A DNA stretch of 35,316 nt from an uncultured Methanosarcinales archaeon (GTDB lineage Archaea > Nanobdellota > Nanobdellia > Woesearchaeales > CAYSVS01): positions 1-35,316 of the forward strand of contig CAZPRK010000011.1 of assembly GCA_964589485.1 (NCBI GenBank), in the 5' to 3' direction. Numbering within the stretch: position 1 is the stretch's first letter; each line of letters opens with the position of its first letter. The translations under genes were made by a program, and so were the position numbers. The notes under the pieces were generated by a model. It was not told the DNA's origin. It made no database searches and was given only the letters and a program-made list of their open reading frames with translations. This document shows, piece after piece, positions 1-35,316 of this stretch.

Positions 1-1
1 T

Positions 2-1387
2 AATAAGCTTAAAAAACAAAAACAATTTTCTCTGGAAGGCATACATATAAGAAAGGATGAAACTAATTTTCCAGTATCGATAAACTTAGAATATATTAAG
101 TTCAAATCTAATAAGATAATTTTAGCAATCATAAGAGATATAAGTTCTGAAAAAATAAAAGAAAAAGCATTAAGTGAAAGTGAAAGTAAATTCAAACAAA
201 TTGCCGAAAGCAGTATCGATGTAATCTTCACAGCAAATAATAAAGGTATTGTTACTTATGTATCACCAGCAGTAGAAAAGCTATTAAGCAGAAAAGTAAA
301 AGATGTTCTAGGACATAATTATATGGAGTTTGTATGTAAAAATAGCATAGAAGAAACTAAAAGATTATTTTTAGGTACTTTAAGCGGTAAAACTATAGAA
401 GGAACAGTAATAGAATTATGCAAACCAGATAAAACAAAAGTATGGGTTGAAATTAATGCATCGCCTATTATAAAAGAAAATAAAATAATTGGATGTCAAG
501 GAGTTGCAAGAGATGTAACCTTAAGAGTTAACCTAGAAAAAAATTTAATGCAAGCTAGAATTGAGGAAATGAAAGCTAAAGAAGTTGAATGGTTAGCTTC
601 CTTGCCAAGAAAAAACCCAAACATAGTTATGAAATTGACAAATAAAGGAACTTTGTTATATCAAAATAATACTGCAAAACGAAAAATAGGAGATACTATA
701 CCTAAAAAATTAAAAAATATTATTATTAAATTAAAAGTTGAAAAGCTTAAATCTGAAATTGAAATAAAAGATAAAATATATTTATTTACTATTATCAAAA
801 TAAACGAAAAATCTCAAATCAATGTTTATGGAACTGATATTACTGAATTAAAAGAACAAGAAAAACAAGTCGAGCTTTTACTTGAAGGATTTGAAACATC
901 TCCTAATTCCCAAGTGATAGTAGAATATTGTGGTGAACCAAAAATAAAGCGTATAAATAAAGCATTTACTAAATATTACGGGTATACAACAAAAGAAGTT
1001 ATAGGAAAAAATCCTTCAATCTTGAAATCAGGGAAGCAAACAAAAGAATATTATACAAAAATGTGGAAAAATTTGCTTAATTCAAAAATTGGGTATTGGC
1101 ATGATGAAATTATTAACAAAACTAAAAAGAATAAATTAATAAATGTAATTCTTACCATTAGTACTGTATTTTATAATAATGAACCAGTATACTTTGTAGC
1201 CAATCATATTAATATAAGTAAAATCAAAGAAGTTGAGCAAAAGTTAATCGAACAAAAAAAAGAACTACAAAATAAAATCAAAGAATTAGAAAGATTCACC
1301 AATATTGTAATTGGAAGAGAATTAAAAATGGTTCAATTAAAAAATAAAATAAAAAAAATGGAGAAAAAAAGTGATAAAACTAAATAA
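2..1387 (+). CDS. Multi-PAS/PAC sensory protein, 5'-partial, no kinase domain
   Basis: Frame is open from base 2 (…IHIRKDETNFPVSIN…IIRDIS…KFKQIAESSIDVIFT…YVSPAVEKLL) into the 323 ORF. PAS/PAC motifs (VWVEINASPI…GVARDVT; INKAFTKYYGYTTKEVIGKNPSILKSG). Ends in a coiled coil (GRELKMVQLK). Confidence 0.85.
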   Translation, partial: NKLKKQKQFSLEGIHIRKDETNFPVSINLEYIKFKSNKIILAIIRDISSEKIKEKALSESESKFKQIAESSIDVIFTANNKGIVTYVSPAVEKLLSRKVKDVLGHNYMEFVCKNSIEETKRLFLGTLSGKTIEGTVIELCKPDKTKVWVEINASPIIKENKIIGCQGVARDVTLRVNLEKNLMQARIEEMKAKEVEWLASLPRKNPNIVMKLTNKGTLLYQNNTAKRKIGDTIPKKLKNIIIKLKVEKLKSEIEIKDKIYLFTIIKINEKSQINVYGTDITELKEQEKQVELLLEGFETSPNSQVIVEYCGEPKIKRINKAFTKYYGYTTKEVIGKNPSILKSGKQTKEYYTKMWKNLLNSKIGYWHDEIINKTKKNKLINVILTISTVFYNNEPVYFVANHINISKIKEVEQKLIEQKKELQNKIKELERFTNIVIGRELKMVQLKNKIKKMEKKSDKTK

Positions 1388-2216
1388 GATAAATATCCTT
1401 ATCTTAGTAGTTTCATTACTTATCATTTTTCTATTTAGTACTATATATAATTTACAAACTGCTCATGAGTCACATTCTAAAGTAGTAGATATTGCTGGAA
1501 GAAATAGAATGTTGAGTCAACAGATAGGATATGAATTACATAAAAATTATCATTCAAATAATATATCAAACTCTAATTTGGAAAAAATTGAAGAATCTAT
1601 CATTTTACACGATAAATCTCTTGACGTGTTAACTTATGGGGGTTTAATATGGAACGGAAAAAACGAAATCTATTTGTCAGAAGCACCTACTGAAGTGTTT
1701 GAATATTTAAATAAGTCAAAAATAAAATTTATAGAATATAAAAAATATGCAATAAAACTTCTAGAAAACTTAAAAAAAGGAAAAAAAAATAAAACATTGA
1801 TGAATTACATAAATAATAATAATAAAGAACTTCTTTTGTTAAATCAAAATGTTGTTGAGAGTTTTGTAACCTTCAATGAAAAAAGTGAGAAAAAAATAAA
1901 GTTTGTCTTAATTATTATTTTCTTAATAACTTTAATAGGCATAACTTATATCTTCAAACTTATTAAATTAACTGAAAAACAAAATAAATCAATCAAATAT
2001 TATAACAAAAACCTTTCGAAAAAAGTTAAAGAAAAAACTAAAGAAATATTAAAATCTGAAAAAGAATTAAGAAAAAGAGTAGTTTTAGAGAAAAAAGCAA
2101 GACTTGCATCTCTTAACATACTTGAAGACGTAGAAGAAGCAAGAATAAAAGTAAAAAGATCTTTAGTTGAATTAAAAGGATTAGATAAACTAAAAGTTCA
2201 ATTCTCATCCATTTAA
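1371..2216 (+). CDS. Membrane sensor with NarX/PilJ-like extracellular domain; apparently a histidine kinase truncated before the H-box
   Basis: Two TM helices, P-box-like VVDIAGRNRMLSQ, then a signalling coiled coil ending LDKLKVQFSSI-stop, where SHELRTP normally follows. Confidence 0.7.
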   Translation: MIKLNKINILILVVSLLIIFLFSTIYNLQTAHESHSKVVDIAGRNRMLSQQIGYELHKNYHSNNISNSNLEKIEESIILHDKSLDVLTYGGLIWNGKNEIYLSEAPTEVFEYLNKSKIKFIEYKKYAIKLLENLKKGKKNKTLMNYINNNNKELLLLNQNVVESFVTFNEKSEKKIKFVLIIIFLITLIGITYIFKLIKLTEKQNKSIKYYNKNLSKKVKEKTKEILKSEKELRKRVVLEKKARLASLNILEDVEEARIKVKRSLVELKGLDKLKVQFSSI

Positions 2217-2512
2217 TTTTTAATAATTTTATATCAATTCCTTTTTCAACATTTGCTTTATTAATTTTTGTTTTCAATTCAAATAATTCATTTTGCAATA
2301 AATTTATTTCTTTTGTTATATTTTCTATTCTCTTTTTTTGACTATCAACAAAATTTTGATTTAATTCTTTTATCTCATCGTTTGATAATTTTTCATTTTC
2401 CCAAGATTTAAGTTGAATTTTTTTTTTTAATAATTTCATTTCTTAGATCTATTTTTCTTAGTATGTTTTGTTCTATTTGTTTTACATTAAACAATATTTC
2501 TGATATTTTCAC
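2113..2512 (-). pseudogene. Coiled-coil protein (DIP1984-like pattern), frameshifted in an A11 tract and probably 3'-truncated
   Basis: AGGTGA SD then GTG at 2512 gives MKISEILFNVKQIEQNILRKIDLRNEIIKKKNST*. Removing one A from the 11-mer (T11 at 2418-2428 on +) fuses it to the 2113..2439 ORF (…ELFELKTKINKAN). Confidence 0.55.
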
Positions 2513-2597
2513 TTATATCACCTTATTTATTGACGATAGAAAAAAATATAAATTTTTTCATTTTTTGATATAAACTTATAATTTTTGATTAAAAAGT

Positions 2598-2816
2598 CTA
2601 ATTTAAGAAAGAATATCCTTTCAAATTATTAATTTTATATATTTTCTTAATCTTTTCTTTACCGTTTGGCATTTTTAATATACGTTGAATGGCATTTAGA
2701 GCTAAGTCATATTGAGAATTAATAAAATCAGAATGTGGTTTTTGCCATTTTGTTGGATTTTCTTTGACAAATTTAGCCCACCTTTCTACATGTTCCATGT
2801 GTGTTGTATCTCTCAT
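2598..2816 (-). CDS. Small helical hypothetical protein coupled to the upstream nucleotidyltransferase
   Basis: 72 aa; ATGA overlap with the stop of 2813..3370. Confidence 0.75.
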   Translation of the reverse strand: MRDTTHMEHVERWAKFVKENPTKWQKPHSDFINSQYDLALNAIQRILKMPNGKEKIKKIYKINNLKGYSFLN

Positions 2817-3370
2817 AATCTTAACTCCTTTATAGTTTCTTTAATTGTATTTATTTTGTTTTCATTAATTTCTTCATCAAAAATTATTCTTAAGTGTCTA
2901 GCATCTTCTAAGTCTTTATCTGATTTCAAATATTCTTCTTTAAATGCAATATTATATTCGATTGATCCAAAAAAAACATCTAATCCTGTTATTGGAATTT
3001 TAACTCTTTCTTTAACTTGAACTTCATCTAATTTGTCTTTCGCAAATTTAATTTTCATTTCAGGAAGAGGTGAATCTTTGTATGTATATCTTACAGAAGC
3101 TTGCTCTTCTAAATATTCAAAAATAATATTAACATCATCAGATTGCATGCATATAAAATCATTTTTTATTAGATCTTCATGAAATTGTTTAAATCTTTCA
3201 ATATCTACTACAGAAATAATCATATCTATATCTTCAGTCCCTCTTACTCTACCTGTAGCTATTGCGATAAACCCTGAAACGATAATATATTTCGTATGTT
3301 TATCAACTATTTCGCAAAACTTAGTTACAAATTTATTTAGTATGTTTATATCGCTTATACTTCTTTCCAT
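2813..3370 (-). CDS. Pol-beta superfamily nucleotidyltransferase (DUF6036/AbiEii-like)
   Basis: YIIVSGFIAIATGRVRGTEDIDMII (G…R.T.D.D motif) and C-terminal KDLEDA. Confidence 0.75.
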   Translation of the reverse strand: MERSISDINILNKFVTKFCEIVDKHTKYIIVSGFIAIATGRVRGTEDIDMIISVVDIERFKQFHEDLIKNDFICMQSDDVNIIFEYLEEQASVRYTYKDSPLPEMKIKFAKDKLDEVQVKERVKIPITGLDVFFGSIEYNIAFKEEYLKSDKDLEDARHLRIIFDEEINENKINTIKETIKELRL

Positions 3371-3434
3371 GTTAAATGATGAAACACGATACTATTTAAA
3401 TATTAATGAAGCTTACTTTTTATCGATAATCCAA

Positions 3435-3448
3435 GAAACATTTAAATA
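3435..3448 (+). promoter_or_regulatory. BRE/TATA promoter of the ACT-domain gene (probably leaderless)
   Basis: GAAACA-TTTAAATA ending 23 nt before ATG 3472; no SD. Confidence 0.6.
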
Positions 3449-3471
3449 TGACTTTGTTACCTTAATAACAA

Positions 3472-4122
3472 ATGGTTACAGTAAGTCAAGTAGTAAAAAA
3501 AATAATTAATAATCAACCTAGGTTACAAGATTCTATGATTGAAGGAATAATTAGTTTCGCAAATTTAGCAGAATATTTACAACCTAGAATTGAAAAAGAA
3601 ATGGGTGAAGTAGTTAATACACCTTCTATTGTTATGGCGTTAAGAAGATACTCTGACAATCTCCAAAGTAAAGTTGTAACTCAACCATTTAAGGCAAGTC
3701 AAGAATTAATATTAAAAACTAATTTATGTGATATTTGTATTGTTAAAACATCTTCCGCAATAAAAAAAATTCAAAAACTTTATAACATTATAGATTATGA
3801 TAGAGGGGAAACGCTTAACATAATTCAGGGAAACTATGAAGTAACTATTGTAATTTCGCAAAAACATTTGGATGATGTGAAGAAAATAATTAAAGGAGAA
3901 AAAATTTTACATTTAGAAAAAGATTTAGTTTCATTAACATTAAGGTTAAGTAAAGACTTTTTATTAACTCCTGGAATAATGTCAGTTGCAACAAGAAAAT
4001 TAGCTTGGGAAAATATTAATATTTTAGAAAACATTTCTACTATGACAGAACTAGCTTTTATTATTCCAGAAAAAGATTCTTCAAGAGCTTATAACTTATT
4101 TCAAGAGATAATAGCTTACTGA
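3472..4122 (+). CDS. ACT-domain protein with N-terminal helical/HTH-like region (aspartokinase-regulatory-like)
   Basis: GIISFANLAEYL…SIVMALRRY; C-terminal TPGIM…LAWENINILENISTMTELAFII ACT pattern. Confidence 0.75.
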   Translation: MVTVSQVVKKIINNQPRLQDSMIEGIISFANLAEYLQPRIEKEMGEVVNTPSIVMALRRYSDNLQSKVVTQPFKASQELILKTNLCDICIVKTSSAIKKIQKLYNIIDYDRGETLNIIQGNYEVTIVISQKHLDDVKKIIKGEKILHLEKDLVSLTLRLSKDFLLTPGIMSVATRKLAWENINILENISTMTELAFIIPEKDSSRAYNLFQEIIAY

Positions 4123-5303
4123 ATTTCAAAATAATCTTCTAATATTAATTTATCCAAGTTATCTAGTTTATTACAAATATAAAATCTTCCGTTGCCAATT
4201 TCAACAATTTTCCGACCTAATTCTTCACCTTTTTCATCTAAATCTATTCCAATTAAACTAACAGAAATATTATTTGCTTTAGCTGAACTTATAGCTTTTA
4301 ATGTTTCTTCTTCAGGGTCTTTTCCAAATGTTGGCAATGCATCACTAAGTAAAACGATATGTTTAGTAACATCTTTATTTGGAAATAAATCTATTGCCTT
4401 ATTAATTGTACCAACAATATCAGTTTCTTTTGAAGCTTTTACTCTAGTTAATTCTTTTAATATTAATCCAAAATCATTTGTTGGAGAAATAACTTCTTTG
4501 ACTTCACTTCCAAACGTAATTAATCCAACCATATCTTTATTCTCTATGGCTTTGAAAGAAAGAGCCACTCCTGCTCGTTTAGCGGCATCTATTTTTTTCC
4601 CACGCATACTTCCGCTTGCGTCTAATCCATAAATTATATAAGTTTCTCCTCTACTTTCTCTATTAAATGTTTGTAAATCTTCTATTAAAATTTCTTTATG
4701 GTTTCTTCTAATTGCATTTTTTAAGCTTTTTCTTAATGCAATATCTTTAAACCTGTGACCTTTTTTATATTTCTTAACATCTTGTTTTTCACCATAATGA
4801 CTTATTTTTTTATGTAATCTTTGTCCCATAGATCCTTTTGGAATTATATTATCTAGTTCTTCAAAATAAAGTGTCAATGATGCTAATTCAATTCCTGATT
4901 CTAGAATAAATCCTTCTTTATCGATTAATTTATCTTTTTTTAATTTTTTAACATTTTCTTCTAATTTTTGTTTTAATTCTCTTTGGAATTCAGGGATTTG
5001 AATATTTCTTTCTATATATTGGTCATCGTATCCAGAAAGTAAACTAATTAATTTGGGTCCATATAAATTTTTGGCCATGTTGTAATCTGTAACAAAACTA
5101 TCCATCATTAAATCTGGGGTAAAACTTCCAATTGCTTGATTTAATGCTTCTCTGATAGTTTTACCTTCATCAACTTTTTCTTGATCATTCTCAATAACAG
5201 AATTCATTAATTTATTTCCAACTTCTTCTTTTCTAAGTTTTCCACTAAGTTCTTCTATTCCAGAGAATGATTGAACTTCAACCTGAGTGTCAGGGAGAAT
5301 CAC
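4116..5303 (-). CDS. VWA-domain protein (ChlD-like C-terminal module)
   Basis: MIDAS DASGSM, ETDI and LLSDALP; KDIALRKSLKNA upstream as in ChlD. Confidence 0.85.
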   Translation of the reverse strand: MILPDTQVEVQSFSGIEELSGKLRKEEVGNKLMNSVIENDQEKVDEGKTIREALNQAIGSFTPDLMMDSFVTDYNMAKNLYGPKLISLLSGYDDQYIERNIQIPEFQRELKQKLEENVKKLKKDKLIDKEGFILESGIELASLTLYFEELDNIIPKGSMGQRLHKKISHYGEKQDVKKYKKGHRFKDIALRKSLKNAIRRNHKEILIEDLQTFNRESRGETYIIYGLDASGSMRGKKIDAAKRAGVALSFKAIENKDMVGLITFGSEVKEVISPTNDFGLILKELTRVKASKETDIVGTINKAIDLFPNKDVTKHIVLLSDALPTFGKDPEEETLKAISSAKANNISVSLIGIDLDEKGEELGRKIVEIGNGRFYICNKLDNLDKLILEDYFEIQ

Positions 5304-6315
5304 CTTTTTTAATTTCTTTAGCTACATCGCTTTTAGAAAAATCGTCAAATTGTTCTTCTAAAAATTCTTGTGGGCTTTTTAAGTACTTTACGCTTGGCTT
5401 TAAACTAATTCTATGTGCTAAAACACTTACTAAAATATCTTGAAAGTCTTCATAGTCTGCTTTATTTTTTCCTTTTAATTTAGCATTACTTTGAGTTCTT
5501 TCATACAATCCTATACTAGCCCTAACACTAGGAACTTTACTCAAATCTTTACTTTCTCTTAAAAGTCTAATAAAGTAAGTCATAAAATGAAGTAAATCTT
5601 CAGATATTTCTATTAATTTTTGACTTTGTTGTGTTACAATTTCTTTTTCAATTTCAATTGTTTCAGGATATTTCATGTATATAACATCAAATCTATCTAA
5701 TAGTACATCGCTTAACTTTTCAGTGTTACTATCTTCGGGATTCATTGTAGCAATAAATAAAAAATTAGCTTCAAAATCTATATCATAACTTCCAACTGTT
5801 GCTTTTTTTTCTTGCAATACTTGCAATAAAGCATTTTGTAATTTTTCAGGGCATCTATTTAATTCATCAAAGAATAAAACTCCGTTATTTGCTTTAAATA
5901 ATTTTCCAGGAGTAAAAGCTTCAAAACTTAGTGGTCCAAATTTCATTGCTTTAATTGGGTCTATATCTCCAATTAAATCTTCAACAGTTAAATCTGGGCT
6001 TCCTTGAATTCTTACAAATCTTTCATTTCCAGATATTTTTTTTGTTTTTAATTTAGAGTTTAATTTACAATTAGGACAAATTAAGCTTTCTTTAGTACAG
6101 TGAAAACTACACCCATCAATGACTTCAAGGTCATCTAGAATTTTTGCGACATTTTTAGCTAAAGTTGTCTTTCCGATTCCGGGGTTTCCTATAACTAAAA
6201 CATTTCTATTGCTTAGTAATGCACTTTTTAGTTGTAATTTCGTTGCGTCTTGTCCAATAATATCTGAAAAAAGTTTTTCATCTAATAATTTGTTTTGTAT
6301 TTCTTGTAGTATCAT
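5290..6315 (-). CDS. AAA+ ATPase, ChlI/MoxR-like
   Basis: FSDIIGQ, Walker A GNPGIGKT, PGKLFKANNGVLFFDELNR (Walker B), ATMNPE, LLDRF. Confidence 0.9.
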   Translation of the reverse strand: MILQEIQNKLLDEKLFSDIIGQDATKLQLKSALLSNRNVLVIGNPGIGKTTLAKNVAKILDDLEVIDGCSFHCTKESLICPNCKLNSKLKTKKISGNERFVRIQGSPDLTVEDLIGDIDPIKAMKFGPLSFEAFTPGKLFKANNGVLFFDELNRCPEKLQNALLQVLQEKKATVGSYDIDFEANFLFIATMNPEDSNTEKLSDVLLDRFDVIYMKYPETIEIEKEIVTQQSQKLIEISEDLLHFMTYFIRLLRESKDLSKVPSVRASIGLYERTQSNAKLKGKNKADYEDFQDILVSVLAHRISLKPSVKYLKSPQEFLEEQFDDFSKSDVAKEIKKGDSP

Positions 6316-6395
6316 GGCGCGATAATAAAAGTAAGTTGTTTATAAATGTTAGTGTTATGGAAAACCTTTTAAACTATATTGCAATATAATATAAA

Positions 6396-8942
6396 ATGCA
6401 AAAAGAAGAGGTTTTAGAGCATATTAAGGTTTTTTATGAGAAAAGTAAATCTTTTTCTAAAATTAAAAATGATTATCTTAATTATATCTTTAATACAATT
6501 CATAAAATAAATAATGTTTTGAAAAGTAATACTGAACGTAATTTCATTTATAATTCTTTAGATAATTTAGAACAAGATGATAAGGCATGGGGTAATTTTC
6601 CCGAATTTTCTATATTTAAGGAAAACATTGATTTCTTCTTAAATCATGATAAATTAGATGCTAATGAAAAACAATTTATTTGGATTTTACATAAAAAGGA
6701 GTTTAAGGGTGAGCATAAATTAACTAAATTTTTTGAATTATTATCTGAAGAAGAAGAGTTTTTAAATTCTAGTTTGAAATTAATTAATGAAATTAGTTTA
6801 TCTTGTAATGATCATAGATTAAAAGAATTATTAGATCTAAGTAGAAGAGAAGTAAATAAACTAATTAAAGCTGTAAGAGTTGAAATTAAAGCTTTAGAAA
6901 GAGGAAAGATTGAGTTATTAGAAAAGGTAATCTTGAAGTATAGATTAGATAATGTAATTGAAAACGAATTAAATAACTTTTTAATTGAAAATAAAATTCC
7001 CGATAATATTCCTAAACAGAAAGGGAAAGTTAAGGGCATAGTATCTATATTTGCTGCAATTTATATTGGAGTTACTTCTTGTATGCCATCAAATAAAGTT
7101 GAAGATCATACACTTGATAAACAGTTATATGATCAAGTTATTAGTAATATTGAATCTAAAAAGAATAATCAAGCAATTCAAAAAGAAAATGCTGATAGTT
7201 ATAGAGAAACTCACAATAAAAAAATTAGTAAAGGCTATTCTTCAATGGAGTTAAGTGAGATATTACATGCAATGGATGGATTATCTATTTCTTTGCCTAA
7301 TGTTAGTGGTGATGAAAAGCTTAAAGTATTAGCAGAATGGCAGAAAGGTTATGATGCTTTGATTGTTTATTTAAAGAATTTAGAACAAAAATTAATTCAT
7401 GCAAGAAATGCTGATATAGTAAGTATGACTAAGAATGAAATTTTAAATTATATTGATCATGTACAAGAATTGTTACAAAAAACAAAAGATCAAAGCTTAA
7501 GAAATAAGTTAATTGAACTATGGCAGAAAGCATATGATGTTATGAATATAAGGAATGATTCTAATGATTTTGTAGAATCTGAAGAGAGCGTTATCCCTGA
7601 AACAAATGAAAAAATTAAATTAAAAGATAAACAAATTAAGTCGGAAGAAGAAGTTGAAAATGAAAAAGAAGATGTCTTCAAACTTAATCCAAAACCTTGG
7701 CTTATGATTTCTAATCAGGGACCTATTTGGGTCAATTCAGAGTTAGAACGGATTAATGAGTTGGTTAAATTTTACCCTAGTAACAAGGCAGTATATGGCT
7801 ATTATGAAATTTTGAAACGTTGTCAGTACTTTTTTAAATTTTCTAATATTTATTCTTTGAGTGAAGGTAATAGATTAAATTTTTTGATCTATGTGCAGGA
7901 TAATCTTAAAAAAGAGTTAGAAGATGAATCTTTTAACTTTGATAACTTTAGAACACAGATAAGAAAAAAGTTAGAAAGTAATCCTAGCGAAATAAGAAAT
8001 GCACCTTATTTTTCACGGTATGATTTAGGTTTTATTATTTCTTGTTTAAATTGGAATTTGGAGACTTATGATTATTTGGAGGATGATATTCTCAATAATG
8101 AAGAAGTTATTAAACATCTAGCAAGAGAAGTTCCTAAGTTAAGTAGAAAATTAAGTGGATTGAATAAAGAGTATTATCTAAATTTATTAAAAGATGCAGA
8201 CAACAAAACAGATCTTGAAGGTGCAACCTATTTAGCTGATATTAATCCTGAAATTTTAGATGCTGATTTTGTAATTAAAGTTATTAAATTAAATCCTGCT
8301 GAGATGTATACTAAATCTATTTATAAATATATTTTAAAAAATAATTTAATAGATGTAGTTCTTAGTGTGGATGTTAGATTCTATTTTGCTATGGATTATT
8401 ATCATTACAAATTGTTACCTAAATTTACAAGTGATTTTTTTTATGAATTTCTTAAAATAGGTGAACAGCAATTTAGTGATCATTTTGAATCATTTTTATT
8501 TGATTTTGTTAATTTTGTTGATTATGATTATGCAGCTGAGGTTCTGGATAGCCGAATTATAGTTTTTTTCATAAAGCACAAATATTATAAATTCTTGGAA
8601 GTCATACATGATCACGTGGATTATGATTTGTTTTTTGAAGTAATTAACTTAGATCCAAAAAATTTGCATTATTTTGATAATCAGCAGTGGGTATATAATG
8701 TTATTAAAGATAATCCTGCACATGCTGAATTTCTGTCTTATGATTTGAGAAAAGATGTAAGTTTTATTAGTAAGTTAATTGATTATGTTCCTGAAGTAGT
8801 TGGGTATTTGCCACATTTAGATTTAAATATGGTTAAAAAATTAATAATTAAAATAGGTCCTGATTTTTTAGCTAATTTAAAAAGTAATGATCCTGACATA
8901 ATTTACTTCATTAAAAAAAACTATCCACAACATTCAAAATAA
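6396..8942 (+). CDS. Large hypothetical protein with an internal hydrophobic/lipobox-like segment and C-terminal helical repeats
   Basis: 848-aa ORF, TATA-like element upstream, KVKGIVSIFAAIYIGVTSC near aa 229, repeated 'VI..NP....Y/F' units near the C-terminus. Confidence 0.7.
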   Translation: MQKEEVLEHIKVFYEKSKSFSKIKNDYLNYIFNTIHKINNVLKSNTERNFIYNSLDNLEQDDKAWGNFPEFSIFKENIDFFLNHDKLDANEKQFIWILHKKEFKGEHKLTKFFELLSEEEEFLNSSLKLINEISLSCNDHRLKELLDLSRREVNKLIKAVRVEIKALERGKIELLEKVILKYRLDNVIENELNNFLIENKIPDNIPKQKGKVKGIVSIFAAIYIGVTSCMPSNKVEDHTLDKQLYDQVISNIESKKNNQAIQKENADSYRETHNKKISKGYSSMELSEILHAMDGLSISLPNVSGDEKLKVLAEWQKGYDALIVYLKNLEQKLIHARNADIVSMTKNEILNYIDHVQELLQKTKDQSLRNKLIELWQKAYDVMNIRNDSNDFVESEESVIPETNEKIKLKDKQIKSEEEVENEKEDVFKLNPKPWLMISNQGPIWVNSELERINELVKFYPSNKAVYGYYEILKRCQYFFKFSNIYSLSEGNRLNFLIYVQDNLKKELEDESFNFDNFRTQIRKKLESNPSEIRNAPYFSRYDLGFIISCLNWNLETYDYLEDDILNNEEVIKHLAREVPKLSRKLSGLNKEYYLNLLKDADNKTDLEGATYLADINPEILDADFVIKVIKLNPAEMYTKSIYKYILKNNLIDVVLSVDVRFYFAMDYYHYKLLPKFTSDFFYEFLKIGEQQFSDHFESFLFDFVNFVDYDYAAEVLDSRIIVFFIKHKYYKFLEVIHDHVDYDLFFEVINLDPKNLHYFDNQQWVYNVIKDNPAHAEFLSYDLRKDVSFISKLIDYVPEVVGYLPHLDLNMVKKLIIKIGPDFLANLKSNDPDIIYFIKKNYPQHSK

Positions 8943-9506
8943 ACTCAACACTAACCCAGCAACTAAAGGAACAACAATATTATCATTGATAGGCATTCCT
9001 TTTATTTCATCATAACTTTCTGCTGTCATGGCAATAGTAGAAGCAATTAATGCTTGCCACCATGGGACGAATATCATAGCACCTAAGGTACCAAAAAGAA
9101 TTCCAGCTATTAGCCCTTCAAAGAATTTAGAATTATTAAATGGATGTTTGATTCTTCCAAAATGTCCTATTAAAGGTCCTATAGCATCACCTAATGTTAA
9201 TATTGCTATTGAAGCTAATGCAATATTTTTTGGAAAAATTACAATTGAAACTAATATTCCTATTAATCCATATATTGTTCCTTTTAAAGGCATTTCATGC
9301 ATATCTTTTTTTCTTTCACAATGATTAAGAAAAAAGCTAATTATTGGAATTTTGTGATTTTTTAAAATGTTAGAAAATAAGAAAGATAAACAAAGTATTA
9401 AAAAAACATAAAATTCATTTAATATATTAAAATAAAGTAATATTATAAAAATAATTCCAAGAAAAATATGCATAGTTTGTCTTTTTAATTCCAATTTAGT
9501 TATCAT
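8934..9506 (-). CDS. Dolichol/phytol kinase-like membrane protein (SEC59/DGK1/VTE5 family)
   Basis: ELKRQTMH, LTLGDAIGPLIG.FGR, KFFEG, DNIVVPL motifs. Confidence 0.85.
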   Translation of the reverse strand: MITKLELKRQTMHIFLGIIFIILLYFNILNEFYVFLILCLSFLFSNILKNHKIPIISFFLNHCERKKDMHEMPLKGTIYGLIGILVSIVIFPKNIALASIAILTLGDAIGPLIGHFGRIKHPFNNSKFFEGLIAGILFGTLGAMIFVPWWQALIASTIAMTAESYDEIKGMPINDNIVVPLVAGLVLSLF

Positions 9507-9976
9507 TTTAAAAATAATGCTCTAATTGCACCCTCTCCAAATAAAGTAACAATAGTAACAAGTACGCCAGCTATAATAACTCCTATACATGCTGCGTATA
9601 TAAATTCTTTGAAATTAAATCCTAATAAATAAGCTCCTAATGTTCCTGAGTATACTCCGCTCCCTGGAAGAGGAATTCCAATAAAAACAGCTAAACCAAT
9701 AACCCCGTACTTTTCCACATATGGGTGAACTTTCTTTTGAGTTTTAATCACTATTTTTTGATATAATTTATCTACAAATTCAAACCTTAAAAAATAATGC
9801 ATAACATAATTTACAAATATCCATAACAAAGGAGCTAATAGTATATTAACAATGATTGCAGTAATAATTACTACTTTCCAATCAATTCCAGAAATAATTC
9901 CATACGGGATGCTTGCACGAAGTTCAAGAAATGGCATAAATGTCAATAAAATAATCCAAAGTATTTCTTTTAACAT
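9503..9976 (-). CDS. Putative small multi-drug export family membrane protein (COG2426)
   Basis: PFLELRASIPYG and FIGIPLPGSGVYSG signatures. Confidence 0.85.
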   Translation of the reverse strand: MLKEILWIILLTFMPFLELRASIPYGIISGIDWKVVIITAIIVNILLAPLLWIFVNYVMHYFLRFEFVDKLYQKIVIKTQKKVHPYVEKYGVIGLAVFIGIPLPGSGVYSGTLGAYLLGFNFKEFIYAACIGVIIAGVLVTIVTLFGEGAIRALFLK

Positions 9977-10050
9977 ATATTCTTTTATTATTTATTCTTT
10001 TAAATAATTTGCGGACATAGAAGTATGTATTAGAGTGAATTTAGAAATAA

Positions 10051-10179
10051 TTAACTTAAGTTAATTTTTTCATTACAAAAATGGCAAAATACAGCAGAGA
10101 AACCAGGCTTAACTAAATGTAAGTTTTCTATTTCACATGCTTTGCATTTAAATGCATCATATTTTATAACTTCTGTCAT
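10051..10179 (-). CDS. 42-aa zinc-ribbon microprotein (absent from the ORF track)
   Basis: MTEVIKYDAFKCKACEIENLHLVKPGFSAVFCHFCNEKINLS*. Two CxxC motifs; AAAGA-TTTAAATA (BRE/TATA) about 22 nt upstream on the minus strand. Confidence 0.75.
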   Translation of the reverse strand: MTEVIKYDAFKCKACEIENLHLVKPGFSAVFCHFCNEKINLS

Positions 10180-10223
10180 AAATCAAAGCGAAATAGAGTT
10201 ATATTTAAATCTTTATTACTACT

Positions 10224-11153
10224 CTATAATTTCACTAATTGTTTCCAACTAAGAAGTTTATTTTTTGCACCAATATTAGTTATTACACTTTCAGAATTCT
10301 TTTGAGCGTATCTTAATGATTCTTCTATTGATTTTTTCTTTAATATACAAGCTATAAATGTAGATCCAAATGCATCTCCTGCACCTGTAGTTTCTTTAAT
10401 ATTAATTTTATTTGGCTTAGTTGAATACATTTTATTTCCATCATATGCACAAACTTTTTTTGGTCCATCTGTAATTACTACTACCTCTGGTCCTTTTTCA
10501 TATAACTTTTTAGATAATTCTTGTAAATTTTTTCCATTAACTAACAATTTAGCTTCTTCTTTGTTTAATATTAAATACGTTGTACAATCTAAAACCTTTT
10601 TTAAAAATTTATAACCTTTTTCAGCTAAGTAACAGCTAGGGTTAAAAGCTAATTTTATTTTATTCTTTCTTGCGAATAATGCTATTTTTTCACTTTCCTT
10701 AAACGCTTTTCCACTAAATGACGTTAGGTAGATTAATTTAGTTTGTTTAAGTTTTGTTTTATTTATTTTATTAAATTTAAGTGTTTCATTTAACCCTTTG
10801 TAAGCAAAAATACTTCTATCTGTTTTATCTGCATCTATAATTAAGCTATATCCGGTATGATCACTTTTATCATGAATTAAAAGTTTAATATCTATTTTTT
10901 CTTTTTTTAATTCATTTTTGATAAACTCAGAAGTATGTCCGCAACCAATATTAATTACTGCTGATGTTTTTAATCCTAATCTAGAAAAAGAAACAGCAGT
11001 ATTAGTTCCTCCTCCTCCTGTTTTATAATTGATTGAATTTAGTAAAATTTTAGTGCCAATAGGAATTTTATAACATTTATTTTTGACGTATTTTTTACCA
11101 GTATGAATAAATACATCTAAAGTTGCGCTTCCTACACTAATTACATCATACAT
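10224..11153 (-). CDS. PfkB/ribokinase family carbohydrate kinase
   Basis: GGGGTNTAVSFSRLG, NKEEA, ITDG, ETTGAGDAFGS. Confidence 0.92.
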   Translation of the reverse strand: MYDVISVGSATLDVFIHTGKKYVKNKCYKIPIGTKILLNSINYKTGGGGTNTAVSFSRLGLKTSAVINIGCGHTSEFIKNELKKEKIDIKLLIHDKSDHTGYSLIIDADKTDRSIFAYKGLNETLKFNKINKTKLKQTKLIYLTSFSGKAFKESEKIALFARKNKIKLAFNPSCYLAEKGYKFLKKVLDCTTYLILNKEEAKLLVNGKNLQELSKKLYEKGPEVVVITDGPKKVCAYDGNKMYSTKPNKINIKETTGAGDAFGSTFIACILKKKSIEESLRYAQKNSESVITNIGAKNKLLSWKQLVKL

Positions 11154-11232
11154 TCAATAATTTTAGATTCTTCTATTTATATTCTTTTTGATATTAGGTA
11201 AGTTTTTTAAGTATTTCTGTAATATTTAAGTT

Positions 11233-11739
11233 ATGAAAAATGCTCTACTAACGTTGGGTTTAATAGCTTCACAAGCTACAACAACAGATAGAATTATTTA
11301 TCCTGCTTATGCAGAAAAAACAAGTTCAGTTTATGTTATTTCTTATATTGCTGATGAAAAATTTCCTTCTTTTATTTCAAACCAAAAACGAATTTTGGCA
11401 GAATTACAAAGTATAGAAGGGTTAGAAAAAATAGTTTTTTCAGGATTAATATTAAAAAAAGAAATGAGTATTAAGGAGTTAACACTTGTACAATCTATTT
11501 ATCATTCTTTTCCGAATGTTGAATTAGTGCCTTATAGTCGTATGGATTTGATTGAAAGTCATTTTGATAAAGATATAGTGTCAGATAAAATTGCAAAAGA
11601 CACATTTCTATTTACTTTAGGTAAATTAAATGGTTGTAGTTCTATTGCTTTACTTATACCTTATCAGCTTTTGGAAAGAATTAATGTAAATTATAGATTA
11701 AATTCAACTAGACTAGAAATAATAGATACATTAAAATAA
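11233..11739 (+). CDS. Hypothetical protein, possible N-terminal signal peptide
   Basis: 168-aa ORF filling the gap, TATA-like TTTTTAAG upstream, MKNALLTLGLIASQA start. Confidence 0.6.
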   Translation: MKNALLTLGLIASQATTTDRIIYPAYAEKTSSVYVISYIADEKFPSFISNQKRILAELQSIEGLEKIVFSGLILKKEMSIKELTLVQSIYHSFPNVELVPYSRMDLIESHFDKDIVSDKIAKDTFLFTLGKLNGCSSIALLIPYQLLERINVNYRLNSTRLEIIDTLK

Positions 11740-11755
11740 AAAAAAATAAAAAAAT

Positions 11756-12088
11756 TTATCTTTCAGCCATAGCATAAATTGCTTTAAATGCAACAACTAC
11801 TGCCGCCGGAGCAACAAATACTAAAATAAATTTTAATATGCCTTGTAAATATACACCAACTCCCGGGATTATTGTTAAATTGGCAGCACCTGCAGCCATT
11901 AACGCAATTGCAGCAATTAAAAACTCGATTGTTTCTTTAGCAGTAACATTCAAGAAACCTACAATCAATCCTAAAACTACTAAGATTAAAGTTGTTGTGT
12001 TTTCAGGCAGAAAATCTGTAATTAATGCAGCTAACAATGCAATTAATATCCCTGCCAAAAAAGAATAATGTCCTATTTTTCTATCCAT
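11756..12088 (-). CDS. Small 4-TM membrane protein
   Basis: Hydrophobic helices, GLIVGFLNVT.KE…FLIA; strong GGAGG SD. Confidence 0.8.
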   Translation of the reverse strand: MDRKIGHYSFLAGILIALLAALITDFLPENTTTLILVVLGLIVGFLNVTAKETIEFLIAAIALMAAGAANLTIIPGVGVYLQGILKFILVFVAPAAVVVAFKAIYAMAER

Positions 12089-12136
12089 AATATCTCCTCC
12101 TTTTTGAAAATTTATAGGGAATAGAGTAAAAATAAT

Positions 12137-13120
12137 TTATAAATGTTCGTATTTTTGATCTAAAATTGAATGTGCAGTATTAGAATTTGAATAAAATAAT
12201 ACTTTACTTATATCATTTCCCATTTTAGTCATAATTAAAGTTTTCATATATTCTATTTCTTTATTACTTACTCTAGCATATTTATCTGCTTGTATTAAAC
12301 CATAAGGGTAACCAAGAAAAATAGGATCAGTTGAATTATTTTTTAATTCAGATAGAACAGAATTAAAATCATTTTGTTTTGATTCAAATCTAAATATAAA
12401 ATTAGAATTTTGATGTAACTTTACTGCCATAATAATAGCTTTATGTTTTTCTAAATTAGCTTTAGCTAATGTATAAAACCATTTGCCTTTTTTTATGCTA
12501 TGCATTAATCCAAACAAATTATTTCCATTTTCCGTAAGCAATGTAGAAGATTTTGATAACCCAAATAAATTTTTATTAGAATTTAATAATGATTCTTCTC
12601 CATCATAAATGGCTTCAAGTGTGCCGTCAAAAACGATATTATTACACGAAATTTCATTAATTATTTTTCTTTCTGCTATTTTTCTAGCTATTTCTCCTAT
12701 AATTGAGATATTTCCCCTAAATACACCCTTTGTTATTCTTTTATCTGAAGAACTTATTTTTATTTCATTATCTTGTAATAATTGTTTTCCTTTAATTTGA
12801 AATATTTTAGAATTAAAATAAATTTCTTCATGTTCTTTATTTGTATATGCGAAACAGTAAAATTCGTTTATAATTTTCTCTTTTGAACTTATTGCGCATA
12901 TTCTAATAAATTGTAAACTAAAACTATTGGAATGAATTATTTCTCCATTTCCCCCATCAACGTATGCAATCTCTTCTTTTATATTATCTGGAAGTTCTTT
13001 AAAATTATTAATAGAAATTGTATTAACTTCGTATTTATTGTTAAAGCTAGGTTTATCATTTTTAATCTTTTCTTTTACTTTAATTTCTGCTAAAATTTTG
13101 TTTATAATCTCTTTTATCAC
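12137..13120 (-). CDS. nurA: NurA-family nuclease
   Basis: AYVDGGN, VFDGTL, GLSKSS, GYPYGLIQADKYARVS. Confidence 0.8.
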   Translation of the reverse strand: MIKEIINKILAEIKVKEKIKNDKPSFNNKYEVNTISINNFKELPDNIKEEIAYVDGGNGEIIHSNSFSLQFIRICAISSKEKIINEFYCFAYTNKEHEEIYFNSKIFQIKGKQLLQDNEIKISSSDKRITKGVFRGNISIIGEIARKIAERKIINEISCNNIVFDGTLEAIYDGEESLLNSNKNLFGLSKSSTLLTENGNNLFGLMHSIKKGKWFYTLAKANLEKHKAIIMAVKLHQNSNFIFRFESKQNDFNSVLSELKNNSTDPIFLGYPYGLIQADKYARVSNKEIEYMKTLIMTKMGNDISKVLFYSNSNTAHSILDQKYEHL

Positions 13121-13204
13121 ATTATTTCAAAAAATACTAAGGTTTATATGGTTTTTTATACTCTAAACCAAACTTTTTTAAATATAATACTAAATGTGAA
13201 GTGG

Positions 13205-15409
13205 ATGGTTGAATTAATTATAGCTGAGAAACCTAAAGCTGCACAAAAAATAGCTGAAGCTTTGGCGGATGGAAAAGCAATAAAAGAAAACATTTCAGGA
13301 GTACCTTATTATAAAGTAACGCATGGAAATAAAGATATTTTGGTTGGTTGTGCAGTTGGACATTTATTTGGTTTAAAACAAAAAAATGCAAAATCGGTTT
13401 TACCTGAATTTGATATAGAATGGGTTCCTTCTTCTGAAGTTAATAAAAAATCAGATTTTTCTAAAAAATATGTAACTGCATTAAGAAAGTTAGCTAAGCA
13501 AGCTAATGAATTTACAGTGGCGGCAGATTATGATGTCGAAGGTGAAGTTATAGGGTTAAATGTTATAAGGTATATTTGTAAAAAAAAAGATGCAAATAGA
13601 ATGAAATTCTCAACTTTAACAAAACCAGATATAATTAATGCTTATAAAAATAAGTCTAAACATTTAGATTGGGGACAAGCTAATGCTGGAGAGACTAGAC
13701 ATAAATTAGATTGGTTTTATGGAATAAATACTTCAAGAGCTTTAACTAACGCAATAAGAAGTACTGGTATTTTTAAAATAATGTCTTCAGGGAGAGTACA
13801 AGGTCCTGCTTTAAAGTTAGTTGTAGATAAAGAAAAAGAAATTCAAGCCTTTAAACCAACACCTTTTTGGCAAATTGAATTAAATGGTAAGGCAAAAACT
13901 ACACCAATAACTGCATGGCATAAAACTGACAAATTTCTAGATAAGAAGGAAGCAGATAAAGTTTATAAAAAAGTAAAAGATGAGAAAAAAGCAACAGTAG
14001 TATCAACAAAAACTTCTGAGACGAAACAACAACCTCCTTTTCCTTTTGATTTAACAAGTTTACAATTAGAAGCTCATAAATGTTTAGGTATAGCTCCAAA
14101 ACAAACTTTATCACTTTCTCAAGAACTTTATACTAATGGATGTATTTCTTATCCGAGAACTTCAAGTCAACAATTACCTAAAGAAATAGGGTATGAAAAA
14201 ATACTTAAAGAGTTAAGTAAACAAAAAAATTACATTAAAGAAAGTGCATTCCTTCTTGCTAAGAAAGAATTAAAACCAAATAATGGAAAGAAAGTTGATG
14301 CTGCCCATCCTGCTATTTATCCAACAGGAATTGTTCCAAAAACAGATGATTCTAGGGAATTAAAATTATATGATTTAATTGTAAGGCGTTTCTTATCTAC
14401 ATTTGGAGATATAGCGGTAAGAGAAACTATTACGGTTACACTTGATTGTAAAAAGGAACCATTTATTTTGAAAGGAACTAGAACAAAAGAAAAAGGATGG
14501 CATGAGTTATATGGGAAATATGTAATGCTTAAGGAAGAAGAATTGCCAAAGTTAGAAAGTAAAGATGAAGTAAATGTTAAAAAAATAGATTTACATTCAA
14601 AAGAAACTTCTCCTCCTAAAAGGTTTACTGAAGCTAGCATTATTAAAGAATTAGAAAAAAGAAACTTGGGAACTAAAGCAACTAGAGCTAGTATTGTTGA
14701 TACTCTTTTTAATCGTCAATATATTGCAGGAAAACCAATACAAGCTACAGAGTTAGGAATTAAAACTTTAAACACTTTAGAAAAATATAATCCTAAAATT
14801 GTTGATGATGAATTAACAAGGAGTTTTGAAGATAGTATGGAACATATTAATGAAGGAAAGATTAAACCTGAAGAAGTTCTTGATAAAGCAAAAAAAACTG
14901 TAACTCATATTATTAATGATTTTAAAAAACATAGTAAGGAAGTAGGTAATGAATTAAAGCAAGCTGAATTTAAAACTATATCTGCAGCAACTTATTTAGG
15001 AAAATGTCCTAAATGTAAAGAAGGTGAATTACATTCACGAAAAGGAAAATTTGGAAGTTTTGCAGCATGTGATAAGTATCCTGATTGCAAGACAACTTTT
15101 TCTTTACCAAATAAAGGGAAGTTTAAAGCAACTGATAAAGAATGTGAAGAATGTAAATATCCTTTACTAAAGTCAGTTGGAAGAATGTCGCGTGAAATGT
15201 GTATTAACACTGATTGTCCTAGCAAAAATATCCATGATAAGGCTGTTGCCAAGGAAGTAGCTAAAGTAGAATCAGGAAAAATTGAAAAACCATGCGATAA
15301 GTGTAAGAAAGGGCATTTAGTTTTAAGACAAAGTATTTATGGTAAGTTTTATGGATGTAGTTCTTACCCTAAATGTAAAAATACTGAAAAAATAATAGAT
15401 AAAAAATGA
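13205..15409 (+). CDS. topA: DNA topoisomerase I (type IA) with C-terminal zinc ribbons
   Basis: LIIAEKP, DYDVEGE, SSGRVQGP, catalytic ISYPRT, GTKATR, C4 Zn ribbons. Start moved to ATG 13205, downstream of TTTAAATA at 13177. Confidence 0.97.
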   Translation: MVELIIAEKPKAAQKIAEALADGKAIKENISGVPYYKVTHGNKDILVGCAVGHLFGLKQKNAKSVLPEFDIEWVPSSEVNKKSDFSKKYVTALRKLAKQANEFTVAADYDVEGEVIGLNVIRYICKKKDANRMKFSTLTKPDIINAYKNKSKHLDWGQANAGETRHKLDWFYGINTSRALTNAIRSTGIFKIMSSGRVQGPALKLVVDKEKEIQAFKPTPFWQIELNGKAKTTPITAWHKTDKFLDKKEADKVYKKVKDEKKATVVSTKTSETKQQPPFPFDLTSLQLEAHKCLGIAPKQTLSLSQELYTNGCISYPRTSSQQLPKEIGYEKILKELSKQKNYIKESAFLLAKKELKPNNGKKVDAAHPAIYPTGIVPKTDDSRELKLYDLIVRRFLSTFGDIAVRETITVTLDCKKEPFILKGTRTKEKGWHELYGKYVMLKEEELPKLESKDEVNVKKIDLHSKETSPPKRFTEASIIKELEKRNLGTKATRASIVDTLFNRQYIAGKPIQATELGIKTLNTLEKYNPKIVDDELTRSFEDSMEHINEGKIKPEEVLDKAKKTVTHIINDFKKHSKEVGNELKQAEFKTISAATYLGKCPKCKEGELHSRKGKFGSFAACDKYPDCKTTFSLPNKGKFKATDKECEECKYPLLKSVGRMSREMCINTDCPSKNIHDKAVAKEVAKVESGKIEKPCDKCKKGHLVLRQSIYGKFYGCSSYPKCKNTEKIIDKK

Positions 15410-15621
15410 AAATTTATAGATTTAATTTATTATGGTTATTCTTATTATTTATTATATTTATTGTAGTATTTGGATTTTTAGCATTATTTAAGTTATTTTT
15501 ATTTTTCTTATTGCTTTTATTTGTTATTTTACCTTTATTGATTTACATTTCTTTTAGGTTTATTTTTAAAAAGAAAAAAACTAAAAATCTTATTGATATT
15601 GAAGCAAAAAGAAGAGATTAA
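15406..15621 (+). CDS. Small membrane protein
   Basis: ATGA overlap with topA, long hydrophobic stretch, basic tail ending IDIEAK. Confidence 0.65.
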   Translation: MKIYRFNLLWLFLLFIIFIVVFGFLALFKLFLFFLLLLFVILPLLIYISFRFIFKKKKTKNLIDIEAKRRD

Positions 15622-16793
15622 TAAAATTCTAATTTAGTAACTTTTTTAATTTTATTTTTGATATGTTTTTCTTTTAATAAGTTCATAATTAATTTATCGA
15701 TTGTAATAAACTTTCTTTTTACTTTAGCATAAATATTATCTTTATCTAAAGAAATTTCTTTATGTTTATCTATAAATTTAAAAAAATCTTCATTATTTGC
15801 GTATATTTTTGGTCCTGGTTGTTTTTTATATTTTGGTAAATTGTTAGGCCAAGTCATAAACCAAATAATAATTTCATCATCCCAATTAAAACCAGAATCA
15901 AATATTTTAAAATCATTCAATTCAATTTGAGTACTAATTGTATTAATAAATTTAATAATTTTGCTTCCAATTATATCATTTTTTCCAGTTAAAGGTTTTA
16001 CTTGAATTATTGTAAGGTTAAATCCATCTTTTGTTTCTTTAATTAAATCTTTTTTATTAAATTTTGATTTTTGAAAAAAAGAGTCATCTGGACTTTCTAG
16101 ATATAGCTTAGATAGTAGTATAAATTTACTGAATTGTTCTAGGGATAATGCAGCAGATGCATTTCTATCATCTTGCACAGGGTCTATCGTAATTAAAGGT
16201 CCAAATGTTTTAGATGAATTTAAACTTTCGATTGCATTAGAGTGTTTTTTATTTATGTCTAATATTTGTTTAACTTCCCATTTTGAAGCTGCTTTTAATA
16301 AATTTTCAAAGCCTTTATAATAAATTACTAATATTTCTAATACATATCCTGAGAATCCGTTAATGTGACTTTCAGCTCCATATAACTCATTAGCTTTACA
16401 AAATAATTTTGCTTTTCTAATTTCATTTGCAAAATTTTTAATGTTATTTCTGACCCAATCTACATGAAATGGACTCATGTCTGTTACATTTACAATATTT
16501 TTTGGATCTTTTACATCTAGAACTGGAATAATTTCATATTCTATTTTCCTTTTAAATTGAAAGTAATCTCTACTTCCGTGGACTCTTGTTGGTTTAAATT
16601 GTTTTATTGCTTTTTCTGTTAAATCGGATAAATTTTTGTTTTTGTAAGAAATATCAAATATTACAAATATATCGCAATCAAAGTCATCAAGGTAAGTATT
16701 TTTAGCATAACTTCCGCCTAATTTCGCAATAGCTTTAATTTTATGACTATCTAAAGATACTTGAACTTTTTTTAATACTTCTTCTGGTTTCAT
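15618..16793 (-). CDS. cca: CCA-adding enzyme, archaeal class I
   Basis: GGSYAKNTYL..DCDIF, YGAE..INGFSGY..E, IDPVQDDRNASAALS, GP motif. Confidence 0.93.
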   Translation of the reverse strand: MKPEEVLKKVQVSLDSHKIKAIAKLGGSYAKNTYLDDFDCDIFVIFDISYKNKNLSDLTEKAIKQFKPTRVHGSRDYFQFKRKIEYEIIPVLDVKDPKNIVNVTDMSPFHVDWVRNNIKNFANEIRKAKLFCKANELYGAESHINGFSGYVLEILVIYYKGFENLLKAASKWEVKQILDINKKHSNAIESLNSSKTFGPLITIDPVQDDRNASAALSLEQFSKFILLSKLYLESPDDSFFQKSKFNKKDLIKETKDGFNLTIIQVKPLTGKNDIIGSKIIKFINTISTQIELNDFKIFDSGFNWDDEIIIWFMTWPNNLPKYKKQPGPKIYANNEDFFKFIDKHKEISLDKDNIYAKVKRKFITIDKLIMNLLKEKHIKNKIKKVTKLEFY

Positions 16794-16794
16794 T

Positions 16795-17367
16795 TTAACA
16801 GTTTAATTCATTATCTCCTGAATCTGAACATAATATAAATCCTCCGCCTACAGAATAACTATTTATTGAAGGCGTATTGAACTTTTTTCTGCAACATATT
16901 TCTCTTGCAGAAAATGCAGATAATTTATCGTATTCTATTTTTTTATTTTTTAATTCTGCTTTAGTAGTATTAATTTCAATTAATAATTTAGTTTTTTCTA
17001 ATTGATGTACTTTTTCCATAAACAATTTTTCTTGTTCGAAATTATTTTTAGTGTTATTTTGTTCTATTGAACACTCATTTGTTTTTGTTTCACATTCAAC
17101 CAATTCTTTACTTAAATTATTAGACGTTTGAGCTTGAATGTCGATTAATTCTTTATATGTTTCTGATTTAGTTTCGGCTTCATCCAATTTAGAATTAAGA
17201 TCTTCCATATCTTGAGTAAATACTTCAATTGAAGTATTTCTTTTTTCTATTTGTTGGTATACTCCATATCCTGATATTGTTGGTTTAATTAGGTAAAAGT
17301 AAAATATACTTAATAAAATAATTCCTACTATGATTTTGATTCTATTTTTTATTATGAAATCTTTCAT
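16795..17367 (-). CDS. Membrane-anchored coiled-coil protein with Cys-rich C-terminus
   Basis: N-terminal TM followed by ISGY, heptad region, ICCRKK…ILC…LNC. Confidence 0.75.
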   Translation of the reverse strand: MKDFIIKNRIKIIVGIILLSIFYFYLIKPTISGYGVYQQIEKRNTSIEVFTQDMEDLNSKLDEAETKSETYKELIDIQAQTSNNLSKELVECETKTNECSIEQNNTKNNFEQEKLFMEKVHQLEKTKLLIEINTTKAELKNKKIEYDKLSAFSAREICCRKKFNTPSINSYSVGGGFILCSDSGDNELNC

Positions 17368-17464
17368 TTGTTTATATATGACGCTTATTAGTTATTAAAC
17401 TTTTCTAATTTAAGGGATAAGTTTAAATATTGCTTTGTCCAGTAAAATATAAAAAGAGGTAAAA

Positions 17465-18640
17465 ATGGGAGATCCGTTATTATATTTAACTTATTTTACA
17501 GCTATCGTTGTAATTGGACTTTTGACGTCTATAATTGCAAATAAAATTAAATTACCTAATGTATTGCTATTAGTAATTGCAGGAATTATTTTAGGTAATG
17601 TAAAGGTCAATTCTGTTCCATTGATTGACTTCCCTGTTGGGTTTACTGGAAGTATTGCTATATTGGCTTTAGTTATGATTGTTTTTGATTCAACTTCAAG
17701 GTTAAGTTTTAAGTCTTTTGACACTTTTTCAGCAAGAGCTTTAGAATTAACTGGAACTTTTTTATTTTTAAATTTAATTGTAATTACAATTGCACTTAAA
17801 GTTTTATATGGAACAAAAATTATTTTAGGTCTTTTATTTGCAGCTTTAATGTCTGGGACTGCTCCAGATGTAGTTTTAAGTTTAGTTGAAGGTTCTAAGA
17901 ATAGAGTTTTAGAATTCTTAAAGATTGAATCTATATTGAATACTCCAGTAATTGTAGTTATACCTTTTATGTTATTAGAATTAGTTAAAGTTGAAGCTTA
18001 TAATTTAAGTATTTTTGCAACTTATTTGAAACCTTTTTTATTACAAATTGTTGCAGGTGCAGGAACAGGTTTAATTTTATCAATTATAGTTTTTAAAGTT
18101 ATGAGGAAATATTATTCAGAAAATTTAAGTCCATTAGCAATAATTTCAACTTCTTTATTATCTTATACTCTTGCTGAGAATTTAGGAGGAAATGGAGTTT
18201 TAAGTGTTACTGTTGCTGGTTTAATTTTTGCTAACGTTACAATTAAGGGGAAAGTTGCTCTTTTGGAATTTTCAAAATTGTTTTCTATAATATTAGAAAT
18301 TTTAGTTTTTGTTTTTGTTGGTTTATTAATTAAATTTCCATTTGAATTAACATTTGTGTTAAAATCATTAATTTTATTTGTAATTTATTTATTTGTTAGG
18401 TTTATTTCAGTATCAATGACACAAAAAGAATCTCTACTTAGAGAAAAGATATTTATGACCTTAAATATGCCAAAAGGTATAGCAATGGCTGTAATTGTTA
18501 CTTTATTATTTAATTTAAATTTGGAAGGATTAAAACCAATTTTAGACTTAGCTTTGTTATTTTTACTGTATACTATGGTTTGTTCTACTGTCGTCATTAA
18601 ATTTAGTCGATATTTCTTAAATACTGAGGTTATAAAATAG
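17465..18640 (+). CDS. Cation:proton antiporter (CPA1/NhaP-like)
   Basis: Many TM helices, GTAP, LKIESILNTP, GGNGVLSV, PKGIA; GAGGT SD. Confidence 0.88.
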   Translation: MGDPLLYLTYFTAIVVIGLLTSIIANKIKLPNVLLLVIAGIILGNVKVNSVPLIDFPVGFTGSIAILALVMIVFDSTSRLSFKSFDTFSARALELTGTFLFLNLIVITIALKVLYGTKIILGLLFAALMSGTAPDVVLSLVEGSKNRVLEFLKIESILNTPVIVVIPFMLLELVKVEAYNLSIFATYLKPFLLQIVAGAGTGLILSIIVFKVMRKYYSENLSPLAIISTSLLSYTLAENLGGNGVLSVTVAGLIFANVTIKGKVALLEFSKLFSIILEILVFVFVGLLIKFPFELTFVLKSLILFVIYLFVRFISVSMTQKESLLREKIFMTLNMPKGIAMAVIVTLLFNLNLEGLKPILDLALLFLLYTMVCSTVVIKFSRYFLNTEVIK

Positions 18641-18694
18641 ATATAATTATCCAAAACATTTATAAAGACTTTATTAATTCTTCTAATTCTGTTA

Positions 18695-19069
18695 ATGAAA
18701 GTCATATTAGATACAAATTTCCTTATAATCCCATATACAATGGGTATTGACATATTCTCTGAATTGGAGAGAATTTGTGGTGTTTGTGACCTTTACATTG
18801 TCGATAAAACAATGGATGAATTAACAAACATTATAAATACACAAAAGGGAAAGGATAGGGATGCGGCAAAAATAGCATTATCACTTATCGAAAATAAGGG
18901 TATTATTTCATTAAAAACAGAAAAAAACAAAATCGTGGATGACTTGATAGTAGATATTGCTGAAAATGGTGAATTTATTGTTGCAACAAATGATAAAGAG
19001 CTAAGAAATAGGCTGAAATGCAAAACTATTATCTTAAAGTCAAAAAAATTCCTTGATTTTGGAGGGTAA
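18695..19069 (+). CDS. PIN-domain ribonuclease (Fcf1/Utp24-like)
   Basis: VILDTNFL, VDD, VATNDKELR; usual position upstream of rpo7. Confidence 0.9.
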   Translation: MKVILDTNFLIIPYTMGIDIFSELERICGVCDLYIVDKTMDELTNIINTQKGKDRDAAKIALSLIENKGIISLKTEKNKIVDDLIVDIAENGEFIVATNDKELRNRLKCKTIILKSKKFLDFGG

Positions 19070-19070
19070 A

Positions 19071-19619
19071 ATGTTTTATAGAGCAGAAGTAAAAGATTAT
19101 ATAAGGGTTCCACCTGAGTTATTTGGTTTAACTAAGGAAGAAGCAGTAATCAAGAGAATTAAAAAAGATTACGAAGGTTATATTTCAAAAGATTTAGGAG
19201 TAGTTATTGATATTGATAAAATTCAAGATATTAAGGAAGGTGTAATTATTCCAGGAGATGGTTCAGCTTATTATGAAACAACATTTGAACTTTTAACATT
19301 TAGACCTGAACTTCAAGAAGTTATGCTTGGTAAAATTAAAGATATTGCAGATTTTGGAGCTTTTATTTCATTAGGTCCAATCGAAGGAATGATTCACGTT
19401 TCACAAACAATGGATGATTTTGTAAGTTTTTCAAAGGAACAAGTTTTACTTGGAAAAGAAAGTAAAAAAAGTTTAAAAGTTGGAGACTTATGTAAAGCAA
19501 GGTTAATTGCAATAAGTTATAAGGATATAACAAATCCTAAGTTAGGTTTGACAATGAGACAATCCGGTTTAGGGAAATTAGAATGGATCGAAGATGATCT
19601 GAATAAAAAAAAGAAGTGA
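19071..19619 (+). CDS. rpoE1: RNA polymerase subunit E' (Rpo7)
   Basis: IRVPP, IPGDG, FGAFISLGPIEGMIHVSQ, LTMRQSGLGKLEW. Start at ATG 19071 after GGAGG. Confidence 0.96.
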   Translation: MFYRAEVKDYIRVPPELFGLTKEEAVIKRIKKDYEGYISKDLGVVIDIDKIQDIKEGVIIPGDGSAYYETTFELLTFRPELQEVMLGKIKDIADFGAFISLGPIEGMIHVSQTMDDFVSFSKEQVLLGKESKKSLKVGDLCKARLIAISYKDITNPKLGLTMRQSGLGKLEWIEDDLNKKKK

Positions 19620-19625
19620 TTTAAA

Positions 19626-19814
19626 ATGTCAAAGAAAAAAGTCTGTAAAAAATGTAAACTTTTTGTGGAAGGTCAAGATTGTCCTGCATGTAAGGGTCAA
19701 CAGTTTTCAACATCTTGGCAAGGAAGAATTAATATATTAAGTGCAGAAAAATCAGAAATTGCAGAAAAAATGGGTGTTCAAGTAAAAGGCGAATATGCTA
19801 TCAAGGTTAGGTGA
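19626..19814 (+). CDS. spt4: Transcription elongation factor Spt4 (RpoE'')
   Basis: CKKC…CPAC, WQG, SEIA, GEYAIKVR. Confidence 0.96.
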   Translation: MSKKKVCKKCKLFVEGQDCPACKGQQFSTSWQGRINILSAEKSEIAEKMGVQVKGEYAIKVR

Positions 19815-19820
19815 ATTATA

Positions 19821-20425
19821 ATGCAAATGAATATTTTAAAAGAAAAAGAAACTCCATTATTATCCAGAAAAAGGATTACTTTAGAAATTGATTATGATGG
19901 AAGTACGCCATCTTCTGAGCAAATTGTATCTGAATTATCAAAAAAAGCAAGTGTTGAAGAAAAATTAGTAGAGTTAAGACATATTTATAATAAATTTGGT
20001 AAGTCTAAAGCAAAAGTTATTGCACATGTATATAATGATGCTAATGCGATGTCTAAAATAATTAAATTAGGAAAAAAGGCAAAAGAAAAACTAGCTAAAA
20101 CTGAAGAAGATAAAAAGAAAGTTGAAGAATCTAAAGTTGAAGAGCCTGCTAAGGAAGAAGCTAAGCCCGAGGAAGAATCTAAAGTTGAAGAGCCTGCTAA
20201 GGAAGAANNNNNNNNNNNNNNNNNNNNNNNNNNNNNNNNNNNNNNNNNNNNNNNNNNNNNNNNNNNNNNNNNNNNNNNNNNNNNNNNNNNNNNNNNNNNN
20301 NNNNNNNGGAAGAAGCTAAGCCCGAGGAAGAATCTAAAGTTGAAGAGCCTGCTAAGGAAGAAGCTAAGCCCGAGGAAGAATCTAAAGTTGAAGAGCCTGC
20401 TAAGGAAGAAACTAAAGGTGAATAA
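19821..20425 (+). CDS. rps24e: 30S ribosomal protein S24e with repetitive acidic tail; spans an assembly gap
   Basis: PLLSRK, STPS, FG…AHVY. After the N-gap the repeat frame ends …PAKEETKGE* (TAA 20423-20425). Confidence 0.9.
20124..20410 (+). repeat. 48-bp coding tandem repeat ([16 protein letters not shown]), interrupted by a 100-N gap
   Basis: gaagaatctaaagttgaagagcctgctaaggaagaagctaagcccgag, identical on both sides of the gap. Confidence 0.95.
20208..20307. other. Scaffold gap (100 N)
   Basis: Run of N inside the tandem repeat. Confidence 0.99.
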
Positions 20426-20427
20426 GG

Positions 20428-20616
20428 ATGGCGAAAAGAAAACCTAGAGCAACTCCAAAAAGAACAAGTGCTAAGCATAAATGTTATGATGGCGGAAAAC
20501 CTAAAAATAAATCTTGCCCTAAATGCGGTGTAGGTGTATTCTTAGCTGAACATAAGGATAGAAATACTTGTGGTCAATGTAAATACACTGAATTTAAGAC
20601 TTCTAATAAAGAATAA
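20428..20616 (+). CDS. rps27ae: 30S ribosomal protein S27ae
   Basis: [26 protein letters not shown]. Confidence 0.96.
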
Positions 20617-20619
20617 TTT

Positions 20620-21540
20620 TTATTTCTGACTTTGAAAAATAAGTAAATCTTCGTTGGTTAATTTTAAACCTTTTTTAATTTTTTCTTCTACATCTAATTC
20701 TTTTTCTTTAAGTTTTTTATTTTCTAGTTGTTTGTGTTTTTTTTGTTTTTCTGCTTTAATTTCACCAGCTTCAACTCTTAGTTTATTGAATTCGGTTAAT
20801 TCTGTTTTTAATTTAGAATTCATTTCAGTAAATTTCTTTCTGAATTCTAAAAATTTTTCAAAAGCTTTTTTTTCTTCTTCTTTAATTTCGTCTATTTCTT
20901 TAGATGAAACTATTAATTCTTCATGCTTTGTTTGACTTTCTTTAGCTCTTGATTGTATTTTTTTATGTGTATTTTCTGCTTTATCTTTATGTTTTTTAAT
21001 TTCTTTAGATATTTTATTTATTTTTTCAAAAACTACATTAACAACTTCAGTTTCTTTGTATTGTTTTTTCATTTCTTTAATTTTTTTCATTAATTCTTGT
21101 TCTTTTTTGAATGACATTGGTTCTGTTTCAATTTTAAGTTCAAATTCATCCATTTTTTCTTTTAATTTAGAATTATCTGTTTTTATTTTATGTTTTTTTA
21201 GAAGTTCATCTTTTTCTTTAGTTAGTTTTTTTGCTTCATCAATTAGTTTTTTTATTTTAGAATTTAATTCTGTTCTTTCTTTTTTATTTACTTTAACTTC
21301 GGAAGTATATTTGTTCCTTTTAGATTTACTTTCTTTAATATTTTTAATTAAATTTGATATTTTTAAGTTTAAGTCTTGTTTTTTCTTAAACCATTTTTCT
21401 TTTTGTTCATTTAAAGAATTCAATTCTTCTTTTATATCATTAATTATTTGTTTTTTATCTGAAATATTTTTATAGAGAGAACTATTTACATGCTTTTTGT
21501 CTTTATTTTCTTGATTGACATTTTGACCCATTCTAAACAC
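20620..21540 (-). CDS. Archaeal coiled-coil protein (COG1340-like)
   Basis: Long heptads, LKIETEPMSFKKEQELMK, terminal KKGLKLTNEDLLIFQ. Confidence 0.8.
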   Translation of the reverse strand: MFRMGQNVNQENKDKKHVNSSLYKNISDKKQIINDIKEELNSLNEQKEKWFKKKQDLNLKISNLIKNIKESKSKRNKYTSEVKVNKKERTELNSKIKKLIDEAKKLTKEKDELLKKHKIKTDNSKLKEKMDEFELKIETEPMSFKKEQELMKKIKEMKKQYKETEVVNVVFEKINKISKEIKKHKDKAENTHKKIQSRAKESQTKHEELIVSSKEIDEIKEEEKKAFEKFLEFRKKFTEMNSKLKTELTEFNKLRVEAGEIKAEKQKKHKQLENKKLKEKELDVEEKIKKGLKLTNEDLLIFQSQK

Positions 21541-21563
21541 TAAAAATAAAATAAAAAAAAAGT

Positions 21564-21881
21564 TTAACCAAATAGAGCTCCTAACCCTGCTGCAGCTTGT
21601 CCATCATCTTTCTTTTCTTCTTTTGGCGCTTCTTTCTTTTCTTCTGTTGGAGCTGCTTCACTTGATGCACTAGCACTAGGTGCGGCTGCAACTTGAGATA
21701 CTGCTGCTTTTTCTATAGCTTCTTCAATATTAACTCCATCTAGAGCAGCAACTAACGCTTTTACTCTTGCTTCATCAACACTGACACCTGCAGCTTCTAA
21801 TACTTTTTTAACAGAACCCTCTTCGATTGCTTTTCCAGCTTTATGCAATAACATTGCGGCATATATATATTCCATTTTCAT
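21564..21881 (-). CDS. rpl12: 50S stalk protein P1 (L12p)
   Basis: [11 protein letters not shown]…VKALVAAL…GLGALFG. Confidence 0.97.
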
Positions 21882-21887
21882 GACCTC

Positions 21888-23246
21888 CTATGATTGTAAA
21901 TTTTTCTTTTCTTTTTCTTTCATTAAATCGTACGCACTTGGTACTTTTTCTGGTTCTTTAGGTTTTTCTTTCAATAAGTTCTCAGCCTTAGGAACCTCAC
22001 TTTCAATAACTTTTTCAATTACTTCTTTACTTTCTTCTAATTTTTCTTTTTCTTCTACTGTTTTGGCATTATCAATATCTTTTTGCATATCTTTTTCTAA
22101 AACTTCTTCATCTTTTTTGATTTCTTCTTTTGATTCTACAACTTTTGGATCTTTTTCAGCCTGTTCTTCTGCTTTTTTTATAATTTCTTCTTCTTTAGGA
22201 GCTTCAGCAACTTCTTCTTTTACAGGTTCTTCTGCTTTTTTTATAATTTCTTCTTCTTTAGGAGCTTCAGCAACTTCTTCTTTTACAGGTTCTTCTGCTT
22301 TTTCTTCTTTAGGAGTTTCAGCAACTTCTTCTTTTACAGGTTCTTCTGCTTTTTCTTCTTTAGGAGCAACTTCCTCTGTTTTAGCTTTTTCAACAACTTC
22401 GATATTGGCTGTATCTTTTAAACTATTCATTTGTCTTTCAGCTTTAGATAATAATTCTTCAGTAACTGCATCTGCTAAGAAATTAGTTTCTAATGCAAGT
22501 CCTTTTGAATCAGTAAAAGATTTTGAAATTAATGTTGAAATGTTATCTTTAGTTGGGTAAGCACTTTCTACGCTTAAGTTGAATGCCCATCTGCTTGCGT
22601 TTTGTAATTTATTGATAAACTCTTCTTCATCAACATCTAAAACGTCTTTGTTAAAAATAACTCCATCTTCGTATGTTGCAATTAAATCTAAACCAACTTC
22701 CATTGGTTCTACTCCTAGTCTAGTAAGAATTTCTGCTAATTTTGGACTAATAACTTCATCTCTTTTGGCTACAATAGAATCTTCTTTTATTGCAATTTTA
22801 CCATTTTCAACTCCGCACTTAATTCCAACTTCCCCTAACTCACTAATAATTGGACCAGGTGCAAATGCAGTTGGTCCTGCTTTTACTTCTATGTCGTTTG
22901 GAGCTTTTTGTCCTCCTTTGGCAGGAGCGTTAGATTTATTTTTTTTCAATATTTTAAATAATTTAAATGGATTTTCATTAGTAAATAATAATGCGGGCAT
23001 ACCTTGTAAATATTCTGCTAACTTTTCAATTCCTTTTTTATTTTCTTGGCATTGTTCTAAAGCAATTTTTAATAATCTTCTTTTACTCATTTTCAGAAAT
23101 ACTGTATCTTGTAGAACTAATCTCATTTTCTGTAATTGTGGAGCTGGTAAGCCTTCCATATTTACAGCACCAATAATTTTATATTTATTGATTAGGTCAA
23201 CATATTCTTGTACTGTTTTCTTTTTTGCTTCTGAAACGTGAGCCAT
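21888..23246 (-). CDS. rpl10: 50S ribosomal protein L10 (P0) with long acidic repeat extension
   Basis: MAHVSEAKK, GPTAFAPGP, LGVEPMEVGL, A…AFNLSV. Start at ATG 23246 after GAGGT. Confidence 0.95.
   Translation of the reverse strand: MAHVSEAKKKTVQEYVDLINKYKIIGAVNMEGLPAPQLQKMRLVLQDTVFLKMSKRRLLKIALEQCQENKKGIEKLAEYLQGMPALLFTNENPFKLFKILKKNKSNAPAKGGQKAPNDIEVKAGPTAFAPGPIISELGEVGIKCGVENGKIAIKEDSIVAKRDEVISPKLAEILTRLGVEPMEVGLDLIATYEDGVIFNKDVLDVDEEEFINKLQNASRWAFNLSVESAYPTKDNISTLISKSFTDSKGLALETNFLADAVTEELLSKAERQMNSLKDTANIEVVEKAKTEEVAPKEEKAEEPVKEEVAETPKEEKAEEPVKEEVAEAPKEEEIIKKAEEPVKEEVAEAPKEEEIIKKAEEQAEKDPKVVESKEEIKKDEEVLEKDMQKDIDNAKTVEEKEKLEESKEVIEKVIESEVPKAENLLKEKPKEPEKVPSAYDLMKEKEKKNLQS
22160..22385 (-). 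repeat. Coding tandem repeats of 51/63 bp, KAEEPVKEEVAE(A/T)PKEE(EIIK)
   Basis: Three near-identical units plus partial copies visible in DNA and protein. Confidence 0.9.
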
Positions 23247-23247
23247 C

Positions 23248-23898
23248 TTATTTAACCTCAATCGCCTTTGACATTGTTAGTTTCATAAATATCTTTTTGA
23301 TGTTATTTTTTTCTTTAGGTAAATTTTGAATTAATGAATTATATAATGTAGTGATGTTATCAACTAATTCTTCTTCTTTTTGGTCTTCTTTTCCTATACT
23401 ACACATAAACATTGGTGTAGTTTTAACGCTTACTTTTATTACGTTTTGAAGTCTATCATACAATGGCTTTAATGAAGCTTTAGGTGGTACAACACATCCT
23501 GCTTTAGGGTTTGGCATTTTACCTCTTGGTCCAAATATTCTACCAAATGTACTTGCTACTTGTGCCATTATGTTTGCTTGAGCAATAAAAAAATCATAAT
23601 CATTTGCTAATTTCTTTGTAGCTTTTTTATCTTTTGCAAATTTTGGAAAATCATCTGCTAGGACTACATGATCACAAACTTTTTTAGCTTCTTCTGCTAA
23701 TTCAGTATCTACTAATGCGCAAATTTTAATTTTTTTACCTCTTGGGTAATGTAGTTGTAAGAAATATTCTGTTTGTTGATCTGTTTTTTTCAAATCAATA
23801 TCCTTAAAATGTGCTATAATGTCTATTGATTGAGAGAATTTCCTTTGTTTTGATTCTTTTAATTTTTTCAGAGTTTCTAATATTGCTTTTTTTTCCAT
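23248..23898 (-). CDS. rpl1: 50S ribosomal protein L1
   Basis: RKFSQSID, GRIFGPRGKMPNPK, KLTMS. Start at ATG 23898 after GGAGG. Confidence 0.97.
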   Translation of the reverse strand: MEKKAILETLKKLKESKQRKFSQSIDIIAHFKDIDLKKTDQQTEYFLQLHYPRGKKIKICALVDTELAEEAKKVCDHVVLADDFPKFAKDKKATKKLANDYDFFIAQANIMAQVASTFGRIFGPRGKMPNPKAGCVVPPKASLKPLYDRLQNVIKVSVKTTPMFMCSIGKEDQKEEELVDNITTLYNSLIQNLPKEKNNIKKIFMKLTMSKAIEVK

Positions 23899-24106
23899 AT
23901 TTAACGCCCTCCTATACATCGTATAGTAATACGGGATAAGTCTTAGAAAAATGGGCTTGTTTATAAAAGTTGTGGTTGAAATAAGTAATAGATTGGTTCA
24001 AATCTGTGTCCACGACGTAATCTCTTCTACTTATACTAGCAAATACTATTAAAACACATAGTGCCTAAACAATAACTTTATTAAATAATGTTTAATTCTG
24101 ATTTTA

Positions 24107-24904
24107 ATGCATTTAAGCAAAATATTGCTAACAAGTAGACCAATATTGTGGTTTATGGGTCCTTTAGTTTACTTTTCAATTATTAAAATGTATGCTGTTT
24201 CATTAACTCCTGTAATTTTATTTCAAGCTTTGATGTTATCTTTTCCATTAAGCTTTTTTTTATATGGTATAAATGACATTTATGACTCTAAAACGGATGT
24301 AATTAATCAAAGAAGATCAGTTAAATTAACTAAATCTGATATTTATTCGATAAAGAAAATTTCTTTTTATATGGTTTCTTTTCTTATATTTAGTTCGTTA
24401 CTTACTATGGATGTTAAAAATTTAGTTGCTATGATTTTATTAGTATTTTTATCTTATTATTATTCTGCTCCTCCTCTTAGATTTAAGGAATTACCTCTGT
24501 TGGATTCTTTATCTAATGCTTTAATAGTTTATGCTGTTGTAATGCTTGTTTTTTCATTTACTAATGAACTTTTTTCAAGTAAAATTATTTTTGGATTAAT
24601 TGCAGTTGCAGGATTTCATGCTTTTGCTGCAGCTTTAGATTATGATGCCGATAGGATTAGTAAAACAAAAACTATTGCAGTTATATTTGGAAAAAAAATA
24701 ACTATATTATTCTCTATATTTTGTTTATCTTTTGCTTATTTCTTTTCAGGAATAGTTAGTTTTTGGATTAATTATTTTTTATTATTGAATCTTTTACTTT
24801 TTATTTTTTGTTTTTTATTTCCTAAATATCAGTATTTGCGAACAACTTTATTGATTTCCTGCATAACCTTTATATTTTTTATTACTCTATTCGTAATATT
24901 ATGA
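24107..24904 (+). CDS. UbiA-family prenyltransferase, lycopene elongase (LyeJ/CrtEb)-like
   Basis: SRP..W, LYGINDIYD..TD..N, YSAPPLRFK..PLLDSLSN, DYDAD…TIAV. Confidence 0.8.
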   Translation: MHLSKILLTSRPILWFMGPLVYFSIIKMYAVSLTPVILFQALMLSFPLSFFLYGINDIYDSKTDVINQRRSVKLTKSDIYSIKKISFYMVSFLIFSSLLTMDVKNLVAMILLVFLSYYYSAPPLRFKELPLLDSLSNALIVYAVVMLVFSFTNELFSSKIIFGLIAVAGFHAFAAALDYDADRISKTKTIAVIFGKKITILFSIFCLSFAYFFSGIVSFWINYFLLLNLLLFIFCFLFPKYQYLRTTLLISCITFIFFITLFVIL

Positions 24905-25950
24905 ATGTTTTATTAAGTGACTATAGGCAAAAAGTAGAGAATGAACTAAATATTTTTTTTGATGAAAAGTTAGAAAGTTCTAAGCAGTTAGATAAAAATG
25001 CATATGAAATGGTTAAACTTTTAAAAGAATTTACTTTAAGGGGAGGTAAAAGAATAAGGGGTGCATTATTTTATTATGGTTATAAATTATTTTCTGATGA
25101 TAACTTAGATGAAGTTCTTAAGGCATCGATGTGTTTTGAATTGATTCAAAGTAGTTTACTTATCCATGATGATATAATTGATAAGGATGATTTAAGAAGA
25201 GGCGGAGATACGATGCATCGTTCTTATGAAAAGTTTCATGGACAATCTAAATTAGCAGGTGATGCAAAACACTTTGGAACCAGTATGGGTATTTTAGCAG
25301 GTGATTTATCTATTTTTTTTGCAAATGAGTTGTTAGCTGATTTAAAATTAAAAAGCAGTTCTACGGCTTTAAAAGAGCTAAACAGATTAATTCCTTGGGT
25401 AATATATGGGCAATTATTAGATGCTCTTACTGAGTTACAAGATAAAGTGGAAGTTGATACTGTAATAAAAATAAATAGATTAAAAACTGCAACGTATACA
25501 ATAGAAGGTCCTTTGAGGGTTGGTGCATTACTGGCCGGGGCAACTAAAGAACAATTGGAAAGTCTATCGAATTATGGTGTCCCACTTGGAAAAGCATTTC
25601 AGATTAAAGATGATATTTTAGATTTATTTGGTGATGAAAGTAAAGTTGGAAAACCAATTGGTTCTGATATTAGGCAAGGAAAAAGAAACCTTTTGGTTAC
25701 TAAAGCTTTAGAAAATGCATCAAGTGAAGATAAAACTTTTTTATTATCTTGTTTGGGAAATAAAAATTTAACCGATTTAGATAAAGTTAGGGCTATTGTT
25801 GAAAGTACTGGTGCATTAAAATTTGCACAAGATTTATCTGCTTATTTTGTTAAAGAATCTAAGACTGTGTTGTCTACTTTTGATAATAGTAAGGAGAGTG
25901 TAAAATTATTATCTTGGTTGGCTGATTATGTTCAAGACCGTGACCTTTAA
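24901..25950 (+). CDS. Polyprenyl diphosphate synthase (GGPP synthase-like)
   Basis: GGKRIR, FARM LIHDDIIDKDDLRRG, KTATY, SARM FQIKDDILD; ATGA overlap with the UbiA-like gene. Confidence 0.92.
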   Translation: MNVLLSDYRQKVENELNIFFDEKLESSKQLDKNAYEMVKLLKEFTLRGGKRIRGALFYYGYKLFSDDNLDEVLKASMCFELIQSSLLIHDDIIDKDDLRRGGDTMHRSYEKFHGQSKLAGDAKHFGTSMGILAGDLSIFFANELLADLKLKSSSTALKELNRLIPWVIYGQLLDALTELQDKVEVDTVIKINRLKTATYTIEGPLRVGALLAGATKEQLESLSNYGVPLGKAFQIKDDILDLFGDESKVGKPIGSDIRQGKRNLLVTKALENASSEDKTFLLSCLGNKNLTDLDKVRAIVESTGALKFAQDLSAYFVKESKTVLSTFDNSKESVKLLSWLADYVQDRDL

Positions 25951-26639
25951 TTCCCGAATCTTCTTTCTCTAATTTGATATTCTTCGAGACATTTTGTAAA
26001 GTCTTCTTTATCGAATTCTGGAAATTTTTTATCAAGAAATATCCATTCTGAATATATGCTTTGTATTGGAAGAAAATTACTTGTTCTAATTTCCCCTCCT
26101 GTTCTTATAATTAAATCTGGTTCTTTGTCAAGGTATAAATGTTTTGAAAAAGTTTTTTCATTTATTTCTTCAATATTTATTTTACCTTCTATTGCTTGCT
26201 TTGTTATTTGTTTAACTGCATCGATAACTTCTGATTTTCCACTGTATGCCATTGCAATATTAATTGTTAATTTATTATTATTTTTAGTTTCTTCCATTAA
26301 GGTTTGCATAGAATCATAAAGTTCTTTTTCAAAAAGGTTTAGTCTACCTATAAAATTAATTTTTATGTTTCTTTCATTAAGTTTTTTGGTTTTTAATTCG
26401 TCTATATTTTGTTTGAATATTTTAATCAAATAATTAAATTCGTCTCTAGGTCTTGAATCAAAATTTTCTAAAGAAAATGCGTATAAAGTTAAATCTGAAA
26501 TTTCATATTCAAGACACCAATCTATTAATTCTTGGATTTTTTGAGAACCTATCTCATGTCCTTGCCATGGTTTCAACATAAGTTTTTTAGCAAATCTTCT
26601 GTTTCCATCCATGATGATTCCTATGTGTTTTAGTGTCAT
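25947..26639 (-). CDS. uppS: cis-prenyltransferase (undecaprenyl diphosphate synthase)
   Basis: HIGIIMDGNRR, YAFSLENF, PDLIIRTGGEIRTSNFL, RRFG. Confidence 0.96.
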   Translation of the reverse strand: MTLKHIGIIMDGNRRFAKKLMLKPWQGHEIGSQKIQELIDWCLEYEISDLTLYAFSLENFDSRPRDEFNYLIKIFKQNIDELKTKKLNERNIKINFIGRLNLFEKELYDSMQTLMEETKNNNKLTINIAMAYSGKSEVIDAVKQITKQAIEGKINIEEINEKTFSKHLYLDKEPDLIIRTGGEIRTSNFLPIQSIYSEWIFLDKKFPEFDKEDFTKCLEEYQIRERRFGN

Positions 26640-26680
26640 AAATAAACCTACATTTTAAAGTAATATAAATAAGTTTAGAA

Positions 26681-26941
26681 TTAAATTAAACTTTGAAATT
26701 TTGAAGTTTGTTTTTGTATTGATTTAACTGCTTCAACAATTATTTTTTTAGGATCTGTTCCTGAAGTTTCTAGGAACAAAGTTACTTTATTTACTAATGG
26801 GTGTTTGATTTTATAACTAGCTATTTTAACGTCTTTATTATTTTGTAGTTCTTCTTTAAGTAAATTACAGAAAGTGTGATCTTCTCCTTCTATTTCGAAT
26901 GTAAGTTTGTTTTTACTCTCTTCTATATATTCAATTTCCAT
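26681..26941 (-). CDS. rpoL: RNA polymerase subunit L (Rpo11)
   Basis: GEDHTFCNLL…ASYKIKHPL. Confidence 0.95.
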   Translation of the reverse strand: MEIEYIEESKNKLTFEIEGEDHTFCNLLKEELQNNKDVKIASYKIKHPLVNKVTLFLETSGTDPKKIIVEAVKSIQKQTSKFQSLI

Positions 26942-26977
26942 AGCTATTCACCTATTTTGTTTGAAATTTGTCTTTAT

Positions 26978-27595
26978 TTAAAAAGGTTTCTGAATCTTAA
27001 AACAACTAACATTAATTCTTTCTATTCTCTTTGTATGGTGTTTATAAGTTTGTTTTAAAGGGAATTTAAACTTAAATTCTTGAGTTATTTTTGCATTATT
27101 ATCTTTGCATACTGCCTCTACAAAGCCTTTTGTCTCACTTTTATGCATAGAATAAACTATATTGCTATTAGAAAGAGCTTTTTCGAGGAATATTTTGTCT
27201 GCATGTTTAGTTTGCACACCAAATGGTGGGTTTTGTATTGTCAAATTTGCTTTAAAATCTATGTTTTTTATGTCGTCTATGATTATTTTATAGCTATTTA
27301 AGTCATTTAAACCCTCACTTTCAAGGTTTTTGTGTAGTGTTTCAACTGCTTTTTCATCAATTTCGATAAAAATAATTCTCTTTGCGCCTAATAATAAACA
27401 TCCTATTCCTAATATACCTGTTCCGCACCCTGCATCAACTATCACTTTTCCTTGTATTTCATCTTGCATGTGCATATTCCATAGTATTTCTGCTACTATT
27501 TCAGAATCTGTGGGGTATTGTTCATACCTCACTTTAGGGTTTTCAAACACTTTTAACTTAGATAATTTGATTGCTAATTGTGATTTTGATATCAT
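26978..27595 (-). CDS. METTL5-family N6-adenine rRNA methyltransferase
   Basis: EQYPT, DAGCGTG, QNPPFG, YSMHK. Confidence 0.92.
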   Translation of the reverse strand: MISKSQLAIKLSKLKVFENPKVRYEQYPTDSEIVAEILWNMHMQDEIQGKVIVDAGCGTGILGIGCLLLGAKRIIFIEIDEKAVETLHKNLESEGLNDLNSYKIIIDDIKNIDFKANLTIQNPPFGVQTKHADKIFLEKALSNSNIVYSMHKSETKGFVEAVCKDNNAKITQEFKFKFPLKQTYKHHTKRIERINVSCFKIQKPF

Positions 27596-27657
27596 TTTTT
27601 TATTGTATTTTTGGTTATATTTTAATGTATCTTTTCTTTGCGCTTAAAACTTTTAAT

Positions 27658-27812
27658 AGTCTCATTTGAGTCCCAAGTTAGTCCCAGGTTGGGACTAGTT
27701 GGGACTGTCTGGGACTAACTTTATCGTCAATGTTTTTCTTTTTTTGAGTCTCAATCTCAGTCCTGCCTTAGTCTCAGGACTGTCTTGGGACTAATAATGT
27801 GGGATTGGGACT
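27658..27812. repeat. Two head-to-head arrays of the AGTCYCA/TGGGACT heptamer; probable protein-binding array
   Basis: Forward 27658, 27669, 27680; reverse 27690, 27700, 27710. Second set: forward 27747, 27759 (AGTCCTG), 27770; reverse 27775 (CAGGACT), 27786, 27800 (TGGGATT), 27806. Confidence 0.92.
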
Positions 27813-27857
27813 ATTATTTTATTTGATTTTTGATTAAATGTTTTGTGCAGAATTAGC

Positions 27858-28553
27858 TTAAGAAAAAGAGTAAATTCTTTCCCTTCCTTCTTTGGAAACA
27901 GATAATGTTTCATCTACTTCTATTTCAGAAAGAATTCTATAAAGTGAGCTTTTAGAACATAGTTTTTGTTCATCAACAATCATTTCTTTTATTTTACTTC
28001 CAGGTAATGAATTGTATTTTTGAAGTAAATTTAGTATTGAATTTTTTACATAGTTTTTACTATTTTTGGCTAAGTTTTGGATTAACTTTTCTTTAAAGTT
28101 AGATTTAGGTTTAGCTATTTCTGTGATTATATGTTGTTGTTTTGGCATTTTTTCTTGAATTGTGCTTAATCTTTCATGTTTTGTTTGTAAAAGTGAGTGT
28201 TTTTCTTCAAGTTCTTTTACTTTTTCATGCATCATTTTTACTCTATCAGGAGTATATTGGTGTGAAAAATGTAGCTGTTCTATTCTTTTATGCAGAGAAT
28301 TTAGTCTATGTCTTACATCGTGATTTAAATAATGCATATCGATTAAGTTAGTTATTTCTGCTTTAGAAGGCATAAAAGTGAGTTTTTCTTCAATAATATT
28401 AAGTCTTTTTATGTGGTTTTCGTGTTTAGTATCATGTTCAGTATGTTTCTGATGAAAATATTTAATCCATTCTAATAGGTTTTTAGTTTTATTATCTATA
28501 AAAGAACTAACTCTATTAAATATAAGTCTTTTATTTGCAAATAGCCCCCACAT
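27858..28553 (-). CDS. Coiled-coil protein with C-terminal winged-helix domain
   Basis: ILNLLQKY…IKEMIVDEQKLCSKSSLYRILSEIE plus a beta-wing. Likely start MWGLF at 28553, downstream of a TATA at about 28576-28583. Confidence 0.72.
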   Translation of the reverse strand: MWGLFANKRLIFNRVSSFIDNKTKNLLEWIKYFHQKHTEHDTKHENHIKRLNIIEEKLTFMPSKAEITNLIDMHYLNHDVRHRLNSLHKRIEQLHFSHQYTPDRVKMMHEKVKELEEKHSLLQTKHERLSTIQEKMPKQQHIITEIAKPKSNFKEKLIQNLAKNSKNYVKNSILNLLQKYNSLPGSKIKEMIVDEQKLCSKSSLYRILSEIEVDETLSVSKEGRERIYSFS

Positions 28554-28628
28554 ATTAGTAATAATTATATTCTCATTTAAATACCTTTTCATAAAATATA
28601 TAAACAGAATAAGATTATTTAATCTTAG

Positions 28629-29159
28629 ATGTTTTTCGATACAGCTAAAAAATTAAAAGAAGAGCTAGCCTCAAGTTTAAGTAATATTAAAGAACAGTTT
28701 CAACAACATTTAGATTCTATTAATGATAATACTAATGAGATTCAGGCTAATTATGAATACTTGTGTCAGCTTGATAATAAAATAGAAAAATTAAGTCAAA
28801 GAATTGATCAAATTCAATTATTGTTAAGGCAAGTAACAAAATCATCTTTGGTTGATGAAGAAGAAGAGTTTCAAGTACAACCTTTGGCTGTAAAAGAGAG
28901 AGAAGTTTTTCTTGTATTATATGCTGCAAATAAACAAGCATTAAGTTATTCTGAGATTTCTTCGTCGATAAATTTAACAGATAGTTTAGTTCAGCAATAT
29001 ATTACTAATTTAATTGAGAAAGGAGTTCCTATAATTAAAGAATACAGATTAGGTAAACCATTCATGAGGCTTGACGAGAAGTTTAAAGAGCTTCAAGCAA
29101 AGAAAAATATTTTAAATATAGATGAAAGCTTAATGAAAAAAGTCTTCTCAGGCTCTTAA
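28629..29159 (+). CDS. Coiled-coil protein with C-terminal winged-helix domain
   Basis: Heptads aa 1-68, then EREVFLVLY…LSYSEISSSINLTDSLVQQYITNLIEKGVPI (HTH_11/BirA-like). Confidence 0.8.
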   Translation: MFFDTAKKLKEELASSLSNIKEQFQQHLDSINDNTNEIQANYEYLCQLDNKIEKLSQRIDQIQLLLRQVTKSSLVDEEEEFQVQPLAVKEREVFLVLYAANKQALSYSEISSSINLTDSLVQQYITNLIEKGVPIIKEYRLGKPFMRLDEKFKELQAKKNILNIDESLMKKVFSGS

Positions 29160-29606
29160 TTTTTCGTTTTTAATGGACTTTTGTAAGTCTTGAATATAAT
29201 CTATTGAAGTTTCTAAATGGTTGTTTATTACTGTATTTGCTTTACTGAATGCTGTTTCCAAATTATTTCCATTTAATTCATACCCTTTACTTATTTCTCC
29301 TCTATTGGAGAATGATGCTTTTTTAATTATTTGTAATGTTAACCATCTTTTCAAATAGTCATACATTGTTTGTCTTTGTATGTTGGCATACATAGCCATT
29401 TCTTCTACTGACATAATCGATAATTCTGGTTTTTTTTCTTTTGTAGCTATTTTCTTTTTTTCATATAGTTGTAATAATAATTTATGAAAGTCTGCTTTTG
29501 CATCTTTTTTTCTAGGAATTAATCCAAACCTTGCAAGTGTAACTTTAGCTAATTCTTCTTTATTAGCACCTATTCCTGGGTTCATATGCCATAATTCTAT
29601 TTTCAT
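29148..29606 (-). CDS. Winged-helix DNA-binding protein
   Basis: MSVEEMAMYANIQRQTMYDYLKRWLTLQII…GYEL, followed by an amphipathic helix. Confidence 0.78.
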   Translation of the reverse strand: MKIELWHMNPGIGANKEELAKVTLARFGLIPRKKDAKADFHKLLLQLYEKKKIATKEKKPELSIMSVEEMAMYANIQRQTMYDYLKRWLTLQIIKKASFSNRGEISKGYELNGNNLETAFSKANTVINNHLETSIDYIQDLQKSIKNEKLRA

Positions 29607-29648
29607 AACTTTTATTATGAAATTTCTACTATAAATATTTTTCTGAGG

Positions 29649-30077
29649 TTTTCCCGACGATGATTAAAAGCTTTGATATTTGATTATAAATTACGTACAA
29701 TTTATTGATTTGATTTTGATTAAAATATTTAATTAAAGGTTGTATTTTCTAGATATAATTAAAAATACTCGAAATACGCAAAATAAGCCTGTATTTTAAA
29801 CGATTAAATGAAACTAATGCTATGCCAAGTCTCACTTTTCTTATTTTGCTAAGAACTTTTAATCAATTATTTTTGTCGGAATTATTATGTAATTTGTATT
29901 TGCCTAATTTTTACCAATTTCTGGAATTATTGTATTGTTGGTATACTCTATCTTACCTTGTTTTGTGATTTTCCCGACAAAGTAGTTTGGTATTAACTAC
30001 TCCAAGAAGCCCCCCTTGAGACCAAAGATGTTACAAACAATGGTGTTTTTTGGTAGTTTATTGAGAATGTCGGGTTT
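29649..30077. repeat. Four dispersed CCGAC boxes in alternating orientation in a 470-bp non-coding region
   Basis: TTTTCCCGAC 29649 (+), TTGTCGGAAT 29873 (-), TTTTCCCGACAA 29969 (+), TGTCGGG 30068 (-). Confidence 0.7.
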
Positions 30078-30483
30078 ATTCCAAATAGGCTGCAAATGCG
30101 TTGATAGATTTTAAAACTCTTATTGCTCCATCTTGTTTTTTATTATAGATTTTATCTAATCCTACTGGTGTATCTCTTAGAATTTTTTCTGTTTGATCAA
30201 GAATGTCATATACGTTTCTTTCTGCAGTATCATTGAAAAGAACATTATTTATTGTTTTATAACACCTGTCAAAAATAGTTTTTGTATTTTTAAGTGAAGG
30301 TGTAGTGGACATAATTGGAAGTCTTACTTTTATTCCTACTTTTTCTAAAGTTTTGTACATTTCAATTGCTAATTCATACAGTTTTTCGTCAATAAATTCT
30401 TTTTCTGTACTTAATACGGTTTCAATTGCATGTAAGTTATCTAATCTTCTTTCTAACTCCAAAGTCTCACTTTTTGCTTCCAT
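30076..30483 (-). CDS. Hypothetical helical protein
   Basis: 135-aa ORF with AAGGA SD and a TATA-like element upstream. Confidence 0.7.
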   Translation of the reverse strand: MEAKSETLELERRLDNLHAIETVLSTEKEFIDEKLYELAIEMYKTLEKVGIKVRLPIMSTTPSLKNTKTIFDRCYKTINNVLFNDTAERNVYDILDQTEKILRDTPVGLDKIYNKKQDGAIRVLKSINAFAAYLE

Positions 30484-30758
30484 TTTCCTTATATGGGTTG
30501 TTAATTTAAAAAGATTAGTATATTTCTAAACTATAGTTAACAATAGTTATTTTAAATCATATGTTTTGGTTTGTGGGTTTTCTTATATCTATATTGAAGA
30601 ATGCTTTTTATTTATTTTCAATATTGAAATTAAATGTTAACTTTATTCCAAAGTGACTCTTGTGGTGCTTTTACTTTAAGCTTTGATTAAATCTTTTAAT
30701 TATACCTGTATTAGGCACTATTTGGTTTGTTGCTTTTAAGTATTGTTTTATCGTCGAT

Positions 30759-31472
30759 CTAACCAACATAACTCATTTGTTTCTTTTGAGTGTCTGACAT
30801 CGCTACTTGCCCCTTAGAAAGTATATCTTTTACTTTTCCCTCAAACTTTTCAGCTTGTTGTAATAATGGTTTATAATCAACTTTTAATCCTAAATATTGA
30901 TCTAAAACTCTGATAACTTTAGCTGCAGCCCCGCTGTCTGGCATATTACTAGAAGTTTCTGCAAATAAACATGTATTTGTTATTTTTCTTTTGCCTTTAT
31001 ACAACATTGCACCAGTAACTCCCATAATAATTCCTTCTTTCATTCGAGTTAACCCTAATTCATCAAATTGTTTTACTTTTTTACTATTGTTACTATAATA
31101 AAAAACTCTTTGGTTTTCTTTAGTGTTAGTACTTCCAACTCCTTCTAAATTAATTATTTCTTTAGCTTTTAATTTTTTAGCTAGTTCTAATATTGCATCT
31201 ACTATTTTCCATTCAATGCCTTGTATTACAGTAATACCGTAAATAAAAACTAAATTATATTTTTTATTATGATAGATTCCGATAGGTTGTATTACTTTGT
31301 TAGCATGTATTGCAACCATTGCAGGGATATCGTTAAGAAATATGCTTCCTATTTCTTCACATTCTAAATGTTCGATTAAGAATTCAGCTGAAATAGTACC
31401 CACTAATCCAAATCCAGGAAAACCTTCTATGATTGTAACATTAGTTGGTTTTTTTAATAAATTTATCTCCAT
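30759..31472 (-). CDS. Proteasome assembly chaperone, PAC2/PbaA-B family
   Basis: IIEGFPGFGLVGTI, PDSGAAAKVI, C-terminal MSYVG. Start at ATG 31472 after GAGGTG. Confidence 0.9.
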   Translation of the reverse strand: MEINLLKKPTNVTIIEGFPGFGLVGTISAEFLIEHLECEEIGSIFLNDIPAMVAIHANKVIQPIGIYHNKKYNLVFIYGITVIQGIEWKIVDAILELAKKLKAKEIINLEGVGSTNTKENQRVFYYSNNSKKVKQFDELGLTRMKEGIIMGVTGAMLYKGKRKITNTCLFAETSSNMPDSGAAAKVIRVLDQYLGLKVDYKPLLQQAEKFEGKVKDILSKGQVAMSDTQKKQMSYVG

Positions 31473-31523
31473 TAATAAACACCTCTCACAATAAACCAAA
31501 AGTATTCTTTTATATAAACTTTT

Positions 31524-32162
31524 CTAAGCCACTAATTTTTCGGTTTCATGATATTGATATCGAGTTGACTTTGAAACTTTTTTTAACTGGTTATTTAGAA
31601 ATTCTAATAATTTTTCTTTTTCATTAAATTCTTCAATCTTTTTTTTAAACCTATATATTAATATTATAGCAAAATGTAATAAGTGTTCTAAGTGATTCAT
31701 TTCTTCGCTGATATTTTTACTATTGATTTTATTTCCTAGTTGAATTCCAATTCTTTTAACTAATCTGATTAACCTTTTATCTGATTTTAAACTAAATTCT
31801 TTTATGGTTTGATCACTTAATTTACCTGTTCTAACTGCCTCTATAGCTTTAGCTATTTTTTTAATAATATCTATAGAACTTAATTCAAGCTTTTTAATAT
31901 GATCTAGAAGTTTTTCACTATTTACTTTTTCAATTTTTTTCTTTGCTTTTTCTATGCTAATTGTATCTTTATACAATAATGTTTCAGCATCAATAATAAT
32001 ATGGTTTAGAATTGTAATAGATCTTTTCATGTTTTTTTCTATTTTTTCAAAATCATTAGTATCTTTAACATAATCTATTAAATCATATAATTCTGCTGCA
32101 TGTTTAATAATTCTTGCACATAAAGTAGACTTAAAAATAAGTCTATATTTATAATGCCTCAT
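31524..32162 (-). CDS. Hypothetical helical/coiled-coil protein
   Basis: ATGA overlap with the upstream gene. Confidence 0.7.
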   Translation of the reverse strand: MRHYKYRLIFKSTLCARIIKHAAELYDLIDYVKDTNDFEKIEKNMKRSITILNHIIIDAETLLYKDTISIEKAKKKIEKVNSEKLLDHIKKLELSSIDIIKKIAKAIEAVRTGKLSDQTIKEFSLKSDKRLIRLVKRIGIQLGNKINSKNISEEMNHLEHLLHFAIILIYRFKKKIEEFNEKEKLLEFLNNQLKKVSKSTRYQYHETEKLVA

Positions 32163-32545
32163 AGCTCCATTGCAAACATAGCAATCATAAGGAATAACCC
32201 TTCAATCATGAAAATTATATAGTATGCTATTTCGGGAATATTAAAATTAAACCAAGTAGGACCTATACTGAAGCTGGCTAAAACTTGTAATATTCCAACT
32301 GTCATTAATACTGCAGCAATTAAAAAACTCCACCATCCAATAGAATTACTATTTGTAATTTCGATAAAACTTTCAATTATTAAATAAAATCCTGCTATTG
32401 CGACAATATATGCAAATAAACTGGTTTTAATTCCAAAATCAAACCATTCTGGTCCATAACCAAGCATACTTAATATTGGTAACAATCCAAATGCAAATAA
32501 TAAAGCTCCTATTACAAAGCTTATAAAATCTTTAGTTTCCATCAT
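32159..32545 (-). CDS. 4-TM membrane protein with internal duplication
   Basis: Two halves: G.LPIL..GYGPEWF.F…AYI / GILQVL..SIGPTWF.F…YYI; GAGGTG SD. Confidence 0.8.
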   Translation of the reverse strand: MMETKDFISFVIGALLFAFGLLPILSMLGYGPEWFDFGIKTSLFAYIVAIAGFYLIIESFIEITNSNSIGWWSFLIAAVLMTVGILQVLASFSIGPTWFNFNIPEIAYYIIFMIEGLFLMIAMFAMEL

Positions 32546-32559
32546 TATATCTTACACCT

Positions 32560-33492
32560 CTAGCCTGTTTTTTGTAATTCATGCTCTGATTTAAGCTCTC
32601 CTTGTTCTTCGGCGTGAGCTAACTTTTGAATTAAGGCTTTAGCTTCATCCAAATGTTGATCAATTTCTTTTCCTATTAATTCAGGTATGACTCTTTCTTT
32701 TGTTATTCTTTGTTCTAGGTTAAATAAACTATCTATATTATTCAATATTAAGAATAATAAATATATCTCTCTCATTACTAAATCATGCTCTTGTCTAAAT
32801 CCAAATTCAATATGGTTAAAGAAATTTTTAGTTTCTGTTGTTAAATCTTTAACTATCGTTCTTCTGCTTTTTTGATCAGTTATTGTTTCTAATTTTTTGA
32901 TTAACTTTTTAATTTCATTTAAAGATGATTCTGCGTGATATTTAGCATTAACTTCTCCTTTAATATCGCTTGAAATTTTATACATGTCATAATATGTAGC
33001 TTCTTTTTTCTTCATTAATTTTTGAAATGTTGACATTAAATTTTGTGCATTATCTTGACTTGCGGCATCTTCTAACTGTAATAATTTTTTATATTGTTTT
33101 CTTATTTCTTCATCAACTATTTTTAATAAAGTCTTTTTTCTTTCTTCTATTTGTACTATTAAGTTTTGCAAATGTGAATCTTGATTTTTTAATTTAGAAA
33201 ATTCTTTTTGCCCTTTTTGAAATAATGATATTAATTGAATTTCTAGCTTTTTAGCTGTAAGAAATAACTCAAACGAAGTTTCACCGCCTTTTTTAATTTC
33301 TTCAATTTCAGAATTCAATAAATCAATAACTTTAGTTATTTCATATTGATCTACGCTTTTAATTAATTTATTCCAATCTTCTTTAAATTTAGAAATATGA
33401 TGTACTGCTGATCTTGCTTGATATTTTGCTCCAAATTTAGCTAACATGCCTGTACTTTTGATTGCTGATCGTAAAAATACTCCAATTGCCAT
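32560..33492 (-). CDS. Coiled-coil hypothetical protein with basic amphipathic N-terminus
   Basis: GAGGT SD; helical heptads throughout. Confidence 0.75.
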   Translation of the reverse strand: MAIGVFLRSAIKSTGMLAKFGAKYQARSAVHHISKFKEDWNKLIKSVDQYEITKVIDLLNSEIEEIKKGGETSFELFLTAKKLEIQLISLFQKGQKEFSKLKNQDSHLQNLIVQIEERKKTLLKIVDEEIRKQYKKLLQLEDAASQDNAQNLMSTFQKLMKKKEATYYDMYKISSDIKGEVNAKYHAESSLNEIKKLIKKLETITDQKSRRTIVKDLTTETKNFFNHIEFGFRQEHDLVMREIYLLFLILNNIDSLFNLEQRITKERVIPELIGKEIDQHLDEAKALIQKLAHAEEQGELKSEHELQKTG

Positions 33493-33496
33493 ATAT

Positions 33497-35314
33497 TTAT
33501 ACCTCTCTTAATCTATTGTTTACTTTCTCATTATTAAATGTTTTGATTATTTCAAGTTGATTTTTATTATTAACATTTCTTCTGATTGGAATAGTACCTC
33601 TTAACCCTATCCATTTATTTATTAAACTATAAAAAACTTCATCACTTTGGAGTTTTATTTTTATATTAAATAATTTACTTAATCCAATTATTAACTCTTC
33701 AGGGTATAAATGTGCAATATTTTCAAATTTTAATTGTAATTTTTCTTGTTGTTCTGAATTAAGTAAAGGGTATTTAGTATTAATTTTAATTCTTTCAATT
33801 ACTTGCTTTAAAACTTCTATTTCTGCTGTAAGTTTCTTAAGTTTTTTGACATCTTTTTTATTACTCTCTTCAAATATATTTCTAAATTTTTGTTTTTTAT
33901 CTTCAATTAATTCAAGAAAATCTCTAGTTACTGCTTTACTTTCTACAATAAGGGCTTCTCTTAAAATAATTCTAAAATAAGTTTTATTAAAATTTGTATC
34001 TGTTAAGTATGCAACTCTGTCATAATTTTTTCTTTTTAATTGCATATCTAGCTCTTTAATTCTATTTTTAATTAGAGTTTCTTCAGCTTTCATTCCAAAA
34101 TTAGGAACATTCCAAAAATTACTTTTTGCAATACTGTATAACCAAGTTAATTCTTTATAATCTTTTAATATCTCATAATTGAACTTTTTTAACCCATACC
34201 ACATTATTTTTTTGTAAATTCTATTTTTTATATGATAAAATTGTTCTTCTAAATGTTCGAATACTTTTTCTCTGCTAATTGTCCTAAACTCATTTCTTAC
34301 ATGTTTGAATAAATTAACCCTTTTCCTATTAATTGGTAAGAATTTTTGTGTTTTTTCTTCTTCTTTTCTCTCTTTTAAAAATTGTTGTACTTCAATTTTG
34401 TTTATTTTTTCAGCTTCAATTCTTTCAAATTCACCATCTATAACAGTTCCTTCAATTTTTGATCTAGATTTACTAATTTCTGGTTCAGAAACTATTTCAC
34501 CTTCAATATATTTTTTATGTTCTAACTCTTCTCTTTTATTTTGTTTAATTTCTTTATTCTCATTAATTGTTCTTGGTTTTTCTTTTGTTAATTCTTTTTT
34601 AATATATTCTTCTGGCAAGTTATCTATTTTATGAAGTTCTTCAACAGCTTCTTCTTTTTTTTCAATTATTTTTTCTATTTCCTTTGTAGCTTCAAATTTT
34701 TCAAGAAATGTATTAAAGTATTCTTCTAGTAACTTAATTTCATCATTGAAAAATTCAATTAATTTAGGAATTGGATAACTTTTTAATGCAACATTATCTT
34801 GTTTAAATTTATTATTAAGTTGTTCAGCAATTTTTTTTTGCTTTGGAACATATTTATCTAATAATTCTTTTAATTTACTTTCTTCTAACTCATTTAGTTT
34901 ATGTATTTGTTTAATACTTTCTTTATCAAAATATTTATTTAATTTTTCTTTACTTAATTTAGATATTTTAAGTAAATTTTCACTTTTTCTTTCTTCTTTC
35001 GAAATTAAGCTAATATCTTCTTTTATCAAATTTTTTATGTTTAAATTAATTTTTTCTATTTCCTTTCTTTCATTTGACTGGTGTGATAATCTGTCTAAAT
35101 TATTAAAGAAATCTTTACCTTGTTTTTTTATAAATTGAACTTTGAATTCATTTACGTTTTTTTGTAATTTTTTATCTCTAATATTTTCAATATTTTTTAA
35201 TGACGGTATATCTTTAATAACTTTATTGATTTCATCTATTGTTTCTAAATCTTTAATTTTCTTTTGTTTTTCTTTTAATAATTGTTTTATTTTGCCTAAT
35301 ATTTTGTGTTCTTT
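33497..35314 (-). CDS. Large Lys/Glu-rich coiled-coil protein, 5'-partial
   Basis: Frame stays open from 35029 to the window edge (KEHKILGKIKQLL…). Confidence 0.75.
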   Translation of the reverse strand, partial: KEHKILGKIKQLLKEKQKKIKDLETIDEINKVIKDIPSLKNIENIRDKKLQKNVNEFKVQFIKKQGKDFFNNLDRLSHQSNERKEIEKINLNIKNLIKEDISLISKEERKSENLLKISKLSKEKLNKYFDKESIKQIHKLNELEESKLKELLDKYVPKQKKIAEQLNNKFKQDNVALKSYPIPKLIEFFNDEIKLLEEYFNTFLEKFEATKEIEKIIEKKEEAVEELHKIDNLPEEYIKKELTKEKPRTINENKEIKQNKREELEHKKYIEGEIVSEPEISKSRSKIEGTVIDGEFERIEAEKINKIEVQQFLKERKEEEKTQKFLPINRKRVNLFKHVRNEFRTISREKVFEHLEEQFYHIKNRIYKKIMWYGLKKFNYEILKDYKELTWLYSIAKSNFWNVPNFGMKAEETLIKNRIKELDMQLKRKNYDRVAYLTDTNFNKTYFRIILREALIVESKAVTRDFLELIEDKKQKFRNIFEESNKKDVKKLKKLTAEIEVLKQVIERIKINTKYPLLNSEQQEKLQLKFENIAHLYPEELIIGLSKLFNIKIKLQSDEVFYSLINKWIGLRGTIPIRRNVNNKNQLEIIKTFNNEKVNNRLREV

Positions 35315-35316
35315 AT

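Follow-up and report, generated by a model that had tools for sequence, protein, structure and literature searches.

The features of the locus are given below with their positions in the window, by which we mean the whole stretch of 35,316 nucleotides that was analysed.

26978 to 27595, minus strand: MT205, a small SAM-dependent methyltransferase that matches Pfam Cons_hypoth95 (1e-12) and MTS (1e-11)
27658 to 27716, no strand: iteron block I, three AGTCYCA at 11-bp steps (plus strand starts 27658, 27669 and 27680), then three TGGGACT at 10-bp steps (minus strand, 27690, 27700 and 27710)
27717 to 27746, no strand: spacer between the iteron blocks, with the CG-containing core TTTATCGTCAATG at 27720-27732
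27747 to 27812, no strand: iteron block II, with exact heptamers at 27747 and 27770 (plus strand) and at 27786 and 27806 (minus strand), and degenerate copies at 27759, 27777 and 27800
27858 to 28592, minus strand: gene A, an N-terminal three-helix coiled coil and a C-terminal winged helix; presumed iteron binder
28554 to 28628, no strand: divergent A/B promoter region; a TATA-like AAATATATAAA read from the sequence at 28593-28605 is putatively assigned to the promoter of B
28629 to 29159, plus strand: gene B, a single long N-terminal helix and a winged helix; core gene of the order
29148 to 29606, minus strand: gene C, a conserved 152-aa HTH protein; accessory gene
29607 to 30075, no strand: non-coding stretch of 469 bp, with CCGAC boxes 1 to 4 at 29654, 29875, 29974 and 30069 and one CTCACTTTT box at 29831
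29630 to 29660, minus strand: C promoter, in which the TATA box AATATTTATA (minus strand, 29630-29639) adjoins box 1, CGTCGGGAA (minus strand, CCGAC at 29654-29658)
30076 to 30483, minus strand: D135, a gene in a variable slot; a same-genus genome has no homologue there and a different 266-aa ORF instead
30484 to 30758, no strand: spacer of 275 bp before PAC2, with the palindrome TTTTCAATATTGAAA around 30617 and ATCGTCGAT at 30750

Genes A, B and C are arranged in the way that a sequence-only reading of this DNA had described, and its observation that the right-hand non-coding stretch stands out also holds, since the intergenic gaps elsewhere in the window are mostly below 100 bp. Its statement that all three are winged-helix proteins stood for A and B, which have this domain in their AF2 models, and not equally for C, the HTH of which is weakly supported. 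MT205 is the first gene of a conserved MT205-RpoL neighbourhood as judged by synteny, and its start codon lies 63 bp from the array, which is on its upstream side. A probably starts in truth at M14, the ATG of which is at 28553, and a TATA-like TATTTAAAT lies at 28573-28581; M14 is the nearly invariant first residue among the relatives of A. No heptamer was seen when the sequence of the divergent A/B promoter region was read.

On both strands of the window AGTCYCA occurs 13 times when 4.03 ± 2.12 copies are expected and none of 100 shuffles reached 13, and 10 of the 13 copies fall in 27658-27812. Together with the three degenerate copies (AGTCCTG at 27759, GGACTG at 27777 and TGGGAT at 27800), found by reading the sequence, the ten exact copies add up to the about 13 phased heptamers that had been reported. 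Block I contains an inverted repeat, I19, the 13-nt arms of which are 100% complementary. The array is unique in the genome: among 88 exact heptamer matches in 1,158,583 bp (23 contigs) it is the sole cluster of at least three, a looser motif with 2066 matches over the same genome (G000) revealed no second phased cluster, and this loose scan found no regulon for A. Contigs from four DNA runs are identical to the window across the array, which means that the sequence is stable in that population and nothing more. The idea that the array is a structured RNA or a hairpin was rejected because Rfam and tRNA scans of the window gave no matches and folding was seen only in the inverted-repeat version of the window (z of -6.3, against +0.45, -1.5 and -1.1 for three direct-repeat arrays).

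Gene A and the AGTCYCA/TGGGACT array are a conserved pair. The sequence-only reading had suggested synteny and flanking arrays as a check, and we found that gene A and the heptamer array go together throughout the order. In named Woesearchaeota/Nanoarchaeia genomes, 66 of 80 A loci have an adjoining 11-bp-phased A(G/T)TCCCA array by a strict test that no shuffle passed (0/80); 9 of the 14 loci that fail it still have at least seven matches, and some of the 14 have cut flanks. At least five motif matches within 250 bp were present at 28 of 30 A loci (24 of 26 without four loci from unpublished genomes), and 13 further published A loci all have the array. In 20 loci centred on C, the array is present in all four that have an A gene and in none of the 16 syntenic loci without A. 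As a control, 32 pieces of 20 kb from the closed genome of a relative, G016, gave a maximum of 3-6 matches and in 31 of them no 11-bp gap, and no second array cluster was present in the 660 kb of this genome that were sampled. The pair is present in at least 123 species-level genomes. At E<=1e-15, A is found in 28 of 100 genomes of the order, and it is missing from about 60-70% of the genomes in the order.

Of about 190 gaps between same-strand neighbouring units 93 are exactly 11 bp, the repeat core TCCCA is fixed, and the A at +4 is kept in 87% of 451 units. Most commonly, two repeat blocks that end just before the A promoter, on its upstream side, are followed by A and then B, and 32 of 39 published loci have the array 5' of A in two blocks. 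In 20 of these 32 the final unit lies 37-67 nt before the ORF start and directly upstream of a TATA-like AAAGATTTATTAA, the TATA boxes having been assigned by eye. At the other seven loci, the window included, the array is 3' of A, distant from the A promoter and undiminished in size. In the genus of the window A alone is inverted, so that the array now has the 3' end of A on one side and the MT205 promoter on the other. Arrays range from 6 to 21 sites per locus, which is far beyond the need of an archaeal operator and counts against A being an autoregulator.

The AF2 model of A (pLDDT 81) consists of long N-terminal helices and a winged helix at residues 165-243 with a pLDDT of about 96. Its recognition helix, LCSKSS(F/L)YR, is invariant, and CSKSS(F/L)YR is unchanged in 26 proteins. 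The co-variation of recognition helix and motif that had also been suggested as a check was not seen, as no residue of A cleanly tracks G-type (AGTCCCA) versus T-type (ATTCCCA) arrays. This and the 14 loci that fail the strict test count against reading A as the binder of the array. Foldseek with A gave no match at E<=0.001, only generic winged-helix rows with the coiled-coil part barely covered, and VIA gave Z scores of 8-10 over residues 160-244, again with generic winged-helix rows. The TubR structure 6aht_B was at rank 9 in Foldseek with an E of 0.029, indistinguishable from dozens of other winged-helix matches, and a sequence-profile search of the PDB returned coiled-coil noise and no match to TubR. 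Pfam and NCBIfam scans of A gave no match to KfrA. Overall, these scans, the PDB profile search and the fold searches detected no sequence relationship of A to KfrA, ParR or TubR. No A was found among viral contigs in IMG/VR or plasmids in PLSDB, and in the literature searched there was no paper describing the A family or the array. We also considered A as a paralogue of B; this was rejected at the sensitivity of BLASTP (E of 0.38) and hhalign (probability 1.6%).

Gene B belongs to the core genes of the order and is nearly universal there, being present in 82 of 100 genomes irrespective of A or C. It adjoins A in 30 of 30 A loci, where it is the downstream gene, and in loci without A it is the direct neighbour of MT205. 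Its AF2 model has a pLDDT of 81, its matches to HTH_11/HTH_24 are weak, and a fold search returned generic winged-helix rows, the best being AdcR and BlaI at an E of about 1e-3. As sites for B the CTCACTTTT boxes were rejected, since 9 of the 16 loci that have B and neither A nor C are devoid of them.

Gene C, which 30 of 100 genomes have, is an independent accessory regulator. It matches HTH_Crp_2 at an E of 0.013, 9 of 22 members of its family match HTH_Crp_2, its language-model neighbours are of the ArsR/HTH_5 type (score 0.91-0.94), a PDB sequence-profile search gave no match, and all of its 166 relatives are without a name or a Pfam family. The non-coding stretch next to it has no ORF of at least 60 aa and holds four of the six CCGAC of the window, so that the 470-bp non-coding region with four CCGAC boxes noted before is correct but for one base pair. 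The count in the window (6 against 3.56 expected) is reached by 16 of 100 shuffles, and the clustering is supported because the boxes are conserved in two same-genus genomes. The arrangement of TATA box and box 1 is kept in all three same-genus sequences, a palindromic operator adjoins the C TATA box in many families, and 13 of 21 loci, compared to 3.7% of random windows, have a GTCG[GA]NA half-site no more than 110 nt from the C start. We propose that the CCGAC boxes are half-sites of a conserved operator of C itself, which C is predicted to bind, and that C would be a separate autoregulator acting on these CCGAC (GTCGG) boxes. An operator is thereby assigned to C, the second unnamed regulator family of the locus.

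The sequence-only reading had joined the three genes and the two repeat sets in one module, in which different winged-helix proteins go with different motifs. The latter part agrees with our results, as the heptamers track A and the CCGAC operator lies beside the C TATA box, but the single module does not. That A, B and C cooperate, with both repeat sets forming one nucleoprotein module, would fit their being contiguous in the window and present together in 4 of the 20 loci centred on C, and CATCGTCGGGAA, the C operator of this genus, is similar to the CG-rich core of TCGTCG type that separates the iteron blocks. Against it, A (28/100) and C (30/100) share 4 genomes when 8.4 are expected if they are independent, B is in its 82 genomes regardless of either, genomes with A and no C gene, such as G016, retain an array that has TTATCGACGG as its core, and across lineages the array is unaffected by the loss of C. 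We therefore consider such an integrated machine very unlikely. The origin of replication that had been suggested fares still worse. Archaeal oriC of the Orc1/Cdc6 type has ORB boxes around an A/T-rich unwinding element and is usually found beside cdc6 at a switch of the GC skew. If the locus were an origin or an initiator-control region, the heptamers or the CCGAC boxes would be initiator sites, and it is true that repeats border an A/T-rich spacer and that the non-coding gaps are long. However, the 7-mer repeats with their 11-bp steps go with A and not with Cdc6, most genomes of the order lack the module, and the only cdc6/orc1 gene is on contig C1 and not on the contig of the window. That neither Cdc6/Orc1 nor ParA/SegA is visible here was a correct observation, the CbiA/ParA-family genes being on C16, C1 and C4 with none on C11. 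In the closed G016, the one genome from which the skew was taken (sampled 20 kb per 40 kb), the cumulative GC skew is lowest at about 700-720 kb and highest at about 140 kb; cdc6 at 765 kb is near the minimum, whereas the A module (436.5 kb) sits midway along the negative-skew arm, where there is no change of sign. The module and cdc6 are 329-359 kb apart. No second copy of a 24-nt box upstream of cdc6 was found at up to 6 mismatches, and the most A/T-rich stretch downstream of cdc6 is not obviously an origin. An origin at the A module is extremely unlikely.

We lean, with little more than even confidence, towards the reading that A assembles on the iterons into a single-locus nucleoprotein complex which controls the A-B promoter in the manner of KfrA, TubR or ParR, with C as a separate autoregulator. 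A, which very probably binds the repeats, would be a dedicated binder of one locus, its invariant recognition helix reading the invariant TCCCA core and its coiled coil making it oligomeric. Since sites phased at 11 bp all point to nearly the same face of the DNA, many copies of A could assemble side by side, and copies on both repeat blocks would form one large complex. In the common and probably ancestral layout this complex would stop 10-20 bp short of the A-B operon's TATA box, on the upstream side, and would thereby set the level of A and perhaps that of B. Our data show that A and the array are inherited together, how the array is built, that it is unique in the genome, and which folds the proteins have; binding, cooperativity and regulatory output are what we infer here. 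Simple autoregulation does not account for the full size at which the array is kept even where it is 3' of A.

Each of the known systems resembles this locus in part. ParR/parC of plasmid R1 (type II) has its 11-bp iterons in two blocks around a short core beside the gene of the binder, ParR coats them cooperatively, and the system is autoregulated. ParR is a ribbon-helix-helix protein, in contrast to the winged helix of A, and ParMRC has the ParM actin in the same operon while the A module has no actin-like gene. KfrA of RA3 joins an HTH to a long coiled coil and is a strong autoregulator; its single operator, at its own promoter, consists of five 9-nt repeats, three direct and two inverted; it pairs with an alpha-helical neighbour, KfrC, and stable inheritance of the plasmid depends on its binding (PMC7783346). 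The KfrA proteins of IncU/IncP plasmids (RA3, RK2, R751) share with A an HTH, a coiled coil and one locus of short repeats in both orientations, but the A array has 6-21 repeats at 11-bp steps in two blocks and lies upstream of the promoter and not over it. The domain order is also reversed, A having its coiled coil at the N-terminus and its winged helix at the C-terminus, and A has neither the N-terminal HTH of the KfrA family nor a match to Pfam KfrA_N. Furthermore, A is chromosomal and archaeal and has no linked ParA/ParB. TubR binds split direct repeats (tubC) that are always upstream of tubR and thereby covers or represses the promoter (PMC6009700), and it is like A in being a winged-helix binder with a split array upstream of its own gene (32 of 39 A loci, the window itself having it 3'). 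TubR is without a long coiled coil, A is chromosomal, and where TubZRC has the TubZ GTPase gene the A locus has none, the downstream gene being the winged-helix B in 30 of 30 loci. The archaeal SegAB and AspA-ParB-ParA systems also have a site-specific binder, which marks a site on a chromosome or plasmid beside its own operon (PMC8682754, PMC12139799), but SegB is encoded with the ParA-type SegA in the same operon and A has no adjacent ATPase. Archaeal repressors of the MarR, ArsR, BlaI and PadR type have the winged-helix fold of A, B and probably C. Autoregulated winged-helix repressors resemble C in having a palindromic operator beside their own TATA box, whereas ordinary one-operator repressors, unlike A with its 6-21 phased sites, lack the long coiled coil.

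The same likenesses allow a second reading, in which the A-iteron complex is a cis-acting handle, i.e., a centromere-like or chromosome-organising site, with its motor or partner encoded elsewhere or being B, and in which control of the A promoter is a side function as in ParR/parC, TubR/tubC and KfrA. We regard this as possible but doubtful. There is one such locus per genome, and its array keeps its full size also at the 7 of 39 loci where it is detached from the A promoter; split 11-bp iteron blocks beside the gene of the binder match the anatomy of type II/III centromeres, and a long coiled coil in A with the coiled-coil B adjacent in 30 of 30 loci is reminiscent of KfrA with KfrC. Three ParA/MinD-type genes and an SMC-like gene are present elsewhere in the genome. 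On the other hand, no NTPase gene is in the module in any locus inspected, and 34 of 100 genomes have the sole ParA-like (non-MinD) gene, the one on C16, which occurs together with A in 11 when 9.5 are expected; a same-genus genome (G032) is without it, and co-occurrence over the 100 genomes found no ParA-like partner for A. The distance of the module from cdc6 also speaks against it, as does the lack of A on viral contigs and plasmids (IMG/VR, PLSDB), and since A is lacking in so many genomes it cannot be the general segregation device of the order. The stronger proposal, that the complex is the chromosomal centromere or anchor of a large Woesearchaeota branch, a plasmid-style segrosome that follows the logic of KfrA, TubR and ParR but consists of an unrelated coiled-coil winged-helix protein, acting by way of the coiled coils of A and of the core protein B and with no dedicated NTPase at the locus, we think unlikely; if true, it would be the first candidate element for chromosome segregation or positioning in DPANN archaea. 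The module may also be the domesticated remnant of a maintenance cassette (KfrA-, ParR- or TubR-like) of a mobile element, fixed beside B early and repeatedly lost later. Its patchy presence within the order (28 of 100 by strong matches), its position as an insert between B and MT205, and its plasmid-like anatomy are in line with this, but the module occupies the same chromosomal position in many families, copies were found neither in IMG/VR nor in PLSDB, and there is no detected sequence relationship to KfrA, ParR or TubR. The module contains no integrase or other mobile gene, one tyrosine recombinase in G016 being 3.6 kb off. We give this reading very little probability.

The locus bears on a subject that is poorly known, namely, archaeal chromosome segregation and organisation. 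To our knowledge, DPANN archaea cannot be grown alone, and the A-array pair is amenable to study in vitro or in a surrogate host. The pair is sharply defined, in that a single protein family goes with a single 7-bp core, phased at 11 bp, at one site in each genome, and even if it were merely an elaborate autoregulator it would be a clean new model of cooperative winged-helix assembly on phased sites. In the literature searched, SegAB is the sole studied archaeal candidate for segregation (PMC8682754, PMC12139799), and nothing was found there on chromosome segregation in DPANN archaea.

In the spacer between the two blocks, at the place of the core in the window, the relatives have TTATCGTCGATAA, CTCGTCGG, GTCGTCTT or CTCGAG, and a CGTC, GACG, TCGA or CTCGAG motif is present in the largest internal gap of the array in 17 of 39 published loci.

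The window spans all 35,316 bp of contig C11 of a 1.16-Mb genome (27% G+C, estimated completeness 99.9%) whose related records bear the titles Woesearchaeota, Nanoarchaeia or Nanoarchaeota. The contig contains a scaffold gap, 100 N at 20208-20307. The genes around the heptamer array are arranged as follows.

26978-27595, minus strand, MT205, small SAM-dependent methyltransferase gene left of the array
262 bp from MT205 to gene A, the gap bearing the heptamers
27858-28592, minus strand, gene A
28629-29159, plus strand, gene B
29148-29606, minus strand, gene C
469 bp from gene C to D135
30076-30483, minus strand, D135, gene in a variable slot right of C
275 bp from D135 to PAC2
30759-31499, minus strand, PAC2

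The sequence-only reading had reported about 13 phased heptamers left of these candidate DNA-binding protein genes, and this was confirmed. The window holds 13 copies of AGTCYCA where 4.0 are expected, and 0 of 100 shuffles contain that many as 13; 27658-27812 has 10 of the 13 together with three degenerate copies interspersed among them. In block I the three forward copies are spaced 11 bp apart, and the three reverse copies after them 10 bp apart. A spacer of 30 bp, in which the core TTTATCGTCAATG lies, separates this block from the less regular block II. Among the 88 exact matches in the genome this cluster is the sole one, and a looser motif found no other phased cluster genome-wide. Rfam and tRNA scans of the window gave no matches.

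The three proteins were searched across genomes of the same order, and the array was found to accompany gene A. In 20 C-centred loci the recurring gene order is PAC2 - C - B - (A) - MT205 - RpoL - UPPS, and an A[GT]TC[CT]C cluster is present in 4/4 of those with A but in 0/16 of those without it. In most loci without A, B and MT205 are directly adjacent and divergent with 160-370 bp between them. Since the array is absent and B and MT205 are direct neighbours where A is lacking, A and the array behave as a single insert. With A as the query, 160 of 401 genomes had a match at E<=1e-5 and, of the first 100, 28 had one at E<=1e-15; these tallies take in 11 unpublished genomes. At least five motif matches lie in a 250-bp stretch beside A in 28 of the 30 best loci (24/26 without four loci from unpublished genomes); the two remaining loci have a GTCCTA variant array (L050) and a weak array (L061). 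In a second set, of published loci, the array was present in 13/13. In the closed relative G016, the piece containing A has 15 motif matches, while 32 control 20-kb pieces have a maximum of 3-6 and the 11-bp gap is absent from 31 of them. A third sample was drawn with a recognition-helix peptide signature, which matched 123 species-level genomes, and 80 loci were kept; a strict test (at least six matches in 320 bp and at least two same-strand gaps of 10-12 bp) was passed by 66 of them versus 0/80 shuffles, and 9 of the 14 failures nonetheless have at least seven matches. An HMM of A was run on 401 genomes of the phylum. It matched strongly and over its full length only within the same order; in the rest of the class it matched weakly (1e-9 to 1e-14), and among the matches listed there nearly all cover N-terminal profile positions alone. 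In other orders of the class (e.g. G451, G526, G552), proteins of 186-241 aa match profile positions 1-172 only, at E 1e-9 to 1e-14; these N-terminal matches may come from a related family whose DNA-binding domain differs, or reflect coiled-coil similarity alone.

Across 39 published loci the repeat unit, from 451 units, is nA(C/T)A(G/T)TCCCA, with a median of 11 units per array (range 3-19). Of about 190 pairs of same-strand neighbours among relatives, 93 are spaced by exactly 11 bp. The usual form is two blocks 30-64 bp apart, and the spacer often holds a core with a CG in it (TTATCGTCGATAA, CTCGTCGG, GTCGTCTT or CTCGAG); in 17 of the 39 loci the largest gap contains a motif of this kind. 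In 32/39 the array precedes A on its 5' side, and in 20 of these 32 the last unit is 37-67 nt ahead of the start of the A reading frame; a TATA-like AAAGATTTATTAA comes 10-20 nt after this unit and about 30 nt before the ATG (TATA boxes were placed by eye throughout). In the common layout A is followed by B with 44-150 bp between, and A and B adjoin in 30/30 loci (26/26 published). A alone is inverted in 7/39 loci, among them the window and the two same-genus genomes; there A and B are divergent, the array separates MT205 from the 3' end of A, and the repeats are in mixed orientation. This orientation is what lets the window's array fold in single-stranded form (z -6.3 to -7.5), whereas three direct-repeat arrays do not (z +0.45, -1.5 and -1.1). 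The array as a hairpin or RNA was therefore rejected, and the conserved feature is probably a double-stranded protein site. One relative, L024 (G083), has two ATTCCCA-type arrays (8360-8470 and 9106-9200), one adjoining its enlarged A gene (354-aa open frame); the second, which has a TTTGTCGACGATGAA core and four units spaced 12 bp apart, lies upstream of MT205. In another, L025 (G043), a (CA)n microsatellite (8147-8175, about 15 units) directly adjoins the iteron array.

The AF2 model of A (26-sequence alignment, pLDDT 81) has three helices (15-72, 77-112 and 114-148), then a disordered linker, then a winged helix (165-243, pLDDT about 96). The N-terminal part is variable among relatives and the winged helix nearly invariant (NSKxYVKN...LCSKSS(F/L)YRIL). 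Because the relatives begin at the residue aligned with M14, the true start of A is probably the ATG at 28553; a TATA-like box was placed by eye at 28573-28581. Pfam, NCBIfam and PDB sequence searches gave no family assignment for A, and fold searches returned generic winged-helix rows only. B is modelled as a single long helix (2-70) and a winged helix (88-148), matches HTH_11/HTH_24 weakly, gives generic MarR/BlaI-type fold rows, and has no detectable relatedness to A. The description of these proteins as coiled-coil and wHTH proteins stands for the models of A and B; C is only weakly HTH-like by sequence. The proposal that the three form one module was not borne out. B is present in 82/100 genomes of the order and is therefore a core gene; C, with 166 unnamed relatives, is present in 30/100; A and C co-occur in 4/100 versus 8.4 expected and are independent.

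The long non-coding gap right of C (469 bp) with its four CCGAC boxes (29654, 29875, 29974 and 30069) was upheld as described. When the window was aligned with two same-genus genomes, the flanks were 65% identical and the boxes were retained, box 1 (CGTCGGGAA in C's reading direction) and box 2 in all three sequences and boxes 3 and 4 in both that extend that far. Box 1 is directly upstream of the C TATA box, and in other families its position is occupied by the palindrome CGACA-NN-TGTCG(G). In 13/21 loci a GTCG[GA]NA half-site is no more than 110 nt away from the start of C, versus 3.7% of random windows, and the full palindrome occurs in 7/21 versus 0.6%. TTCCCGAC has three copies in the genome, two of them in the right-hand gap region. 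We read the boxes as a candidate operator set of C, which would be their binder and an ordinary autoregulator. What lies between C and PAC2 varies: instead of a D135 counterpart, the same-genus genome has another ORF there, of 266 aa.

For A, we favour with moderate confidence cooperative assembly on the iterons, by which a single-locus nucleoprotein complex would form and would control the adjacent promoter. The main rival, to our minds rather unlikely, is that the complex of A with the iterons has a cis-acting, centromere-like or scaffold role. The 6-21 sites, the single genomic target and the full-size array retained where A faces away all argue for more than plain autoregulation. A full partition system is opposed by the absence of an NTPase gene in and beside the module. 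The three ParA/MinD-type genes of the genome are all on other contigs, and the only ParA-like one, missing in a same-genus genome, occurs in 34/100 genomes and overlaps with A in 11 versus 9.5 expected. Moreover, A is lacking in most genomes of the order and had no match in the collections of viruses and plasmids searched. The orphan ParA-like ATPase itself (C16:15064-15813; L235 1498-2247) scores 102 bits for NCBIfam ParA_partition, under the cut-off of 180, and has downstream small BolA-like and glutaredoxin-like ORFs and no DNA-binding partner.

The anatomy of A and its array matches that of R1 parC (type II). It also matches type III tubC/tubR in having split direct repeats upstream of the binder gene; tubC is upstream of tubR with direct repeats in split blocks, and binding represses the promoter (PMC6009700). 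A further match, in the HTH, the coiled coil and the repeat operator, is KfrA, for which PMC7783346 describes an HTH with a long coiled coil, a partner KfrC, a need for it in plasmid stability, and only one operator, which overlies its own promoter and consists of five 9-nt repeats, some direct and some inverted. No description of the A family or of the array was found in the literature searched, a statement that holds for that literature only. Several tallies in this work include unpublished genomes, marked at each count.

The suggestion of an origin-like locus was made unlikely by the skew analysis, done on 33 pieces of 20 kb sampled from one closed genome (G016, 1,301,350 bp). Cumulative GC skew along it is highest near 140 kb and lowest near 700-720 kb, with cdc6 at 765 kb, and the A module, at 436.5 kb, is in the middle of the falling arm. 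The sole cdc6/orc1 gene of our genome is on contig C1, and the distance from the A module to cdc6 is 329, 359 and 354 kb in three genomes. These positions speak against the A module as a replication origin.

Another motif specific to the locus, (A)ACYCTCACTTTT, is found 10 times genome-wide, six of these on contig C11. Sites in the window and in relatives include the following.

29831-29839, 30466-30474 and 27134-27142, window
7780-8215, relative L084 (G016)
8668-8893, relative L024
10066-10229, relative L028

In relatives, copies of the motif in one orientation follow each other at 50-180-bp steps, either beside the iteron array or flanking C to left and right. The motif is present in 13/13 loci carrying A or C; among 16 loci with B alone it is absent from 9, and only 4 have at least three copies. 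The palindrome TTATTTATTT(T)CAATATTGAAA, at 30610-30635, has three genome copies with extended flanks (the others at C2:46769 and C12:7953), lies near CTCACTTTT boxes in several relatives and is possibly the site of another regulator. Finally, ATCGTCGAT at 30750-30758, at the 3' end of PAC2, is one of only two genome copies, and this palindrome is the inter-block iteron core in some relatives (L066, L067).
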